Assembly (NCBI GenBank): GCA_964291495.2
Contig: OZ219872.1
Span: 512,001 to 576,000 of the forward strand
Source: Dehalococcoidia bacterium
GTDB lineage: Bacteria > Chloroflexota > Dehalococcoidia > UBA2979
Reading direction: 5' to 3'
DNA length: 64,000 nucleotides
The position numbers and the translations under genes are program-made. This document shows, one piece after another, positions 1-64,000 of the stretch (position 1 is its first letter; the number at the start of each line of letters is the position of its first letter). Below the pieces are notes generated by a model. The model worked only from the letters and a program-made list of their open reading frames with translations. It made no database searches and was not told the origin of the DNA.

Positions 1-3000
1 GCGGCGAGCGTGACGGCCTCAATGCCGCCGAGGGGCGCCGGCGCGGCGGCGCCGACCTGGACGAAGAAGCGCTGTTCGGTGCTGCCTGCGGAGTTCGTCG
101 CGATCACGCCGACAGTCGCGACGCCCGCGGCCAGCGGGGTGAGCGTCAGCCGGCCGCCCGATTCCCACCCATGGACCACGCCGCCGGGGTCGGCGGATAC
201 GTGATACCGGGCGCCCTCGCCGCCGAAGTAGTTCCCGAGGTCGATGTCACGCTCGGGCCCGCCCTCGGCGAGTGCGATGGGCTCCGCGCGGCCGAGCACC
301 CGCGGCGCGGCCGGACCGACGGCCACGGCAAAGGCCTGGCGGGCGCTTCCGCTCGCGTTGCTCGCCGTCACCGTAACCGTCGCGACACCGGCCGAGAGCG
401 GCGTCAGCCTCAGCCGCCCGCGAGACTCCCAGAGATGCAGCACGCCGTCGGGCCGCGACGCCACCTCGTAGTAGGCCACATGGCCAACGAAGTAGTCCGC
501 GAGCGCGATCTCCTCCCCGGCGCCTCCCGCCGTGAGCGGGGCGCCCACAATCCGGCCGAGTGCCCTCGGCGCGGCGGGTTGCACCACGACCGTGAAGGCC
601 TGCCCGACGCTGCCGCCCTCGTTCAGCGCCGTCACGTCCAACCTCGCCAGCCCCGCGGCAAGCGGCGTCAGGGTGAGCATTCCGCCCGACTCCCAGGGGT
701 ACACGACGCCGCCCGGCGTCACCACCAGCTCGTAGCGTTCGACGGCGCCGGCGAAGTAGTTCCCGAGCTCGATCCTCGACGGAGGTCCCCCCATCGACAA
801 CGGCAGGAGCGTGCGGGAGGCCAGGGACCGAGGTGCGGACGGTCCCACGGCCACCTCGAAGGCCTGCGATGCCATGCCTCCACTGTTCACGGACCAGACG
901 GTGATCGTCGTGGATCCGGCCGCCAGCGGCGTGAGCGTCAGCCGCCCTTCCGACTCCCAGAGATGCACGACGCCGCCCGGCTCGGCGTTCGCGCCGTAGC
1001 GCGCGGAGCCCCCGAGGAAGTAGTGCGAGAGGTCGATGGTCCGCGCGCCGGTCCCGGCGCTGAGGGTCAAGTCCCCGAGCTCCTCGGTGATCCTCGGCGC
1101 GCGCCTCGTGACAACCACCACGATCTCCTGCGTGGCGCTCCCCGCTCCGTTCGTCGCGGTTACAGTCACCAGTCCGACGCCCACGGCGAGCGCCCTGACC
1201 GCGACAGTCCCCCCATGCGCCTCGACCGCCACGACGTGAGGGTTCGAGGACTCCGCCGCAAGCGTGAGGTCGTCGCCGTCGAAGTACGCCGCCGTATCGA
1301 CGAACGAGTAGCCGCCCTCGATGATCGCCACGAGGGGCACGCGTCCCAGCGCGCTGGGCGCTCCGTCCTGGACGGTGACGCGGAAGACTTGTCGGGCGAC
1401 GCCTCCCGCGTTCGTCGCCGTCACCGTCACCGTCGCGACGCCCGACGCGAGTGGCGTAAGCGCCAGCCGGCCGTCCGACTCCCAGAGGTGCACGATGCCC
1501 GCGGGCTCTGCGGCCACCTCGTAGCGCTCGACAGCGCCGCCGAAGTACGCCGCCAGATCCACTTCCCGCACGCCCCCGTTCGCTCGCAGGGCCGCATCCT
1601 CGATCTCACCCTCAGCGACCGGCGCGGGCGGCACCACCGTCACGACGAAGCTCTGCTCCGCGCTCCCTCCGGCGTTCGTCGCTGCCACCGTCACCGTCGA
1701 CTCGCCCGCCGCGACCGCCGTCACCGTGACCCTCGCGCCAGCCACCTCGACCGTCGCCACCGCCGTCTCCGAGGACTCCGCCGTGTACGTCAGCCCCGCG
1801 CCCTCGAAGTACGCCGAGGCGTCCTCGGCGTGCGTGCCGCCCTCGGTGAGCGTTGCGCCCGCGATGCTCCCGACGGCCGTCGGCGCGGGCGGCAGCACCG
1901 TGACGGCGAAGCTCTGCTGGGCGCTTCCCCCACCGCTCGTCGCCGTCACCGTCACCGTCGACTCGCCCGCCGCGACCGCCGTCACCGTGACCCTCGCGCC
2001 AGCCACCTCGACCGTCGCCACCGCCGTCTCCGAGGACTCCGCCGTGTACGTCAGCCCCGCGCCCGCGAAGTACGCCGAGGCGTCCTCCGCGTGCGTCTCG
2101 CCCCCGGTCATCGTGACCGCCGCGATGCTCCCGACTGCCGTGGGGGCGGACGCCGCCGCCGCCACTGTCACGGCGAACGACTGCTGGGCACTGCCCCCGG
2201 CGCTCGTCGCCGTCACCGTCACCGTCGCCTCGCCCAGGGCCAGCCCCGAGAGCGCGAGCTGCGATCCCGACCTCGAGACGTGGACGATTCCTGATGGAGA
2301 TACCGTCACCTCGTAGCTGGTGACGTCGGCTCCGAAGTAGCCGGCGAGCTCGATCGTGCGCGCTGCGCCTTCCGTCAGGGTGATCGAGGGAAGTTCGACG
2401 GTGACGGCGAAGGACTGCCCGGCGCTTCCGCCTGCGTTCGTCGCCGTGACCGTCACCGTCGCCTCGCCAGCTGCGACCGCCGTAACCGTGACCCTCGTGC
2501 CCTCCACCGCCACGGCGGCGACCGCGGCGTTCGAAGACCCCGCCGTGTAGGTGATTCCCTCGCCGCTGAAGTAGTTCGAGGCGTCCCATGCGTGCGCGTC
2601 GCCCTCGGTGATCGTGGCCGCCGCGATGCTGCCGACGGTCGCCGGCGCGGGCGGACGCACCGTGACCCCGAAGCGAAACTCAGCGGTTCCGCCAGCGGTC
2701 GTCACTTCGAGGGTGACCGTGGCCTTGCCGTTCGCGAGGGCGGTGAGTGTCAACTGCGAACCCGAGAGATCGAGTCCGACGATGCCTGCCGGGGAGACCG
2801 ACGAGTGGTAGCCCGTCGCGTCGGCTCCGAAGTGGTCCGAGAGGTCGAGCGTCCGCGTGTCGCCTCGAGTGAGCGTGACGGCGGGGAGTTGGACGGTGAC
2901 GGCGAAGGACTGCGAGACACTCCCGCCCGCGTTCGTCGCCGTCACCGTCACCGTCGCTTCGCCCGCCGCGACCGCCGTCACCGTGGCGGTCGCGCCCTCG

Positions 3001-3908
3001 ACCTCGACCGTCGCCACTTCCGTGCCCGAGGACTCCGCCGTGTACGTCAGCCCTCCGCCCTCGAAGTGCGCCGAGACGTCCTCGGCGTGCGTGTCGCCCT
3101 CTGTGAGGGTGAGCGCCTCGATGCTGCCGGCCGCGACCGGGGCCGGGGGTATGACGGTGACGGCGAAGGCCTGCTCCACGCTCCCGCCCGAGTTCGTCGC
3201 GGTCACGGCGATGGTCGCGCTCCCGGCGCCGACGGCGGTCACCGTCACTTCCGCACCATCGACCTCGACGGTCGCCGCCCCGGTGTCCGAGGACGTCGCC
3301 GCGTACGCGATCTCCGCGCCCTCGAAATGCTGCGAGGCTGTCACCGCGTGGGTAGCGCCCTCGGTGAGGGTGACTGCGGCGATGCTTCCGGTCGCGGTGG
3401 GGGCGGCGAGCATCGCCATCACCGTGACCATGAACCGCTTGCGCTCGCTGCCGCCCAGCTTCCGGCCCCGGACGGTGACGGTCGCCGAGCCGACCGCGAG
3501 CGGCTCGAGCGTGATCACCGTCCCCGATCGCGATGTGCGGACGATGCCGTTGGGGGACGCCGTCACCTCGTAGCCATGCACGCTGTCGCTGAAGTAGCCG
3601 GCCACGTCCACCGCGTGCGAGGCGCCGCCGAGCGTCAGCGAGACATCCGGGATGTCGTCCTCGGGCGTCGGCGCCTGCTGCGCCCGAAGGCCCTCGATGA
3701 CGTCGAGTGGATGGCCGGCGGAGAGCCACGACGGGTGCAATCCGCTGTCGCGGGGCGGTCCGGCCGACCGTTCGGAGGCCAGAACAGCGGGAGCACCGGA
3801 GATCAGGACCCACACGACAGCGATCAGGACGGCAGACCAGGCCCCGCGCCAGCCAGTGGGTAGCGGGGCGCCGAGGTGAACGCGTGCGGACCCGGCGCCT
3901 CTCGGCAC
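1..3908 (-). CDS. Large secreted/surface protein with >=14 tandem ~87-aa Ig/cadherin-like repeats (runs off the left end)
   Basis: Not in the ORF track (no stop in window). Manual minus-strand translation from GTG 3908 gives a signal peptide (WSAVLIAVVWVLISGAPAVLA) and then repeats like 'DASAYFEGAGLTYTAESSETAVATVEVAGARVTVTAVAAGESTVTVTATNAGGSAEQSFVVTV'. Confidence 0.85.
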   Translation of the reverse strand, partial: MPRGAGSARVHLGAPLPTGWRGAWSAVLIAVVWVLISGAPAVLASERSAGPPRDSGLHPSWLSAGHPLDVIEGLRAQQAPTPEDDIPDVSLTLGGASHAVDVAGYFSDSVHGYEVTASPNGIVRTSRSGTVITLEPLAVGSATVTVRGRKLGGSERKRFMVTVMAMLAAPTATGSIAAVTLTEGATHAVTASQHFEGAEIAYAATSSDTGAATVEVDGAEVTVTAVGAGSATIAVTATNSGGSVEQAFAVTVIPPAPVAAGSIEALTLTEGDTHAEDVSAHFEGGGLTYTAESSGTEVATVEVEGATATVTAVAAGEATVTVTATNAGGSVSQSFAVTVQLPAVTLTRGDTRTLDLSDHFGADATGYHSSVSPAGIVGLDLSGSQLTLTALANGKATVTLEVTTAGGTAEFRFGVTVRPPAPATVGSIAAATITEGDAHAWDASNYFSGEGITYTAGSSNAAVAAVAVEGTRVTVTAVAAGEATVTVTATNAGGSAGQSFAVTVELPSITLTEGAARTIELAGYFGADVTSYEVTVSPSGIVHVSRSGSQLALSGLALGEATVTVTATSAGGSAQQSFAVTVAAAASAPTAVGSIAAVTMTGGETHAEDASAYFAGAGLTYTAESSETAVATVEVAGARVTVTAVAAGESTVTVTATSGGGSAQQSFAVTVLPPAPTAVGSIAGATLTEGGTHAEDASAYFEGAGLTYTAESSETAVATVEVAGARVTVTAVAAGESTVTVAATNAGGSAEQSFVVTVVPPAPVAEGEIEDAALRANGGVREVDLAAYFGGAVERYEVAAEPAGIVHLWESDGRLALTPLASGVATVTVTATNAGGVARQVFRVTVQDGAPSALGRVPLVAIIEGGYSFVDTAAYFDGDDLTLAAESSNPHVVAVEAHGGTVAVRALAVGVGLVTVTATNGAGSATQEIVVVVTRRAPRITEELGDLTLSAGTGARTIDLSHYFLGGSARYGANAEPGGVVHLWESEGRLTLTPLAAGSTTITVWSVNSGGMASQAFEVAVGPSAPRSLASRTLLPLSMGGPPSRIELGNYFAGAVERYELVVTPGGVVYPWESGGMLTLTPLAAGLARLDVTALNEGGSVGQAFTVVVQPAAPRALGRIVGAPLTAGGAGEEIALADYFVGHVAYYEVASRPDGVLHLWESRGRLRLTPLSAGVATVTVTASNASGSARQAFAVAVGPAAPRVLGRAEPIALAEGGPERDIDLGNYFGGEGARYHVSADPGGVVHGWESGGRLTLTPLAAGVATVGVIATNSAGSTEQRFFVQVGAAAPAPLGGIEAVTLA

Positions 3909-4047
3909 TGCTTAACCCCTGCCGCGGCCTGACATTCTGCTGCTGACAATAGTTGGTCTCAGCATGAAGGTGTGATACCGATTGCGCTGTGCGCACCAGT
4001 GGCGGGTGGCCTCGTTCCCTCGCCGGCGCACAGGCAGGGGAATCTCG

Positions 4048-7000
4048 GTGCGGCGTTCCGGACCGCTCGCGCTGCTCGTCGGCGCGCTCGCAGTTGTCGC
4101 CCTCTCCACCAGCGCCATCCGCGCGCAGTCCCCGGCAGAGGGGCAGAACCTGCTGCCGAACGGCGGATTCGAAGACGGCCGGGACGGTTGGGTGCCCCCC
4201 ACCGCGGCGACCTTCGAAGTGGTCGATGAGCCCGTTCAAGAAGGCGACTCCGCGGGGAAGGTCACGGCAAGCGGCCCGGGCAGCTTCACCCTGATGACCC
4301 AGTACCGGCGCGTGTCAGTCGAGCCGGGGGCCGAACACACGGCGCGTGCATGGCTCAGCACCGGCAGTGGCGCCCCCGGCTCAGAGCCGCGCTGGATGGA
4401 GGTGAGCCTCGAGTTCGTCGACAAGGATGGCGCCCGGACGGGCAATATCGGCACCCGGAGGATCGATGAGCCGAGCTCGGACTGGCAACTCGTCGAGGTC
4501 GCTCCTGCAGCAGCGCCGGCCGATGCCGCGCATGCTCGCCTGCTGGTAACCGCGGGGGCCTCGGCGAGTGGCGCCGCATTCTACGTGGACTCGGCGGAGC
4601 TCACGGCCGGGCCGCCACCGCCGACGGCGACCACGACCGAGGAGCCCACCACGGCCGCGGACAGGCCGCCAACCACACCTGCGACGGCCGAGCCCTCGTT
4701 CTTCGCCTCGCTCACCAACGGCGACTTCGAACTGCCCGGCGCTACGCCGTACGGCTGGCGCGCGCACGCCGGCGAGGCTGCCGTCGTATCCGAGGGCGGC
4801 TCGCGGGCGGGCGCGCTCACCTCGCGGGGACGCTCGACGGCCTGGCTTCACCAGTCCGTCGCCGTCGAGGGCGGGCGCTGGTACGAGGCCTCCGGCCTGC
4901 TTCGGCCCGCGTCCAACGCCGCGCTCGCGCGCATCCGCATCGCCTGGTACGCCTCGGGCGACGCGAGCGGCGCGCAGCTCTCCACGGAGGACTCCGACGA
5001 ACTCGGCGGCGTCGGCGACTCCTACACGGCCGTCTCGACAGGCCCGATTCGCGCGCCCGACAACGCCCGGAGCGCACAACTGCGCGTCATGCTCCGTCCC
5101 GCAAGCGAGGGTCCGGCCGTGCTGCGCGCCGACAACGTCCGCCTCGAACGCACCGCGCCGCCGCCGAGTCCACCCGCCACGAGGGCGCCGGTGTCCGTGC
5201 CGACCCCCGAGGCGATGCCGACGTTCTTCGTCGCGCTCACGAACGGCGACTTCGAGCTGCCGGGCGATACGCCCTACGGCTGGCGCGCCCATGCGGGCGC
5301 GGTCCGCGTCGTCTCCGACGCCGGCTCGCGCAGCGCCGTGCTCACCTCGCGAGGGAACTCCACCGCCTGGCTGCGCCAGTCCTTCGCCGTCGAGGGCGGC
5401 CGCTGGTACGAGGCCGGCGGGCGGCTGCATGCGGTCACCAACGCCTCGCTCGCACGCATCCGCGTCGCCTGGTACGCCTCGGGCGACGCGAGCGGCGCGC
5501 AGCTCTCCACGGACGACTCCGACGAACTCGTCGGAGTCGGCGACTCGTTCGCCGCCGTGTCCACAGGCGCGATCCGGGCGCCCGAGGAAGCGCGCAGCGC
5601 GGAACTGCGGGTGATGATCCGCCCGGCGAACGCTGCTCCGGCGATCCTCCGCGCCGACGACATCTCCTTCCAGCGCACAGCCCCACCACCGCCGGACCTG
5701 ACCTCCGAGGCCCCGCCCACGCAACCGCAGCGGCCACCCGCGGCGGCGCCCTCGTTCTTCGCCTCCCTCACCAACGGCGATTTCGAGTTGCCCGGCGAAG
5801 CCCCCTACGGCTGGCGCGCCCACGCCGGGGACGCCCTCGTGACCTCCGAGGGCGGTTCGCGAGCCGCAGCGCTCACCTCGACAGGGGCTGCGGCTGCCTG
5901 GCTGCACCAGTCGTGCGCCGTCGAGGGCGGGCGCTGGTACCAGGCAGCCGGGCGGCTTCGGCCCGGCGCCAACGCAGCCCTCGCCCGCATCCGCATCGCC
6001 TGGTACGCCTCGGACGACGCGAGCGGGCCGCAGCTCGCCACCGCGGATTCCGAGGAGCTCGAGGGCGCGGGCGACTCGTTCGCCGCCGTCTCCACGGGCG
6101 CGATTCGCGCGCCCGACGAGGCCCGCAGCGCACAGCTCCGGATCATGTTGCTCCCTGCCGCTGAGGCCTCGGCGAGCCTTCTCGCCGACGACGTGTCCTT
6201 CGCCCGCACCGCGCCCCCACCGCCGGCGACGCCCGACACGCCGCAGGAGGCCGCCACACCCGCTCCCGAGGAAACACCGTCCTTCTTCGCCTCGCTCACC
6301 AACGGCGACTTCGCGCTGCCCGGCGAGACGCCTTACGGCTGGCGCGCGCACGCCGGGAACGCCGTCGTCACCTCCGAGGGCGACTCACGCTTCGCCTCGC
6401 TCACCTCACGTAGTGACACGACGGCCTGGCTGCACCAGTCCTTCACCGTCGAGGGAAGCCGCTGGTACGAGGCCACGGGTTCGCTGCGGCTCGGCGACAA
6501 TGCCTCGCTCGCCCGCATCCGCGTAGCCTGGTACGCCTCGGAAGACGCGAGCGGGCCGCAGCTCGCTGTCGCGGACTCCGAGGGGTTCGAGGGTGCAGGC
6601 GACTCGTTCGTCGCGGTCTCGACCGGCGCGATCCGTGCGCCCGACGAGGCCCGCAGCGCCCAGCTGCGGATCATGCTGCGACCCGCGGGCGAGGCCCCCG
6701 CGGTCCTCCACGCCGACGACATCTCGTTCGCGATCGCTACCGACCCGGCGCCCTCGCAGTCTCCGCCCGCCCTCGATGAGAGCCACGGGTCACCCTCGCC
6801 GGGAGCGGCCACCGCCGCGGGGACGCCCTCGGCCGCAGCGCTGGAGCCCTACCACCTGCGCAGCGCCTCAGCAGTGCTGTTGCGCATCACGGAACTGCTG
6901 CCCGACCCGGTCCAGAGCGGGTCGGACGCCGAGTACGAGTGGATCGAGGTCGCCAACGTCGGCACGGCCGCGGTCCCGCTCGCGGGCCTGATCCTCGTCG

Positions 7001-7689
7001 ACAACCATGGCCGCATCGCCCTGCCCACGCTGACGCTCCCGCCGGGCGCTGCGTTCGTCATCGCGGGCCCGCGGGCGGAGATCGGGGACGCCTACGCGCT
7101 GCGACAGGGCAGCGGGCTGTTCAACGGCCTCGGCAACTCCGGTGACCGCCTCGCACTCGCCACCGGCGGCGGAGCGATCATCGACGCGCTGTCCTACGGC
7201 AGCGACGACGGCGTGGACCAGCCGCCGCTCAAGGCTCCGGCGTCCGGGCACTCGCTGCAACGCCGCTTCGACCCGGCCGGCCGCCTGCTCGAGGCCGCCG
7301 TCGCCGAGCACCCCTCGCCCGGACGGATCGAGGCGCCCGCCGCGCCGGATGCCGCCCCGGCGTCGGGGCCGGGCGCGCCATCGGCCGCGACGGCCGGCGC
7401 GGCGGACGCCGTGGAGCGCACATCGCCGTCGAGCGTCGAGGCGCTGCGCAAGCAGCTCGACGATGCGGCGAGCGCGGACCGGACGGCCTGGATCGTGCTT
7501 GCCTCAGTCGCGGCGGTCGCCCTCGTGGCCGCCGCCGCGCACCGCGCCCGCGAGCTGCTGCGGGCGGCTCCCCCGGCGTCCGGACGTGCGCTCCAGCGCC
7601 GCGCCAGGCGCTGGCGGCGCTACGCCAGCGGCGAGCAGGTCACGCGGCGCGCGCTCAGTCCTCGTCGTCGTAGAACTCCTCGGGCATGA
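4048..7689 (+). CDS. Membrane-anchored protein: five CBM4/9-like (galactose-binding-like) domains, lamin-tail domain, C-terminal TM helix
   Basis: Signal peptide from GTG 4048. Domains start NLLPNGGFE / LTNGDFE and are joined by Pro/Thr linkers. 'LRITELLPDP..EYEWIEVAN...GLGNSGDRL' is an LTD signature. Hydrophobic helix and basic tail at the end. Confidence 0.8.
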   Translation: MRRSGPLALLVGALAVVALSTSAIRAQSPAEGQNLLPNGGFEDGRDGWVPPTAATFEVVDEPVQEGDSAGKVTASGPGSFTLMTQYRRVSVEPGAEHTARAWLSTGSGAPGSEPRWMEVSLEFVDKDGARTGNIGTRRIDEPSSDWQLVEVAPAAAPADAAHARLLVTAGASASGAAFYVDSAELTAGPPPPTATTTEEPTTAADRPPTTPATAEPSFFASLTNGDFELPGATPYGWRAHAGEAAVVSEGGSRAGALTSRGRSTAWLHQSVAVEGGRWYEASGLLRPASNAALARIRIAWYASGDASGAQLSTEDSDELGGVGDSYTAVSTGPIRAPDNARSAQLRVMLRPASEGPAVLRADNVRLERTAPPPSPPATRAPVSVPTPEAMPTFFVALTNGDFELPGDTPYGWRAHAGAVRVVSDAGSRSAVLTSRGNSTAWLRQSFAVEGGRWYEAGGRLHAVTNASLARIRVAWYASGDASGAQLSTDDSDELVGVGDSFAAVSTGAIRAPEEARSAELRVMIRPANAAPAILRADDISFQRTAPPPPDLTSEAPPTQPQRPPAAAPSFFASLTNGDFELPGEAPYGWRAHAGDALVTSEGGSRAAALTSTGAAAAWLHQSCAVEGGRWYQAAGRLRPGANAALARIRIAWYASDDASGPQLATADSEELEGAGDSFAAVSTGAIRAPDEARSAQLRIMLLPAAEASASLLADDVSFARTAPPPPATPDTPQEAATPAPEETPSFFASLTNGDFALPGETPYGWRAHAGNAVVTSEGDSRFASLTSRSDTTAWLHQSFTVEGSRWYEATGSLRLGDNASLARIRVAWYASEDASGPQLAVADSEGFEGAGDSFVAVSTGAIRAPDEARSAQLRIMLRPAGEAPAVLHADDISFAIATDPAPSQSPPALDESHGSPSPGAATAAGTPSAAALEPYHLRSASAVLLRITELLPDPVQSGSDAEYEWIEVANVGTAAVPLAGLILVDNHGRIALPTLTLPPGAAFVIAGPRAEIGDAYALRQGSGLFNGLGNSGDRLALATGGGAIIDALSYGSDDGVDQPPLKAPASGHSLQRRFDPAGRLLEAAVAEHPSPGRIEAPAAPDAAPASGPGAPSAATAGAADAVERTSPSSVEALRKQLDDAASADRTAWIVLASVAAVALVAAAAHRARELLRAAPPASGRALQRRARRWRRYASGEQVTRRALSPRRRRTPRA

Positions 7690-7726
7690 CCACGAACTCG
7701 GGGTAGGCCTCGATGCCCAGCTCGCC
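7644..7726 (-). repeat. Duplicated 3' end of amtB (direct repeat of 9746-9828)
   Basis: 83 bp with 4 mismatches; encodes GELGIEAYPEFVVMPEEFYDDED* versus amtB GELGLEAYPEFVLMPEEFYDDED*. Confidence 0.95.
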
Positions 7727-7781
7727 GGCTGAACTCGTCCATGTCTGAGAGTGGCCCTGTTCCCCCGACTAGACTGTCTGC

Positions 7782-9734
7782 ATGAGCTTCGCTGCTCGTG
7801 TCCTGCGTAAGCGCATGGTGTCGCCCGTCATCGCCACGCTCGCGCTGGCGGCGCTCGTCTTCGGTGTGGCGTGCGAGGACGGCCCCAAGCCTGCTCCCCA
7901 GCCCACCTCCATCGCGGACGGCCGGAGTCACGCAACGCCGAGCGGTTCGATGCCGACCTCGACGCCCGCACCGACAGTCGCGGCGACTCCACCTGTCGCT
8001 TCGACGCCTGCACCGTCGCCAACCGCGGCCGGCGCCACTGAGCCGACGGCCACCGCCACGCCGACCCCGGGACCAGGCCCGACTCCCGAATCGACGCCAG
8101 GCCCGACGCCCACGCCGCGCCCAACACCCAGTCCAAGCCCGGCGCCGACGGGGAGCCCGACGCCCGCGCCCGAGCGGCTCGACGCCCTCGATCTCATCGA
8201 ACCGGCACCGCGTGCGTTCGAGCACCGCACATTCGAGTCCGGCGAGCCAACGGGCTGGAACCAGGGGATCTTCGTCCTCGATCCGGTCACAGGGCTGACT
8301 GATGGGTACCGCGTGCCCGGCGCGGAGGCCCTTCACTACTACGAGCACTTCCCGGGCGGCTGGATCAAGTCGTGGGATCCATCGCTGGAGTGGGCCTTGC
8401 TGCTGCACCGGCCCAGCGGGAAGTCGTGGCGTTGGCGCGACGCCGAATTGCGGGTCGTGACGGCGTGGGCCGGGCTCGTGCTGTTCGAGGAGCTGCGAGA
8501 TGCAGGGCATCGCCCGACGGGCCGCCTCACGCTGGCGGATACCGGGATGCGGGAGGTCGGACGCTCCTCTATCGATACAAAATACGCTGAACGCTCTGCG
8601 TTGTTGTCTCCGGACGGCCAGACGCTCGCAGTCGACGCCGAGACGCGCGTGTACCTCGTGGGGGTCGAGTCGTCTCGGGTCACCGTCCTGTTTGAGACTG
8701 ATCCGGACGATGAAACGGCGAGGGCATGGATCAACCCGTGGTGGGACCGTCCGGGCATCCACGTGCGGTCCTCCCGTCACGACGGGAAGGACACCCGGCA
8801 CTACAACGACCACTACTTCAACTGGGAGGGCGACGCAGTGCCCGCGCCCGCCTGCCCGGATAGGGGTGGCCCGCGGGCAGGTTGGGTGGACGGTGCTACG
8901 TGGGTGTCACCGGACGGACGCTATGTGGCGTGGCTGGATGGTGCGCCCGTTTTCCTTGAGAACGTGATGGTCACGAAACTCGATAATCCCTGGCCAGCAG
9001 TGGTCGTGGCGGACCCTAATACCTGCGAGCCGCTCTTCCGAGTCCGCTCCGCACGGACAGGCGAGCGTGCCTGGAGCGCCGACTGGTTGGCCACGAGCGA
9101 GGGCATCGTCATCGGATCACGAGATGGGTACTTGATCGTCCGTGTTCGGCCCACGCCAGAAATCGTAGAGCTCCTGACCGGCGGAACGACAGGCAGCTGG
9201 GATACAGGTCCTCAGCCCGCTCCGACAGGAGATGGGCGCTACTTCGGGTACGGGTGGTGGGTCTACGACGCGTTCGACGAACGCTGGCTGCCGCCGTTCG
9301 GGGCCCACGCATCTCGTAGCGTTCTGGTGGGTATGGCGCCCGGTCCATTCTGGTGGGGCGACTCTCATCGCGAGCGCTGGTTCACGCCAACCGACTACTG
9401 GGGTCAGGGCTGGGTCGAGTGGCTGCTGCTTCCGCCGAAGATCGAGTTCCCTCCCTTCAGCGAGGAAATTACGTTCCGCGTCGCGCGGACCGGAGACTGC
9501 CTGCACCTCCGCGAGGACCCCAACACAGAAGCCGCTATCCTCGACTGTCTGCCGGACGGCACACGTCTGCTCTTCGTGCAGCAAGACCACCCGATCGAAC
9601 CGGATCCGGACGCGCACGGACTCTCGCTTGTCCACCCTTCACTCGAGGGCACTGTCGAGTCCGCATGGATCTACGTCCGCACCGAGGACGGCGCCGAGGG
9701 CTGGGTGAGCCACGACTACCTGGAGCACGACTGA
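7782..9734 (+). CDS. Lipoprotein with Pro/Thr stalk, probable beta-propeller region and C-terminal SH3b-like domain
   Basis: Lipobox LVFGVAC, PT repeats, SPDG motifs, C-terminal 'CLHLREDP...WIYVRTEDGAEGWVSHDYL'. TAGACT -10 lies 6 nt before the ATG. Confidence 0.75.
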   Translation: MSFAARVLRKRMVSPVIATLALAALVFGVACEDGPKPAPQPTSIADGRSHATPSGSMPTSTPAPTVAATPPVASTPAPSPTAAGATEPTATATPTPGPGPTPESTPGPTPTPRPTPSPSPAPTGSPTPAPERLDALDLIEPAPRAFEHRTFESGEPTGWNQGIFVLDPVTGLTDGYRVPGAEALHYYEHFPGGWIKSWDPSLEWALLLHRPSGKSWRWRDAELRVVTAWAGLVLFEELRDAGHRPTGRLTLADTGMREVGRSSIDTKYAERSALLSPDGQTLAVDAETRVYLVGVESSRVTVLFETDPDDETARAWINPWWDRPGIHVRSSRHDGKDTRHYNDHYFNWEGDAVPAPACPDRGGPRAGWVDGATWVSPDGRYVAWLDGAPVFLENVMVTKLDNPWPAVVVADPNTCEPLFRVRSARTGERAWSADWLATSEGIVIGSRDGYLIVRVRPTPEIVELLTGGTTGSWDTGPQPAPTGDGRYFGYGWWVYDAFDERWLPPFGAHASRSVLVGMAPGPFWWGDSHRERWFTPTDYWGQGWVEWLLLPPKIEFPPFSEEITFRVARTGDCLHLREDPNTEAAILDCLPDGTRLLFVQQDHPIEPDPDAHGLSLVHPSLEGTVESAWIYVRTEDGAEGWVSHDYLEHD

Positions 9735-9756
9735 GAGCGCCGAGAGCGGCGCGCGC

Positions 9757-11154
9757 TCAGTCCTCGTCGTCGTAGAACTCCTCCGGCATGAGCACGAACT
9801 CGGGGTAGGCCTCGAGGCCGAGCTCGCCTGCGTCCTGGCCGAGCCGTTCGACCTCGGGGGGGACGCGGACGCTCAGCGTCCGTGCCAGCACCTGCCAGAG
9901 CAGCCACGAGGTCGTGAACACGAACGCGCCGACGGCCAGCACGCCGACCAGCTGCACCCCGAGGTCGGCCCCAGCCACGATCGAGGCGGCGAGCGTGCCC
10001 CAGATGCCGGCGAAGAGGTGCGCCGGCACCGCGCCGACCACGTCGTCGAGCTGCAGCCGCTCGAACAGCTTGAGGCCGGCCGTACAGATCACCCCGCCGA
10101 TCGCGCCGATGATCACCGCCCAGTAGTGCTCGGTGATGTCCGGCCCCGCCGTAATCGAGACCAACCCGGCGATCGCGCCGTTGAGCCCGGCGAAGAGGTC
10201 CATGCGGTCGAGGATGTAGCGCGAGACGGCGAGGGCGGCCATCACACCGGCCGCCGCCGCGAGGTTCGTGTTGACCAGCACATGGCTCATCGCCACCGCA
10301 TCGGAGGCGCTGCCGAGGGCGAGCTGCGATCCGCCGTTGAACCCGAACCAGCCGAACCAGAGGATGAAGACGCCGAGCGTCACCACCAGGATGTTCGAAG
10401 GCGGCGTCGGCCGCGGCGTCCCGTCGCGGCGGAACTTGCCGAGCCTCGGACCGACCACGAGGATCCCCGCGAGCGCCGCCCAGCCGCCGACGCCGTGCAC
10501 GATGGTGGAGCCGGCGAAGTCCTCGAACCCCAGCTCGTCCAGCCAGCCGCCGCCCCACGTCCACGCGCCGACGATCGGGTAGATCAGCGCGGTGAGCACC
10601 AGCGTGAAGAGGAAGAACGTCCACATCTTGACGCGCTCGGCCAGCGCGCCCGAGACGATCGAGGCCGCCGTCGCCACGAACACCATCTGGAAGAACCAGT
10701 CGGACATCGTCGAGTAGTTGTTTTCCGTCACGAGCGCGACGGAGTCGCCCCCGCCGCCGACGAGCGCGATCTCCTCGGAGGTCGGGCCGTAGAGCAGGTT
10801 GAAGGAGCCGACCACCCCGCCGACGATGTCGACGTACATCAGGTTGTAGCCGATGAAGAAGTAGGCGAGCCCCGCGATCGAGTAGAGGCCGATGTTCTTG
10901 AGGCAGATCATCGAGGCGTTCTTCGTGCGCACCGAGCCCGACTCGAGCATCGTGAACCCGGCGCACATCCACATCACGAGCGCGCCCCAGACGAGGAACG
11001 AGAACGTGTTGAGGATGAACGCGGCCTCGGCGCCGATCTCGGCCTGCTGGGCATGGGCCTTACCGGACATCAGCAGGAACAGCACCAGCGCGAGGACGCC
11101 CGAAGCCGCCAGGATGGCGGCGGGGCGGCGCTTCGAGAGGATCGTGACGAGCAT
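9757..11154 (-). CDS. amtB: Ammonium transporter
   Basis: DFAGSTIVH, LWFGWFGFNGGS and DDVVGAVPAH motifs; GAGGAGG RBS before ATG 11154. Confidence 0.96.
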   Translation of the reverse strand: MLVTILSKRRPAAILAASGVLALVLFLLMSGKAHAQQAEIGAEAAFILNTFSFLVWGALVMWMCAGFTMLESGSVRTKNASMICLKNIGLYSIAGLAYFFIGYNLMYVDIVGGVVGSFNLLYGPTSEEIALVGGGGDSVALVTENNYSTMSDWFFQMVFVATAASIVSGALAERVKMWTFFLFTLVLTALIYPIVGAWTWGGGWLDELGFEDFAGSTIVHGVGGWAALAGILVVGPRLGKFRRDGTPRPTPPSNILVVTLGVFILWFGWFGFNGGSQLALGSASDAVAMSHVLVNTNLAAAAGVMAALAVSRYILDRMDLFAGLNGAIAGLVSITAGPDITEHYWAVIIGAIGGVICTAGLKLFERLQLDDVVGAVPAHLFAGIWGTLAASIVAGADLGVQLVGVLAVGAFVFTTSWLLWQVLARTLSVRVPPEVERLGQDAGELGLEAYPEFVLMPEEFYDDED

Positions 11155-11238
11155 GGCGGCCTCCTCAGCTACTGCGCGCGCTGGGGAGGTGACGGCGATC
11201 GGGGCGCGGCCTCCGATCACGTCTCCGCGACGACGGCC

Positions 11239-11244
11239 ATTATA
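11239..11244 (-). promoter_or_regulatory. -10 element (TATAAT) upstream of amtB
   Basis: Perfect TATAAT in GC-rich intergenic DNA. Confidence 0.55.
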
Positions 11245-11283
11245 GGGATCGCGACACGGTATCGGGATGCGCCGGGTAGGCCA

Positions 11284-12135
11284 TCATGCCGGGCCGGCCA
11301 GCCGGCGCAGCACCTCGTCGTGCAGGCGTCCGTTCGAGGCGACGCGCGCTCCGGCGCCCTCCGACGGGCCGCCCTCGGCGTCGGTGATGCGGCCGCCCGC
11401 CTCCTCGACGATCGGGATCAGCGCCGCGACGTCCCACGGGTGCAGGTCGACGCCGTCGAGCATCACGTCGGCGGCGCCCTCGGCGACGAGGCAGAAGCCC
11501 CAGAAGTCGCCGAGCCCGCGCACGCGCCAGGCCTCGCCGAGCAGCGCCCGCGCCCCCGGCCAGCGCTCGAGGGTGGCGAGCGTCTCGCCGTAGACCAGCT
11601 GCGCCTCGGCGATCGTTTCGGCCTCGGAGACGCGGATGCGCTCGCCCGCGCCGCGCGCGCCCGTCGCGCCCCGGTAGGCGCCGAGCCCGCTGCCCGCCCA
11701 CCAGCGCGTCCCGAGCGCGGGCGCGGAGACGACGCCGACCTCGATGCTGCCGCCGCGCTCGCAGGCGATCAGCGTCCCCCAGACGGGGATGCCACGCATG
11801 TAGTTGTGGGTCCCGTCGATCGGGTCGAGGATCCAGCGCGCCTCGGCGTCCTCGGCTGCCTCTCCGCCCTGCTCCTCGCCGAGGACGGCGTGTGCCGGGT
11901 AGCGCTCGGCGATCCGATCGCGCAGCAGCGCCTCGATCTCGCGGTCGGCGGGCGTCACGTACGTCCCGTCCGCCTTGCGCTCGATGGCGTGCTCGCCTCG
12001 ATAGTCCCGCATCGCGATCGCGTCGGCGGCGTCCGCCAGCTCGAGGCCGAAGGCGAGGATGTCGGCTGTGGGATCAGTGGAGATAGCGGTCAGCCTTCCA
12101 ACAGCGTGAAGTGCGGCTTCTTCCCTCGACCCCAC
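11284..12135 (-). CDS. hisN: Histidinol-phosphatase, inositol monophosphatase family (start uncertain, may be near 12093)
   Basis: VTPADREIE, LGEE, WILDPIDGT and WDVAA motifs; last gene of the his cluster. Confidence 0.85.
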   Translation of the reverse strand: MGSREEAALHAVGRLTAISTDPTADILAFGLELADAADAIAMRDYRGEHAIERKADGTYVTPADREIEALLRDRIAERYPAHAVLGEEQGGEAAEDAEARWILDPIDGTHNYMRGIPVWGTLIACERGGSIEVGVVSAPALGTRWWAGSGLGAYRGATGARGAGERIRVSEAETIAEAQLVYGETLATLERWPGARALLGEAWRVRGLGDFWGFCLVAEGAADVMLDGVDLHPWDVAALIPIVEEAGGRITDAEGGPSEGAGARVASNGRLHDEVLRRLAGPA

Positions 12136-12875
12136 GCGGATTCAACAAACGCTCGGCAGCGCTCACCGAGCCGCTCAGCATGTTCAGGAGCGGGCACCAC
12201 CAAGTAAGTGCGCGATGTGCCACGGTGGTACCGCAGGGCCATCACGTTCTGGCGTCGCGACAGCCGGAAGTGCCGACGCAGGGCCTCCATACGATTCTCG
12301 ACTTGGATCTCCACCGTCTGTCCCTTAACGCTTCGAGAGGAGTGGTGGTACACGATGATGCTCCGTCCCGCTTCCCAATGTGGTTGGAGATCGTGGTAGT
12401 AGGCGTACTTCCTGCCGTCATTGTTGCCGCTCCCACCCACGGCCACGGGCCCGACGCTTGGGATCTCAAGACCCGTGTTGGGATCAGCGAAGACGACCTG
12501 GGCGTCGGTCACTCTCTCGAAGCCATCGGCGAGCCACTTACTCCGCTTCTGCTCCCTCTCTCCCCATGGATCGTTCGGCGTTATGTCTAATTCTTGAGAG
12601 AAACACACGGTTCCATACGGCAGGGCGTCGCTCGCCTCTACTGCCGCAATGGTCCGCTTGCCTTGCACGATCGCCCGCATCGCTCGAAAGAGTTGTGGGT
12701 TGCAGCGCTCGAAGTCATCGCTGCGTGGCGGCTGAAGGTAGTCGACATCGTTACCGCCATCGCACGACTCAAACCGGTACCACAGCACGCCAAGGCGGAG
12801 GTCGTCGCCGCACAGAGCGCGGAGCAACCCATACTTGCCGAAGTCGCCGACATCTCCGGCGTAGCAGTCCTGCAT
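12090..12875 (-). CDS. Hypothetical protein, possible SAM-dependent methyltransferase-like fold
   Basis: Starts MQDCYAGDVGDFGKYGLLRAL with ATG overlapping the methylase stop (TGATG). Contains VVFADPNTG and is visibly less GC-rich. Confidence 0.7.
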   Translation of the reverse strand: MQDCYAGDVGDFGKYGLLRALCGDDLRLGVLWYRFESCDGGNDVDYLQPPRSDDFERCNPQLFRAMRAIVQGKRTIAAVEASDALPYGTVCFSQELDITPNDPWGEREQKRSKWLADGFERVTDAQVVFADPNTGLEIPSVGPVAVGGSGNNDGRKYAYYHDLQPHWEAGRSIIVYHHSSRSVKGQTVEIQVENRMEALRRHFRLSRRQNVMALRYHRGTSRTYLVVPAPEHAERLGERCRAFVESAWGRGKKPHFTLLEG

Positions 12876-13747
12876 CAGCCCGTGACCCCCTCCGCGAAGA
12901 CGACGCCGTCGCAGGCGGCGAAGCGGCGGCGCATCACCTCGAACGCCTCCGGCGAGCTGTCGGCGAGGACGAAGCGGCGGCCGTGGCGCAGCGCCGCCTC
13001 GCCCGTCGTGCCGCTGCCCGCGACGAAGTCGCAGACCAGGCCGCCTGGCGGCGAGGAGGCGCGCACGATCCGCTCGAGCACGCCGATCGGCTTCTGCGTC
13101 GGGTAGCCCAGCTTCTCCTTGCCCGTCGGGCTCACGATCGTGTGCCACCAGGTGTCGGTCGGCAGCTTGCCGCGCGCCGCCTTCTCCGGGCCCACGAGGC
13201 CGGGCGCCATATAGGGGATGCGCTCGATGTCCTCGACGTTGAAGAGATTGCGGGAGGCGTCCTTCGCGTAGAAGAGGATGTTGTCGTGCTTCGCCGGCCA
13301 GCGCCGCTTCGGCCGCGCGCCGTAGTCGTAGGCCCAGATGATCTCGTTGACGAAGTTGACACGACCGAAGATCCGGTCCGCCAGCACCTTCGCGTAGTGC
13401 ACCTCGCGGTAGTCGAGGTGCAGGTAGAGGCTGCCCGAAGGCGCCAGCACCCGCTGCGCCTCGACGAGGAACGGCTCGAGGAAGCCGAGGTAGTCGTCGC
13501 GGGCGTCCTCGAAGGAGCGGCTGCCCAGCCGCGCGGTCTCGTAGCGCCGCCCGCCGAAGCCGCTGCGGTCGCCCTCACCGTCCTCGACACGGCGCGTGCG
13601 CAGCTGCTCGCGCGTCTGCCGCCTGCCGGTGTTGAACGGCGGGTCGAGGTAGACGAGGTCGACGCTCTCGTCCTCGAGGGTGCGCGCGACCGCCACGCCG
13701 TCGGCACAGTGCACGACGCCGCGCGGCGCGGCAGGATTGCTGCTCAC
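12875..13747 (-). CDS. Site-specific DNA methyltransferase (N6-A/N4-C, beta class)
   Basis: Catalytic YLDPPF precedes YPTQKP and the SAM-binding DFVAGSGTT. Confidence 0.92.
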   Translation of the reverse strand: MSSNPAAPRGVVHCADGVAVARTLEDESVDLVYLDPPFNTGRRQTREQLRTRRVEDGEGDRSGFGGRRYETARLGSRSFEDARDDYLGFLEPFLVEAQRVLAPSGSLYLHLDYREVHYAKVLADRIFGRVNFVNEIIWAYDYGARPKRRWPAKHDNILFYAKDASRNLFNVEDIERIPYMAPGLVGPEKAARGKLPTDTWWHTIVSPTGKEKLGYPTQKPIGVLERIVRASSPPGGLVCDFVAGSGTTGEAALRHGRRFVLADSSPEAFEVMRRRFAACDGVVFAEGVTG

Positions 13748-13754
13748 GGCGCCG

Positions 13755-14513
13755 TCACGCCGTCAGCGTGCCCTTGGTGCTCGGCACCTCGCCGGCGATG
13801 CGCGGATCGCGGCGGGTGGCGGCATCGAGGGCGCGCCCGAGCGCCTTGAAGGCGGCCTCGGCGATGTGGTGGTCGTTCGCCCCGGCGAGCTGGCGCACGT
13901 GCAGCGCGCAGCGCGCGCCCTGCGAGAACGACTGCAGGGCGTGGCCGATCATCTCCGTCGGCGCCTGGCCGATTCGCTCGCCGCCCCAGTCGAAATCGAT
14001 CGCGGCGTAGGGGCGGCCGGAGCAGTCGATCACCGCCTGCACCAGCGCCTCGTCGAGCGGAACCGTCGCGTCGCCCATGCGCACGAGGCCCGAGCGGTCG
14101 CCCAGCGCCTCGTCGACGGCGGCGCCGAGCGCGAGCGCGCAGTCCTCCATCGTGTGGTGCTCGTCGACGTGCAGGTCGCCCTCGCAGCGCAGCTCGAGGT
14201 CGAAGCGTCCGTGCTTGGCGAACGCCTCGAGGACGTGGTCGTAGAAGCCCACGCCGGTCGCGATCCCGGCGCGGCCGGTCCCGTCGATGTCGATCTCGAC
14301 GTGGATGCGCGTCTCCGCGGTGATGCGGTCGACGACGGCGCGGCGCTCGCCATCCTCGAGGTCGCGCTTGACGCGCTTGAGGTTGGTGTTGATCGCCTGG
14401 CGGGTCACGCCGAGCTCCTCGGCGAGCCGGGTCTGGCCGCCGAGCACGTCGAGCTCGCCCGCCTCGAAGGCCTCGCGTACGCGCAGATAGGTCTCGCTCT
14501 TGATCTCGACCAT
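13755..14513 (-). CDS. hisB: Imidazoleglycerol-phosphate dehydratase with N-terminal HTH extension
   Basis: DEHHTMED, NDHHIAEAAFKA and PSTKG motifs; extra ~55 aa includes QTRLAEELGVTRQAINTNLKRV. Confidence 0.95.
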   Translation of the reverse strand: MVEIKSETYLRVREAFEAGELDVLGGQTRLAEELGVTRQAINTNLKRVKRDLEDGERRAVVDRITAETRIHVEIDIDGTGRAGIATGVGFYDHVLEAFAKHGRFDLELRCEGDLHVDEHHTMEDCALALGAAVDEALGDRSGLVRMGDATVPLDEALVQAVIDCSGRPYAAIDFDWGGERIGQAPTEMIGHALQSFSQGARCALHVRQLAGANDHHIAEAAFKALGRALDAATRRDPRIAGEVPSTKGTLTA

Positions 14514-14591
14514 TGGGCTGCCCTTCCGGTTCGCCCGATCAGCGTATGGCCTGCGTCAAATTGTGTCTACTCTTAGGTGTGATTGGCAGAT

Positions 14592-14614
14592 TGACGTACT
14601 ATTACTCTACGTCA
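14592..14614. promoter_or_regulatory. Palindrome TGACGTA-N9-TACGTCA, candidate operator upstream of hisB
   Basis: Perfect 7-bp inverted repeat inside an AT-rich ~140-bp intergenic region. Confidence 0.5.
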
Positions 14615-14655
14615 GCAGTGAACGGGTGACTCAGTCGCCGGCGGCGGAGGTTCGT

Positions 14656-14856
14656 CTAGGCGGTTTCGAATTGCAGGGCCGAGAGGTTGACATCAGATGA
14701 ACGCTCAGAGAGGCGCAGCATCTCGACGCCGACGACTTCGTTCGCCTCGTTGTAGTCGAGCACGACGCCCGGCGAGACTTCCTCGGACTCGACGATGGCC
14801 GAGTCGTCGAGGCGGAGGTAGAGAGCATCGGCCTCTTTGTCCACGCGCAGCTTCAC
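14656..14856 (-). CDS. DUF2283-like putative antitoxin
   Basis: MKLRVDKEADALYLRL...VVLDYNEANEVVGVEML; GTG overlaps the upstream stop. Confidence 0.85.
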   Translation of the reverse strand: MKLRVDKEADALYLRLDDSAIVESEEVSPGVVLDYNEANEVVGVEMLRLSERSSDVNLSALQFETA

Positions 14857-15104
14857 AGTTGGCCCCTCATGGCTCGATCGAAGAATACGCTCACGACCCG
14901 CCACGGCACAACGCGAGTATTGACCGCCACGCGCAGCACCCGGTCGTCGCGCTCTGGTATACCCGCGAAGAAGCGCTCCACTTCAGGGTCATGCGCGTCG
15001 TGCGTTCTCAACTCTGGCGCCGCCACGACGCGCTCGGCCCACTCGATAGGAATCCTCCGCTCCGCCAGGGCGTCCAGCGCGTGCCGTGTGAACGACAGTC
15101 TCAT
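14853..15104 (-). CDS. DUF4258-like (RelE/BrnT-fold) putative toxin
   Basis: MRLSFTRHALDALAERRI...RVLRVAVN...VVSVFFDR; paired with the DUF2283-like gene. Confidence 0.8.
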   Translation of the reverse strand: MRLSFTRHALDALAERRIPIEWAERVVAAPELRTHDAHDPEVERFFAGIPERDDRVLRVAVNTRVVPWRVVSVFFDRAMRGQL

Positions 15105-15123
15105 GACGCCTGCGGCTGCACGT

Positions 15124-16290
15124 TCACCGCGCCCCGCCCTCCACCTCCCGGCGCGCCTCGGACAGGGCCGCGAGCAGGCGCTCGCTGTCCTCGGAAGTGC
15201 CGGCGGAGATGCGGACGTGGTCGCGCAGGCGCTCGTGGCCGAAGAAGCGCACGAAGACGCCGCGCCGCGCCAGCGCCTCGCGCAGCGCCGCGCCGCTGCC
15301 AAAGGCGAGGCGACAGAGCAGGAAGTTGGCCTGCGAGGGCACAGGCTCCAGCCAGCCGCCCGCGCGCAGCTCGGCCGCCAACCGGTCGCGCTCGCCGGCG
15401 ATCTCGCAGGCGCGCTCGTCGAGCAGCAGCGCATCCTCGAGCGAGGCGAGCGCGGCCGCCTCGGCGGCGGTGCTGACGCCGTAGGGCTGCTTGCACTGCA
15501 TCAGCAGCGAGGCGACCGGGGCCGGCATCACGCCGTAGCCGACGCGCAGCCCGGCGAGACCGGCCCACTTGCTGAACGTGCGCAGCACGATCAGCGGCGC
15601 CTCGCCAGGTCTGCCGTCCTCGGCGGCGCGGTCCGCGAGGCTTGGCGATCCGCTGTGCCCGCCCTCGCGCCCGCTCGCGAACTCCACGTAGGCCTCGTCG
15701 ATCACGACGATCGCGCCGCTTGTGCGCAGGCGCTCGGCGGCGCCGGGCGGCAGCAGCCCGCCCGTCGGGTTGTTGGGCGAGGGCAGGAAGACCGCCTTCG
15801 CGCCCTCGCAGGCCGCGGCGAGGCCATCGAGGTCCACCGACCAGTCGTCGCGCCTGGGCACGTCGACGAGCTCCGCGCCGGCGATCTCCGCGCCGAAGGG
15901 ATACATCCCGAAGGTCGGCGAGGCGATCACGACGCGGTCGCCAGCCTCGACGAAGATGCGGAAGACGAGGTCGATGATCTCGTCGGCGCCGGCGCCGGCG
16001 ACGATGCACTCCGGCGACACGCCGTGCCGCGCGCCGAGGGCGTCGCGCAGCCTTCGCTGCTCCGGGTCCGGGTAGCGGTGCGCCGCGTAGCCCCCGGCCA
16101 GCGCCTCGAGGGCGTGTGGCGAGGGGCCGTAGGGGTTCTCGTTGCCGTCGAGCTTGACGATCGCCTCGGGCGCGACGCCGTAGCGGGCGGCGACCTGCTC
16201 CGGCGGGTCGATCGGCTCGTAGCCGCGCAGCGAGCGCAGTGGCGGGCGCAGCGCGCCCTCGAGGTCGAAGCTCGCGGAGTCCGTCATCAC
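15124..16290 (-). CDS. hisC: Histidinol-phosphate aminotransferase
   Basis: KLDGNENP, SPNNPTG, DEAY and RTFSKWAGLAGLRVGY motifs. Confidence 0.96.
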   Translation of the reverse strand: MMTDSASFDLEGALRPPLRSLRGYEPIDPPEQVAARYGVAPEAIVKLDGNENPYGPSPHALEALAGGYAAHRYPDPEQRRLRDALGARHGVSPECIVAGAGADEIIDLVFRIFVEAGDRVVIASPTFGMYPFGAEIAGAELVDVPRRDDWSVDLDGLAAACEGAKAVFLPSPNNPTGGLLPPGAAERLRTSGAIVVIDEAYVEFASGREGGHSGSPSLADRAAEDGRPGEAPLIVLRTFSKWAGLAGLRVGYGVMPAPVASLLMQCKQPYGVSTAAEAAALASLEDALLLDERACEIAGERDRLAAELRAGGWLEPVPSQANFLLCRLAFGSGAALREALARRGVFVRFFGHERLRDHVRISAGTSEDSERLLAALSEARREVEGGAR

Positions 16291-17642
16291 AGTCCCTCCA
16301 GCCTGCGCTCGATCGAGCGCGCGTGGCCGGTCAGCCCCTCGGCGCGGGCGAGCCGCGCGGCGTGCGGCCCGAGCTCGCCGAGGGCGCCCTCCGGCAGCGC
16401 GATCACGGAACTGACCTTGAGGAAGTCGAGCACGGAGAGCGGAGAGGCGTAGCGCGCCGACCCGCCCGTCGGCATGACGTGGCTCGGCCCCGCGACGTAG
16501 TCGCCGAGCACCTCGGGCGAGTGATCGCCGACGAAGACGCCGCCCGCTGCGGTGATCAGCGGCGCGATCGCCTCCGGCTCGCGCGTCAGCAGGCAGAGGT
16601 GCTCCGGCGCGAACTCGTTGGCGAGCGCCACCGCCTCCTCGACGCCGTCCGCGACGACCGCGCCTCCGCCCTCGACGGCCGCGCGCGCGATCGCGCCCCG
16701 CTCGAGGTCCTCGAGCTGCCGCTCGACCTCGGCCTGCACCGCCTCGGCGTGCGCGCGCGAGGTGGTGATCAGCACCGGCCTTGCGAGCGTGTCGTGCTCG
16801 GCCTGCGCCAGCAGGTCGGCGGCGCAGAGGTCGGGCGCGGCCTCCTCGTCGGCGAGCACGAGCGTCTCCGTGGGCCCGTAGATCGCATCGATGCCGACCT
16901 CGCCGAAGAGCTGCTGCTTGGCGAGCGTCACGAAGACGTTGCCCGGGCCGAAGATCTTGTCGACGCGCGGGACCGTCTCCGTGCCCAGCGCCAGCGCCGC
17001 GATCGCCTGCGCGCCCGAGGCGCGGAAGACGCGCCGCACCCCGGCCAACTCGGCCGCCACCAGCTTCAGTGGGTGCACGCTGCCGTCCTCGCGCGCTGCC
17101 GTCAGGCCGATCCGCTCCGGCACGCCCGCGACGAGTCCGGGCAGCGCCGTGTGCAGCACCGAGGAGGGCAGCACCGCCACGCTGCCGGTCATGTAGATGC
17201 CGGCCCGCGCGATCGGCTGCACCGTCATGCCCACGCCGTCCTCGAGGAAGGAGCGCGGGCCGTGCGCGAGCTGGCGCTCGTGGTAGTGGCGCACGCGATC
17301 GGCGGCGAAGCGCAGCGAGTCAAGCAGCTCGCCCGGCGTCTCCGCGAACGCGGCCTCGATCTCCTCGCGCGTCACCTCGAGCGGTGCGTCCGCGGATCCG
17401 TCGAAGCGCTGCGAGAAGGCGCGCACCGCCGCGTCGCCCTCCTCGCGCACGCGGGCGATGATCCGCGCCACTACCTCGGAGGCGCTCAGGTCCGCGCCGA
17501 AGGTCTCGCGGATCGAGGCGCGCACGGGCGGCGGCAGCGCGGGGTCGCCGAGCGGGTCGCGCCGCAGCACGCTCGCACGGGCGGCCTCGGCGCCCTGGAC
17601 GATGCGCAGTGCGGGTCCGGATGCGGGCGTGGTGGCAGCCAT
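16287..17642 (-). CDS. hisD: Histidinol dehydrogenase
   Basis: GPGNVFV, DLLAQAEHD, APEHL and GDYVAGPSHVMPT motifs; ATG 17642 overlaps the upstream stop. Confidence 0.96.
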   Translation of the reverse strand: MAATTPASGPALRIVQGAEAARASVLRRDPLGDPALPPPVRASIRETFGADLSASEVVARIIARVREEGDAAVRAFSQRFDGSADAPLEVTREEIEAAFAETPGELLDSLRFAADRVRHYHERQLAHGPRSFLEDGVGMTVQPIARAGIYMTGSVAVLPSSVLHTALPGLVAGVPERIGLTAAREDGSVHPLKLVAAELAGVRRVFRASGAQAIAALALGTETVPRVDKIFGPGNVFVTLAKQQLFGEVGIDAIYGPTETLVLADEEAAPDLCAADLLAQAEHDTLARPVLITTSRAHAEAVQAEVERQLEDLERGAIARAAVEGGGAVVADGVEEAVALANEFAPEHLCLLTREPEAIAPLITAAGGVFVGDHSPEVLGDYVAGPSHVMPTGGSARYASPLSVLDFLKVSSVIALPEGALGELGPHAARLARAEGLTGHARSIERRLEGL

Positions 17643-18397
17643 CAGAGTCTCGGCAGGTACTCGCGGAGGCGCTCGGCGGCCAGCTCGGTCGCCTCCTCGA
17701 GGTAGCGCGCGACCTCCTGCTCGGTGACGTGTGAGAGCGACTCCTGGATCAGCCCGCCCGGGTTCTGCGCGACCTCCTCGACCTCCTCCTCGCTGAAGCC
17801 GCCGCGCCGCAGGTGAATCTGCATCACCCGCGGGAAGCGCTCCCAGTCCGGGCGCTGGTAGGTGATCCCGCGCGTGAAGTCGCGCCACTCCGGCCACAGC
17901 CGCGACTCGATGAACCCGACGGCGATCGCCGCCTCGGTCGCGTCGATGGCGGTGCGGATCTCGGTGAGGGCGGCGTCGTCCTCCAGCTCGCGGCGGTTCA
18001 TCTCGTACTGCAGGGCGCGATCCAGCACGTTCGCGCGCAGGTCGCCGCCGAGGGACGAGCGCTCGCCGAAGAAGCGGCGGTAGACGCTCTGGATGTAGTG
18101 CTCGTCCATCAGCAGGTGCGTCACGTAGCCCGCCACGAACGCCCTCGTGCTCTCGTTGAGGCCGGCGACGTCCCGCAGGTCCGGGTGCTCCTCGAACATG
18201 CGCGCCACCGAGTCCTGCTGCTCGAAGTCGTCGAGCTCGAAGAAGTGCGTGAGGCGGCGGTCGACGCGCAGCAGCACGCGGATGTCCGGCGCCGTCGATC
18301 CCATGTAGTAGGACCCGCGATCGGCGTCGATGTACGGGTGGCCGAGGCGGTCGGCCAGCCCGTAGGCGCTGGCGAGGTGTGATCCCAGTGAGGGCAC
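17642..18397 (-). CDS. Zinc-dependent phospholipase C/S1-P1-fold family protein
   Basis: MPSLGSH...GSTAPD...THFF...GYVTHLLMD pattern. Confidence 0.75.
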   Translation of the reverse strand: MPSLGSHLASAYGLADRLGHPYIDADRGSYYMGSTAPDIRVLLRVDRRLTHFFELDDFEQQDSVARMFEEHPDLRDVAGLNESTRAFVAGYVTHLLMDEHYIQSVYRRFFGERSSLGGDLRANVLDRALQYEMNRRELEDDAALTEIRTAIDATEAAIAVGFIESRLWPEWRDFTRGITYQRPDWERFPRVMQIHLRRGGFSEEEVEEVAQNPGGLIQESLSHVTEQEVARYLEEATELAAERLREYLPRL

Positions 18398-18399
18398 GG

Positions 18400-19839
18400 T
18401 CAGACCTCCGCGGCTCCCGCCCGCAGCCGCTCGACCAGGTCGTCGCGCAGCTCGCCGCGCGCGCCGGGCGGACGCACCGTCGAGCCGATCGCGCAGTTCG
18501 TCGACTCCATGATGACGTCGATCATACGGAGCCGGTTGGCGCGCAGGGTGGAGCCCGTCTCCGTCCCCTCGATCAGGATCTCGGCGTCGTCCGGCACGAA
18601 GCCCTCGGACGCCCCGGAGATCGGCAGCACCTGGTAGCGCCCGAGGTGCCGCTCGCGTGCGTAGTGATCGGCCAGGGCGACGTACTCCGAGGCGACGCGA
18701 ATCGGCCGCTCCGGGTCGTCGCGCCGCCACCAGGCGATCGCCTCGGCGATCGTCTCGGCGGGCACGGCCTCGGGCACGACCGCGCCCAGGCGGTAGCGGC
18801 TGCGCCGCAGATCGCACAGCTCGGCCACCGGCGAGAGCGGGAATGCCGCGAGGTGCGCGGCGAGCCAGTCGCGCCCCGTCAGCGCAAGGTCGAAGCAGCC
18901 GAGCGCGACGGCCTGCGGCATGTCCTGCGGGCGGATCACCTTCACCTCGAGGCCCTCGATGCCGGAGCGCGGGTGGCGGTCCGTGGCGCCGTCGCCGTAG
19001 CCCTCGAAGCGCAGGCCGGCGGAGGCGAGCGCCTCGACAGTGTGCGGCTGCGCGTGCCCGTCCGGCAGCGCGAGGCGGAAGACGCCGCGATCGCCGTCCG
19101 AGCGCCGCGAGGCGATGCCGTCGAGGCCGCCGTTGCGGCCGTTGCCGCGGGGCAGCGGGCGCGCCTCGGCGGCGTCCCGGTCGCCGGCCGGCAGCGCGAG
19201 CAGCGGCCCCAGCGCCTCCGCGAGATCGCGGCTCGCGAGGGCGTCGCGGTTGGCGACGAGGGTTGCCGAGCCGCGTTGCACCTCGGCGACGACGGCCAGT
19301 CCCTCCCGGGCGAGAACGGCGTCGGCCCCAGCCTCGTCGAGCGGCACGCCGAGGATGGCGGCGTCGGCGTCCTCCGGCGGCCAGGCCTCGGGCTGGCCCC
19401 AGACCTCGATCACGCGGTAGTCCGGCACGCGAAGGTAGTTGAGCGCGCGCGTCGCCAGGTTCGGGTGCGTCGTCGTCACCCGCACGCCCGGCGTCGCGGC
19501 GAGGCGGTCGAGCGTGACGCCCTCGGGCGCTGCGAGCACCAGCCGCCGGCCGCCGAGGTCGAGCGGCCGCAGCGGCGTCAGCGAGTCGAGCGGGTAGCGC
19601 GCCAGCAGCTCGTCGACCCAGGCGCGGCTGGTGATGCCGAGGTCGTACTGGCCGAGCGCGACCTGGATCGGGATGTCCTCCTCGGCGAAGACGCGCACGA
19701 GCACGCCGGGCCGCCCCTCGACCGGGAAGCGGTACGCGCGCGATCCGCCCTCGTAGCCCTCGACGGCGAAGCCGGCCGCACGCAGGCGCTCGGCGAGCGG
19801 CGCGCGGAGGTCGCCGCGCGGGAGTGCGACGCGGATCAC
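18400..19839 (-). CDS. hisG: ATP phosphoribosyltransferase with two tandem short-form HisG domains
   Basis: Two copies of xALPxG...D(I/M)PxxVALGxxDLx(I/L)T; the second has IEGTETGSTLRANRL. GTG 19839 overlaps the hisZ stop. Confidence 0.92.
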   Translation of the reverse strand: MIRVALPRGDLRAPLAERLRAAGFAVEGYEGGSRAYRFPVEGRPGVLVRVFAEEDIPIQVALGQYDLGITSRAWVDELLARYPLDSLTPLRPLDLGGRRLVLAAPEGVTLDRLAATPGVRVTTTHPNLATRALNYLRVPDYRVIEVWGQPEAWPPEDADAAILGVPLDEAGADAVLAREGLAVVAEVQRGSATLVANRDALASRDLAEALGPLLALPAGDRDAAEARPLPRGNGRNGGLDGIASRRSDGDRGVFRLALPDGHAQPHTVEALASAGLRFEGYGDGATDRHPRSGIEGLEVKVIRPQDMPQAVALGCFDLALTGRDWLAAHLAAFPLSPVAELCDLRRSRYRLGAVVPEAVPAETIAEAIAWWRRDDPERPIRVASEYVALADHYARERHLGRYQVLPISGASEGFVPDDAEILIEGTETGSTLRANRLRMIDVIMESTNCAIGSTVRPPGARGELRDDLVERLRAGAAEV

Positions 19840-20864
19840 GACGCTGCCTCCGGCGCGAGCGCGGCAAGGCGCAGCAGGTCGGCGGCGAAGCCCGAGGCGG
19901 GCGCCGGGCGCCCCCCGATCGCCTCCGCCATGCCGTCGTAGCGCCCTCCGACAAGACAGGCCTCGCCGCCCGTGAAGGCGCGGAAGGTGAGGCCGGTGTA
20001 GTACTCGAAGCTGCCCCCGGCCGCGGGCGCGAGATCGCAGGCGACTCCCGCCGCCTCGAGCGTACGCATGGCCGCGCGCAGTTCCGCGATCGGCTGTGCG
20101 GCCTCCGGCAGCGCGGCCTCGACGTTGTCGAGGTAGCCCCCGCCCCCGCCGCGGATCTCCAGCAGCAGGCGCAGGCCGGTCGCCCGTTCCGGGCTCGCCG
20201 CCGCCGGCTCGCCGGCGACGGCCTCCACGGCGTCCGCGCCGCCCTCGATCACGCGGTCGAGCGCCTCGATCTGCCCGGCCGCGTCGAGGCCGGTCGCCGC
20301 CAGCGCGGCGCGCAGCAGGCCGGCGTGGGCGAGCTCGAAGCGCAGATCGCCGAGTCCGAGGGCGCTCAGCAGCTCGCGGGCGAGACCAAGCAGCTCGACG
20401 TCGCCCTCGGGAGCGGCGCGGCCGAACAGCTCGACGCCGCACTGCCACAGCTCGCGATCGCCGTCGCCGGCGTCGAAGCGGTAGACGGGCTGTACGTAGC
20501 TGAGCCGCGCGGCCTCGCCCTCGGAGGCGTCGGCCCGGCTCTCGAACCAGCGCACCGCGGGCAGCGTGCTGTCCGGGCGCAGCACCATCCGCTCGCCGCT
20601 CCACCCGTCCCAGTCGAGGAACGAGTAGACGCGGTCCAGCAGCTGCGGCGAGAGCGCACCGGCGCTGGTGAAGAGGTGCAACGGCTCCACGGTGGGCGTG
20701 CGGATCTCCTGGTACCCCGCCGCCGCCGTCACCTCGAGGAATCGCGCCTCGACGCGGCGGAAGCGCCGCATCTCGTCCGGTCCGATGTCGTGCATGCCGC
20801 GGCTGCGCAGGGCCTCGGTGCGGCTCGCGGCGGGGGTGCTTGTTTCGGTCTCGGATTCGCTCAC
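19836..20864 (-). CDS. hisZ: ATP phosphoribosyltransferase regulatory subunit
   Basis: RGMHD, IRTPTVE, LRPDST, QCGVEL, YYTG and GGRYD motifs; no anticodon domain; adjacent to hisG. Confidence 0.9.
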   Translation of the reverse strand: MSESETETSTPAASRTEALRSRGMHDIGPDEMRRFRRVEARFLEVTAAAGYQEIRTPTVEPLHLFTSAGALSPQLLDRVYSFLDWDGWSGERMVLRPDSTLPAVRWFESRADASEGEAARLSYVQPVYRFDAGDGDRELWQCGVELFGRAAPEGDVELLGLARELLSALGLGDLRFELAHAGLLRAALAATGLDAAGQIEALDRVIEGGADAVEAVAGEPAAASPERATGLRLLLEIRGGGGGYLDNVEAALPEAAQPIAELRAAMRTLEAAGVACDLAPAAGGSFEYYTGLTFRAFTGGEACLVGGRYDGMAEAIGGRPAPASGFAADLLRLAALAPEAAS

Positions 20865-20940
20865 GCTCGTCTCACTCTCTCGGCCTCGTGTGGGTGGTCT
20901 GGTCTCGTGGGCCGGGACGACGGCGCCGCTCTGTGCGGAC

Positions 20941-20974
20941 ACAGAAACGCCGCGACGGAGTTCCGCCGCGGCGT
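20941..20974 (-). terminator. Attenuator terminator hairpin of the his leader
   Basis: ACGCCGCGGCGG-AACT-CCGTCGCGGCGT (12 bp, one G-U) followed by TTCTGT. Confidence 0.7.
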
Positions 20975-20996
20975 GTCACTGGCATCAGCGTTCCGG

Positions 20997-21089
20997 CTAG
21001 CGATGCAAGCGGCTTCGCGGCGGCGACTCCTCGCCCCGATGGCTATGCGCATGCGCGCGCCCGCCGCTGATCTCGTACGTACGCATCAT
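20997..21089 (-). CDS. His leader peptide (M)MRTYEISGGRAHAHSHRGEESPPRSRLHR
   Basis: Four His codons, all CAT, between a promoter and a terminator upstream of hisZ. Confidence 0.72.
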   Translation of the reverse strand: MMRTYEISGGRAHAHSHRGEESPPRSRLHR

Positions 21090-21093
21090 GCCG

Positions 21094-21122
21094 ATCGTAG
21101 GAGCACCGCTCTGCGAGGGCAA
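21094..21122 (-). promoter_or_regulatory. Sigma70-type promoter of the his operon
   Basis: TTGCCC-N17-TACGAT, with ATGs 4 and 7 nt downstream (leaderless geometry). Confidence 0.65.
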
Positions 21123-21134
21123 GCGCGTCGCCCC

Positions 21135-21947
21135 TCACAGCGTGGTCACATCGCCCGCGGCGAAGCTGCGCTCCGATCCGTCGTCGAGGCGCAGCGTCAG
21201 CTCGCCGGTCTCCGTGACGCCGACGGCGACGCCCTCGACGACGCCCCCACCTGCCTCCGGACCGGCGGGTGCGAGCTGTATCCGCCGCCCGATTGTCTCG
21301 AGGCGCGCGCGCCAATCGGCGAGGAAGGCTGCAGGGTCGCGCTCGATCTGCTCCACGCGCCGTTCGAGCGCCCTGGACAGCTCGGCGAGCAGCGTCTCGG
21401 CGTCTGGCGGCGTCGCGCCCGCGCCCTCGATGCTCGTCGCGCGCGCGCGGTCGTCCGGGGGCAGTCCCGCGGTCGCGGCCTCTCGCAGGTTCAGGCCGAT
21501 GCCGAGGAAGACCTCGATGCCGCCCCGCGCGGTTCGCGCGTCGGCCAGTACGCCGGCCAGCTTGCGGCCGCCGGCAAGCACGTCGTTCGGCCACTTGAGC
21601 GTGACGCCGAGGCCGCAGGAGGACTCGACCGCCTCCGCGGTGGCGAGGCCGCCGGCGGCGCTGAGCAGCGGGGTGTGCGAGCCGGCGGCGGGGCAGAGGT
21701 GGAAGGTGACGAGCAGCGCCGCGCCCGGCGCGGCGACCCAGCGGCGCCCGAAGCGCCCTCGGCCGGCGGTCTGCTCGCCGGCGAGATGGGCGTCGCCGCA
21801 GCCGGCGGCCCCGCGCCGGTCCGCGCCCGCGCGCGCGTCGTCCATCGTCGAGGTGGTCTGCGCGACGGCATGCACCAGCGCGCCGATGCGCCCGCCGCCG
21901 CGCAGCGAGGCGTAGCGCTCGTGATCGAAGGCTGCGTCGGACGCCAT
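21135..21947 (-). CDS. birA: Biotin-protein ligase (no N-terminal HTH)
   Basis: STMD, QTAGRGRFGRRW, LKWPND, KLAGVL and GIGLN motifs. Confidence 0.93.
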   Translation of the reverse strand: MASDAAFDHERYASLRGGGRIGALVHAVAQTTSTMDDARAGADRRGAAGCGDAHLAGEQTAGRGRFGRRWVAAPGAALLVTFHLCPAAGSHTPLLSAAGGLATAEAVESSCGLGVTLKWPNDVLAGGRKLAGVLADARTARGGIEVFLGIGLNLREAATAGLPPDDRARATSIEGAGATPPDAETLLAELSRALERRVEQIERDPAAFLADWRARLETIGRRIQLAPAGPEAGGGVVEGVAVGVTETGELTLRLDDGSERSFAAGDVTTL

Positions 21948-21967
21948 CGGCGAGCCTCCCGGACGCA

Positions 21968-21996
21968 GAACACCCCGGCCGCTGGCCGGGGTGTTC
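21968..21996. terminator. Perfect 13-bp hairpin, probable terminator
   Basis: GAACACCCCGGCC-GCT-GGCCGGGGTGTTC. Confidence 0.65.
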
Positions 21997-22019
21997 CGTT
22001 CAGTCTCACGGGCAGAGGA

Positions 22020-22091
22020 TCAGCCCGCGGACACCTCCGTGGAGATGTCCCACCGGTGGTCCTCGGCCTCGTGACTACGATCATCATCCAT
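22020..22091 (-). CDS. Candidate 23-aa small protein MDDDRSHEAEDHRWDISTEVSAG
   Basis: Perfect SD AAGGAGGTGA 7 nt upstream, promoter TTGACG-N18-TATCGT, downstream hairpin. Confidence 0.55.
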   Translation of the reverse strand: MDDDRSHEAEDHRWDISTEVSAG

Positions 22092-22145
22092 GTGGGCATC
22101 ACCTCCTTCCTCGAAACCGACGATAGGCCCGCCGCCGCGCAAGCG

Positions 22146-23618
22146 TCAATCGGCAGGCGGCGCGGTCGTCTCCGCCTCCTCGGACGGCTCGGGCTCCGCT
22201 TCGCCGAGGGTGTAGCCGCGGAAGGAGAGGAAGCCGATGAAGACCAGCACGGCGGCGACGGGGCCAACGAGGCGCACGCCGAGCGGGTCGCTCGCGCTGT
22301 CGCCGGCGAGCAACACGATCGCGAGCAGCAGCGGCGCGAAGGCCGAGGCGCTCTTCTCCAGCAGGTTCTGCGAGCCGTAGAACATCCCCTCGCGCCGCGT
22401 CGAGGTGCGCCGCGCGTCGTGGTCGACGATGTCGGCGATCAGGATGTTGGGCAGCATCAGGATGCCGGCGAGCGGCATCCCGGTGATGAGGATCACGACC
22501 GCCGCCTGCGCCACCCTCGAGATCCCCGGCATGAAGCCGGCGAAGAAGAGCAGGATCAGGCCGCCCATGCTCCACAGCATCGCCGTGCGGAAGGCGTACG
22601 CGTTGCCCCTGCGCCTTGCGAGCGGCGTGAAGATCGCGATCCCGATCAGCACGCCGAGGATCACGATGACCGTGAGCGCGAAGGTGAAGATGCCCTCGTC
22701 CTCGGAGCCGCTGAAGCCGAATGCCTCGCTCGTCGAGAGCGCCGCCGAGACGTAGAAGGGGAAGAGCGCCGTCAGCATCAGCTGGGCGATGCGGAAGAAG
22801 ATGAAGCTCGGCAGGAAGGCGACGAACTGCTTGTTGGAGAACGTCTCGCGGACCGAGCGCTTGAACCCCGGCGTCGAGGGCGTGTCGTCGCTCTTCGCGT
22901 ATCTCCAGCACCCGAACAACGCCGTGTAGCGGGTCGCCAGGGCGACCGCGGCCATGATCGCCGCCATCGTCGTGAACCCCACGAAGTCCACCAGCAGTGA
23001 GCTGATCGAGAGCCCAATGAAGGCCCCGAAGACGCCGAAGGCCAGCTGGTAGGCCGCCACCGTCACGCGGTGCTGGTGCGACCTCGCGATGTGCGGGAGC
23101 AGCGCCTCCAGCGGCGCCCCCGAGATGTTGCTGGACAGCCAGAAGATCTCGAGGATGACGACCAGCCAGAGCAGGTTCGCGAAGCTCTCGCCGGCCACCG
23201 GCGGGGCGAACAGCAGCGCGAACAGCAGCGCCCACCACGGCGTCCCGAGCAGGATCCAGGGGATGCGCCGCCCCCAGCGCGACCTCGTGCGATCGGTCAG
23301 GTAGCCGACGACCGGGTCGTCGACAGACTCCACGATGCGGGCGACGGTCAGGAGCAGGCCGAGCACGACACGCGGCGCGAGCTCGTCGGGGAACGAGAAG
23401 CCGCCGAGGTCGAGCCCCGGCAGGCCGACCGCGGGGATGCGGGTGTCGAGGTCATCCCGGTCGGACGGCGGCGCGTAGAAGAAGATCAGCCACAGCGAGA
23501 AGGCCTGCGAGATGACGTTGCCGGAGACGGACCCGCTGGCGTAGAAGACCCTGGTGCGCAGCGGCCGCTGTTCGTCTGTCACGCCGCCCCCCATCCGGCT
23601 CGCGCCGGTTGCCGGCAT
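22146..23618 (-). CDS. MFS transporter, glycoside-pentoside-hexuronide family
   Basis: DDPVVGYLTDRTRSRWGRRIPW, ADIVDHD...RREGMFYG; about 12 TM helices. Start may be GTG near 23582. Confidence 0.88.
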   Translation of the reverse strand: MPATGASRMGGGVTDEQRPLRTRVFYASGSVSGNVISQAFSLWLIFFYAPPSDRDDLDTRIPAVGLPGLDLGGFSFPDELAPRVVLGLLLTVARIVESVDDPVVGYLTDRTRSRWGRRIPWILLGTPWWALLFALLFAPPVAGESFANLLWLVVILEIFWLSSNISGAPLEALLPHIARSHQHRVTVAAYQLAFGVFGAFIGLSISSLLVDFVGFTTMAAIMAAVALATRYTALFGCWRYAKSDDTPSTPGFKRSVRETFSNKQFVAFLPSFIFFRIAQLMLTALFPFYVSAALSTSEAFGFSGSEDEGIFTFALTVIVILGVLIGIAIFTPLARRRGNAYAFRTAMLWSMGGLILLFFAGFMPGISRVAQAAVVILITGMPLAGILMLPNILIADIVDHDARRTSTRREGMFYGSQNLLEKSASAFAPLLLAIVLLAGDSASDPLGVRLVGPVAAVLVFIGFLSFRGYTLGEAEPEPSEEAETTAPPAD

Positions 23619-23633
23619 GCTACGCGATCGCGA

Positions 23634-24395
23634 TCACTCCTCGCCGTAGACGCCCCGCAGCTCGGGAGGCAGCAGCGCGGCGACGGCGCCCATCACCGCC
23701 CGCGCGCCCTCCTCGTCGCTCATTCGCTCCAGCGTGAACGGCTCGCCGAACGTCGCGACCATCGCGCCGCTCTCGTCATCGCGCACGGCGACGGGGACCA
23801 GCGGCGTTGTGCCCGAGGACAGCCAGGAGAGCGCCGCGCCGGAACCCGGCCAGGCTGAAGCCAGCTCCGGCCCGGAGCCGCTCGCCGCCTCGGGCGTGAT
23901 GCCGAGGACGGCGCCTGCGCGCAGGATCTCGCGCGCCTCGCGCAGCAGCGACGAGCGGGAGCGCACCTCGTCGTCCGGCTTGGCCACCAGCAGCAGCCCG
24001 TAGGCGCTGCCGATCTTGGCGAGCAGCCAGGCCATCAGCCGGTCCGGCATCGGCACGCCGAAGTAGCGGAAGCGCTCGAAGCGGTCGGTGATCAGCCAGT
24101 GCACGGGCGGCTCGCCCCCGCGATGGCTCTCGAGCGCCGCGCCGGCCAGCGCCGCGCACCACCAGACGCGCAGGCCCGGCCGCTCGTAGTGGTTCATCAC
24201 CACGATGCAGGCGCCCTCGCGCGGCACGTGCTCGATGCCCTCGACGCGCGGGCGCGGCTGCGCGCCCCGCAGCATCGCGCGCGAGTCGGGCCCCAGCCTT
24301 CGCGGCCGCCGCAGCACGGCGACCTCGAACAGCCAGCGCACGATGTAAACGAGGCTGAAGTCGTACGACTGCGCGGTGGACGGATCGCGGTCCAT
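23634..24395 (-). CDS. PlsC-like lysophospholipid acyltransferase
   Basis: VEGIEHVP...VVMNH, GITPE and PLVPVAV motifs. Confidence 0.7.
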   Translation of the reverse strand: MDRDPSTAQSYDFSLVYIVRWLFEVAVLRRPRRLGPDSRAMLRGAQPRPRVEGIEHVPREGACIVVMNHYERPGLRVWWCAALAGAALESHRGGEPPVHWLITDRFERFRYFGVPMPDRLMAWLLAKIGSAYGLLLVAKPDDEVRSRSSLLREAREILRAGAVLGITPEAASGSGPELASAWPGSGAALSWLSSGTTPLVPVAVRDDESGAMVATFGEPFTLERMSDEEGARAVMGAVAALLPPELRGVYGEE

Positions 24396-24406
24396 CGGCT
24401 TGGCCC

Positions 24407-25696
24407 CTACGCGCCCTCCGCCGCCACGCCCGAGGCGACAAGCGCGTCTATCTCGTCCTCGGGCAGGCCGAACTCGCGCAGCAGCTCGCGGGTGTGGCGG
24501 CCGACCGGCGGGGCGGCGCTGCGCGCGCGCGTCGGCGTCTCCGAGAGCTCGATGATCGGGCCGACCACGCGCTGCGGGCCCGTCACCTCGTGCTCGAGCT
24601 CCGCCATGATGCCCTCGGCGGCGACCTGCGGATCGTCGGACATCTCCTCCGGCAGGTTGACCGGCGAGACGGGCGTGCCCGCCGCCTCGAAGGCCTCGAC
24701 CCACTCGGCGACGGTGCGCTCGGCGATGCGATCGCGGATCACCTGCTTCCAGCGCTCGGCCTCGGCCAGGTTGACGGGATCGAGGGCGTCGTAGTCCGGG
24801 TCGTCGCAGTTCTCGCCCTCGAGGCCGAGGACCTGCCGCATTGCGTCGCGGTTCGCCTTGGTGAGCGCGCCGAGGACCACGCCGCCGTCCTTCGCCTGGT
24901 AGCCGTTGTAGTAGAGCGCGAACTGCGTCCCCAGCTCGCGGCCGGCCATGCGGATGTCGACCACCTCGCGGTAGTCGGCGCCTCTCGCGCGCGCCTCGTC
25001 GACCTTCGCCATCGTCACGTCGCGCACGGCGCTGTCGGAGACCGGCTCGCGCATCGTGATGTGGCCCTGCCCGAACATCGCCGAGCGCAGCAGCGAGCCG
25101 GAGACCTTCTGGCCCTCGCCGGTTTGTTCGCGGTGGTAGAGGGCCGTGCTCACGCCCATCGCGGTGGCGATGCCCGTCATGTAGTCGGCCCAGGCGCCGG
25201 CCTTGAGCGCCAGCGGCTCGCCGCCCTCGCCGACCTTGCCCTCGCCCGCCATCAGCCCGGAGTAGGCCTGCGCGACGATGTCCGAGGCCGGGAACCCGGC
25301 CAGCCGCCCGCGCGTCCCGAAGCCCGTGCTCTCCACGTAGATCAGGTCCGGCCGGATCGCGCGCAGCGTCTCGTAGTCGATGCCCAGCCGCTTCGCCACG
25401 CCGAGGCGGTAGTTCACGATCACCACGTCGGTGCGCGGCACGAGCCGGTGGATCAGCGCCCGCCCCTCCTCGCGGCCGAGGTCGACGACGAGGCTGCGCT
25501 TGCCTCGGTTGAAGTTCTGGAACAGCTTGCCCTCGTTCGGCACGACCGCGCGGTTGCGGCGGTGCGGCTCGCCGCCGGGCGGCTCCACCTTCACCACGTC
25601 CGCGCCGAGGTCGCCGAGGATCACGCCGCAGACCGGCCCGGCGACCACCACCGAGAACTCGAGCACCCGGATCCCGTCGAGCGCGCCTGCGCGCAT
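24407..25696 (-). CDS. CoA-transferase family III (CaiB/BaiF)
   Basis: ALDGIRVLE, GADVVKVEPP and NRGKRSL motifs. Confidence 0.92.
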   Translation of the reverse strand: MRAGALDGIRVLEFSVVVAGPVCGVILGDLGADVVKVEPPGGEPHRRNRAVVPNEGKLFQNFNRGKRSLVVDLGREEGRALIHRLVPRTDVVIVNYRLGVAKRLGIDYETLRAIRPDLIYVESTGFGTRGRLAGFPASDIVAQAYSGLMAGEGKVGEGGEPLALKAGAWADYMTGIATAMGVSTALYHREQTGEGQKVSGSLLRSAMFGQGHITMREPVSDSAVRDVTMAKVDEARARGADYREVVDIRMAGRELGTQFALYYNGYQAKDGGVVLGALTKANRDAMRQVLGLEGENCDDPDYDALDPVNLAEAERWKQVIRDRIAERTVAEWVEAFEAAGTPVSPVNLPEEMSDDPQVAAEGIMAELEHEVTGPQRVVGPIIELSETPTRARSAAPPVGRHTRELLREFGLPEDEIDALVASGVAAEGA

Positions 25697-25786
25697 CGCG
25701 ACCTCCCGTGCGGGCGGCATCGGGCCACTCCCGCACCGCGCGCATGGTAGCGTGCGCCCGCAGCGAGGCGGGAGAGGAGCCGCGCG

Positions 25787-26518
25787 GTGATCAAGGCAAT
25801 CCTGGCGCTCTGGGCGGAGGACGACCTGGAGCCGCTGGACGTCCAGTGGGAGCTGGTCGACCGCTGCGCGGAGACGGTGCTCGGCAGCGGCGCCGCGCCG
25901 CCACCGCTCGGTCTCGCGCTCAACCTCGCCGACCTCGCCAGCGGCGAGCGCTGGGATCGCGGCGGACCGGAAGGGCCGATGGCGGACGCGCTGGTCGCCG
26001 TCTGGGCCAAGGACGCCTGGGCCGAGGACGGAACGCTCGCGGCCTTCGCCGACGCCCTCGCGGGCACGGAGGGCGTCGCCCGCCTCGCGGGCTGGACGGT
26101 CGAGGAGCACTACCCGAAGCGCTACGAGCGCGACTGGGTAGACGGCGAGCTGACGCCGGGCGTGAAGATGATGACGCTGATGCGGCTCGCTCCGGGCCGC
26201 TCGCACGAGCAGTGCGCACGCCACTGGCGCGAGGTGCACACGGGCCTCGCGCTGCGCATCCACGTCGGGATGCAGCACTACGTGCAGAACGTCGTCCACG
26301 CGCCCCTCGCCGGCGCCGACCCCGACGTCTTCGGCATCGTCGAGCTGCACATGCGATCGCGCGAGGCCTTCCGCGAGGAGCGCTACGACTCCGACGAAGG
26401 GCGGCGCGAGATCTACGAGGACATCCCGAAGTTCATGGCGCTGGACCGCGCGACCGGCGGCTACTTCACGGAGCGCATCCTGCGCACCCCGCCCGGAGAG
26501 GCGCGGGGCGCCTCGTAG
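25787..26518 (+). CDS. EthD-domain protein
   Basis: VKMMTLMR...RHWREVH...HYVQN...FGIVEL pattern. Confidence 0.75.
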   Translation: MIKAILALWAEDDLEPLDVQWELVDRCAETVLGSGAAPPPLGLALNLADLASGERWDRGGPEGPMADALVAVWAKDAWAEDGTLAAFADALAGTEGVARLAGWTVEEHYPKRYERDWVDGELTPGVKMMTLMRLAPGRSHEQCARHWREVHTGLALRIHVGMQHYVQNVVHAPLAGADPDVFGIVELHMRSREAFREERYDSDEGRREIYEDIPKFMALDRATGGYFTERILRTPPGEARGAS

Positions 26519-26547
26519 CGGCCGGGCTTCGCGGAAGGGACGCGGCG

Positions 26548-27387
26548 ATGCAACAGTTCGAGGGCCGCGCGGCGGTCGTCACCGGCGGTGCGAGCGGCAT
26601 CGGCCGCGCGCTCGCCACGCGCTTCGCCGAGGCGGGCATGCGCATCGTGCTCGCCGATGTCGAGCGCGACGCCCTCGAGGCGACCGCAGGCGAGCTGCGG
26701 GACGGCGGCGCGGAGGTGCTCGCCGTCGAGACGGATGTCTCGAGCGCGGAGAGCGTCGACGCCCTCGCAGACCGCGCGTACGAGGCGTTCGGCGCGGTCC
26801 ACGTGGTCTGCAACAACGCCGGGGTGGGCGGCGCGAACGTCGCCGCCTACCGCGCCACGCTCGCCGACTGGCAGTGGACGCTCGGCGTGAACCTCTGGGG
26901 CGTGATCCACGGCGTGCGCGCCTTCGTCCCGAGGATGCTCGACGGCGGGGAGGAGGGCCACGTCGTCAACACCGCCTCGATCGCGGGGCTGACTCCGCTA
27001 CCCGGCAACGCCCCCTACGGCGTGAGCAAGGCCGGGGTGGTCGCGCTGACCGAGTCGCTGTACCTGGAGCTGGAGCGGCGGGGCGCGCCGGTGCGCGCCT
27101 CGGTGCTCTGCCCGGGCATCGTGCAGACGAACATCCTGGACTCCCAGCGCAATCGGCCGGAGGCGCTGCGCAATCCCGAACCGCCGCGCCCCGATCCGGC
27201 GCAGGAGCGACTGCGCGAAGAGTTCGCGCGGAGCGCGATCGCGCCCGCCGAGGTCGCCGCGAAGGTCTTCGAGGCGATCCGCGATGAGCGCTTCTGGATC
27301 CTCACGCACGACATCGACTCGTGGATACGCCGCCGCAGCGAGGGCATCCTCTCTCGCGCCAACCCGCAGGCCCGGCCGCGCGGGTAG
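26548..27387 (+). CDS. Short-chain dehydrogenase/reductase
   Basis: TGGASGIG, NNAG and YGVSK motifs. Confidence 0.93.
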   Translation: MQQFEGRAAVVTGGASGIGRALATRFAEAGMRIVLADVERDALEATAGELRDGGAEVLAVETDVSSAESVDALADRAYEAFGAVHVVCNNAGVGGANVAAYRATLADWQWTLGVNLWGVIHGVRAFVPRMLDGGEEGHVVNTASIAGLTPLPGNAPYGVSKAGVVALTESLYLELERRGAPVRASVLCPGIVQTNILDSQRNRPEALRNPEPPRPDPAQERLREEFARSAIAPAEVAAKVFEAIRDERFWILTHDIDSWIRRRSEGILSRANPQARPRG

Positions 27388-27408
27388 GCGGGACGGGGAG
27401 GACGAGCG

Positions 27409-28254
27409 ATGCAGGAGTTCGAGGGCCGCGTGGCCGTCGTCACCGGCGCGGCAAGCGGCGTCGGGCGCGGGCTCGCCCAACGCTTCGCCGAGGAGGGCAT
27501 GCGCGTCGTGCTCGCCGATGTCGAGCGCGACGCCCTCGAAGCGGCCACGGGCGAGCTGCGCGGCACGGGAGCGGAGCTGCTCGCTGTCGAGACCGACGTC
27601 TCGAGCGCGGAGAGCGTCGACGCCCTCGCAGACCGCGCGTACGAGGCGTTCGGCGCGGTCCACGTGGTGTGCAACAACGCCGGAGTCGGCGGGGGCCGGG
27701 GCGCGACGCAGGACACCACCGTCGCCGACTGGGGGTGGATCCTCGGCGTGAACCTCTGGGGCGTGATCCACGGCGTGCGCTCGTTCGTTCCGAGGATGCT
27801 CGACGGTGGCGAGGAGGGCCACGTCGTCAACACCTCCTCGGGAGCGGGGCTGGCCGCGACGCCGTTCAACACGGTCTACGGCACGAGCAAGGCGGGCGTG
27901 GTGGCGCTGACCGAGTCGCTGCACCTCGAACTGGAGCTGCGCGGCGCGCCCGTGCGCGCCTCGGTGCTCTGTCCCGGCCTGATCCGGACGAACATCCTCG
28001 ACGCCGAGCGCAACCGGCCGGAGGCGCTGCGCAACCCCGGCGAGCCGCCGCCCGAGGGCCGGGCTCGCGCCCGCCTGCGCGAGGCGATGGCCAGCAGCGG
28101 GACGCCGCCCGCCGCGGTCGCCGCGCAGGTCGTCGAGGCGATCCGCGATCAGCGCTTCTGGATCCTGACGCACGATGATATTGATCCGTGGGTGCGGCAG
28201 CGGGCCGAGAACATCCTGGCCCGCACGAACCCGAGCGCCAGCCTCGGCGGCTGA
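27409..28254 (+). CDS. Short-chain dehydrogenase/reductase (tandem paralog)
   Basis: TGAASGVG, NNAG and YGTSK motifs. Confidence 0.93.
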   Translation: MQEFEGRVAVVTGAASGVGRGLAQRFAEEGMRVVLADVERDALEAATGELRGTGAELLAVETDVSSAESVDALADRAYEAFGAVHVVCNNAGVGGGRGATQDTTVADWGWILGVNLWGVIHGVRSFVPRMLDGGEEGHVVNTSSGAGLAATPFNTVYGTSKAGVVALTESLHLELELRGAPVRASVLCPGLIRTNILDAERNRPEALRNPGEPPPEGRARARLREAMASSGTPPAAVAAQVVEAIRDQRFWILTHDDIDPWVRQRAENILARTNPSASLGG

Positions 28255-28297
28255 GCGCAGGCTCACGAGGAAACGGACGCGACGAGGGAGGCGGCCT

Positions 28298-29164
28298 GTG
28301 GAGCTGGGAGCGGGGTTCCCGCAGCGCGCGATCGGCAGCGACAGCGTGGCGTTGCGCGACTACGTGCAGGGTGTCGAGCAGCTCGGCTACGCGCACATCC
28401 GCGCCGCCGACCACGTGCTCGGCGCCGACGCGTCGCAGTACGAGCTGGAGGGGCCGTACACGCACCACGCGATCTTCCGCGAGCCGCTCGTGATGTTCGG
28501 CTACGCCGCCGCCGTCACCTCCAGCATCAAGCTCGTCACCAGCGTGCTGATCCTCTCGCAGCGCCAGACCGCGCTCGTCGCCAAGCAGGCGGCCGAGGTC
28601 GACCTGCTCTCCGGCGGGCGGTTCGAGCTGGGCATCGGCAGCGGCTGGAACGAGGTCGAGTACGAGGCGCTGGGCGTCGACTTCGCGACGCGCGGCTCGC
28701 GCATCGAGGAACAGATCGGGCTGCTGCGCCGGCTCTGGGAGGAGCCCCTCGTCACCTTCGAGGGCGAGCACCACGCCGTCCGCGACGCCGGCATCAACCC
28801 GCTGCCCGGGCGGCGCATCCCGATCTGGATGGGCGGCTACGCGCGCGTGATGATGGAGCGCACGGGCCGCCTCGGCGACGGCTGGCTCGTGCCGCCGCGT
28901 TTCCACAGTCCCGAGGGCTTCCTGCCGCGCCGCGATCGCGTGCTCGCCGCCGCCGAGCAGGCCGGCCGCGACCCCTCGGAGATCGGCTTCAACCTGAGCG
29001 TCAGCACGAAGGGCAAGGACCTGGACGAGCAGCTGCGCCGCGCCGAGCTGTGGCGCGGGATGGGCGCGACGCGCTTCACCGTCAGCACCAACACCTCCGG
29101 CATGGCGACGGTGGGCGAGCACCTCGAGGCGCTGCGCGCCTTCATCGAGGCGTACCCGGGGTAG
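28298..29164 (+). CDS. LLM-class, probably F420-dependent, oxidoreductase
   Basis: DHVLG, EPLVMFGY and KQAAEVDLLSGGRFELGIGSGWNEVEY motifs. Confidence 0.9.
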   Translation: MELGAGFPQRAIGSDSVALRDYVQGVEQLGYAHIRAADHVLGADASQYELEGPYTHHAIFREPLVMFGYAAAVTSSIKLVTSVLILSQRQTALVAKQAAEVDLLSGGRFELGIGSGWNEVEYEALGVDFATRGSRIEEQIGLLRRLWEEPLVTFEGEHHAVRDAGINPLPGRRIPIWMGGYARVMMERTGRLGDGWLVPPRFHSPEGFLPRRDRVLAAAEQAGRDPSEIGFNLSVSTKGKDLDEQLRRAELWRGMGATRFTVSTNTSGMATVGEHLEALRAFIEAYPG

Positions 29165-29171
29165 GTGGCCC

Positions 29172-29756
29172 GTGAAGATCTACACGCGCACCGGCGACGA
29201 GGGCGACACCGGGCTGTTCGGCGGGCCGCGCGTGCCCAAGGACGACGCCCGCGTCGAGGCCTACGGCGCCGTCGACGAGCTGAACGCCGTCCTGGGCGTC
29301 GCCGCCGCGGGCCTCGACAGCGAGGCCTCACCGGACCTCGCGGAGATGCTGCACGAGATCCAGTCGACGCTGTTCGACCTCGGCGGCGAGCTGGCCACGC
29401 CGGACGCGCGCGAGCGCGCGGCGAGCGGCAAGCTCACGCCCCTGCTCGCCGAGGGGTCGAGCGAGCGCCTCGAGGGCTGGATCGACGCGCTGGAGGAGGA
29501 GCTGGAGCCGCTGACGCAGTTCATCCTGCCGGGCGGCGCGCCGGTGGCCGCCGCACTGCACCACGCGCGCACGGTCTGCCGCCGCGCCGAGCGGCGCGCG
29601 GTCTCGCTGGCGGCCTTGGAGGAGGTGGCGGGCGAGCTGCTGGTCTACCTCAACCGGCTCTCGGACTTCCTGTTCGTCGCGGCCCGCGCCGTCAACCGCC
29701 GCGAGGGCGTCGAGGAGCCGCGCTGGGCCTCGCCGCGCGGGGCTGGGGAGAGTTGA
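29172..29756 (+). CDS. pduO: ATP:cob(I)alamin adenosyltransferase, PduO type
   Basis: KIYTRTGDEGDT, YGAVDELN, RTVCRRAER and YLNRLSD motifs. Confidence 0.93.
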   Translation: MKIYTRTGDEGDTGLFGGPRVPKDDARVEAYGAVDELNAVLGVAAAGLDSEASPDLAEMLHEIQSTLFDLGGELATPDARERAASGKLTPLLAEGSSERLEGWIDALEEELEPLTQFILPGGAPVAAALHHARTVCRRAERRAVSLAALEEVAGELLVYLNRLSDFLFVAARAVNRREGVEEPRWASPRGAGES

Positions 29757-29768
29757 CGGCCTCGGGCG

Positions 29769-30845
29769 TTACGCGGTGGCGGCGACGGGAGCGAGCGCCA
29801 TGGCGGCCTCGCGCAGCAACTCGACGGTCTCGTCCCAGCCGATGCAGGCATCGGTGATCGAGACGCCGTAACGGAGCGTGCTCGCGTCGTCGCCGAGCGA
29901 CTGGTTGCCCTCGTTGAGATGACTCTCGAGCATCAGGCCGATGATGCCGCCGTTGCCCGCCGCGCGTTGCGCGATGACGTCGCGGAATGCGATCGACTGG
30001 CGCCGGTGGTCCTTGCTGGAGTTGGCATGGCTGCAGTCGACGAGCACGGTCGGCTGGAGGCCGGCGGCCTCGAGCCGCTCGTGCGTCGCGCGCACGGACT
30101 CCGCGTCGAAGTTCGGTCCGTCGCTGCCGCCGCGCAGCACGATGTGCCCGAAGGGGTTGCCGCTCGTCTGCACCGTGCAGGTCCGACCCTCGCGGTCGAT
30201 ACCCAGAAACGCGTGCGGCTCGCGCGCCGAGAGCAGCCCGTTTACGGCGACCTCGATGTTGCCGTCGGTGCTGTTCTTGAAGCCGACCGGCATGCTCAGA
30301 CCGCTTGCCATCTGGCGGTGCGTCTGGCTCTCCGTCGTACGCGCGCCGATCCCGACCCAGGAGATCAGGTCGGCGAGGTACTGCGGCGCGATCGGGTCCA
30401 GGAACTCCGTACCCGCCGGCAGCCCGAGGCCGCCGATCTCGATCAGCAACTGGCGCGCCCGCCGCAGGCCGGCGTCGATGTTGAACGAGCCATCGAGGTC
30501 CGGGTCGTAGATCAGGCCCTTCCAGCCGACGGTCGTGCGCGGCTTCTCGAAGTAGACCCGCATCACCACCAGCACGCGGTCCTCGATCTCACGAGCGAGA
30601 GCCGCGAGGCGCCGCGCGTACTCGATCGCCGAGCGCTCGTCGTGAATCGAGCAGGGCCCGGCGACGAACAGCATCCGGTCGTCCTTGCCGGACAGGATCT
30701 CCTCGATCTCGCGGCGGCCCCGCACCACGGTCTCCAGCACATCCGGCGGAATCGGCAGCTCGGTCTCGAACTCGGCCGGCGTCGGCAGCGGGATCGTGTC
30801 GACGACGTGGAGGTCGGAGACGGGGCGGTCGAGGTAGTCGGCCAT
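29769..30845 (-). CDS. DAHP synthase, class I-alpha (AroF/G/H type)
   Basis: GPCSIHD, RVYFEKPRT, IGARTTESQ and DCSHAN motifs. Confidence 0.95.
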   Translation of the reverse strand: MADYLDRPVSDLHVVDTIPLPTPAEFETELPIPPDVLETVVRGRREIEEILSGKDDRMLFVAGPCSIHDERSAIEYARRLAALAREIEDRVLVVMRVYFEKPRTTVGWKGLIYDPDLDGSFNIDAGLRRARQLLIEIGGLGLPAGTEFLDPIAPQYLADLISWVGIGARTTESQTHRQMASGLSMPVGFKNSTDGNIEVAVNGLLSAREPHAFLGIDREGRTCTVQTSGNPFGHIVLRGGSDGPNFDAESVRATHERLEAAGLQPTVLVDCSHANSSKDHRRQSIAFRDVIAQRAAGNGGIIGLMLESHLNEGNQSLGDDASTLRYGVSITDACIGWDETVELLREAAMALAPVAATA

Positions 30846-31099
30846 GGCGTCCTCCCGGGACGGGTACGTGTCAGCGCGGTGCGCCGTGTTGCCTCAAGTG
30901 GCCGGGCGGCCGGACCGTCCGCGAGGGTGCCCGCGAACCTGGGGAGCCGTCGGCGCGAATAATCGTAGCATCGCGATCGTTCTGCCGATAGCGCGTGCTA
31001 TGTCAATCGGCGTGAACTTCGTCCGCCCTCGCGCCCCGTCGCCGCGGCGCGCTACCCTGCGCGCGGCGCATACGCAGCGCCGCACGAGAGGCAGGCCCG

Positions 31100-32416
31100 A
31101 TGGCGGATGACGGCGCCTTCGCGCTCCACGTCCCGGTGCACTATCGGCGGCTCGGCAACGGGCTGCGTGTCGTCGTCTCGCCCGACGACTCGGCGCCGAT
31201 CGTGGCCGTCGCCGTCTACTACGAGGTCGGCTTCCGGCTCGAGCCGCGCGGGCGCTCCGGATTCGCTCACCTCTTCGAGCACCTGATGTTCCAGGGCTCC
31301 GGCCAGCTCGCGAAGATGGAGCTCGTCCAGCTCGTGCAGCAGAACGGCGGCGTCCTCAACGGCACCACCCGCACCGACTACACCAACTACTTCGAGGTGC
31401 TGCCGAAGTCCGCGCTGGAGCTCGCGCTCTGGCTGGAGGCGGACCGCATGCGCGGTCCGCGCATCACCCAGGAGGAGCTCGACAACCAGCGCGACGTGGT
31501 CAAGAACGAGGTGCGCGTCAACGTGCTCAACCGTCCCTACGGCGGCTTCCCCTGGATCGACATGTGCGAGCGCGCCTTCCACAACTGGCACAACTCCCAC
31601 AACGGCTACGGCGAGTTCGAGGACCTCGACGCCGCCAGCCTCGACGACGTGTGGGCCTTCTTCGGCGACTACTACTCGCCCCGGAACGCCGTGCTCGTGA
31701 TCGTCGGCGACGTGGATACGGAGGAGGCATTCGCGCTGGCCGAGCGGCACTTCGGCTCGATCGAGGGCGCGCCGGCCCCGCCGCCGCCGGACCTCGGCGA
31801 GCCGCGGCAGGAGGCCGCGCAGGCCTTCACGAAGCCCGACCCGCTCGCCAGCCAGCCGGCGCTCGCCTTCGCCTACCACACGCCCGAGCGCGACACGACC
31901 GAGTTCCTCGCGATGGGCGTGCTGCACCAGCTGCTCGCGGGGGGCGACGACTCGCTGCTGCATCGCGAGCTGGTCAGCCGCCGTGGCTATAGCGGGCAGG
32001 TCGACGGGGGCATCAACTTCCTCGGCAACATGTTCAGCGCGCGCACGCCGCTGCTCTGGACCTGCTCACTGATCCACGACGCGGAGGCCCCGCCGGAGAC
32101 AATCCTCGAGGCCGCCGAGGGGGTGATCGCGCCCCTGCGCGAGACGGCGATCGACGCCGAGGCGTTCGAGCTCGCCCTCGTGAAGGCGCGCTCCGGCCTC
32201 TACTCCACGGTCGGCGGCGGGATGTTCCCGGCGATCGGACTCGCCGACCTGCTGGCCTCGTTCACGCTCTTCGACGACGACCCGGAGCGCGTCAACCGCC
32301 TGGAGGCGGAGCTGCGCGCGCTCAGCCCGGAGTTGGTCCTCGAAACGGCGCGCGAGTACCTGCGCCCCGAGGCGCGCACCGTGATCGCCGTCGAGCCGGG
32401 AGCGGGCGCGCCATGA
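31100..32416 (+). CDS. M16 family zinc peptidase, catalytic subunit
   Basis: GFAHLFEHLMF (HxxEH) motif. Confidence 0.92.
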   Translation: MADDGAFALHVPVHYRRLGNGLRVVVSPDDSAPIVAVAVYYEVGFRLEPRGRSGFAHLFEHLMFQGSGQLAKMELVQLVQQNGGVLNGTTRTDYTNYFEVLPKSALELALWLEADRMRGPRITQEELDNQRDVVKNEVRVNVLNRPYGGFPWIDMCERAFHNWHNSHNGYGEFEDLDAASLDDVWAFFGDYYSPRNAVLVIVGDVDTEEAFALAERHFGSIEGAPAPPPPDLGEPRQEAAQAFTKPDPLASQPALAFAYHTPERDTTEFLAMGVLHQLLAGGDDSLLHRELVSRRGYSGQVDGGINFLGNMFSARTPLLWTCSLIHDAEAPPETILEAAEGVIAPLRETAIDAEAFELALVKARSGLYSTVGGGMFPAIGLADLLASFTLFDDDPERVNRLEAELRALSPELVLETAREYLRPEARTVIAVEPGAGAP

Positions 32417-33729
32417 GCGCGCGACCGTCCGCGGGCGCACCGGCCGCGTTCCGCCTGCCGGAGCGCACCGAGCTGACGCTCGGCAACGGCCTGCGCGCCA
32501 CCCTCGTGCAGTACGGCGCCGTGCCGAAGGCGTCCCTGCGGCTGTCCCTGCGCGCCGGCGGCCTCAACGAGCGCGAGGGCGCCTCGGGACTCGCGGTGCT
32601 CGCCTCGCGCTACCTCAAGGAGGGCGCGGGCGACCTCGACGCGGGCGAGCTGGCGGCGCGCATCGCCCGCTGCGGCGGGCTGCTCGACACGCACAGCGGC
32701 GACGACATCACGACACTCGACGTGCAGGTGCTGTCCGAGTCCACGCCCGAGGCGCTGCGGCTGCTCGGCGAGGTCGCCACCCGTCCGCGCCTGCCGGAGG
32801 GCGAGCTGGAGCGGCTGCGCGCCGAGCTGCTCCGCGAGCTGGCCGTCGCCTCGACACAGCCCGACGTGCTCGCGCTGGAGCGCTTCCACACCGCGCTGTA
32901 CGGGAACCACCCCTACGCCCGCGTGCTGCCCGCGCGGGAGGACGTGGAGGCGCTCGGCATCGAGGACGTGCGCGGCTTCGCCGGCGAGGAGTTCGGCGCG
33001 GCGCGGGCGCACGTCTACGTCGCGGGCCGCTTCGACCTCGATGCGACCGAGCAGGCGCTGCGCGAGGCCTTCGAGGGCTGGAACGCCGGACCGGAGCCGC
33101 TGATCGCGCCGCCCTCGCCGACCAGCGAGCGCGCGATCTACCTCGTGGACCGCCCCGGCGCGGAGCAGTCGACGATCCGCCTGGGGCTGCCGGCGCCCGA
33201 CCCCTCGCACGAGGACTACCTGCCGCTCACGGTGGTCGATACGCTGCTCGGCGGCGCGTTTATGTCGCGCATCACCCTGAACCTGCGAGAGGACAAGGGC
33301 TACACCTACTCGCCGCGCAGCACCATCGCCGTGCACTACCGCGACGCCTACTGGATGCACGCCTCGGACGTGACGACGGCGCACACCGGCGACTCGCTGC
33401 ACGAGATCTTCGCCGAGATCGACCGCCTGCGCGCCGAGCCGCCCTCGGCCGAGGAGCTCGAGGGCGTCCAGCGCTTCATGGCCGGCGGGATGCTGGTGCG
33501 CAACGCGACGCCCGCCGGCCTGCTCGGGCAGCTCGGCTTCCTCGACTTCCACGAGCTGGGCGCGAGCTACGCCGAGCAGTACGTCGATCGCGTCCATGCC
33601 GTCACGCCGCAGCAGGTCAGCGATCTCGCGACGGCGTACCTGCGCCCGGAGAAGATGACGATCGCGATCGGCGGGGACGCCTCGGTGATCGGCGAGCAAA
33701 TCGCCCCGTATGGTGCTATCACTACGTAG
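32413..33729 (+). CDS. M16 family peptidase, non-catalytic subunit
   Basis: Lacks HxxEH; has SRITLNLREDKGYTY; overlaps the upstream gene. Confidence 0.9.
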   Translation: MSARPSAGAPAAFRLPERTELTLGNGLRATLVQYGAVPKASLRLSLRAGGLNEREGASGLAVLASRYLKEGAGDLDAGELAARIARCGGLLDTHSGDDITTLDVQVLSESTPEALRLLGEVATRPRLPEGELERLRAELLRELAVASTQPDVLALERFHTALYGNHPYARVLPAREDVEALGIEDVRGFAGEEFGAARAHVYVAGRFDLDATEQALREAFEGWNAGPEPLIAPPSPTSERAIYLVDRPGAEQSTIRLGLPAPDPSHEDYLPLTVVDTLLGGAFMSRITLNLREDKGYTYSPRSTIAVHYRDAYWMHASDVTTAHTGDSLHEIFAEIDRLRAEPPSAEELEGVQRFMAGGMLVRNATPAGLLGQLGFLDFHELGASYAEQYVDRVHAVTPQQVSDLATAYLRPEKMTIAIGGDASVIGEQIAPYGAITT

Positions 33730-34481
33730 TGAGGGACCGATCCGTGTCGAACACCAACAGCCGCGCGCCGCAGATCGCCGACTTCGATCCGACGCTGCGG
33801 GTCAAGCGAAAGCCCTACCACGAGCGGCTGCAGGAGCTGCAGCTCGAGCTGCTGCACCTGCAGGTGCGGATGCGCGACGACGAGAACGCAGCGGCCGCGA
33901 TCATCTTCGAGGGCGTCGACGCGGGCGGCAAAGGCGGCACGATCGCGCGCCTCGCGGGACACCTCGATCCGCGCGGGGTGCGCGTCCACGGGATCGGCGC
34001 GCCGACATCGCTGGAGCTGCTGGGGCACTACCTGCAGCGCTTCCACGCGCGCATGCCGCGGCGCGGGCGGATCGCCGTCTTCGATCGCTCCTGGTACGGG
34101 CGCGTGCTGGTCGAGCGCGTCGAGGGCTTCACGCCGCGATCGGACTGGGAGCGCGGCTACCGCGAGATCAGCGAGTTCGAGCGCCAGTACCACGACGGCG
34201 GAACGGTCATCATCAAGTTCTGGATGCACATCTCCAGGGAGGAGCAGCTGCGCCGCTTCGAGCAGCGCGGCTCGGACCCGTTCAAGCGCTACAAGCTGAC
34301 CGCGGACGACTGGCGCAACCGCGATGCGTGGGACCTCTACATGCACGCGGCGGACGAGATGTTCGAGCGTACCCACACCGAGATCGCGCCCTGGGTGCTC
34401 GTCAGCGCCGAGCAGAAGCGCTACGCCCGCCTCGTCGTCCTCAGCACGGTGGTCGACCGGCTCCGCGAGGCGTTCGGGTAG
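33729..34481 (+). CDS. ppk2: Polyphosphate kinase 2 family protein
   Basis: FEGVDAGGKGG, FDRSWY and YKLTADDW motifs. Confidence 0.92.
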   Translation: MRDRSVSNTNSRAPQIADFDPTLRVKRKPYHERLQELQLELLHLQVRMRDDENAAAAIIFEGVDAGGKGGTIARLAGHLDPRGVRVHGIGAPTSLELLGHYLQRFHARMPRRGRIAVFDRSWYGRVLVERVEGFTPRSDWERGYREISEFERQYHDGGTVIIKFWMHISREEQLRRFEQRGSDPFKRYKLTADDWRNRDAWDLYMHAADEMFERTHTEIAPWVLVSAEQKRYARLVVLSTVVDRLREAFG

Positions 34482-34505
34482 CCAGCGGGACGCCCGCCAC
34501 GGCGC

Positions 34506-34871
34506 CTATTCGCGGACCAGCTCCCGGACCCCGGCCAGCGTCGCCTCGGCGCGCATCCAGCCGTCGAGCTGTCCGGCGGTCTCCTCGGACGGGTCGAGGA
34601 TGGCGCTGATACGGTTCGCGAACGGGGACCCCTCGGCGTAGATCCAGACCAGGTCCTCCTGGTATCCGGGCAGCTCCGCCGGGAAGTGCGCGAGACCCTG
34701 CCAGTGGAGCCGTCTCCCGATCCCCGCCCGGACCTGACGACCCAGCTTCTGCCTCCCGTAGGCGTTCCGCAGGTCGCGCATCGACGTCTTCCAGACACCC
34801 CCGCAGCTCTCGACGCGGCTCGCAAGCTGTTCCCAGAAGTCAACGTCCATCTCGCTCTTCCCCCGGCTCAT
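34506..34871 (-). CDS. Hypothetical protein
   Basis: 121-aa ORF with protein-like composition and a TATGAT -10 upstream. Confidence 0.65.
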   Translation of the reverse strand: MSRGKSEMDVDFWEQLASRVESCGGVWKTSMRDLRNAYGRQKLGRQVRAGIGRRLHWQGLAHFPAELPGYQEDLVWIYAEGSPFANRISAILDPSEETAGQLDGWMRAEATLAGVRELVRE

Positions 34872-34919
34872 GGCGCCTATTCACGAACATCATAGGCGCA
34901 CCTCGAGGCTGTCCATGAG

Positions 34920-35132
34920 GAGACCTTTGCGAAACTCCCACAAGCCCGATCCGCCCCCTCTCCCGGGGGAGAGGGCGGGGGTGAGGGGGAAGACTCCCGA
35001 GCGCCCCGAAACCCCCGATGGCGCAACGCAATCCTGGAGGTGGACCCTCCCTCACCCTAACCCTCTCCCCCGGGGAGAGGGGACCGGAGGGATGCGCTCA
35101 CTGCCCCGAGGAGAGGGTTACGCCAAGGTCTC
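34920..35132. mobile_element. MITE-like element with GAGACCTT(T)GCG...CGCCAAGGTCTC ends and internal REP-like palindromes
   Basis: Imperfect terminal inverted repeats; homologous copy at 42470-42764. Confidence 0.7.
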
Positions 35133-35172
35133 CTGCGGCGGAGGGCGTTGGCGTGGCGAGGGCAGGCGGCGC

Positions 35173-36087
35173 TCAGTCTCGCGCGGCTTCGCCTCCCGGC
35201 CGGCGGGGCGCGAGCGTCGCCGCGCCCTCGCGGGACTCGACGTACTCCCAGAGGGGCCAGGCGCCGCGCAGGCCGACGTCGTCGCCGCCGCTCGCGGGCA
35301 CCACCTGCGAGGGGTCGAGCAGCTGCGCGCTGTGCAGCTCGCCGAGCCGCTCGCGCAGCGGATCGAGCAGCAACGCGCCCGCCGAGGCGACCCCGCCGCC
35401 GATCACCACGCGCTCCGGCATGTAGGCCTCGATCGCGTTCGCGACGCCGACGGCGATCGCCGCCGCGATCTCGCGGAGCCAGCCGAGCGCTGCGGCGTCC
35501 CCCGCCTGCGCGCGTTTGGTGACCTCGGCGCCGCTCAGCCCGGAGAGCCGCTCGAGGGCGGGACCGGCCGCCAGCGATTCGAGGGTGCGCAGCTCGCGGT
35601 AGTCGATCGTCGACTGGCCGATCTCGGCCAGCGAGCGCTTGCCGTGCAGCAGTTGCCCGCCGATCACCACGCCGCCGCCGATACCGGTGCTGATCGTGAG
35701 GTAGACCATGTCGTCCGTCCCGCGGCCCGCGCCGTAGCGGTGCTCGCCGACGGCGGCGAGATCGGCGTCGTTGACGAGGACGGCGGGCAGGCCGCAGGCG
35801 TCGGCGAGGGGCTGCGCGGCGACGTGCCCCTCCCAGGCCAGCAGGTTGGGCATGCGCTCCGCGACGCCGTGTTCGTAGTCCACCACGGCCGGCACGCCGA
35901 CGACGGCGCCGCGCAGCGCCTCGCGCGCCTCGATCGCGACCTCGCGCATCAGGCGGGGCAGCGCGTCCGGATCGCCGGGCGGCGTCGGCCGCACCGAGCG
36001 GGCAACAATCCCGCCCTCGGGCGTGACGACGGCGACGCGCAGGTTCGTGCCGCCGAGATCGACGCCGAGGACCGCCTCGCGGGGCAT
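35173..36087 (-). CDS. ROK family sugar kinase (glucokinase-like)
   Basis: GVDLGGT, NDADLAAVGE and ISTGIGGG motifs. Confidence 0.9.
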   Translation of the reverse strand: MPREAVLGVDLGGTNLRVAVVTPEGGIVARSVRPTPPGDPDALPRLMREVAIEAREALRGAVVGVPAVVDYEHGVAERMPNLLAWEGHVAAQPLADACGLPAVLVNDADLAAVGEHRYGAGRGTDDMVYLTISTGIGGGVVIGGQLLHGKRSLAEIGQSTIDYRELRTLESLAAGPALERLSGLSGAEVTKRAQAGDAAALGWLREIAAAIAVGVANAIEAYMPERVVIGGGVASAGALLLDPLRERLGELHSAQLLDPSQVVPASGGDDVGLRGAWPLWEYVESREGAATLAPRRPGGEAARD

Positions 36088-36957
36088 CTAGGCCTCGCGC
36101 ACGGCGTGGCCGCCGAACTCGTTGCGCAGCGCGGCCAGCAGCCGCAGCGCGAAGGTGTGCTCGCCGCGCGAGGCGAAGCGCGCCCACAGCGAGCCCGCGA
36201 TCACGTCCACCGGCACGCCGCGCTCGACGCCCGCGATGACGGTCCAGCGGCCCTCGCCGGAGTCCTCGACGTAGGGCTGGATGCGGCTCAACTCGGGGTC
36301 GCCGGCCAGCGCGCGCTCGGCCAGCTCGAGCAGCCACGAGCGCACCACGGAGCCCTGCTGCCACAGCCCGGCGATCTCCGCGAGATCCAGCTCCTCGTCG
36401 TAGGCGTCGAGCAGCTCGAAGCCCTCGGCGTAGGCCTGCATCAGCCCGTACTCGATGCCGTTGTGCACCATCTTCACGTAGTGCCCCGCCCCGCTGGGGC
36501 CGAGGTGCGCGTAGCCGCCCTCGAGGGCGAGCGCCGCGAACAGCGGCTCGGCGTCCGTGAACGCGTCCGCTGCGCCGCCGACCATCAGGCAGTAGCCGTG
36601 ATCGAGGCCCCAGACGCCGCCGGAGACGCCGCAATCGAGGAAGCGCAGCCCGCGCTCGGCGGCCTGGCCGGCGCGGCGGATCGAGTCCGTGTAGCGGCTG
36701 TTGCCGCCCTCGATGATCAGGTCGCCCGCCGAGAGCAGGCCGAGCAGCTCCTGGAACGCGCTCTCCGTCGCCTCTCCCGCCGGGAGCATCAGCCAGACGG
36801 TGCGTGGCGGGTCGAGCGCGCCGACCATCGCCGCGAGCGAGTTGGCGTCCCGCAGGTCGGCGTCGAGGTCGTAGCCGACGACCTCGTGCCCGGCGCGGCG
36901 GAGGCGTTCGCGGATGCCGCCGCCCATGCGCCCGAGGCCGGCGAGGCCGATCTTCAC
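36088..36957 (-). CDS. gnd: Decarboxylating 6-phosphogluconate dehydrogenase (short form)
   Basis: GLGRMG, GHYVKMVHNGIEYG and LRNEFGGH motifs. Confidence 0.95.
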   Translation of the reverse strand: MKIGLAGLGRMGGGIRERLRRAGHEVVGYDLDADLRDANSLAAMVGALDPPRTVWLMLPAGEATESAFQELLGLLSAGDLIIEGGNSRYTDSIRRAGQAAERGLRFLDCGVSGGVWGLDHGYCLMVGGAADAFTDAEPLFAALALEGGYAHLGPSGAGHYVKMVHNGIEYGLMQAYAEGFELLDAYDEELDLAEIAGLWQQGSVVRSWLLELAERALAGDPELSRIQPYVEDSGEGRWTVIAGVERGVPVDVIAGSLWARFASRGEHTFALRLLAALRNEFGGHAVREA

Positions 36958-39596
36958 GCGCCCAGCTCCGCCAGCTCCTCGAGCGTCACGCGCGCGACGC
37001 GGCGGCCCAGCGCGAGCAGCGATTCGAGGTCGCCGAGCGCCTGCGCGCGCTGCAGCTCGCCGAAGCCGGCCGCCCGGCCGGGGATCGCGAGGTCATGGTC
37101 CTCCTCGCGCACGATCTGGATGCACACGGCGCTGTCCGGGCCGCCCTTGTGCAGCTGGCCGGTGGAGTGCAGGAAGCGCGGGCCGAAGCCGACCGTGGTG
37201 GCGACGCCGTAGCTGTCGCGGAGGCGCACACGGGCGGCCTGCAGCGCCTCGACGCTGGCCTCGCTGCGCGGCAAGAACGCCTGCAGCGCGATGTACTCGC
37301 CCGGCCGCATGCCCACCAGCAGCTCGGCGGCGCCGGGCGTCGAGGGCGCCTCGTTGCCGGTCGAGTCGCCGAGGATGCGCGCGGTCGCGTCCTTCGCCTG
37401 CTGCACGTTGGGTTCGTCGAAGGGCTGGACGTCGAGCAAGGAGCCGGCGACGGCGGTGGCGACCTCCCAGCGGTAGAACTCCGCGCCCAGACCGTTGGCG
37501 TCCGCTGTGGGCAACCGCGCGACCGGGTGGCCGGTCCGTTCGAGCGCTCCGAGGCCCTCGTGATCGCCGTACGCGACGAACAGCCGATCATCGCCGTAGA
37601 CCTCGGGCGGGCCGAGCGGCTCGCCCTCGACGGGCACGATGCCGCGGCCGTCCTTGCCGGTGGACTCCGCGACCAGCTGCTCGACCCAGGCCCCGAGGGC
37701 GGCAAGCGGCGGCGTCAGCACGAGCGTCAGCTTGTCGCGGCCGCTTGCCGCCGCCGCGCCGAGGACTGCGCCGAGCCGCACGCCGGGGTTGTCGGAGGGC
37801 GGTGCGCAGGCCCCGCAGGCGCGCTGCAGCTCCACGGCCGGCGCGAGCAGGCCGCGCAGATCGACGCCCAGCAAGGCCGCTGGCACGAGGCCGAAGTACG
37901 AGAGGGCGGAGTAGCGCCCACCGATGTCCGGCGGGTTGAGGAAGACCTGCCGGAAGCCTCGCTCCTCGGCGAGGACGGCGAGCGGCGTGCCCGGGTCCGT
38001 GATCGCGGCGAAGCGCGCGCCGTCCGGCACGCGCGACCAGAAGTAGTCGAGCTGCGAGCGCGTCTCCAGCGTCGTGCCCGACTTGCTGGCGACGACGTAC
38101 AGCGTGCGCGAGAGATCGAGGCGCGCATCGAGCGCGCGGATCTCCGCCGGGTCGGTCGTGTCGAGGACGGTCAGTGCCGGGTGGCCGGGCGCGCTGCCGT
38201 GCGTGCCGGCGATCACCTCCGCCGCGAGGCTGGAGCCGCCCATGCCGAGCAGCACGACGTCGTCGACGCCCTCGGCGACGGCCTCGCGGGCGAACGCCTC
38301 GATCTCCTCGACGCGTCCGGCGAACTCCTCCGGGGCCGTCAGCCAGCCGAGGCGGTCGGCGATGCCGGCCGGGTCGTCCGCCCAGAGCGTGTGGTCGCCC
38401 GCCTGCAGGCGGCCGGCGACGTCTTCGCGAGCGAGGCGGCCGAGCGCCTCGCTCGTGGCGTCGGTGATCGGGCCGAGGTTGCCCGCGATGCGGGCGCTGC
38501 CGGAGCGGATGGCGGTCAGCGCCTCGTCGATGCAGCGCAGCAGCGCCAGGAAGTCCGCCTCGAAGGCGTCGAGGCCGTCGACGAGCAACTGGTCCGTGAC
38601 CGCCTCGAGGTCCACGCCCGCCTCGCCGAGGGCGGCGAGCGTCGCCTCCGCCTCTGCCTCGTCCTCGCGCGTGATCGCGTGCGAGGCGTCGCCGTGGTCG
38701 GCGAAGGCGTTGAGCGTGGCCTCGGGCAGCGTGTTCACCGTGTCGGGCGCGACGAGGTTGTCGACGTAGAGCACGTCGGAGTAGGCCGCGTTCTTCGTGC
38801 CGGTCGAGGCCCAGAGCGGGCGCTGCACGCGCGCGCCCGCGGCCGCGAGGCCGTCCCACATGCCGCCCGAGAAGACCTCGGCGAAGCGCGCGTAGGCGGC
38901 GCGCGCGTTGGCGATGCCCGCCTTCCCGCGCAACGGCGAGTCGTCCGGCAGCCGCCCGTCCACCTGCGTATCGACGCGCGAGACGAAGAACGAGGCGACC
39001 GAGGCGATCGCCGAGAGGTCGCGGCCCGCCTCGAGGGCCCGCTCGAGGCCGGCGACGTAGGCGCGCGCGACCGCCTCGTAGACGGCGATGTCGAAGAGCA
39101 GGGTGATGTTGACGTTGACGCCCTCGCCGATCAGCCGCTCGACGGTCTCCGGCGCGTTCGGCGTGCCGGGCACCTTGATCATCACGTTGGGCCGGCCGAC
39201 CGCCTCTACGAGGCGGCGCGCCTCGGCGATCGAGCGCTGGGAGTCGTGCTCGACGCCCGGCGGCAGCTCGAAGGAGACGTAGCCGTCCGCGCCGCCGCCC
39301 GCCTCGTAGATCGGGCGCAGCGCGTCGGCGGCCCGGCGCAGGTCGGCGCCGGCGAGGCGCACGAAGGCGTCGTAGGGGTCGCTCACTCCGGCGTCGGCGA
39401 GGGCGCGCAGCTCGTCGTCGTAGTCCGAGGAGCCGGCGATCGCCTTGCCGAAGATGGTCGGGTTGGAGGTCAGCCCGGAGACCCACTCGTCGTCGATCAG
39501 GCGCTGCAACTCGCCGGAATCGAGGAAGCCGCGGCTGATGAAGTCGAGCCAGGTGCTCTGGCCCTGCTCGTGCAGGAGCGCAAGCGACTCGCTCAT
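36954..39596 (-). CDS. Transaldolase / glucose-6-phosphate isomerase fusion
   Basis: TSNPTIF, MIKVPGT and LWASTGTK, then GMGGSSL, SKSGTT, IGGRYS and QLVAESTGK. Confidence 0.93.
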   Translation of the reverse strand: MSESLALLHEQGQSTWLDFISRGFLDSGELQRLIDDEWVSGLTSNPTIFGKAIAGSSDYDDELRALADAGVSDPYDAFVRLAGADLRRAADALRPIYEAGGGADGYVSFELPPGVEHDSQRSIAEARRLVEAVGRPNVMIKVPGTPNAPETVERLIGEGVNVNITLLFDIAVYEAVARAYVAGLERALEAGRDLSAIASVASFFVSRVDTQVDGRLPDDSPLRGKAGIANARAAYARFAEVFSGGMWDGLAAAGARVQRPLWASTGTKNAAYSDVLYVDNLVAPDTVNTLPEATLNAFADHGDASHAITREDEAEAEATLAALGEAGVDLEAVTDQLLVDGLDAFEADFLALLRCIDEALTAIRSGSARIAGNLGPITDATSEALGRLAREDVAGRLQAGDHTLWADDPAGIADRLGWLTAPEEFAGRVEEIEAFAREAVAEGVDDVVLLGMGGSSLAAEVIAGTHGSAPGHPALTVLDTTDPAEIRALDARLDLSRTLYVVASKSGTTLETRSQLDYFWSRVPDGARFAAITDPGTPLAVLAEERGFRQVFLNPPDIGGRYSALSYFGLVPAALLGVDLRGLLAPAVELQRACGACAPPSDNPGVRLGAVLGAAAASGRDKLTLVLTPPLAALGAWVEQLVAESTGKDGRGIVPVEGEPLGPPEVYGDDRLFVAYGDHEGLGALERTGHPVARLPTADANGLGAEFYRWEVATAVAGSLLDVQPFDEPNVQQAKDATARILGDSTGNEAPSTPGAAELLVGMRPGEYIALQAFLPRSEASVEALQAARVRLRDSYGVATTVGFGPRFLHSTGQLHKGGPDSAVCIQIVREEDHDLAIPGRAAGFGELQRAQALGDLESLLALGRRVARVTLEELAELGA

Positions 39597-39740
39597 GGGT
39601 CGGACCTCCTCGGACACGGGGAGCGGGCGCACGGCCGTCGTGCGCATCGTAGTCGAGATTCGGCTGCATGGCAGCGCCTCCGCCCGCCGGGCGAAGCCTT
39701 CGATGGCGGATGAGGCCACGAGGCCGCCCGCGCGCCCTTC

Positions 39741-40190
39741 GTGGGGGGCTGCGCCCCCCACACCCCCATCCCGGACGAGCACGCGCTACGCGCGGCTCGA
39801 ACCCGCCCACCCACCCTCGGATTTCTCTTCTGTGGGGGCTTCGCCCCCACGCCCCCATAGGTCCGCCGCGCGCCACGAGCCCCGAGCGCGCACCCGATTC
39901 CCAAGGCCGGATCCGCCCCCTCTCCCTGGGGAGAGGGCGGGGGTGAGGGGGAGACTCCCGCGCACCCCCGAACCCAGCGAGGGCGCACCCAACTCCCGAC
40001 GCCGGATCCGGCCCCCTCTCCCCGGGGAGAGGGCGGGGGTGAGGGGGAGACTCCCGCGCGACCCCGAACCCAGCGAGGGCGCACCCAACTCCCGACGCCG
40101 GATCCGGCCCCCTCTCCCTGGGGAGAGGGCAGGGGTGAGGGGGAAGACTCCCGCGCGACCCCGAACCCAGCGAGGGCGCACCCAACCCCG
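39741..40190. repeat. Repeat cluster: two GGGGGCT(G/T)CGCCCCC hairpins plus three tandem ~95-bp units carrying CCCTCTCCC-N-GGGAGAGGG
   Basis: Units start near 39908, 40002 and 40098. Confidence 0.9.
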
Positions 40191-40281
40191 GAGGGCGGTC
40201 CGCCCCCGCGTCCACTCGCCGCGGGAGGGGAATCGGAAGCGTCGCTATACTCCGCAGGCGAAGACCGAGCGGAGGTGGGCG

Positions 40282-41085
40282 ATGGGCGAGTTCGTGCAGT
40301 ACGAGGTGGAGGGCCGGATTGCGACGGCGACGCTGAACCGCCCGGAGCGGCTCAACGCGATGAACACGCCGCTGATCAACGAGCTGGTCGGCTACCTCGA
40401 GCAGGCCGCGGACGACCCCGGCGTACACGTCGCCATCGTGCAGGGCGCGGGCCGCGCCTTCTCGACTGGCTACGAGATCGGCGAGCAGCGCGAGCACAAC
40501 CGCGAGTGGTCGCCCGCACTGGACCGCGATCTGATCGAGACGCGCCTGCTCACCTGGCTGCGCATCCCCGAGATCCGGCTGCCGATCATCGCCAAGGTGC
40601 ATGGCTACTGCATCGCCGGCGCCACGCAGCTCGCGAGCATCTGCGACGTGACCTTCGCCGCCGAGGACACGCGCGTCGGCAGCGGGCCGCAGCTGCCCCT
40701 CGGCGCGGGCTTCGTGACGGCCTTCTGGGCCTGGCACATCGGACCGAAGCGCGCGAAGCGCTACGCCTTCCCCTCGGGCGAGTTCATCACGGGCACCGAG
40801 GCGGCCGAGCTCGGCCTCTTCAACGAGGCCGTCCCGGCGGATCAGCTCGACGCCTACGTCCTCGACTACGCACAGCGCATCTCGCTCGTCCCGAAGGACG
40901 TGCTCGTGATCCACAAGCTGACCGCGAACCGCATCCAGGAGATCCAGGGCTTCCGCTCCTCGCTCCGCGCCGGTGCCGAACTGGACGCCATCGCCCACTT
41001 CTCCCCCGAGGTCGAGAAGCTGCGCGCCAGCGCGCGCGAGCTGGGCGTGCGCGGCGCCATCGACGCCTGGAGGGCGCAGCTCTAG
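40282..41085 (+). CDS. Enoyl-CoA hydratase/isomerase family protein
   Basis: TLNRPERLNAM, GRAFSTG and IAKVHGYCIAG motifs; GGAGG RBS. Confidence 0.9.
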   Translation: MGEFVQYEVEGRIATATLNRPERLNAMNTPLINELVGYLEQAADDPGVHVAIVQGAGRAFSTGYEIGEQREHNREWSPALDRDLIETRLLTWLRIPEIRLPIIAKVHGYCIAGATQLASICDVTFAAEDTRVGSGPQLPLGAGFVTAFWAWHIGPKRAKRYAFPSGEFITGTEAAELGLFNEAVPADQLDAYVLDYAQRISLVPKDVLVIHKLTANRIQEIQGFRSSLRAGAELDAIAHFSPEVEKLRASARELGVRGAIDAWRAQL

Positions 41086-41117
41086 GCGCGGCTCCGGCCG
41101 GCGCCGGCGGCGTTCCG

Positions 41118-42125
41118 ATGGCGCGCTCGGAGACGGTAGTCGACGCCGCCGGCGTCGCGGTGCGCCTGTCCAGCCCGGACAAGGTGATGTTCCCCGAGCG
41201 CGGCTGGACGAAGCTCGATGTCGCGCAGCACTACCTGCGCTGCGCCGAGGGCGTGCTACGCGCCATCGGCGGGCGGCCCTGTCTGCTCAAGCGCTGGCCG
41301 CAAGGCGCGGGCGGCGAGCCGTTCTACCAGAAGCGCGCTCCGAAGGCGGCGCGCGAGACCGCCTGGATCACCTTCCCCTCGGCGCGGCCCGGCCGCATGG
41401 TCGTCGCGCGTGAGCTGCAGGACGTGATCTGGATGGTCCAGCTCAACTGCCTCGACCTGCACAGCTGGCCCGTCACCACCGAGGACCTCGACCGCCCCGA
41501 CGAGCTGCGCCTCGACCTCGATCCCGCCGAGGGCGCGGACTTCGAGCTGGCTCGACCGGTCGCCGCGCTCTGCCGCGACGTGCTCGCCGAACACGGCCTG
41601 GAGGGGCGGCCGAAGACCTCGGGCTCGCGCGGCATCCACATCTACGTCCCGATCGAGCCGCGCTGGAGCTTCCACGAGGTGCGCCGCGCCTCGCTGGCCC
41701 TCGCGCGGGAGGTCGAGCGCCGCGAGCCGGGCCTCGCGACGACCGAGTGGTGGAAGGAGCGTCGCCGCGGCGTCTTCATCGACTACAACCAGAACGCGCG
41801 GGACAAGACGATCGCCAGCGCCTACAGCGTGCGCCACACCGGCCTCGTTTCCGCCCCCTTCGCCTGGGACGAGCTGGAGACGATCGACCCGCACGCGCTC
41901 GACCTCGAAGCATTCGCGGAGCGCTGGGACGCCCTCGGCGACGTCGCCGCGACGATCGAGGCGCCGCCCGGCCGCCTCGACAGCCTGCTCGCACTGGCGG
42001 ATGCGGACGACGCGCGCGGACTCGGCGACGCGCCGTGGCCCCCGCACTATCCGAAGCAGCCGGGCGAGCCGCCCCGCGTCCAGCCCTCGAAACGCGCGAC
42101 CCCGAAGGCGGACGCCACTCCGTAG
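41118..42125 (+). CDS. Stand-alone LigD-type primase-polymerase (Prim-PolC-like)
   Basis: LSSPDKVMFP, FYQK, RLDLDP, KTSGSRGIH, DYNQN and a C-terminal PHYPKQPGEPPRVQPS. Confidence 0.9.
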   Translation: MARSETVVDAAGVAVRLSSPDKVMFPERGWTKLDVAQHYLRCAEGVLRAIGGRPCLLKRWPQGAGGEPFYQKRAPKAARETAWITFPSARPGRMVVARELQDVIWMVQLNCLDLHSWPVTTEDLDRPDELRLDLDPAEGADFELARPVAALCRDVLAEHGLEGRPKTSGSRGIHIYVPIEPRWSFHEVRRASLALAREVERREPGLATTEWWKERRRGVFIDYNQNARDKTIASAYSVRHTGLVSAPFAWDELETIDPHALDLEAFAERWDALGDVAATIEAPPGRLDSLLALADADDARGLGDAPWPPHYPKQPGEPPRVQPSKRATPKADATP

Positions 42126-42168
42126 CCCGGCCCGCCGGCGCCTCCTCTGACTTCCGTCTCTCCCGCGG

Positions 42169-42400
42169 GAGACCCTTGCGAAACTCCGACAAGCCCGATC
42201 CGGCCCCCTCCGGCCCCCTCTCCTGGGGGAGAGGGTGGGGGTGAGGGGGCTCGCCGGCGCTGCGCGCGGCTCGATGGGTTGTTGCGCCCTCGGGGTACGT
42301 GCCCGGCGGGAGTCGGAATGAGCACGCGCTACGCGCGGCTCGGGCCCACCCGCCCGCCCTCGAATTCCTTTCATGTGGGGGCTGCGCCCCCACGCCCCCG
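42169..42400. repeat. Partial MITE end plus REP-like modules
   Basis: GAGACCCTTGCGAAACTCC at 42169; 42320-42400 resembles 39777-39856. Confidence 0.8.
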
Positions 42401-42469
42401 CCGGATCGGCGAACGTGGCGGGGCCTTCGCCGGCGCACCGCACTCTCGATGGCGTCCGACCCTCTCCAG

Positions 42470-42764
42470 GAGACCTTTGCGAGACTCCCACAGGCCCGAT
42501 CCGGCCCCCTCTCCCTGGGGAGAGGGCGGGGGTGAGGGGGAGGACTCCCGCGCCCCTTCGAAAGCACCGGCGGCGCAACGAAACTCCGGAGGGCAGATCC
42601 TCCCTCACCCTGGCCCTCTCCCTCGGGGAGAGGGGACCGGAGGGGATGCGCTCGCTGCCCCGAGGTGAGAGGGGACCGGAGGAGATGGGCGCGCTGCCCC
42701 GAGGTGAGAGGGGACCGGAGGAGATGGGCGCGCTGCCCCGAGGTGAGGGTTACGCGAAGGTCTC
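42470..42764. mobile_element. MITE-like element, second copy, with internal 39-bp tandem expansion
   Basis: GAGACCTTTGCG...CGCGAAGGTCTC ends; 39-bp period at 42654, 42693 and 42732. Confidence 0.7.
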
Positions 42765-42830
42765 CGCCGGGGAAAGGGGGGAGCCCCAAAAAGACGGAGG
42801 CGACGGAGCCCCGATGGCGTAGCCGCCGAC

Positions 42831-43577
42831 TCAGCGCATCATCCGCCCACCGTTGACGTACAGCGTCTGGCCGGTGATGAAGCCCGAGCGCTCGGAGGCG
42901 AGGAAGGCGCAGGCCCAGGCGACGTCCTCGGGCGTGCCCCAGCGGCCCAGCGGGACGGCGTCCGGCCCGCTCTCCGGCGGGGGACCGCCGCGCTCGCCGC
43001 TCACGTCGATGGCGGCGGGGGCGACCGTGTTGACGGTGATGCCGTGACCCCCGAGGTCGGCCGCGAGCGCCCTCGTGAGACCGAGCAGACCGGCCTTGCC
43101 GGTCAGCGTGTGGACCCGGCCCGGTTCGACGCCGAAGCCGCCGCCGACGTGGATGATGCGGCCCCAGCCCCGCTCGATCATCGAGGGCGCGACCGCCTGC
43201 GCGAGGTGGAACGAGGCGTCGAGGTTGGTCGCGAGCGCGCGCCGCCAGTCCGCGGGGCTGACGTCGAGGACGTCCTGGTGCGGGCGGGTGGCGGCGTTGC
43301 TGACGGAGATGTCAATCGAGGAGAAGCGGCGCAGCGCCTCGCCGACCAGCGCCTGCACCGCGTCCCGGTCGCCGACGTCGCCGAGCGCCACGAGAGCGTC
43401 CGCGCCGAGCGTGCGCGCCTCCTCCGCGACCGCCTCGGCCTCGGCGCGGTTGCCGCGCGCGTTGACCACGACGTTGGCGCCGCGCGCCGCGAACTCCAGG
43501 AGGATGGCGCGGCCGAGGTTGCGGCCCGAGCCGGTGACGAGCGCGGTCTTGCCCTCGAGGTCACGGTCGGGCTGCAC
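42831..43577 (-). CDS. SDR oxidoreductase (FabG-like, atypical active site)
   Basis: TGSGRNLG, SNAA and ITGQTLYVNGG motifs; no YxxxK (HTLTGK instead). Confidence 0.85.
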   Translation of the reverse strand: MQPDRDLEGKTALVTGSGRNLGRAILLEFAARGANVVVNARGNRAEAEAVAEEARTLGADALVALGDVGDRDAVQALVGEALRRFSSIDISVSNAATRPHQDVLDVSPADWRRALATNLDASFHLAQAVAPSMIERGWGRIIHVGGGFGVEPGRVHTLTGKAGLLGLTRALAADLGGHGITVNTVAPAAIDVSGERGGPPPESGPDAVPLGRWGTPEDVAWACAFLASERSGFITGQTLYVNGGRMMR

Positions 43578-43669
43578 GCGCTCGCTCCTGTCGCTGCCGG
43601 CGCAAGCGTGCTCGCTGGCCGCCGGCGCGGAGACTAGCATCCCCGGCAGGGCAGGCGAGGAGGGCGAAC

Positions 43670-44524
43670 GTGCAGGATCTCAGCGGCCGGGTGGCGATCG
43701 TGGCGGGCGTCGGGAACCTCGGGCTCGCGCTGGCGCGGCGCCTCGCGGCAGAGCGGATGCGGGTCGTGCTGGCGGACATCGACGCCTCGGGACTGGCGAG
43801 CGCCGAAGCCGAGCTGCGGGCGGCAGGCGCAAGCTGCCTCGCGGTGCCGACGGACGTCGGGAAGCTTGCGGCGGTGCAGGCGCTCGCGGAGCGCGCCCTC
43901 GAGGAGTTCGGGGCGGTCCACGTGCTGTGCAACAACGTCGGCGTCAACCCTCGCAGCGCGACGCTGTGGGAGGCGAGCGACGCCGACTGGCGCTGGACGC
44001 TGGACGGCAATCTCTGGGGCACGGTGCACGCCGTGCGCGTCCTCGTGCCGATCATGCTGGCGCAGGGCGAGGGGCACATCGTCAACACCACGACCGTCCC
44101 GGCCTTCGGCGGGCGCCGCGGTAACAGCCCCTACGTGGTGAGCAAGGGCGCGATCGTGACGCTGACCGAGGTGCTCCACCACGAGCTCGCCGCGACCGGC
44201 TCGGAGGTGCGGGCCTCGCTCCTCATCCCCGGTCGCATCTCCGGAGGGATCGCGAGGAGCGAGCGCCCCGAGGAGTACCGCGAGCCCGGCGACGAGGAGC
44301 GGGTGGCGCTGGAGCGCGCGCGCTACGAGGCGCGCATGCGCGACCGGCAGGCGGAGCCCGAGGACGAGTACCGCACGCCGGAGCAGATCGCGGAGCTGGT
44401 CTGCGAAGCGATCCGCGAGGAGCGCTTCTACGTGCTCACGCAGGCGGAGCGGGCGATCGAGCAGATACGACGCCGCACCGAGGCGATCGCCTCGGGCGGG
44501 GATCCAGTGCTGTTCAGCGGCTGA
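43670..44524 (+). CDS. Short-chain dehydrogenase/reductase
   Basis: NNVG and YVVSK motifs; same subfamily as the SDRs at 26548 and 27409. Confidence 0.88.
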   Translation: MQDLSGRVAIVAGVGNLGLALARRLAAERMRVVLADIDASGLASAEAELRAAGASCLAVPTDVGKLAAVQALAERALEEFGAVHVLCNNVGVNPRSATLWEASDADWRWTLDGNLWGTVHAVRVLVPIMLAQGEGHIVNTTTVPAFGGRRGNSPYVVSKGAIVTLTEVLHHELAATGSEVRASLLIPGRISGGIARSERPEEYREPGDEERVALERARYEARMRDRQAEPEDEYRTPEQIAELVCEAIREERFYVLTQAERAIEQIRRRTEAIASGGDPVLFSG

Positions 44525-44569
44525 CGAGGCCTCGCGGAGGTCGCCCGGCGTCGACGCGCCCTCCGGCCC

Positions 44570-45030
44570 CGTTCCGGCCCCCTCTCCCTGGGGGAGAGGG
44601 CGGGGGTGAGGGGGAGGACTCTCGCGCTCCCCCGAAAGCCCCAATGGCGCAACGAGACTCCGGAGGGCGCCTCGGGCCACGTTGCGTCAGCGGGGCCGGC
44701 GCGCCATCGGCGCTGTCGGGAACTCGGCGGTTGGTGGGCGCGCCTGGATTCCGGCTTTCGCCGGAATGACAGGAAGGCGAGCCCTCCGGGCCCCCTCTCC
44801 CCGGGGAGAGGGCGGGGGTGAGGGGGAGGACTCTCACGCTCCCCCGAAAGCCCCGAGGGCGCACGAGACTCCAGAGGGCGCCTCCGGGGCACGTTGCGTC
44901 AGCGGGCCTGTTGCGCCATCCGCGCTGTCGAGGGCTCGGCGCTGGGTGGGCGTGCCTGGATTCCGGCTTTCGCCGGAATGACGAGAAGCGTGTGTCGGCG
45001 TGACGAGAAGGGCGTGCCGGAATGACGGGA
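44570..45030. repeat. Two ~212-bp tandem units combining CCCTCTCCC/GGGAGAGGG and GGATTCCGGCTTTCGCCGGAATGAC palindromes
   Basis: The second motif occurs at 44746-44770 and 44958-44982, with a partial copy near 45016. Confidence 0.9.
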
Positions 45031-45088
45031 GGGCGCGCCCTTCTTCGCCCAAACCTCTCCCTGCGGGGGGCTCCTCGAACGGCGCGAG

Positions 45089-45484
45089 CTACGAGGTGTG
45101 CTGCGCGACGATCGCTCGCGCTTCGTCGCCGACGCCCGGCAACGCCGCCCGGAACGCGTCATCGTCCAGCGAGGCCGCGACCTTCGGATAGCCCGCGCGC
45201 TCGATCATCGGTCGCAGGCGGCCGCGCTCGAAACGCTCCAACACCCAGTCGAGGGGATCGCCGGCCGCCGTCGCGTCCAGCATCAGGCGCTCGTTGCCCA
45301 GCTCCGGCCCGTAGTGGTAGTGAGGCGCCTCGCGGAAACAGTCGAAGCGCAGCAGCTCGGTGTCCTGTCCAGCGACGTCGGCATAGATCTGAATGCACAG
45401 CCCGCCGTCGCCCGGGATCTCTCCCCGGTAGCTCATCGCGACCTCGACAGCCCCGGCGGCGATAACCTTCGTTCCCTTGTCCAC
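45089..45484 (-). CDS. Hypothetical protein
   Basis: ELLRFDCFREAPHYHYGP core; GGAGGGA RBS before GTG 45484 (start uncertain). Confidence 0.7.
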   Translation of the reverse strand: MDKGTKVIAAGAVEVAMSYRGEIPGDGGLCIQIYADVAGQDTELLRFDCFREAPHYHYGPELGNERLMLDATAAGDPLDWVLERFERGRLRPMIERAGYPKVAASLDDDAFRAALPGVGDEARAIVAQHTS

Positions 45485-45582
45485 GCCGACCCGTCCCTCC
45501 GCCTCGACCTGAACCCCCCGCTCGGGACGCTCGATCGAGGGCAGCAGTCTACCCGACTCACGACGCCGGACAGCCGGCGGCA

Positions 45583-46818
45583 CTAGCCGAAGACGCCGCG
45601 CTCCGCGAGCCGCGCCCGCTCGTCGCCCTCGATGCCGAACTCGCGCAGCACCTCGTGCGTGTGCTGCCCGGCGGCCGGCGCCGGTCCGCGCGGTCCGAGC
45701 TCGGCGGAGCGGATCTGGAACGGGGTGCCGAGCGTCTGGTATGGGCCGGCTTCGGGATGCTCGACATCCCGGATCCAGCCGTACTCCCGCACCTGCGGGT
45801 CGGCGATCACCTCGGGCAGTTCCGCGGCCGGAGCCCAGATCACCCCATGCTCGTCGAGGCGACCCGACCAGTAGGCGAGGTCGTGTTCGGCGAAGGCCTC
45901 CGCGATCACCGCCGCCAGCTCGCGGCCCTCCTCGGCGAAGCGCTCGGCGGCGCTGCGCTCGTCCAGCGCCAGTCCGGGCCGGTCAATCGCGGCGCAGAAC
46001 CGGTCCCAGTAGCGGTCCGGTTGCAGCATCACCAGCACGATCCAGCGCCCGTCCTTCGTCTGGTACGAGTTCCAGATCGGGTTCGTCGGCGCCTCGCGAT
46101 CGTGCCGCGGGGCGGCCTTGCCGGACACGAGCGCTGCGGAGAAGTCCGTGCCGACAGTCCACATTCCGGAGCCGTGGAGGGTGACCTCCACGTACTGCCC
46201 CTCGCCGCTCTGGTCGCGAAGCCTGAGGGCGGCGAGCACCGCCGCGAGGAGGTTGACGCTCGTCATGTGGTCGCCCTGGCCCGGCCGGTTGAGCGGCGGG
46301 GGCGAGCCGGGAGGCTGTTGCAGCGCCGCCATCACCCCGGAGCGCGCCCAGAACGCCGAGTAGTCGAAGCCCGCGCGATCCGCGTCCGGGCCCCGCGTCC
46401 CGTAGCCGGTGAGCGAGGCGTAGATGATCGAGGGACGCGCGGCGCGCAGCGCCTCCTCGGTGAGTCCGTAGCGTTCGCGCCGGGGCTGCGTGAGGTTGGT
46501 GAGGAAGACGTCCGCACGCTCGCACAGCCGCCGCACCAGGCCGGGGCCGTCCTCCCTCGTGAGGTCGACGGTGATCGATCGCTTGCCGCGGTTGTCGAGC
46601 TCGAAGGCGTAGTTGAGCGCGAAGTCGTGGTCGTAGCCGCTCGCGCGGAGGTCGTAGGAGCGGAAGGGGTCTCCGCCCGGCGGCTCCACCTTCACGACGT
46701 CCGCGCCGAGGTCGGCCATCAGGGCGCCGGCGCTCGGCGCGGCCAGCCAGTTGGCGGCCTCGATCACGACGATGCCGCTCAGCGGTCCGGACACGGCCGA
46801 CCCTCCTCCGCTACTCAC
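45583..46818 (-). CDS. CoA-transferase family III
   Basis: GADVVKVEPPGGD, NRGKRSI and GDH motifs. Confidence 0.92.
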   Translation of the reverse strand: MSSGGGSAVSGPLSGIVVIEAANWLAAPSAGALMADLGADVVKVEPPGGDPFRSYDLRASGYDHDFALNYAFELDNRGKRSITVDLTREDGPGLVRRLCERADVFLTNLTQPRRERYGLTEEALRAARPSIIYASLTGYGTRGPDADRAGFDYSAFWARSGVMAALQQPPGSPPPLNRPGQGDHMTSVNLLAAVLAALRLRDQSGEGQYVEVTLHGSGMWTVGTDFSAALVSGKAAPRHDREAPTNPIWNSYQTKDGRWIVLVMLQPDRYWDRFCAAIDRPGLALDERSAAERFAEEGRELAAVIAEAFAEHDLAYWSGRLDEHGVIWAPAAELPEVIADPQVREYGWIRDVEHPEAGPYQTLGTPFQIRSAELGPRGPAPAAGQHTHEVLREFGIEGDERARLAERGVFG

Positions 46819-47998
46819 GGGTGCAGATGAAGCTCGCCCCCATCGCGAACGGCCCGACCTCGCAGAGCGCGACCTCGGCGCCGGCGATCTGGCGAGGACC
46901 GGCGGTGCCCATCATCTGGCGGGCGGTCTCCGCGACGTGGGCCATGCCGTGCAGGCGCCCCTCGCCGAGGTTGCCGCCGGACGTGTTGAAGGGCTGCTCC
47001 CCGTCCAGAGCGAGGCGCTCGGCGGTCGCCCAGGCGGGGGCCTCGCCCTCGCCGCAGAAGCGGAAGGTCTCCATCCGCGTCCACATCATCGGGCTGAAGC
47101 CGTCGTAGAGGTGCAGCACGTCGACGTCCTCGGGGCCCAGGCCGGCGCTGCGATAGAGGTTCTCCGCGTGGAGCCCGTCCATCTCGTAGAGGTCCTCGAG
47201 CGACTCGATGATCCCGCCCCGCTCAAGGTTGTGCGGCGTCATGGCGTACCCGGCGATGTAGCCGCCGGGGTGGGGCGTGCCGCGTGCGCGGTCCTCGGTG
47301 GTCATGATCACGGCGCCGGCGCCGTCGACGGGCATGTCGTAATCGAAGAGGCTCATCGGCCAGGAGATGATGCGGGCGTTGAGGTAGTCGTCGCGCGTGA
47401 TCTCGCGCCCGTACCAGGCGGCGTTGTCGTTGAGCTGGGCGTTCTTGTGGGCGTTGAGCACGGCGTCGGCGAGCGCCTCGCGAGGCGCGCCGTACTTCTC
47501 GAGGTAGCGCTGGAAGTGGAGCGCCTGGCGCGGCCCGCCGCCGCCGTGGCCGTAGGGGACGGTGAACTGGTTCTCGCCCCCCGCCGCCGTCGCCGGATTG
47601 TCGTGATAACGCACACCGGCCGGGTGGTGCAGTGCGCGGTAGACGAGGGCGTAGTCGCAGGCCCCGGTGGCGAGCGCGTTCGCGGCCTCGATCACGCTCG
47701 CGGCGATCATCGACCAGTTCGACTGGTTGAACCAGCGCACGTTTGGGAGGCCGAGCATCCGCATCATGTAGGTCGCGGGGATCACGTCGTGGCCGACGAT
47801 CCCGCGGTTGACCCCCAGCGGGTTCGGGTAGGCGGCGATACCGTCGATCTGCGACAGCTCGATGCCGGCGTCCGCCACCGCGTTCGTCACCGCCTCGTAC
47901 GAGATGCTGCCGAGCGAACGAGGCGCATAGCGGTGGCAGGGGCTGTAGCCGACGCCGATGAAGCACGGGCGCTTGCCGGGCGAGAAGTCGATCGCCAT
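46811..47998 (-). CDS. Thiolase-like (SCPx/Ltp-type) protein
   Basis: DGAGAVIM, LYDGFS and NTSGGNLGEGRLHG motifs. Confidence 0.87.
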   Translation of the reverse strand: MAIDFSPGKRPCFIGVGYSPCHRYAPRSLGSISYEAVTNAVADAGIELSQIDGIAAYPNPLGVNRGIVGHDVIPATYMMRMLGLPNVRWFNQSNWSMIAASVIEAANALATGACDYALVYRALHHPAGVRYHDNPATAAGGENQFTVPYGHGGGGPRQALHFQRYLEKYGAPREALADAVLNAHKNAQLNDNAAWYGREITRDDYLNARIISWPMSLFDYDMPVDGAGAVIMTTEDRARGTPHPGGYIAGYAMTPHNLERGGIIESLEDLYEMDGLHAENLYRSAGLGPEDVDVLHLYDGFSPMMWTRMETFRFCGEGEAPAWATAERLALDGEQPFNTSGGNLGEGRLHGMAHVAETARQMMGTAGPRQIAGAEVALCEVGPFAMGASFICTRE

Positions 47999-48002
47999 GG
48001 CG

Positions 48003-48467
48003 CTACCCCTGGCCTTCGCGCGCGGGACGGAACTGCGGGAACACGATCTCCTCGCTCGCCCGCTCGAAGACGACCTCGACGGGCATCCCGGCGGCGATCT
48101 CGGCGAAGTCGCAGTCGAGCAGGTTCGCGAGGACGAACAGGCCCGCCTGCTCCTCGAGCTCCACCATCACCACGGGGTACGGCGTCTTCTCGCCGAAGGC
48201 GCGGATGTCGGAGTCCTCGTGGATGTAGTAGCTGTAGACCGTGCCCCGTCCGCTCACGTCGGCGAACGCGAGCTCCGCATCCTCCTCGTGGCAGTTCGTG
48301 CAGAAGTAGACGGGCGGATGGTGGAAGCGCAGGCAGCCCCCGCACTGCTGGATCGCGAGCCCCTCGCGGCGGGCCGCATCCCAGTAGGGCTCGGTCAGCT
48401 CGTCGGGTGCCGGGAGCACGCCGTACGGCGCCATCGTCTCCTTCCGCCCGCTCGGCCTGCTCACCAT
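48003..48467 (-). CDS. DUF35 Zn-ribbon/OB-fold acyl-CoA-binding protein
   Basis: QQCGGC...FCTNC, SGRGTVYSY and GMPVEVVF motifs; adjacent to the thiolase-like gene. Confidence 0.88.
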   Translation of the reverse strand: MVSRPSGRKETMAPYGVLPAPDELTEPYWDAARREGLAIQQCGGCLRFHHPPVYFCTNCHEEDAELAFADVSGRGTVYSYYIHEDSDIRAFGEKTPYPVVMVELEEQAGLFVLANLLDCDFAEIAAGMPVEVVFERASEEIVFPQFRPAREGQG

Positions 48468-48560
48468 CGCTGCCCTCCGTTGCCCGCGCGGCGCACGATA
48501 CCGTCACCCGGTTGATTGCGCTCGCCGGGAGGCCACATCGAGGGCCGCAGGGCCGGGAGG

Positions 48561-49598
48561 CTAGCTCGCGACGACCTCGGAGAAGCCGGGGCCCTCGTCG
48601 CGCTCGATCTGCTCGAGGGTGCAGTCGGCCGGGTCCTTGTCGGGGCGGAAGCGCTCGAAGCGGGTGGCGTGGCGGAAGCGGCCGCCGCTGATCTGGTCGT
48701 AGCTGACCTGCACGACCACCTCGGGCCGTACAGGCGTCCACGAGGTGTCACGCCCGCCGCTCCAGCGGCTCTCCGCGCCGGGGCGGCGCACCCCCTCGCC
48801 GAAGCTGTCCTCGGCGGCCAGCGCCAAAAACTGCTCCAGCAGCGCGACCCGCTGCTCGTCCGGGAAGCCCGAGGTGTGGCCGACGAAGTGCAGCGCCCCG
48901 GCCTCGTCGTAGAGCCCGAGCAGCAGCGAGCCGAGGCGGTCGCCCTGCTTGTGCAGGCGGTAGCCGCCGACCACCGCGTCGACGCTGCGGCGGCGCTTGA
49001 TCTTCAGCATCTCGCGCTTGCCCTCGACGTAGTGCCCGTCGAGGCGCTTCGCGACGATGCCGTCGCAGCCGGCCGCCTCGAACTCCTCGAACCAGCGGCG
49101 CGCCGCCTCCACGTCCTCGGTCGAGGGCGTGAGCCGCCACCGCTCGCCGAGGCCGCCGAGCAGCACGGCGAGCCGCTCCCGCCGCTCGGCGAAGGGCTGC
49201 TCCCGCAGGTCCTCGCCCTCGTGGGCGAGCAGGTCGAAGGCGACGAGGCAGGCCGGCGTCTCCGCGGAGAGCCGCTCGATCCGCGAGGCCGCGGGGTGGA
49301 TGCGCTGCTGGAGCGCATCGAAGTCGCTCGCGTCGCCGATCACGACCAGCACCTCGGCGTCGACGACAGTACCGGAGGGCAGCGCCTCGAGGGCTGGCGC
49401 AAGCTCCGGGAAGTAGCGCAGCAACGGACGGCGGTTGCGGCTGTCGAGGCGCACCTCGTGCGACGCGCCGCCGGACCAGGCGAGTGCGCGGAAGCCGTCC
49501 CACTTGGGCTCGTAGGCCCAGCCGGGCGGCTCCGGCATGCGCTCGCGGACGCGCGCCTCCATTGGGCTGAGCGGCGGTTCGAAGGGCCATCCGGGCAT
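48561..49598 (-). CDS. ligC: ATP-dependent DNA ligase, LigC type
   Basis: YEPKWDGFR, AFDLL, DGIVAK and RFRHAT...RPDK motifs; TGcTACCGT 6 nt before the ATG. Confidence 0.92.
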   Translation of the reverse strand: MPGWPFEPPLSPMEARVRERMPEPPGWAYEPKWDGFRALAWSGGASHEVRLDSRNRRPLLRYFPELAPALEALPSGTVVDAEVLVVIGDASDFDALQQRIHPAASRIERLSAETPACLVAFDLLAHEGEDLREQPFAERRERLAVLLGGLGERWRLTPSTEDVEAARRWFEEFEAAGCDGIVAKRLDGHYVEGKREMLKIKRRRSVDAVVGGYRLHKQGDRLGSLLLGLYDEAGALHFVGHTSGFPDEQRVALLEQFLALAAEDSFGEGVRRPGAESRWSGGRDTSWTPVRPEVVVQVSYDQISGGRFRHATRFERFRPDKDPADCTLEQIERDEGPGFSEVVAS

Positions 49599-49761
49599 GG
49601 CGGGACGGTAGCACGAGCGGGGGCGCTTGACGGGCGGGCGGCGGCGACGTTCGGTTGTCGCGCACCCGATCGGGATGACTATGATTGATGCTGACCAGCG
49701 TAGGCGGGTTGCTGCCCGCAACCGCCTTCGTGCGCCGGTCGTAGCCTGAACGGGGATAGCG

Positions 49762-50064
49762 ATGCCTCGCGTGGTGTTCTCGCTGACCGTGGACAGTGAA
49801 GTCACGCAGGAGGGCGACGTCTACGTCTCGTACTGCCCCGCGCTGGATCTGTACAGCCAGGGGGACACGGAGGAAGAAGCGAGCACGAACCTGATTGAGG
49901 CGCTGCAACTCTTCGTCCAGTCGTGTTACGAGCGCGGCACGCTCGACGCGGTCATGAAGGAGCGCGGGTTCACCGTGGAACAGGACTCGCTCGCGACCGT
50001 TGAGGTGCGCCCTGATGGCGACTCGAGGCAATCGATCACTCTCCCCGTGGCCGTGCGCGCCTGA
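49762..50064 (+). CDS. hicB: HicB-like antitoxin
   Basis: YVSYCPALDLYSQGDTEEEASTNLIEAL motif. Confidence 0.85.
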   Translation: MPRVVFSLTVDSEVTQEGDVYVSYCPALDLYSQGDTEEEASTNLIEALQLFVQSCYERGTLDAVMKERGFTVEQDSLATVEVRPDGDSRQSITLPVAVRA

Positions 50065-50067
50065 CAC

Positions 50068-50294
50068 GTGCCCCGGATCACGCCCGTCCACTGGCGCGAC
50101 CTCGTGCGGGTCTTCGCAGCATGCGGATTCGCGGAACAGCGCACCACCGGATCGCACATCGTGATCACGCGGGAGGGCGTCGCCAGGCCCATCGTCATCC
50201 CGAAGCATCGATCGGTCGGCGTCTCGATCATCAGGAACAACATCCAACAGCGGGCTTGAGCCGTGAGCGGTACTTCGAGCTGCTCGACTCATAG
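50068..50294 (+). pseudogene. hicA: HicA toxin with an apparent 1-nt frameshift near 50245
   Basis: GF...TGSH...PIVIPKH; the frame stops at 50259, while the -1 frame continues TAGLSRERYFELLDS* to 50294. Confidence 0.7.
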
Positions 50295-50370
50295 CACGAC
50301 CGCAGGCGCTTGACGGGCGGGCGGCGGCCCTGTTGTATTGGAGTTGCAAGGAGCCGACGGGTTCCCGCGA

Positions 50371-50525
50371 CGCAGCCGAACCTCGTTCGCGGATGGACGG
50401 GGGCGGGGGAACCACCGCAATGGGGTGAATCCGGCGGCGGCGAGGCCCGGAGCGGTCTTGGACGCCCTCGGTAGGCGACCCGAGCGCCGAACCCGTCAGC
50501 TAACCCCGCAGGCGTACTTGGGGCG
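50371..50525 (+). ncRNA. c-di-AMP riboswitch (ydaO/yuaA class)
   Basis: GCCGAA...GGGGGAACC...TGGGGTGAATCC...GGTAGG...CCGAACCCGTCAGCTAACCCCGCAGGCG matches the recalled consensus; located in a 5' UTR. Confidence 0.88.
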
Positions 50526-50642
50526 GCCTCCACCGGCCTGCCCGGCGCAATGCGCGCTGGCGGCATCTCGGTCGTTCCGGCATCGCCAGGCAGCACGCCG
50601 TGCGGCGTCCCCGCCGCACGCGGAGCGATAGAGGAGGCCGCA

Positions 50643-52079
50643 ATGGCTATCGAGTCCCCAACCCAGCTGAGCGCTGTCCTGCCGGGCAACGGCGCCGCCG
50701 AGGCTGCGGCGATCCTCGAGGAACCGTACGAGGCGATCAACATCCGCAACTTCGAGAAGGTGCCCCAGATCCAGGGCATCTCCGAGGAGCTGCGCCAGGA
50801 CATCCGCGTCGTCGCCCAGGTGCTGCCGTTCAAGTCCAACCGCTACGTGATGGACCACCTGATCGACTGGGACCGCGTGCCCGAGGATCCGATGTTCCGG
50901 CTCACCTTCCCGCAGCGCGACATGCTCGACCCGGAGCACTACGACCAGATGGCCGCGCTGCTCGCGAGCGGCGCGGACAACGCCGAGGTACGGGCGGCCG
51001 CCAACGAGATCCGGCTGACGCTGAACCCGCACCCCGCCGGCCAGATGGAGCACAACGTGCCGATGCTCAACGGGAAGCCGTTGCAGGGCATGCAGCACAA
51101 GTACCGCGAGACGGTGCTGTTCTTCCCCAGCCAGGGGCAGACCTGCCACGCCTACTGCACGTTCTGCTTCCGCTGGCCGCAGTTCGTCGGCATGGAGGGC
51201 CTCAAGTTCGCGATGCGCGAGGGCGAGCTGCTGCGCGACTACGTCGAGGAGCATCCCGAGATCAGCGACATCCTCTTCACCGGCGGCGACCCGCTGATCA
51301 TGAAAACGCGCATCCTGCGTGGCTACATCGAGCCGCTGCTCGAGCCCGGCCGCGCCCCGAACATCTCAACAATTCGGATCGGCTCGAAGGCGCTCGCCTA
51401 CTGGCCGCACCGCCTGATCTCCGACGACGACGCCGAGGAGTTGCTGGAGCTGTTCCGCAAGGTGGTCGACTCCGGCCGCCAGCTGGCGATGATGTCGCAC
51501 TTCAACCACCCGGTGGAGGTCGAGGCGCCGCCCGCCCTCGAGGCGATCCGCGTGCTGCGCGAGACTGGCGCGCAGATCCGCACGCAGACGCCGCTGCTGC
51601 GGCACATCAACGACGACGCGGACGCGCTCGCCCGAATGTGGCGGCTGCAGGCGCAGACCGGCTGCATCCCCTACTACCTGTTCGTCGCGCGCGACACCGG
51701 GGCGAAGCGCTACTTCGAGCTGCCGCTCTGGCGCTGCTGGGAGATCTTCCGCGAGGCCTACTCGAAGGTCAGCGGCGTCGCCCGCACCGTGCGCGGGCCG
51801 AGCATGTCGGCCACGCCCGGCAAGGTGCAGGTGCTCGGCGTCACCGAGGCGGCGGGCGAGCGGGTGATGGTGCTGCGCATGCTGCAGGGCCGCAACCCGG
51901 ACTGGGTGGGCCGCCCCTTCTTCGCCAAGTACAGCGAGACCGCGAGCTGGCTCGACGAGCTCGAGCCGGCCTTCGGCGAGAGCGAGTTCTTCTACGACCG
52001 CGAGCTGAACGAGCTGCTCGTCGGCGGCGGCAGCCCGTGGTCCAAGGACGAGCTCGCGCTGCCCCTCGTCGGCGGCTAG
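50643..52079 (+). CDS. KamA-family radical SAM protein (lysine/glutamate 2,3-aminomutase-like)
   Basis: HKYRETVLFF, CHAYCTFCFR, FTGGDP, HFNHP and PYYLF motifs; GAGGAGG RBS. Confidence 0.9.
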   Translation: MAIESPTQLSAVLPGNGAAEAAAILEEPYEAINIRNFEKVPQIQGISEELRQDIRVVAQVLPFKSNRYVMDHLIDWDRVPEDPMFRLTFPQRDMLDPEHYDQMAALLASGADNAEVRAAANEIRLTLNPHPAGQMEHNVPMLNGKPLQGMQHKYRETVLFFPSQGQTCHAYCTFCFRWPQFVGMEGLKFAMREGELLRDYVEEHPEISDILFTGGDPLIMKTRILRGYIEPLLEPGRAPNISTIRIGSKALAYWPHRLISDDDAEELLELFRKVVDSGRQLAMMSHFNHPVEVEAPPALEAIRVLRETGAQIRTQTPLLRHINDDADALARMWRLQAQTGCIPYYLFVARDTGAKRYFELPLWRCWEIFREAYSKVSGVARTVRGPSMSATPGKVQVLGVTEAAGERVMVLRMLQGRNPDWVGRPFFAKYSETASWLDELEPAFGESEFFYDRELNELLVGGGSPWSKDELALPLVGG

Positions 52080-52140
52080 CGGCGAGGCCGGCGCCCGCGC
52101 AGGGCGAGGCCCGCTCGCTGTCAAGCAGGGGTAGTGCAAC

Positions 52141-52542
52141 GTGAGCCGGCGGCCGCCGCTGTTTCCGCCGCTGGCCCCACGGCGCGTGTTGCTCCGCTGG
52201 GTGGCCTTAGGAGTCGTGTCCCTCGGAGGCACGTTCGCGATCCTCGTCGCCACGTTGAAGACATGGCCCTGGTTCGTGGTGCTGGCTGCTGCCCTGGCCT
52301 ACCAGTCGGCGGTCGTGCGGCTCTACAAGTGGAAGTGGGACGATTGGCCGGAGCGGACCCGGGGTGAGTTGTTCCGCAACGGCGCGCTCCTGGCCCTGGT
52401 CGTCGCCGCCGGCGCCGTGGTGTTCTGGTTCACGCCGGGCGGGTTCGCGGCGAAGATCGCGGCCTACGGCGTCTACGCCGCGGTGCTCCTCGCCCTGATG
52501 CTCATTGCTCGACGGGTCACCGATTGGAAATGGCTCGACTAG
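52141..52542 (+). CDS. Four-TM membrane protein of unknown function
   Basis: Four hydrophobic segments. Confidence 0.65.
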   Translation: MSRRPPLFPPLAPRRVLLRWVALGVVSLGGTFAILVATLKTWPWFVVLAAALAYQSAVVRLYKWKWDDWPERTRGELFRNGALLALVVAAGAVVFWFTPGGFAAKIAAYGVYAAVLLALMLIARRVTDWKWLD

Positions 52543-52593
52543 CGGCGCGAGGATGACGAGTCATGGTCTCTCGTCAACGAATGTAGACAGGCC

Positions 52594-52977
52594 CTAGACG
52601 CGAGCGGCCCCTCCGGGGCCGCTGCCCTCGCCGAACTGCGTGACTGCCTCGGGCAGTTCAAGCTCGATTCCGGTTGAGCCCGAACCCGGACCCCGCGGCT
52701 CGTGCCGCTCGAAGCGGCCGATCGGGATTGCCGGCATCGTCGTGATGTGCGCGCCGGCGCGCACGCCCAGCTCCAGCGAGAAGTTCGCAATCGCCTCGTT
52801 GTCCGTGGCCTCGACGACGCTCACGAAGTCGTACTCGCCGAGCACGCCGTAGAGGCCCAGCGTCGCGACGCCCTCCGCCTGGATCTCGCCCTCGATACGC
52901 AGCAGGCGCTCGGGATCCTCCAGCGAGGCCGCTCGGCCCTCGGGCGTCATCGTCAGCAGCAGGAAGTACGTCGCCAT
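52594..52977 (-). CDS. GYD-domain protein
   Basis: MATYFLL...LGEYDFVSVVEA...TTMPA pattern. Confidence 0.85.
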   Translation of the reverse strand: MATYFLLLTMTPEGRAASLEDPERLLRIEGEIQAEGVATLGLYGVLGEYDFVSVVEATDNEAIANFSLELGVRAGAHITTMPAIPIGRFERHEPRGPGSGSTGIELELPEAVTQFGEGSGPGGAARV

Positions 52978-53099
52978 CGCCGTCTCCTCTTCGCCGGGCG
53001 CATTCTGACAGGTCGCGCGCCGCGCCGCGCGATGCCACCCCGCCCGGACCGAGGGCTCGGAGTATCATCGCGGCGGCGAGACACGGCGGGGAGGCGCGG

Positions 53100-54218
53100 A
53101 TGCGGTTCGGCGGCTTCAGCTTCGGCTCCTGGCACGAGAGCGAGAGCCACGGTGAGGTGCTCGCGCAGTTGGTCGAGCTCGCCGTGCAGTCCGACCGCCT
53201 CGGCCTCGACAGCTTCTGGCTCGGCGAGCACCACTTCTCGCGCCACGGCATCCTCGCCGACACGATGGTGATGGCCGCCCACATCGCCGCGCGGACGGAG
53301 CGCATCCGCATCGGCACGGCGGTGATCGTGCTGCCGCTGCACAACCCCGTACGCGTCGCCGAGCAGGTCGCGATCGTCGACCACCTCAGCGGCGGGCGCC
53401 TCGATGTCGGCGTGGGCATCGGCTACCAGCAGCGCGAGTTCGCCGGCCTCGGCGTCGAGATCGACGAGGCGCGCGCCCGCTTCGTCGAGAGCCTCGACGT
53501 GATGGTGCGCGCCTGGACCGAGGAGCCGCTGGTCTACGAGGGCGAACACGTTCATATCGCCGCCGAGGACGCGATCACGGTCTACCCGAAGCCGCTGCAG
53601 CAGCCACACCCGCCGATCTACCAGGCCGTCAGCACCACCCCGGCGAGCATCGACCTCGCGGCGAGCCGCGGGCTGCCCGTGATCGTCGGCGGCCCGACAG
53701 ACGTGCTCGGACGCGCGCCCGAGGTGATCGCGCACTGGCGCGAGCGGATGCGCGCGCACGGCCGCGACCCCGAGGGCCACGACCTGCCCTGCCTGCAGAA
53801 CGTCTTCGTCGCCGAGAGCGACGAGGCCGCCCACGCCGAGCTCGAGCGCGTCGACGCCTCGTGGAGCCTGCGCGTGCTGCGCGAGGTCGGATCGCCGATC
53901 GGGCGTGATGGCAAGGTGCCGGAGGGCTACGAGCACTGGGTGCGGCGCTGGCAGCAGAGTCAGCTCGCCAGCGGCGAGGCCGCGCGCACCGACGTCCCGC
54001 AGCTCTTCGGCTCGCCGGACACGGTCGCGAGCCAGGTCCAGGCGCTGCGCGATCAGGGCGTCGAGCACATCTTCGGGCGCTTCACGATTCCCGGCGTGCC
54101 CTTCGAGCGCGTCCAGCGCTCGCTCGAGCTGTTCGCAACGGAGGTCGCGCCGCGCTTCCGCGAGGGCCGGCCGGCGCCGCGGCCCGCCGCCGTCGAGGCC
54201 GCGGCGGCGCCCGGCTAG
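53100..54218 (+). CDS. LLM-class flavin-dependent oxidoreductase
   Basis: WLGEHHF, NPVRVAEQ and PKPLQQPHPP motifs. Confidence 0.92.
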   Translation: MRFGGFSFGSWHESESHGEVLAQLVELAVQSDRLGLDSFWLGEHHFSRHGILADTMVMAAHIAARTERIRIGTAVIVLPLHNPVRVAEQVAIVDHLSGGRLDVGVGIGYQQREFAGLGVEIDEARARFVESLDVMVRAWTEEPLVYEGEHVHIAAEDAITVYPKPLQQPHPPIYQAVSTTPASIDLAASRGLPVIVGGPTDVLGRAPEVIAHWRERMRAHGRDPEGHDLPCLQNVFVAESDEAAHAELERVDASWSLRVLREVGSPIGRDGKVPEGYEHWVRRWQQSQLASGEAARTDVPQLFGSPDTVASQVQALRDQGVEHIFGRFTIPGVPFERVQRSLELFATEVAPRFREGRPAPRPAAVEAAAAPG

Positions 54219-54246
54219 CAACATCCGGCCGGAGAGGGAGGCCCCG

Positions 54247-55212
54247 ATGCGTTACGTGGTCACGGGAGGCACGGGCTTCGTCGGCGCGTACGTCGTGCGC
54301 GACCTGCTGAAGGCGGGGCACGACGTCACCGTCTACGACCTCCAGCCCAACCTCGAGTTCCTCGAGGACGTGCTCGGCGAGCCGCCGCACGACGTGCGGG
54401 TCGTCTCCGGTGACGTGCGCGACCTGCCGCTGCTGCTGCGCACCTTCCGCGAGGCTCAGCCGGAGCGTGTCGTACACCTCGCCTCGACGCTCGGCGCGGG
54501 CAGCGAGTTCAACCCGCTGCGCACGGTACAGGTCAACATCGAGGGCACGATCCACGCCTTCGAGGCCGCGCTCGAGGTGGGCGCGGAGAAGGTGGTGTGG
54601 GCGAGCTCGATCGCCGTCTTCGGACCGACCAGCCTGCGCTCCGGGGAGGGCATCGCGAACGACGACTACCACGCCCCGGTGCGCCTCTACGGGGCCTGCA
54701 AGACCTTCCTCGAACAGCTCACCCTCAACTACAGGCGCGAGCGGCAGCTCGACGCGATCGGCCTGCGCTTCGCGGTCGTCTATGGCTACGGCAAGGCGCT
54801 GACCGTCGAGCGCGGCAGCCGCGCCGTGCACCTCACGGAGCTGATCGAGAAGCCCGCACTCGACGAGCCCGCCGTCGTCCCGTACGGCGACGACGTGCAG
54901 AACCTCGTCTACGTCGAGGATGTCGCGCGCGCGGTGGTGCTGGCGAGCCAGACGCTCGGCACGGAGCCGGCCGGGCTCACCGTCGGCGGCGAGGACGTGC
55001 TACTCCGCGACGCGGCGGCGATCGTGCAGGAGCTGCTGCCGGGCGCGGAGATCCAGGTGCAGCCCGGCATTCGCGACGGCTCGGCCGGCTACGACCTCTC
55101 GACGACAAGGGAGCAGATCGGATACGAGCCGGCGTTCTCGCTGCGCGAGGGCCTGCGCCGCACGATCAACGCGATGCGCCTCAAGGCCGGCCTCCCGCAG
55201 ATCGAGGGGTAG
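54247..55212 (+). CDS. NAD-dependent epimerase/dehydratase
   Basis: TGGTGFVG, HLAS and YGACK motifs. Confidence 0.9.
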   Translation: MRYVVTGGTGFVGAYVVRDLLKAGHDVTVYDLQPNLEFLEDVLGEPPHDVRVVSGDVRDLPLLLRTFREAQPERVVHLASTLGAGSEFNPLRTVQVNIEGTIHAFEAALEVGAEKVVWASSIAVFGPTSLRSGEGIANDDYHAPVRLYGACKTFLEQLTLNYRRERQLDAIGLRFAVVYGYGKALTVERGSRAVHLTELIEKPALDEPAVVPYGDDVQNLVYVEDVARAVVLASQTLGTEPAGLTVGGEDVLLRDAAAIVQELLPGAEIQVQPGIRDGSAGYDLSTTREQIGYEPAFSLREGLRRTINAMRLKAGLPQIEG

Positions 55213-55222
55213 ACACTTCCCA

Positions 55223-56044
55223 ATGGACAGGCGGACCCTGCTTCGAAGAGGCTTGCTCGGCGGCGCGGCACTGGCGTCCGCGGCGCTGATCGGCTGCGAC
55301 GAGGACGACGACCGAACAGCCGGGGGGACGGCTGCGGGATCGGAGACGGGCGAGATGTCACCTGACCTGGCTGAGTGGGGATACGAAGGGCCGATCGGAC
55401 CGGAGCGCTGGGCGTCATTGTCCGAGGCCTACGCGGACTGCGGCGGCGAGCAGCAGTCGCCGGTGGACATCACGGGCTACGAGGCGGGCGACCTCGGTCC
55501 GCTCTTGTTCTCGTACGACGGTGAGGCGGTTGCGGTGCGCAACGACGGCAAGGCCGTGCACGTCGACTACGCGCCGGGCAACACGCTGACCTCGGGCGGC
55601 CGGACCTTCGGGCTGGCCTCGCTGCACATGCACGCGCCCTCGGAGCACCGTGTCGAGGGCGCGGAGTTCGCGGCCGAGTTGCATCTCGTGCATGCCGACG
55701 CTGCCGGGGACTTCGCGGTGGTGGGGCTGCTCTTCGGGCCGGGCGCGGCCAGCCCGATCGTGCAGGCGATCCTCGATGCCGCCCCGGCGGCGGGCGAGGA
55801 GGTTAGCGCGGGCATTGCCCTCAACGCGAGCGCCTGTGTACCGGACGGCGCCGCCTACTACGCCTACGACGGATCGAAGACGACGCCCCCGTGCGACGAG
55901 GGCGTCGCCTGGCACGTCATGCGCGACCCGCTGACGATCTCGGAGGAGCAGGTCGAGGCGCTGCTGGCGCTCGGCGGCGGCCCCACGAACCGCCCCGTTC
56001 AGCCGCTCGGCAGCCGCCGGATCGTGCTCGACGGCCTCTCCTAG
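55223..56044 (+). CDS. Alpha-carbonic anhydrase with Tat/lipoprotein signal
   Basis: MDRRTLL...LIGC; WGY, QSPVDI, LHMHAPSEH, ELHLVH and GSKTTPPC motifs. Confidence 0.92.
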   Translation: MDRRTLLRRGLLGGAALASAALIGCDEDDDRTAGGTAAGSETGEMSPDLAEWGYEGPIGPERWASLSEAYADCGGEQQSPVDITGYEAGDLGPLLFSYDGEAVAVRNDGKAVHVDYAPGNTLTSGGRTFGLASLHMHAPSEHRVEGAEFAAELHLVHADAAGDFAVVGLLFGPGAASPIVQAILDAAPAAGEEVSAGIALNASACVPDGAAYYAYDGSKTTPPCDEGVAWHVMRDPLTISEEQVEALLALGGGPTNRPVQPLGSRRIVLDGLS

Positions 56045-56054
56045 CCACGCTGTC

Positions 56055-57050
56055 CTAGCTCGCGGCCGCCTTCTCCTCTTCGACCATGCGCTCGAGGTCC
56101 TCGAGGGTGAGCGCGCCGGGCTGCCTGTGCTCGCGCGCCATCCACGCCGAGGCGCGTTGGATCACGCGGTTGTAGGGCGTCGGCACGCCGGCCTGGATGC
56201 CGATCATCACGATCTCGCCGTTGAGGTAGTCCGTCTCGATCGTGCCGGTGGCGCGGATCAGGCTCTGCCAGCTCGAGTTGCCGAGGCGCGGGCTGTCGCC
56301 GATCGCCTCGGTGACGTAGCCGTCCACCTCGCGGTGCTCGGCCTCCTCCGCAGTGCTGGCGTAGTCGAGGCCTGCCGCGTCGTAGGCCGTGAGCGCCTCC
56401 TTCACCAGCGCTCGCCGGAAGTCGTCCACGTCCGCGTCGAGGCCGACGCAGCCGACGAGGCCGTTCGCGAGGTTGCGGATCAGCTTCGCGTACTTCCAGC
56501 GCGTGATCCGCGTCTCCACACGCGAGGCGAAGTTGCAGGAGCGCAGGTCCGCGGAGACCTGCTCGATCAGCTCGTCGCTGCCCTCCGGGTAGCGCCCGAC
56601 GTCGAGCAGCCCGCCGACCGGCCGCGCATGGTTCTCGATCACGCCCGCTTCGAGGTAGGTGCCCGGCAGGCGGGCGACCATGCCGTAGACGCGCGGGAAG
56701 CGGCGCAGCGCGCGCCGCTCGTTCTCGACGCCGTTCTGCGCGCAGATGATCGGCGGCTCGATCCCGCCCGTCGACGCCTCGAGGTCGAGCAGGGCGCCCT
56801 CGGTGTCCTGCGTCTTCATGCCGAGAATCACGACGTCGTCCTCGGTCCACTCGATCTCGTTCGGGTGGCCGACGGCGGGGACGGGCAGGTTGATCGTCCC
56901 GAGGTCGTGGGTGACGAACTCCAGGCCGCGCTCCTGGATGGCCGTCAGGTGGTCGCCGCGGCAGATCAGCACGGTGTCATGCCCGCCGTGGAAGAGCCGG
57001 GCGCCAATGGTGGCGCCGACGCCGCCGGCGCCGTAGATGATGTAGCGCAT
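56055..57050 (-). CDS. Ketopantoate reductase (PanE/ApbA) family protein
   Basis: GAGGVG, CAQNG, WKYAKLIRN, SSWQS and ETDYLNG motifs. Confidence 0.87.
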   Translation of the reverse strand: MRYIIYGAGGVGATIGARLFHGGHDTVLICRGDHLTAIQERGLEFVTHDLGTINLPVPAVGHPNEIEWTEDDVVILGMKTQDTEGALLDLEASTGGIEPPIICAQNGVENERRALRRFPRVYGMVARLPGTYLEAGVIENHARPVGGLLDVGRYPEGSDELIEQVSADLRSCNFASRVETRITRWKYAKLIRNLANGLVGCVGLDADVDDFRRALVKEALTAYDAAGLDYASTAEEAEHREVDGYVTEAIGDSPRLGNSSWQSLIRATGTIETDYLNGEIVMIGIQAGVPTPYNRVIQRASAWMAREHRQPGALTLEDLERMVEEEKAAAS

Positions 57051-57073
57051 GCTTCCGCTCCCTTCCGTCGCCG

Positions 57074-59356
57074 CTAGCTGGCGACGACGCCGTCGATGGC
57101 AATGACGCCCCCGGCCAGCAGGCGCTCGTAGTCCTCGCCGAGGCCGCGCGCCTCAAGCACATCGCGCGCGTCGGAGCCCGGCTTGGAGGCCGGGTCGCCG
57201 GGCTCCGGAGGCGTGCGCGAGAGCCGCGGCGAGGGGCCGTTGGTGGTGACGAGACCGATCTCGGCGTGCTCGCGCGTGAGGCTCAGCCCGTGGTCCTGCA
57301 CCCACTCGTCGGTCATCAGCTCGCGCACGGTGCGCGTCGGCGCCACGCCGGCGCCGACCGCCGTCAGCCGCTCCGTCCACTCCGCAGCCGTCGCCTGCGC
57401 GATGCGCTCGGCGAGGAACTCGCGAAGCGCGTCACCCTCGAGGTCCGCGGCGCCCTCGAGGCCCTCGACCATGCCGATGGCGGGTAGTTGGTCGGCCGTG
57501 GCGCCGAGGAAGAGCCAGCCGTCGCTGGCGCGGTAGAGGTGCTGGAGCGGGTTCCAGCCGAGCGCGTCCTGGCCGCGCAGCTCGTCCCAGACCTTGCCGT
57601 CGTAGTCCTGGAAGAACGGCGACTGCAGCGTGCAGGCGGTGTAGGCGAGGGCGGCCTTGACGTGCTGGCCCTCACCCGTCCGCTGGCGGTGAAACAGCGC
57701 CAGCGCGACGCCGTAGGCCCCCATCAGCCCCGTGCCGTAGTCGTTGATCGGGAAGGCCTGGCGGTAGGGGCGGTCGCCGGCGAAGCGCGCCTGCATCCCC
57801 GCCGCCGCCTGCGCGAGCTGCTCCCAGCCGGGACGCTCCTCCCACGGCCCCTCATGCCCGTAGGCGTTGATCGAGGCGTAGACGACACTCGGGTTGCGGC
57901 TGCGCAGTTCCTCGTAGTCCAGGCCGAGCACCTCGATGCGGCCGCCGCGCAGGTTCTGGACGACCACGTCGGCTTCCTCGGCGAGCTTCCAGAACAGCTC
58001 GCGGCCCTCCTCGGTCTTGAGGTCGAGCAGCATGCTCTGCTTGCCGCGGTTGACGTCGTTGTGCATGCGCACGCCGCCGGCGCGGTTCGGGTCGTCGATC
58101 TTCACGACCTCGGCCCCGAACTCGGCGAGCGTCCGCCCGCAAGTGGGTCCGGCGAGGATGATGCAGAGGTCGAGCACCTTGAGGCCCTTGAGCGCCTTGC
58201 GCAGCAGCCGCGTCTGCGGCGGCGACGCCGGCTCCGGCGCGCCCTCGAGCCACGGGCCGAGCACCTCGTCGCGGTCCGCGCCCGGGGCCGGGGCGGCGCT
58301 CCGGACCGCGCCGGGGGTTCCGTAGAGGCGCGGGTTCACCCCGGGCTGCAGCATCGTGCCGTACCCGGGGTCGTCGACCTCGATAACCTGCTTCGAGGTG
58401 CGGGCGTGCTCCTCGCGCATCCACTCGCTGGACTCGTAGATCACCGAGCAGCAGACGAGGGCGTCGTTGACGAACTGCTCCCACTCCTTCGCCGTGCGCG
58501 TCTTCATGAGCGCCGTCATGCGCCTCAGCAGCTCCTCGCTCTTCTCCGGATCCTTCGCGACCTCCTCGCTGAGGTGCAGGCCTTCCTCGCGCCAGGCGCC
58601 GAGGCCGGCCTTGTCGATGAAGCGGTCGATGAAGCGCTGGTTGGCGGCGTGGAACTGGACCCAGCGGCCGTCGCTGCACTCGTACTGGCGCACCCAGCCG
58701 GCGGACCGCTCGGGCGAGCGCTTCGCGGGGTCGTGCACGCGCAGGCCGGCCGATCCGATCGCGGCGAAGGTGGCGTCGAAGAGCGGCGCCTCGATGCGCT
58801 GCCCGGCCCCATCGCGCTCGCGGGCGTTGAGCGCCATCGCGATTGAGACCACGCCGAGGAAGGCGCCGTACGAGGACGAGATCGGCACCGCCGTGACTAC
58901 GGGGTTGTCGGCGCGTGCGAGGCCGTCGCCGGCGTTGGTGTAGCTGGCGGTCGCGGCGCCGAGCACGCCCTCCCAGGCCGCCATGCCGGCGCGCGGGTCG
59001 TCGGCGGCGAAGCCGGGGATCGAGCAGTAGATCAGCCGCGGGTTGGCCTCGATCATCGCGTCCGCGCCGAGGCCGAGGCGCTCCATCACGCCGGGCCGGA
59101 AGTTCTCGATCAGCACGTCCGCGCCGGCGACGAGGCGGCGCGCCGTCTCGAGGTCCTCGGAGCTCTTGAGGTCGAGCGTGATGCTGCGCTTGGCGCGGTT
59201 CCAGGTGGCGTTGGCCGGGGTGTCCCAGCGCGGGCCGCCGGGCGGGTCGATCTTGACCACGTCGGCGCCCTGGTCGGCGAGCAGCATGCCCGCGAGCGGC
59301 CCCGCGATGTAGTGCCCGAAGTCCACGACGCGAATGCCGTCCAGTGCCCCTGCCAT
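57074..59356 (-). CDS. Double-domain CoA-transferase family III
   Basis: Two halves starting ALDGIRVVDF and ALKGLKVLDL. Confidence 0.92.
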   Translation of the reverse strand: MAGALDGIRVVDFGHYIAGPLAGMLLADQGADVVKIDPPGGPRWDTPANATWNRAKRSITLDLKSSEDLETARRLVAGADVLIENFRPGVMERLGLGADAMIEANPRLIYCSIPGFAADDPRAGMAAWEGVLGAATASYTNAGDGLARADNPVVTAVPISSSYGAFLGVVSIAMALNARERDGAGQRIEAPLFDATFAAIGSAGLRVHDPAKRSPERSAGWVRQYECSDGRWVQFHAANQRFIDRFIDKAGLGAWREEGLHLSEEVAKDPEKSEELLRRMTALMKTRTAKEWEQFVNDALVCCSVIYESSEWMREEHARTSKQVIEVDDPGYGTMLQPGVNPRLYGTPGAVRSAAPAPGADRDEVLGPWLEGAPEPASPPQTRLLRKALKGLKVLDLCIILAGPTCGRTLAEFGAEVVKIDDPNRAGGVRMHNDVNRGKQSMLLDLKTEEGRELFWKLAEEADVVVQNLRGGRIEVLGLDYEELRSRNPSVVYASINAYGHEGPWEERPGWEQLAQAAAGMQARFAGDRPYRQAFPINDYGTGLMGAYGVALALFHRQRTGEGQHVKAALAYTACTLQSPFFQDYDGKVWDELRGQDALGWNPLQHLYRASDGWLFLGATADQLPAIGMVEGLEGAADLEGDALREFLAERIAQATAAEWTERLTAVGAGVAPTRTVRELMTDEWVQDHGLSLTREHAEIGLVTTNGPSPRLSRTPPEPGDPASKPGSDARDVLEARGLGEDYERLLAGGVIAIDGVVAS

Positions 59357-59462
59357 GGTGCTCTCCTCCCGCCGGCGTCGGCCCGCCATGCCTCGCCCGC
59401 GCACTATAGCCCCCCTCGACAGGCACTCAGCGCGAGGGCGCGCGAGGTGGCTCAGCGAGGCG

Positions 59463-60509
59463 TCAGCGTGGCTCCTGCGCGTGGACCCAGGGCAGCACAT
59501 CGGCCGCGAACAGCTCGAGGGCGGCGAGGCCGTCTTCGAGGGACATGCCCTCCGGGCGGATGCCCAGCGTCCAGCCGGTGAACGGGATCGGGCCGGACAG
59601 CGCTGCGACGTCCGCCTGCATCGCCTCGATCCACATCGCGGGCGTGCCGATCAGCTCGCCCTCGGTGGCGAACGAGGCGCCCGAGTCCGCCGCCACTTGC
59701 GTGACCTCGCGAGGGTACTCGTCGCGTCCGGCGAACTCGCCGGCGGCCATGTACTCGGTGCGGCCCTCGATGAACGGCGCGCCGATGCGGACCGCCTCGG
59801 CGGCATCCGCCGCGATGTAGCCGTTGCGCACGATCGTGAAGTCGAGCGTCGCGGGGTCCACGCCCTGCTCCGCGGCGAGCGCACAGTAGTCGGCGTAGAC
59901 GCCGCGCCCGATCGCTTCGCGGTGCAGCGTGTTCACGCCGAGGCCGAAGCGCACCGCGCGCGCCAGCGCGGGGCGGCTGCGCGCGGTGACGTAGACCTTC
60001 GGGTGCGGCTGCTGGATCGGCGGCGGCAGCAGGTCGACGCCGCTCGCGCTGTGGTAGCGGCCCGCGTGGCTGAAACCGCGCTCGCGCAGCGCGCCGAGCA
60101 GGATCGTCAGCGCCTCGTCCGTGCGGTCGCCGCGCTCGCGGCGCGGCACGCCGAACGCCTCGAAGTCGCCCTCGCGGTAGCCGACGCCGATGCCGAGCAT
60201 CGCCCGCCCGTTCGAGAGCAGATCGAGGACGGCGAGCTGCTCGGCGACGTGCACGGGGTGGTAGAGCGGGAGGAGCAGCGGCTGCGTGGCGAGGCGGATC
60301 CGCTCGGTCTCGCGCGCGAGCGCGGTCAGGGTGAGGAAGGGAGTCGGGTTGTAGCCGATCGCGACCGAGTGGTGCTCCGGCACGACGATGAAGTCGTAGC
60401 CGAGCCGGTCGGCGGCGCGGGCGTACTCGATCCACTCCTCGTAGACCTCGGCCCAGCTCTGCGAGGCGTCCGGGGCGCGCTTGAACTTGACGCCGATGCC
60501 GATCTCCAT
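59463..60509 (-). CDS. LLM-class flavin-dependent oxidoreductase
   Basis: MEIGIG, PEHH, HPVHVAEQ and PPPIQQPHP motifs. Confidence 0.9.
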   Translation of the reverse strand: MEIGIGVKFKRAPDASQSWAEVYEEWIEYARAADRLGYDFIVVPEHHSVAIGYNPTPFLTLTALARETERIRLATQPLLLPLYHPVHVAEQLAVLDLLSNGRAMLGIGVGYREGDFEAFGVPRRERGDRTDEALTILLGALRERGFSHAGRYHSASGVDLLPPPIQQPHPKVYVTARSRPALARAVRFGLGVNTLHREAIGRGVYADYCALAAEQGVDPATLDFTIVRNGYIAADAAEAVRIGAPFIEGRTEYMAAGEFAGRDEYPREVTQVAADSGASFATEGELIGTPAMWIEAMQADVAALSGPIPFTGWTLGIRPEGMSLEDGLAALELFAADVLPWVHAQEPR

Positions 60510-60529
60510 GCGCCGCCCCTCCCCTGCCG

Positions 60530-62167
60530 CTACGTCGTCTCTATCGGGCGCGTCACGGCGCGGCTGAGGCCCCAGGGCGGCGCGATCATGAACTGCGCGC
60601 CGATGCCGCCCGCGACGACGAGGTGGAACTCCTCGGGCGTGCGCGCCACCGGCACGCGGTCGGTGTGCTCGAACCAGCCGGGCGAGGACAGCGTGTAGCG
60701 CTTCTCCGGCAGCTCGGAGCGGTCGACGCGGGCGTGCTCGAAGAGAAACTGGCGCACGTCGTCCTTCGTCCAGCCCTCGTCGGCGAGGTTGGCCGCGTCC
60801 ACCGGGTTCATGATCACCAGGTGGTCGCCGGGGTAGCGGAAGGTGTTGGTGCCGAGTGTCGCGGCGACCGAGGCCGTCGCCGTCAGCATCTGCTCCGGCT
60901 CCGTGCCGATCATGCTCAGCACGTTGTGCGGCGGCTCGCACTTGAGCACCGTGACCGTGCTTGTCGAGGCGTCCGCGTGCTCCTCGTGCAGTGGCTGCCA
61001 GGGGTGACCCTCGAGGCGCTCGGCGAAGCAGTACGAGTACTGCGCGGCCGAGGCGTGCGTCGCGAGGCTGGAGCGGCCGGGGATCGAGCGCGCGACGTTG
61101 ATCAGCGTCAGGTTGACCGCCCGCCCGATCGTCGCGTTCGCACGGAAGCCCGGCCCGAGGCAACCCTGCCCCGAGGCGATGCCCAGCTCCTCGGCGATCG
61201 GGCCGCTGACGACGATCGCGACGCCGCCGGGATGGGTGGTGATCGCGGTGTGGAAGAAGCGGTACTCCGGCGCGGCCATCGCCCGCACCGCCGCCAGCAC
61301 CACGGGGAAGTACGCCGGGCGGCACCCGGCGAGCACCGCGTTGATCGCGAGGTTGCGCACCGTGATCGACGACCCGCTGGGCATCGGCGGTCCGATCAGC
61401 ACCTCCTCGGGCGGCAGCGGCGAGGCGGCGAGCATCGCCTCGACGCGCTCCCCGGTGGGCGCGACGACGGGGAAGCCGTCGCCGAGCTGGAGCGGCTCCA
61501 GGCGCTCATAGAGCGCGGCGCTTGCGTCGGCGTCATCGACCTCGATCTCCGTCAGCCCGGCGGCCGGATCGCCGACGGCCGGGTTGTCCGCCGCCGCCGC
61601 GGCGAGGCGCTCGGGTGGCATCGTCAGCGCCGCGACCACCGCCGCCGCGCGCTCGGCACGCGAGGCCGCGACGGCCTTGTCGTCCATGCCGCGCAGCCAC
61701 GGCGCCTCGATGACCGGCAGCCCGGGCACGTCGTGCGCGGCCATCGTCGCGGCGAGCGGGCCGCCCAGCCCGGTGGCGAGCAGCACGCAGGGCAGCCCCT
61801 CGCGCTCGAGGGAGAGCGAGAGCACGGTCGAGGAGGCCGTCACCCCGGCATGGCAGATCGCGATCACCAGCCCGCTGTAGCCGCCCGCGAGGATCTCCGC
61901 CCGCAGGCCGGCGAGCTCGTCCTCCTGGAACTGGATCAGATCCTCGTCACGGCGATCGATCGTCAGGTCCGCGACGGCTTCGTGAAGATCCTCGGCGAGC
62001 CAGTCGACCAGCGGTCCATAGCGCGGCAGCGAGGGCTGCACCTGGCCGTTGTCGATCAGCAGCAGCCGCGCGCCCTCGAGCGAGGCGGGCCGCGCTGCGG
62101 GCAACGCGTGCTCGCGCGACGGCGCGCCGGTGGGCGCGGGCAGCACGATGCGGCTCGATTCGCTCAC
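60530..62167 (-). CDS. UGSC-like N-terminal domain fused to a conserved unknown domain
   Basis: ARPASLEGARLLLIDNG...LEREGLPCV, then GDGFPVVAPT, AINAVLAGC and GPGFRANATIGRA. Confidence 0.7.
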   Translation of the reverse strand: MSESSRIVLPAPTGAPSREHALPAARPASLEGARLLLIDNGQVQPSLPRYGPLVDWLAEDLHEAVADLTIDRRDEDLIQFQEDELAGLRAEILAGGYSGLVIAICHAGVTASSTVLSLSLEREGLPCVLLATGLGGPLAATMAAHDVPGLPVIEAPWLRGMDDKAVAASRAERAAAVVAALTMPPERLAAAAADNPAVGDPAAGLTEIEVDDADASAALYERLEPLQLGDGFPVVAPTGERVEAMLAASPLPPEEVLIGPPMPSGSSITVRNLAINAVLAGCRPAYFPVVLAAVRAMAAPEYRFFHTAITTHPGGVAIVVSGPIAEELGIASGQGCLGPGFRANATIGRAVNLTLINVARSIPGRSSLATHASAAQYSYCFAERLEGHPWQPLHEEHADASTSTVTVLKCEPPHNVLSMIGTEPEQMLTATASVAATLGTNTFRYPGDHLVIMNPVDAANLADEGWTKDDVRQFLFEHARVDRSELPEKRYTLSSPGWFEHTDRVPVARTPEEFHLVVAGGIGAQFMIAPPWGLSRAVTRPIETT

Positions 62168-62328
62168 GGCTGCTCCCTCGCCATCCGGCGTTCGTCGCCC
62201 GCGAGGATAGCGCCTCGCGCCGCGCCGGGCGCGGACTCTCGCGCCGCGTTGACGGCGCGGCGGCGCGGGCCGTAGCGTGCTGGCGCCGCACACACAGTGC
62301 ACCAGGAGTGCGCCGCGAGGAGGTTGCG

Positions 62329-63258
62329 ATGTCGCCTGTGCATGCGCCAGCGGTGCTGCTGGACGGGCTGCTCTTCCCCGAGGGCCCGCGCTGGCACGAC
62401 GGCCGGCTCTGGTTCTCCGAGATGCACCAGCACCGCGTGATGACCGTCACCCCCGAGGGCGAACCGGACGTCGTCGCCGAGTGCTTCTTCCGCCCCTCCG
62501 GCCTCGGCTTCCTCGACGACGGCAGCGCGATCGTCGTCAACATGACCGACAGGCGCGTGATGCGCATCGCGGACGGCGCGCTCAGCGTGTACGCCGACCT
62601 CGCCGGGCTCATCTCCGAGAACCCCAACGACATGGTCGTCGACGCCTCGGGACGGGCTTACGTGAGCAGCCTCGGGCGGCGCGGCCCGCCGGACACGCCG
62701 AGGCCGGACCACCTCCGGCCCTTCGCCCCGCACATCGTGGCCTACTTCCAGGAGGCGGGCGTGGCGAACACGCCGGAGACGTCCGAGATCATCCGGGTCG
62801 ACCCGGACGGCTCGGCACACCTCGCGGCGGACGGGGTGATGTCGCCGAACGGGATGGTGATCACTCCCGACGGCGGCACGCTGATCTTCGCCGAGACCTA
62901 CGCCAACCGGCTCTCCGCCTTCGACATCGACGCCGACGGCGGGCTGCACAACAAGCGCGTCTGGGCCGAGGTCGGCAGCGCGATGCCGGACGGCATCTGC
63001 CTCGACGCCGAGATCGCGGTCTGGGTCGCCTCGCCATACACGAACGAGTTCGTGCGCGTCCGCGAGGGCGGCGAGATCGCCGACCGCATCCCGCTGCAGG
63101 AGGGCAAGCTCGGCGTTGCCTGCATGCTCGGCGGCGAGGACCGGCAAACGCTTTTCCTGCTCACCTCGATCCGCCCGACGCGCAAGATCGTCCCGGGCCG
63201 CACGCGCGGCTTCATCGAGACGGTGCGCGTCGACGTGCCGGGCGCGGGCCGGCCATAG
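62329..63258 (+). CDS. SMP-30/gluconolactonase family protein
   Basis: FPEGPRW, PNDMVVD, PNGMVITPDG and PDGICLDAE motifs. Confidence 0.92.
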   Translation: MSPVHAPAVLLDGLLFPEGPRWHDGRLWFSEMHQHRVMTVTPEGEPDVVAECFFRPSGLGFLDDGSAIVVNMTDRRVMRIADGALSVYADLAGLISENPNDMVVDASGRAYVSSLGRRGPPDTPRPDHLRPFAPHIVAYFQEAGVANTPETSEIIRVDPDGSAHLAADGVMSPNGMVITPDGGTLIFAETYANRLSAFDIDADGGLHNKRVWAEVGSAMPDGICLDAEIAVWVASPYTNEFVRVREGGEIADRIPLQEGKLGVACMLGGEDRQTLFLLTSIRPTRKIVPGRTRGFIETVRVDVPGAGRP

Positions 63259-63266
63259 GCGCCGGC

Positions 63267-63704
63267 GTGGCGGGCAATCCGGACATCGAGCCGCGGCTGC
63301 TCGAGCTGATCGGCAAGGTCCCCTTCTGGGAGACGATCGGCATCCAGCTCGACGATGCCGAGGTCGGCCGCGTGCGGCTGCGCCTCGCGATGCGCGAGGA
63401 CCTGCGCACCTTCGGCGAGCGGCGCGTGCTGCACGGCGGGGCGATCGCGACGCTGATCGACTCCGCCGCCGCCTCGGCGACCCGCACCCTGCGAGGGGAG
63501 GACGAGCCGCCCTGGCGCGGCCTCGCGACCACGGACATGCACGTCAGCTACCTCGCCGCGGTCACCGGCGGCGAGGTCACGTCCGAGGCGCGCGTGCTGC
63601 GGGCCGGACGGTCCGTCGCCTTCCTCGATGTCGAGGTGCGCAACGAGGACGGCGATCTCGTCGCCCGGGGGTCGGCCACGATGCAGATCCGCCGGGCGGA
63701 CTGA
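63267..63704 (+). CDS. PaaI family thioesterase
   Basis: LHGGAIATLIDSA motif and hotdog-fold pattern. Confidence 0.87.
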   Translation: MAGNPDIEPRLLELIGKVPFWETIGIQLDDAEVGRVRLRLAMREDLRTFGERRVLHGGAIATLIDSAAASATRTLRGEDEPPWRGLATTDMHVSYLAAVTGGEVTSEARVLRAGRSVAFLDVEVRNEDGDLVARGSATMQIRRAD

Positions 63705-63727
63705 GCAGGCCGAGGAAGGACACGCGC

Positions 63728-64000
63728 ATGGCCGAGCAACGACCGGGCTCGATGGAGATGATCGCGACGACCGCCCACCCTGGGCCCGCAGTCCAGATCA
63801 CGCCGTTCATCTACATGTCGGCCGGCACCAGCAACAGCTACTACGTCACCACCGAGGACGGCGACGTGCTGATCAACGCCGGGATGGACTTCGAGGCTCC
63901 CGTGCACCATCGCAAGTTCGCGGAGGTCAGCGATGGGCCGCTGCGCTACATCGTGCTCACGCAGGGGCACGTCGACCACGTCGGCGGGGTGCCCGAGTAC
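63728..64000 (+). CDS. MBL-fold hydrolase (alkyl sulfatase-like), partial
   Basis: Manual translation ...LRYIVLTQGHVDHVGG; open to the window end. Confidence 0.8.
   Translation, partial: MAEQRPGSMEMIATTAHPGPAVQITPFIYMSAGTSNSYYVTTEDGDVLINAGMDFEAPVHHRKFAEVSDGPLRYIVLTQGHVDHVGGVPEY

Follow-up and report, generated by a model that had tools for sequence, protein, structure and literature searches.

The his locus contained in the 64,000-nt stretch of DNA analysed here (the window), which comes from an uncultured Chloroflexota bacterium, raises the question of whether its hisB gene is truly fused to a helix-turn-helix (HTH) domain and, if so, what such a domain does on a biosynthetic enzyme. The original prediction held that about 55 residues, with a typical HTH pattern among them, precede the IGPD (HisB) domain, and that they are read in frame from ATG 14513 behind a GGAAGGG ribosome binding site (RBS). 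The sequence bears this description out. The frame (Table 1) is open for 252 codons from the ATG at 14513-14511 and is ended by a stop 14 codons 5' of it. The RBS lies where the prediction had put it, and the PF00475, NCBIfam and 6fwh alignments place the beginning of the IGPD domain at residues 56-57. A start downstream of the HTH, one of the objections that the prediction had raised against itself, was not found in the genome from which the window comes: the sole in-frame alternatives are two GTG codons that fall within the HTH (23 and 36), and codon 56, the counterpart of the ancestral hisB start in the alignment, is GAG. All ten genomes with the fusion preserve an RBS and an initiation codon (ATG or GTG at codon 2), and in none does a stop separate the two domains. 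Neither chance nor faulty annotation accounts for the HTH-IGPD fusion.

Table 1. Features of the hisB fusion locus, in window coordinates.
Feature	Coordinates	Strand	Basis or remarks
HTH-IGPD (HisB) fusion ORF	13755..14513	(-)	252 aa + stop
N-terminal tri-helical HTH, residues 1-56; recognition helix TRQAINTNLKRVKRDL	14346..14513	(-)	AF2, structural neighbours, pN/pS
Variable linker between the domains, residues 51-60, with codon 56 (GAG, 14346-14348)	14334..14363	(-)	Codon comparison, 10 genomes
IGPD domain, residues 57-252	13758..14345	(-)	PF00475, 6fwh alignment, metal motifs
Shine-Dalgarno-like GGAAGGG	14521..14527	(-)	7 nt 5' of ATG; purine-rich equivalent in 10/10 genomes
Putative -10, TACGCT (TAnnnT)	14541..14546	(-)	Positions 1, 2 and 6 invariant, 10/10 genomes
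Candidate half-site 3, TTGAC(G), in -35/-10 spacer, opposite in orientation to sites 1 and 2	14554..14559	(-)	Conservation
Putative -35, TAGACA	14564..14569	(-)	17 nt from -10
Candidate half-site 2, CGTCAA	14591..14596	(-)	36 bp 5' of site 3; invariant, 10/10
Candidate half-site 1, GTAAT	14601..14605	(-)	10 bp 5' of site 2; GTCAA in 7/10 genomes
DUF4258 / DUF2283 toxin-antitoxin-like pair, between hisC and HTH promoter	14656..15161	(-)	Pfam; GC3 0.75-0.76
Type II N6/N4 DNA methyltransferase	12875..13747	(-)	PF01555 E 6.8e-42; PADLOC MTase_II 8.7e-129
260-aa protein after methyltransferase	12090..12872	(-)	GC3 0.72; 37-86% identity among congeners

To judge from its sequence, the IGPD part looks catalytically intact. 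It matches the Pfam IGPD family with an E-value of 5e-59 (199 bits against a cut-off of 27, residues 86-229) and NCBIfam HisB NF002111 with a score of 238.4 against 231, the HisB models aligning from residue 56-57; residues 3-196 of the solved IGPD 6fwh correspond to residues 56-250 of the fusion (E 1.8e-64). According to the available text of PMC7284861, an IGPD carries two metal-binding (D/N)xHHxxE motifs, one per half-domain. Both are present here, as DEHHTME (residues 117-123; 14145-14165) and NDHHIAE (residues 213-219; 13857-13877). The IGPD gene is single-copy in the window genome and, since no other IGPD serves the cell, we infer that the fusion protein must work as an enzyme. Dehydratase activity and assembly into a Mn-dependent 24-mer are predicted from this single-copy status and from the pN/pS of 0.21 in the IGPD part (0.209, with pS 0.18). 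IGPD is described in the literature as a trimer or as a 24-mer, and in excerpts of PMC10978614 the outside of the 24-mer (about 110 A) is made up by the N-terminal sheet. A model of the full-length fusion (pLDDT 59.1, falling below 50 in the C-terminal half of IGPD) is uninformative on domain packing; its best Foldseek matches are all IGPD, though the C-terminal half is poorly modelled.

AlphaFold2 predicts three helices in residues 1-56 (7-17, 26-34 and 38-53; mean pLDDT 92.2), with the HTH string quoted in the original prediction at residues 27-48. The best Foldseek neighbours of this model are all DNA-binding HTH domains, at E-values of 0.24 or worse; they include the KorA-operator complex (probability 0.99, TM 0.66) and ArdK on direct-repeat DNA (TM 0.69, rmsd 1.8 A over 52 columns). 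With VIA, nearly all of the 50 neighbours listed (Z 5.3-6.6) belong to HTH DNA-binding domains or to folds closely akin to them; among these, sigma region 4 and KorA score 6.0-6.6 (KorA/ArdK 6.0-6.1). All Z values are below 8, a range that VIA rates as common among small helical domains. A three-helix fold with helix-turn-helix geometry is supported by the AlphaFold2 model and by its VIA neighbours. In Pfam, none of the gathering cut-offs is passed by the window HTH. YdaS_toxin comes closest (28.5 bits, cut-off 30), and Cro, P22_Cro, KORA (E 0.013; 16.1 bits versus 26.7), HTH_10, HTH_11 and Sigma70_r4_2 match below threshold at the same place. Relatives barely exceed the cut-offs, in different families (the stand-alone protein P0007, YdaS_toxin, 30.2/30; protein P0014, HTH_10, 25.0/23.1). 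A family profile search matched Pfl6 Cro (2pij) with an E-value of 1.9e-4 and KorA with 0.017, the weak KorA and ArdK matches spanning 0.017-0.04. The domain is classed as KorA / sigma-region-4 / homeodomain-like, of mobile-element or phage type.

The HTH family comprises very rare stand-alone proteins of 58-87 aa, whose C-terminal end coincides exactly with the fusion junction; one of them sits on a viral contig. Other searches returned little. A word-index search with the single HTH sequence found no stand-alone homologue at 30-98 aa, the genome contig scan with a single protein gave only a 20-residue, chance-like match (L028), and the viral contig scan with P0007 gave no match. By tblastn, the best phage record reached only E 0.3 and plasmids gave no match. 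The metagenome contig scan returned six loci, all generic HTH, and no unfused HTH-then-hisB intermediate; in the locus inspected (L043), the match falls inside a protein of 409 aa that has a generic wHTH-like hit. The family profile run against a 401-genome sample of the phylum yielded 14 non-self matches, all partial (E 4e-5 to 1e-3, in frames of 120-1273 aa) and rejected as generic HTH. The second-best match in the window genome (L002) is a generic winged HTH, and the GTCAAC repeat near it is a coincidence since it falls within a coding frame.

Of 19 species genomes in one genus, 10 carry the fusion, and none of the remaining relatives among the 41 searched does. Full-length matches in the nine other congeneric genomes show 90-97% identity, and the IGPD tree groups the ten fusion IGPDs in a single clade (support 87/91, one change). 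The fusion is, from this distribution, best described as a recent, clade-restricted event. Conservation of the extension, on which the original prediction depended, is pronounced in the ten species that keep it in frame: HTH codons 2-50 have a pooled pN/pS of 0.082 (pS 0.20; 45 pairs), 19 of 48 HTH codons show synonymous variation alone, and the recognition helix is invariant in 10/10 genomes. The linker is variable, with amino acid changes at 8 of its 10 codons versus 7 of 48 in the HTH. The HTH is under purifying selection in the fusion frame.

The methyltransferase gene starts 8 nt past the hisB stop, and the two are probably co-transcribed. The 260-aa ORF that follows has no match in Pfam, NCBIfam, PADLOC or the PDB; its product is possibly the restriction partner of the methyltransferase. 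On the other side, the DUF4258 / DUF2283 pair occurs at three of the ten fusion loci and partially at one, and a different DUF4258 cassette is found at one. Arrival of the HTH together with a toxin-antitoxin cassette was discarded, given that the GC3 of the HTH is 0.95, like that of host genes, versus 0.75-0.76 for the pair, and that five of the ten fusion genomes lack a cassette. Congeners without the fusion retain hisC-hisB coupling.

A peculiarity of the locus is the pattern of conservation between the cassette and the fusion gene. In the putative -35, AGACA is invariant (TAGACA in 9/10 genomes, TGGACA in 1/10); it is separated by 17-18 nt from the -10, which ends 27-30 nt 5' of the start codon. 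A simple sigma-70 promoter and terminator scan of 13500-15300 reported nothing, the putative promoter included. Half-site 3 has TT.AC invariant and reads TTGAC in eight of the ten genomes (altered in two), forming an inverted repeat with 14591-14596. Half-site 1 is degenerate in the window genome (GTAAT). Spacing between the half-sites is fixed, at 10 bp in 10/10 genomes and 36 bp in 9/10, amid diverged DNA: intergenic identity is 0.67-0.80 in the conserved blocks versus 0.33-0.39 in the spacers, and 0.33 between sites 2 and 3. The exact composite GTAGACA-N4-TTGAC occurs once in the window genome, at the hisB locus. At the fusion locus it is exact in seven of the ten genomes, with one mismatch in two and two mismatches in one; elsewhere in the fusion genomes searched no exact copy was found, nor in any of five non-fusion genomes. 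Since any promoter conserves its -35 and -10, evidence for a bound protein is confined to the GTCAA repeats upstream and the TTGAC within the spacer. A DNA-binding role for the HTH is plausible because a conserved promoter and three GTCAA half-sites at fixed spacing lie directly upstream of its gene; some other regulator could bind these half-sites.

We consider it moderately probable that the fusion acts as an enzyme-repressor with local autoregulation, for which IGPD provides the oligomerisation module. In the subclade's ancestor, a small HTH gene of mobile-element type, with its own promoter, would have inserted between hisC and hisB and then lost its stop codon, so that its frame runs on into hisB where the old start codon had been. 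What is encoded today is a single polypeptide made of the tri-helical HTH, the variable linker and a complete IGPD. Because it combines a DNA-binding domain with a conserved promoter of its own bearing repeated candidate sites, the HisB fusion probably represses its own gene. The HTH would bind the three GTCAA half-sites, of which two are direct repeats near -60/-70 and the third lies inverted in the -35/-10 spacer, and binding would repress hisB along with the tightly packed methyltransferase, 260-aa ORF and hisN, amounting to negative autoregulation. Since the HTH itself lacks a dimerisation module, the IGPD oligomer may supply the multivalency for holding spaced half-sites. The original prediction spoke of a second control layer on the his operon. 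The DNA-binding part of that claim is plausible, but its reach was overstated: the motif is found only at the hisB locus, so that any control indicated by the motif search would be confined to hisB and the genes that follow, and the search gave no sign of wider his-operon control.

Several of the observations above admit other readings. Were the enzyme made mostly from an internal start, the fused form would be a minor or non-functional by-product. Codon 56 is indeed GTG in five of the ten fusion genomes, where it is preceded by GAGGAC and may yield plain IGPD as an extra product, and the public gene call P0026 (197 aa) begins at this internal GTG. (Public records call the fusion proteins plain HisB, so the fusion feature is unremarked in public names.) However, codon 56 is GAG in two genomes, including that of the window, and GCx in three; there the starts are confined to codons 1 or 2 and GTG codons 23 and 36. 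Together with the uninterrupted reading of both domains in 10/10 genomes and the purifying selection on the HTH in the fusion frame, this leaves the internal-start explanation barely credible. Another reading, prompted by the genes downstream, would make the HTH an autoregulator of the controller type, which times or limits the methyltransferase and the 260-aa ORF with HisB as a passenger on the transcript. Restriction-modification controller proteins are small autoregulating HTH proteins, encoded first in the operon, and here a Type II methyltransferase and an ORF of foreign composition follow hisB closely. But while the methyltransferase stands 3' of hisB at 10/10 fusion loci, the same pair follows hisB at 7/8 non-fusion congeneric loci that have no HTH at all; the pair is therefore older than the HTH and does not need it to work. 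Moreover, the domain is three-helical and KorA / sigma-r4-like, and HTH_3 gave no match to it at E up to 0.1. We regard a controller function as quite improbable.

Two further explanations concern the upstream DNA and the HTH itself. The GTCAA...TTGAC inverted repeat might form a hairpin in an RNA leader rather than a DNA operator, its arms being able to pair over 5 bp in eight of the ten genomes. Against this, the consensus fold reaches a mere -3.63 kcal/mol and its covariation term is positive, the stem shows no compensatory change, the loop exceeds 30 nt and a base pair is broken in two of the ten genomes; both arms lie 5' of the putative -10, and no Rfam family was found near the locus. 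An RNA element thus has only the slightest chance of being the right answer. Less easily dismissed, yet in our judgement rather unlikely, is that the HTH is a domesticated relic. Here, the insertion would have given hisB a promoter, an RBS and a start, the HTH would persist as a folded tag (for initiation, solubility or assembly) that does not bind DNA, and the upstream blocks would be the promoter plus host-factor sites. Because the insertion, and toxin-antitoxin cassettes in five of the ten genomes, part hisB from hisC, a new promoter and start were needed in any case. The HTH is net acidic (9 K+R versus 12 D+E), it passes no Pfam cut-off, and the composite motif has no second copy in the genome, all of which suits a relic. 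On the other hand, a mere leader would not be expected to show a pN/pS of 0.08, below that of the enzyme domain, or an invariant recognition helix, and the relic explanation leaves unaccounted for the spacer TTGAC and the GTCAA repeats held at 10 and 36 bp amid unalignable DNA.

The autoregulating enzyme-repressor can be taken one step further, to a version that we deem unlikely: only the assembled, Mn-loaded 24-mer (~110 A, N-termini outside) would present the HTHs so as to clamp the three half-sites, IGPD being both oligomerisation and sensing module. If so, transcription of hisB and the genes downstream would reflect enzyme concentration, the manganese supply or occupancy by substrate, and a cage-forming metabolic enzyme would have become, recently and by way of a phage-type HTH gene, a multivalent, assembly-gated transcription factor.

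Enzyme-regulator fusions, such as BirA, NadR, PutA and RbkR, are few and mostly ancient. HTH-HisB is apparently young, so that the steps of the fusion can still be read in living relatives: the coupled hisC-hisB of non-fusion congeners, the stand-alone HTHs that end at the junction, and the GTG of the old start in half of the fusion genomes. With HTH-HisB one can put to a tractable test the idea that a large homo-oligomeric enzyme may take the place of a repressor's dimerisation domain. Should DNA binding require IGPD to assemble, the fusion would represent an unusual way of sensing enzyme level or manganese. An enzyme and a DNA-binding-type domain lie on one polypeptide as far as sequence can tell, and we rate HTH-HisB as a candidate of the trigger-enzyme kind. 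No IGPD trigger enzyme is described in the literature that we found. The architecture appears new for hisB: in the accessible portions of PMC10978614, PMC7284861 and PMC9413887, the hisB fusions named are with the pathway phosphatase only.

Among known systems, the HTHs of KorA (TrfB, IncP plasmids) and ArdK (R388), both repressors on mobile elements, are the best Foldseek neighbours (probability 0.95-0.99, TM 0.63-0.69), with 21-25% identity and no significant score. The C-terminal dimerisation domain of KorA is missing in HTH-HisB, which has IGPD instead and is thus not a member of the KorA / TrfB family (PF16509). Phage HTHs of the Cro / YdaS type (PF15943, PF09048, PF14549) give the best sequence matches and are likewise small and of mobile-element origin; however, only the helix-turn-helix core of about 27 residues aligns, and the predicted long third helix of HTH-HisB and its list of neighbours suit sigma-r4 / KorA better than Cro. 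Nor does HTH-HisB fit the description of a restriction-modification controller (Xre-type, HTH_3, travelling with its genes). Bifunctional HisB, as presented in the available parts of PMC7284861 and PMC10978614, also has an N-terminal fusion to IGPD, which indicates that the IGPD N-terminus tolerates an extra domain, but the partner is a HAD histidinol-phosphatase, a pathway enzyme rather than a DNA-binding domain. The closest parallels are BirA (group II biotin ligase), NadR, PutA and archaeal RbkR, which likewise join an N-terminal HTH-type domain to a working biosynthetic enzyme of amino-acid or cofactor metabolism in one polypeptide, an arrangement known here from sequence. The RbkR chimera is, in the sections available of PMC5397151 and PMC4016012, the sole copy of its enzyme, as in HTH-HisB. 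Relative to these four, HTH-HisB has a minimal domain of 56 aa, of mobile-element type, and a candidate site unique to its own promoter with no sign of a regulon, and the fusion is young, being restricted to a single genus in which 10 of 19 species have it.

The hisB frame is open for 252 codons from the ATG at 14513 and is stopped 14 codons upstream of it. Pfam detects the IGPD family PF00475 in the product (E 5e-59); alignment to the NCBIfam HisB models begins at residue 56-57, and residues 56-250 correspond to residues 3-196 of a solved IGPD, 6fwh (E 1.8e-64). About 55 residues therefore lie ahead of the canonical IGPD start, as originally noted, and the open frame and ribosome binding site uphold the claim of an in-frame extension with GGAAGGG before the ATG. 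Both (D/N)xHHxxE motifs, described in parts of the IGPD literature as defining the metal sites (PMC7284861), are present (residues 117-123 and 213-219). A PF00475 search of the whole assembly (3.08 Mb, 8 contigs, 93.7% complete) returned a single IGPD copy, that of the fusion ORF.

Full-length matches to the fusion (from residue 1 or 2 to 252; 90-97% identity) were obtained in 10 of 41 related genomes, all from the genus of the window; in the eight other congeners with a hisB match and in all other genera, alignment began only at about residue 44-61. Non-fusion hisB starts with M-[ST]-E-R-R-A, directly behind hisC. A search with residues 1-56 located the HTH in the same ten of the 19 genomes of the genus, so that the extension is indeed conserved, with one copy each and always at hisB; the other nine gave no match at E values up to 0.01. 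The maximum-likelihood IGPD-domain tree (23 rows; G024 was excluded because its sequence contains an N) unites the ten fusion rows in one group (support 87/91) and requires one change. Over 45 pairs, pooled pN/pS is 0.082 in HTH codons 2-50 (pS 0.20) and 0.209 in the IGPD part (pS 0.18). Codons 3-50 comprise 22 invariant positions, 19 with synonymous variation only and 7 with an amino acid change; linker codons 51-60 show such changes at eight of ten positions. The GC3 of the HTH (0.95) resembles that of hisC, IGPD and the methyltransferase gene. Altogether, these comparisons indicate a single in-frame product with both domains under purifying selection. The fusion is real and selected, yet narrow in distribution, and the function of the HTH is putative.

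The first codon is ATG in six fusion genomes; the start is a GTG at codon 2 in the other four. At codon 56, the counterpart of the former hisB start in the alignment, five fusion genomes have a GTG with GAGGAC ahead, two have GAG (one being the window genome) and three have GCx. In the window genome, with its GAG, IGPD can be made only joined to all or part of the HTH. Plain IGPD could also arise in half of the clade from the internal start, which one public gene call uses (P0026, 197 aa).

The HTH of the window ORF falls below the cut-off of every Pfam family; a dozen HTH families match residues 20-54, the best being YdaS_toxin (28.5 bits vs. a cut-off of 30). Among 1.84 billion representatives searched exhaustively with HMMER, nine matched at E up to 0.001. 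One was the fusion itself and four were stand-alone proteins (58-87 aa); the others were set aside, after four had been inspected, as rich in repeats or similar only over a local stretch. Two more close members of the family, together with a Cro-like protein that is more distant, came from a profile search. When aligned, the stand-alone relatives extend over the entire domain and stop no more than one or two residues from the junction, the pattern expected of a small gene whose stop was lost so that it read on into hisB. One of them, P0014, comes from an IMG/VR viral contig, with genes nearby that match PHROG families of ParB-like and DNA-ligase type; the P0014 stop overlaps the ATG of the next gene (ATGA). 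The 60 nt ahead of the P0014 start contain CGTCAAT and GTAGAA, which recall the hisB-promoter half-sites, perhaps by chance.

An AlphaFold2 model built from 16 aligned sequences places helices at 7-17, 26-34 and 38-53 (mean pLDDT 92.2, pTM 0.77), in agreement with the predicted HTH-type fold. No Foldseek match reached E 0.001; the highest-ranked were a KorA-operator complex (probability 0.99, TM 0.66), ArdK on direct-repeat DNA (TM 0.69, with an rmsd of 1.8 A across 52 columns) and homeodomains. With VIA-align, 80 chains reached Z 5 and none reached Z 8, the list being headed by sigma-factor region 4, KorA, AsnC/Lrp, DeoR and LuxR-type domains; such modest scores are what the tool cautions of for small helical domains. 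Structural neighbours are almost uniformly DNA-binding HTH domains, and the modelled fold is of the DNA-binding type. KorA has a dimerisation module, whereas the fusion HTH has none of its own.

In congeners that lack the HTH, little or no gap separates hisC from hisB; the fusion clade has the 165-bp HTH and some 120 bp of non-coding sequence at this place. The 144 nt upstream of the start are mostly unalignable among the ten genomes (identity 0.33-0.39), with strongly conserved blocks (0.67-0.80; see table). The simplest reading of these blocks is a promoter, with TAGACA as -35, a 17-18 nt spacer and TAnnnT as -10, the latter ending 27-30 nt ahead of the start codon. Three GTCAA half-sites accompany it. 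Two form a direct repeat with a 10-bp spacing in all ten genomes; the third, inverted and within the promoter spacer, keeps a distance of 36 bp to the second in nine. The exact motif GTAGACA-N4-TTGAC occurs once in the window genome and once, at the same locus, in six further fusion genomes (one mismatch in two others, two in the last), and is absent from the five non-fusion congeners searched. At other sites, one-mismatch matches do not outnumber those of a reversed-motif control. This promoter architecture is conserved and locus-specific.

Features of the fusion locus, its relatives and the window (window coordinates unless stated)
Feature	Position	Strand	Remark
HTH-hisB fusion ORF	13755-14513	-	
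RBS GGAAGGG	14521-14527	-	ahead of ATG 14513
Type II N6/N4 methyltransferase and 260-aa ORF	12090-13747	-	within his cluster, between hisB and IMPase-type hisN
DUF4258/DUF2283 pair	14656-15161	-	putative cassette hot spot; other loci L006, 2411-3144 (-), L007, L009 and L013
GTCAAy-N4-CGTCAAy	upstream of start, fusion genomes		conserved
GTAGACA-N4-TTGAC	upstream of start, fusion genomes		conserved
TAnnnT	upstream of start, fusion genomes		positions 1, 2 and 6 invariant
RBS block	upstream of start, fusion genomes		conserved in 10/10
P0014	4940-5240 of L041 (IMG/VR contig)	+	stand-alone HTH relative
Two-HisG frame	18400-20604	-	
ORF in hisG-hisD interval	17642-18700	-	
c-di-AMP riboswitch RF00379	50374-50522	+	

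We envisage that the HTH would bind the GTCAA sites and repress its own promoter, the IGPD oligomer supplying the valency missing from so minimal a domain. On balance, we lean towards HTH-HisB being a local autoregulator of this kind. The main rival, in which the HTH would be a folded, non-binding leader retained along with the promoter it brought, we hold to be unlikely: fixed spacing over unconserved DNA and a conserved pentamer in the spacer are the trace that a bound protein would leave. The inverted repeat GTCAA...TTGAC could also be read as an RNA element, but this is a weak alternative, since the fold amounts to -3.63 kcal/mol, shows no covariation and has a pair broken in two of the ten genomes.

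By our arithmetic, a 36-bp stretch of B-DNA roughly matches the width of the IGPD particle, described in parts of two papers as a 24-mer of about 110 A with its N-terminal sheet outward, plant and fungal IGPD being trimers without Mn2+ (PMC10978614, PMC7284861). Regulation might in addition be coupled to Mn, substrate or histidine; the version gated by IGPD assembly seems rather improbable.

The methyltransferase gene begins 8 nt past the hisB stop and is followed by a 260-aa ORF without assigned family. Fusion loci carry the former in ten of ten cases and the latter in nine, within the DNA covered. The pair is absent from six loci of other genera. Because it is present in seven of eight non-fusion congeners (the eighth retains a methyltransferase remnant), it is older than the HTH and was not originally its partner. 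Between species, methyltransferase identity is 85-95% (GC3 0.96). The 260-aa ORF reaches only 37-86% (GC3 0.72), as if repeatedly exchanged, and matches no family, PADLOC or PDB entry.

In some fusion genomes, the interval from hisC to the HTH promoter is filled by DUF4258-type toxin-antitoxin cassettes, for which it resembles a hot spot. The full DUF4258/DUF2283 pair is found in three of the ten, including the window genome, DUF2283 alone in one, and, in G009, a different DUF4258 toxin whose 152-aa partner is internally repeated; five have none. Cassette GC3 (0.75-0.76 vs. about 0.95 for the neighbours) marks them as foreign. Elsewhere in the window, the long frame in which HisG (PF01634) matches twice, in separate stretches, may encode a tandem or duplicated ATP-phosphoribosyltransferase, or may be two neighbouring genes taken as one in DNA of such high GC content; the ORF between hisG and hisD weakly matches Zn-dependent phospholipase C (21.4 bits, cut-off 26.8). 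The riboswitch (61.9 bits vs. a gathering score of 38) is the sole Rfam match in the 64 kb.

Public records of the fusion form two 90%-identity clusters, of 7 and 76 members, whose two NCBI entries, from Chloroflexota MAGs, are named plain HisB. A further HisB, P0020 (199 aa, ENA contig of 1471 nt), has an N-terminal part resembling the non-fusion clade (MSERRATVTRDTAET...) and a C-terminal half that matches the cluster of the fusion clade; it could have arisen by recombination or as an assembly chimera. A full-text literature search found no HTH-IGPD fusion, although supplementary alignments may hold such sequences, and the IGPD papers, in the parts consulted, name only phosphatase fusions of hisB (PMC10978614, PMC7284861, PMC9413887). 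The closest known kind, going by portions of PMC5397151, is that of trigger enzymes with a fused DNA-binding domain, such as BirA, NadR, PutA and RbkR.
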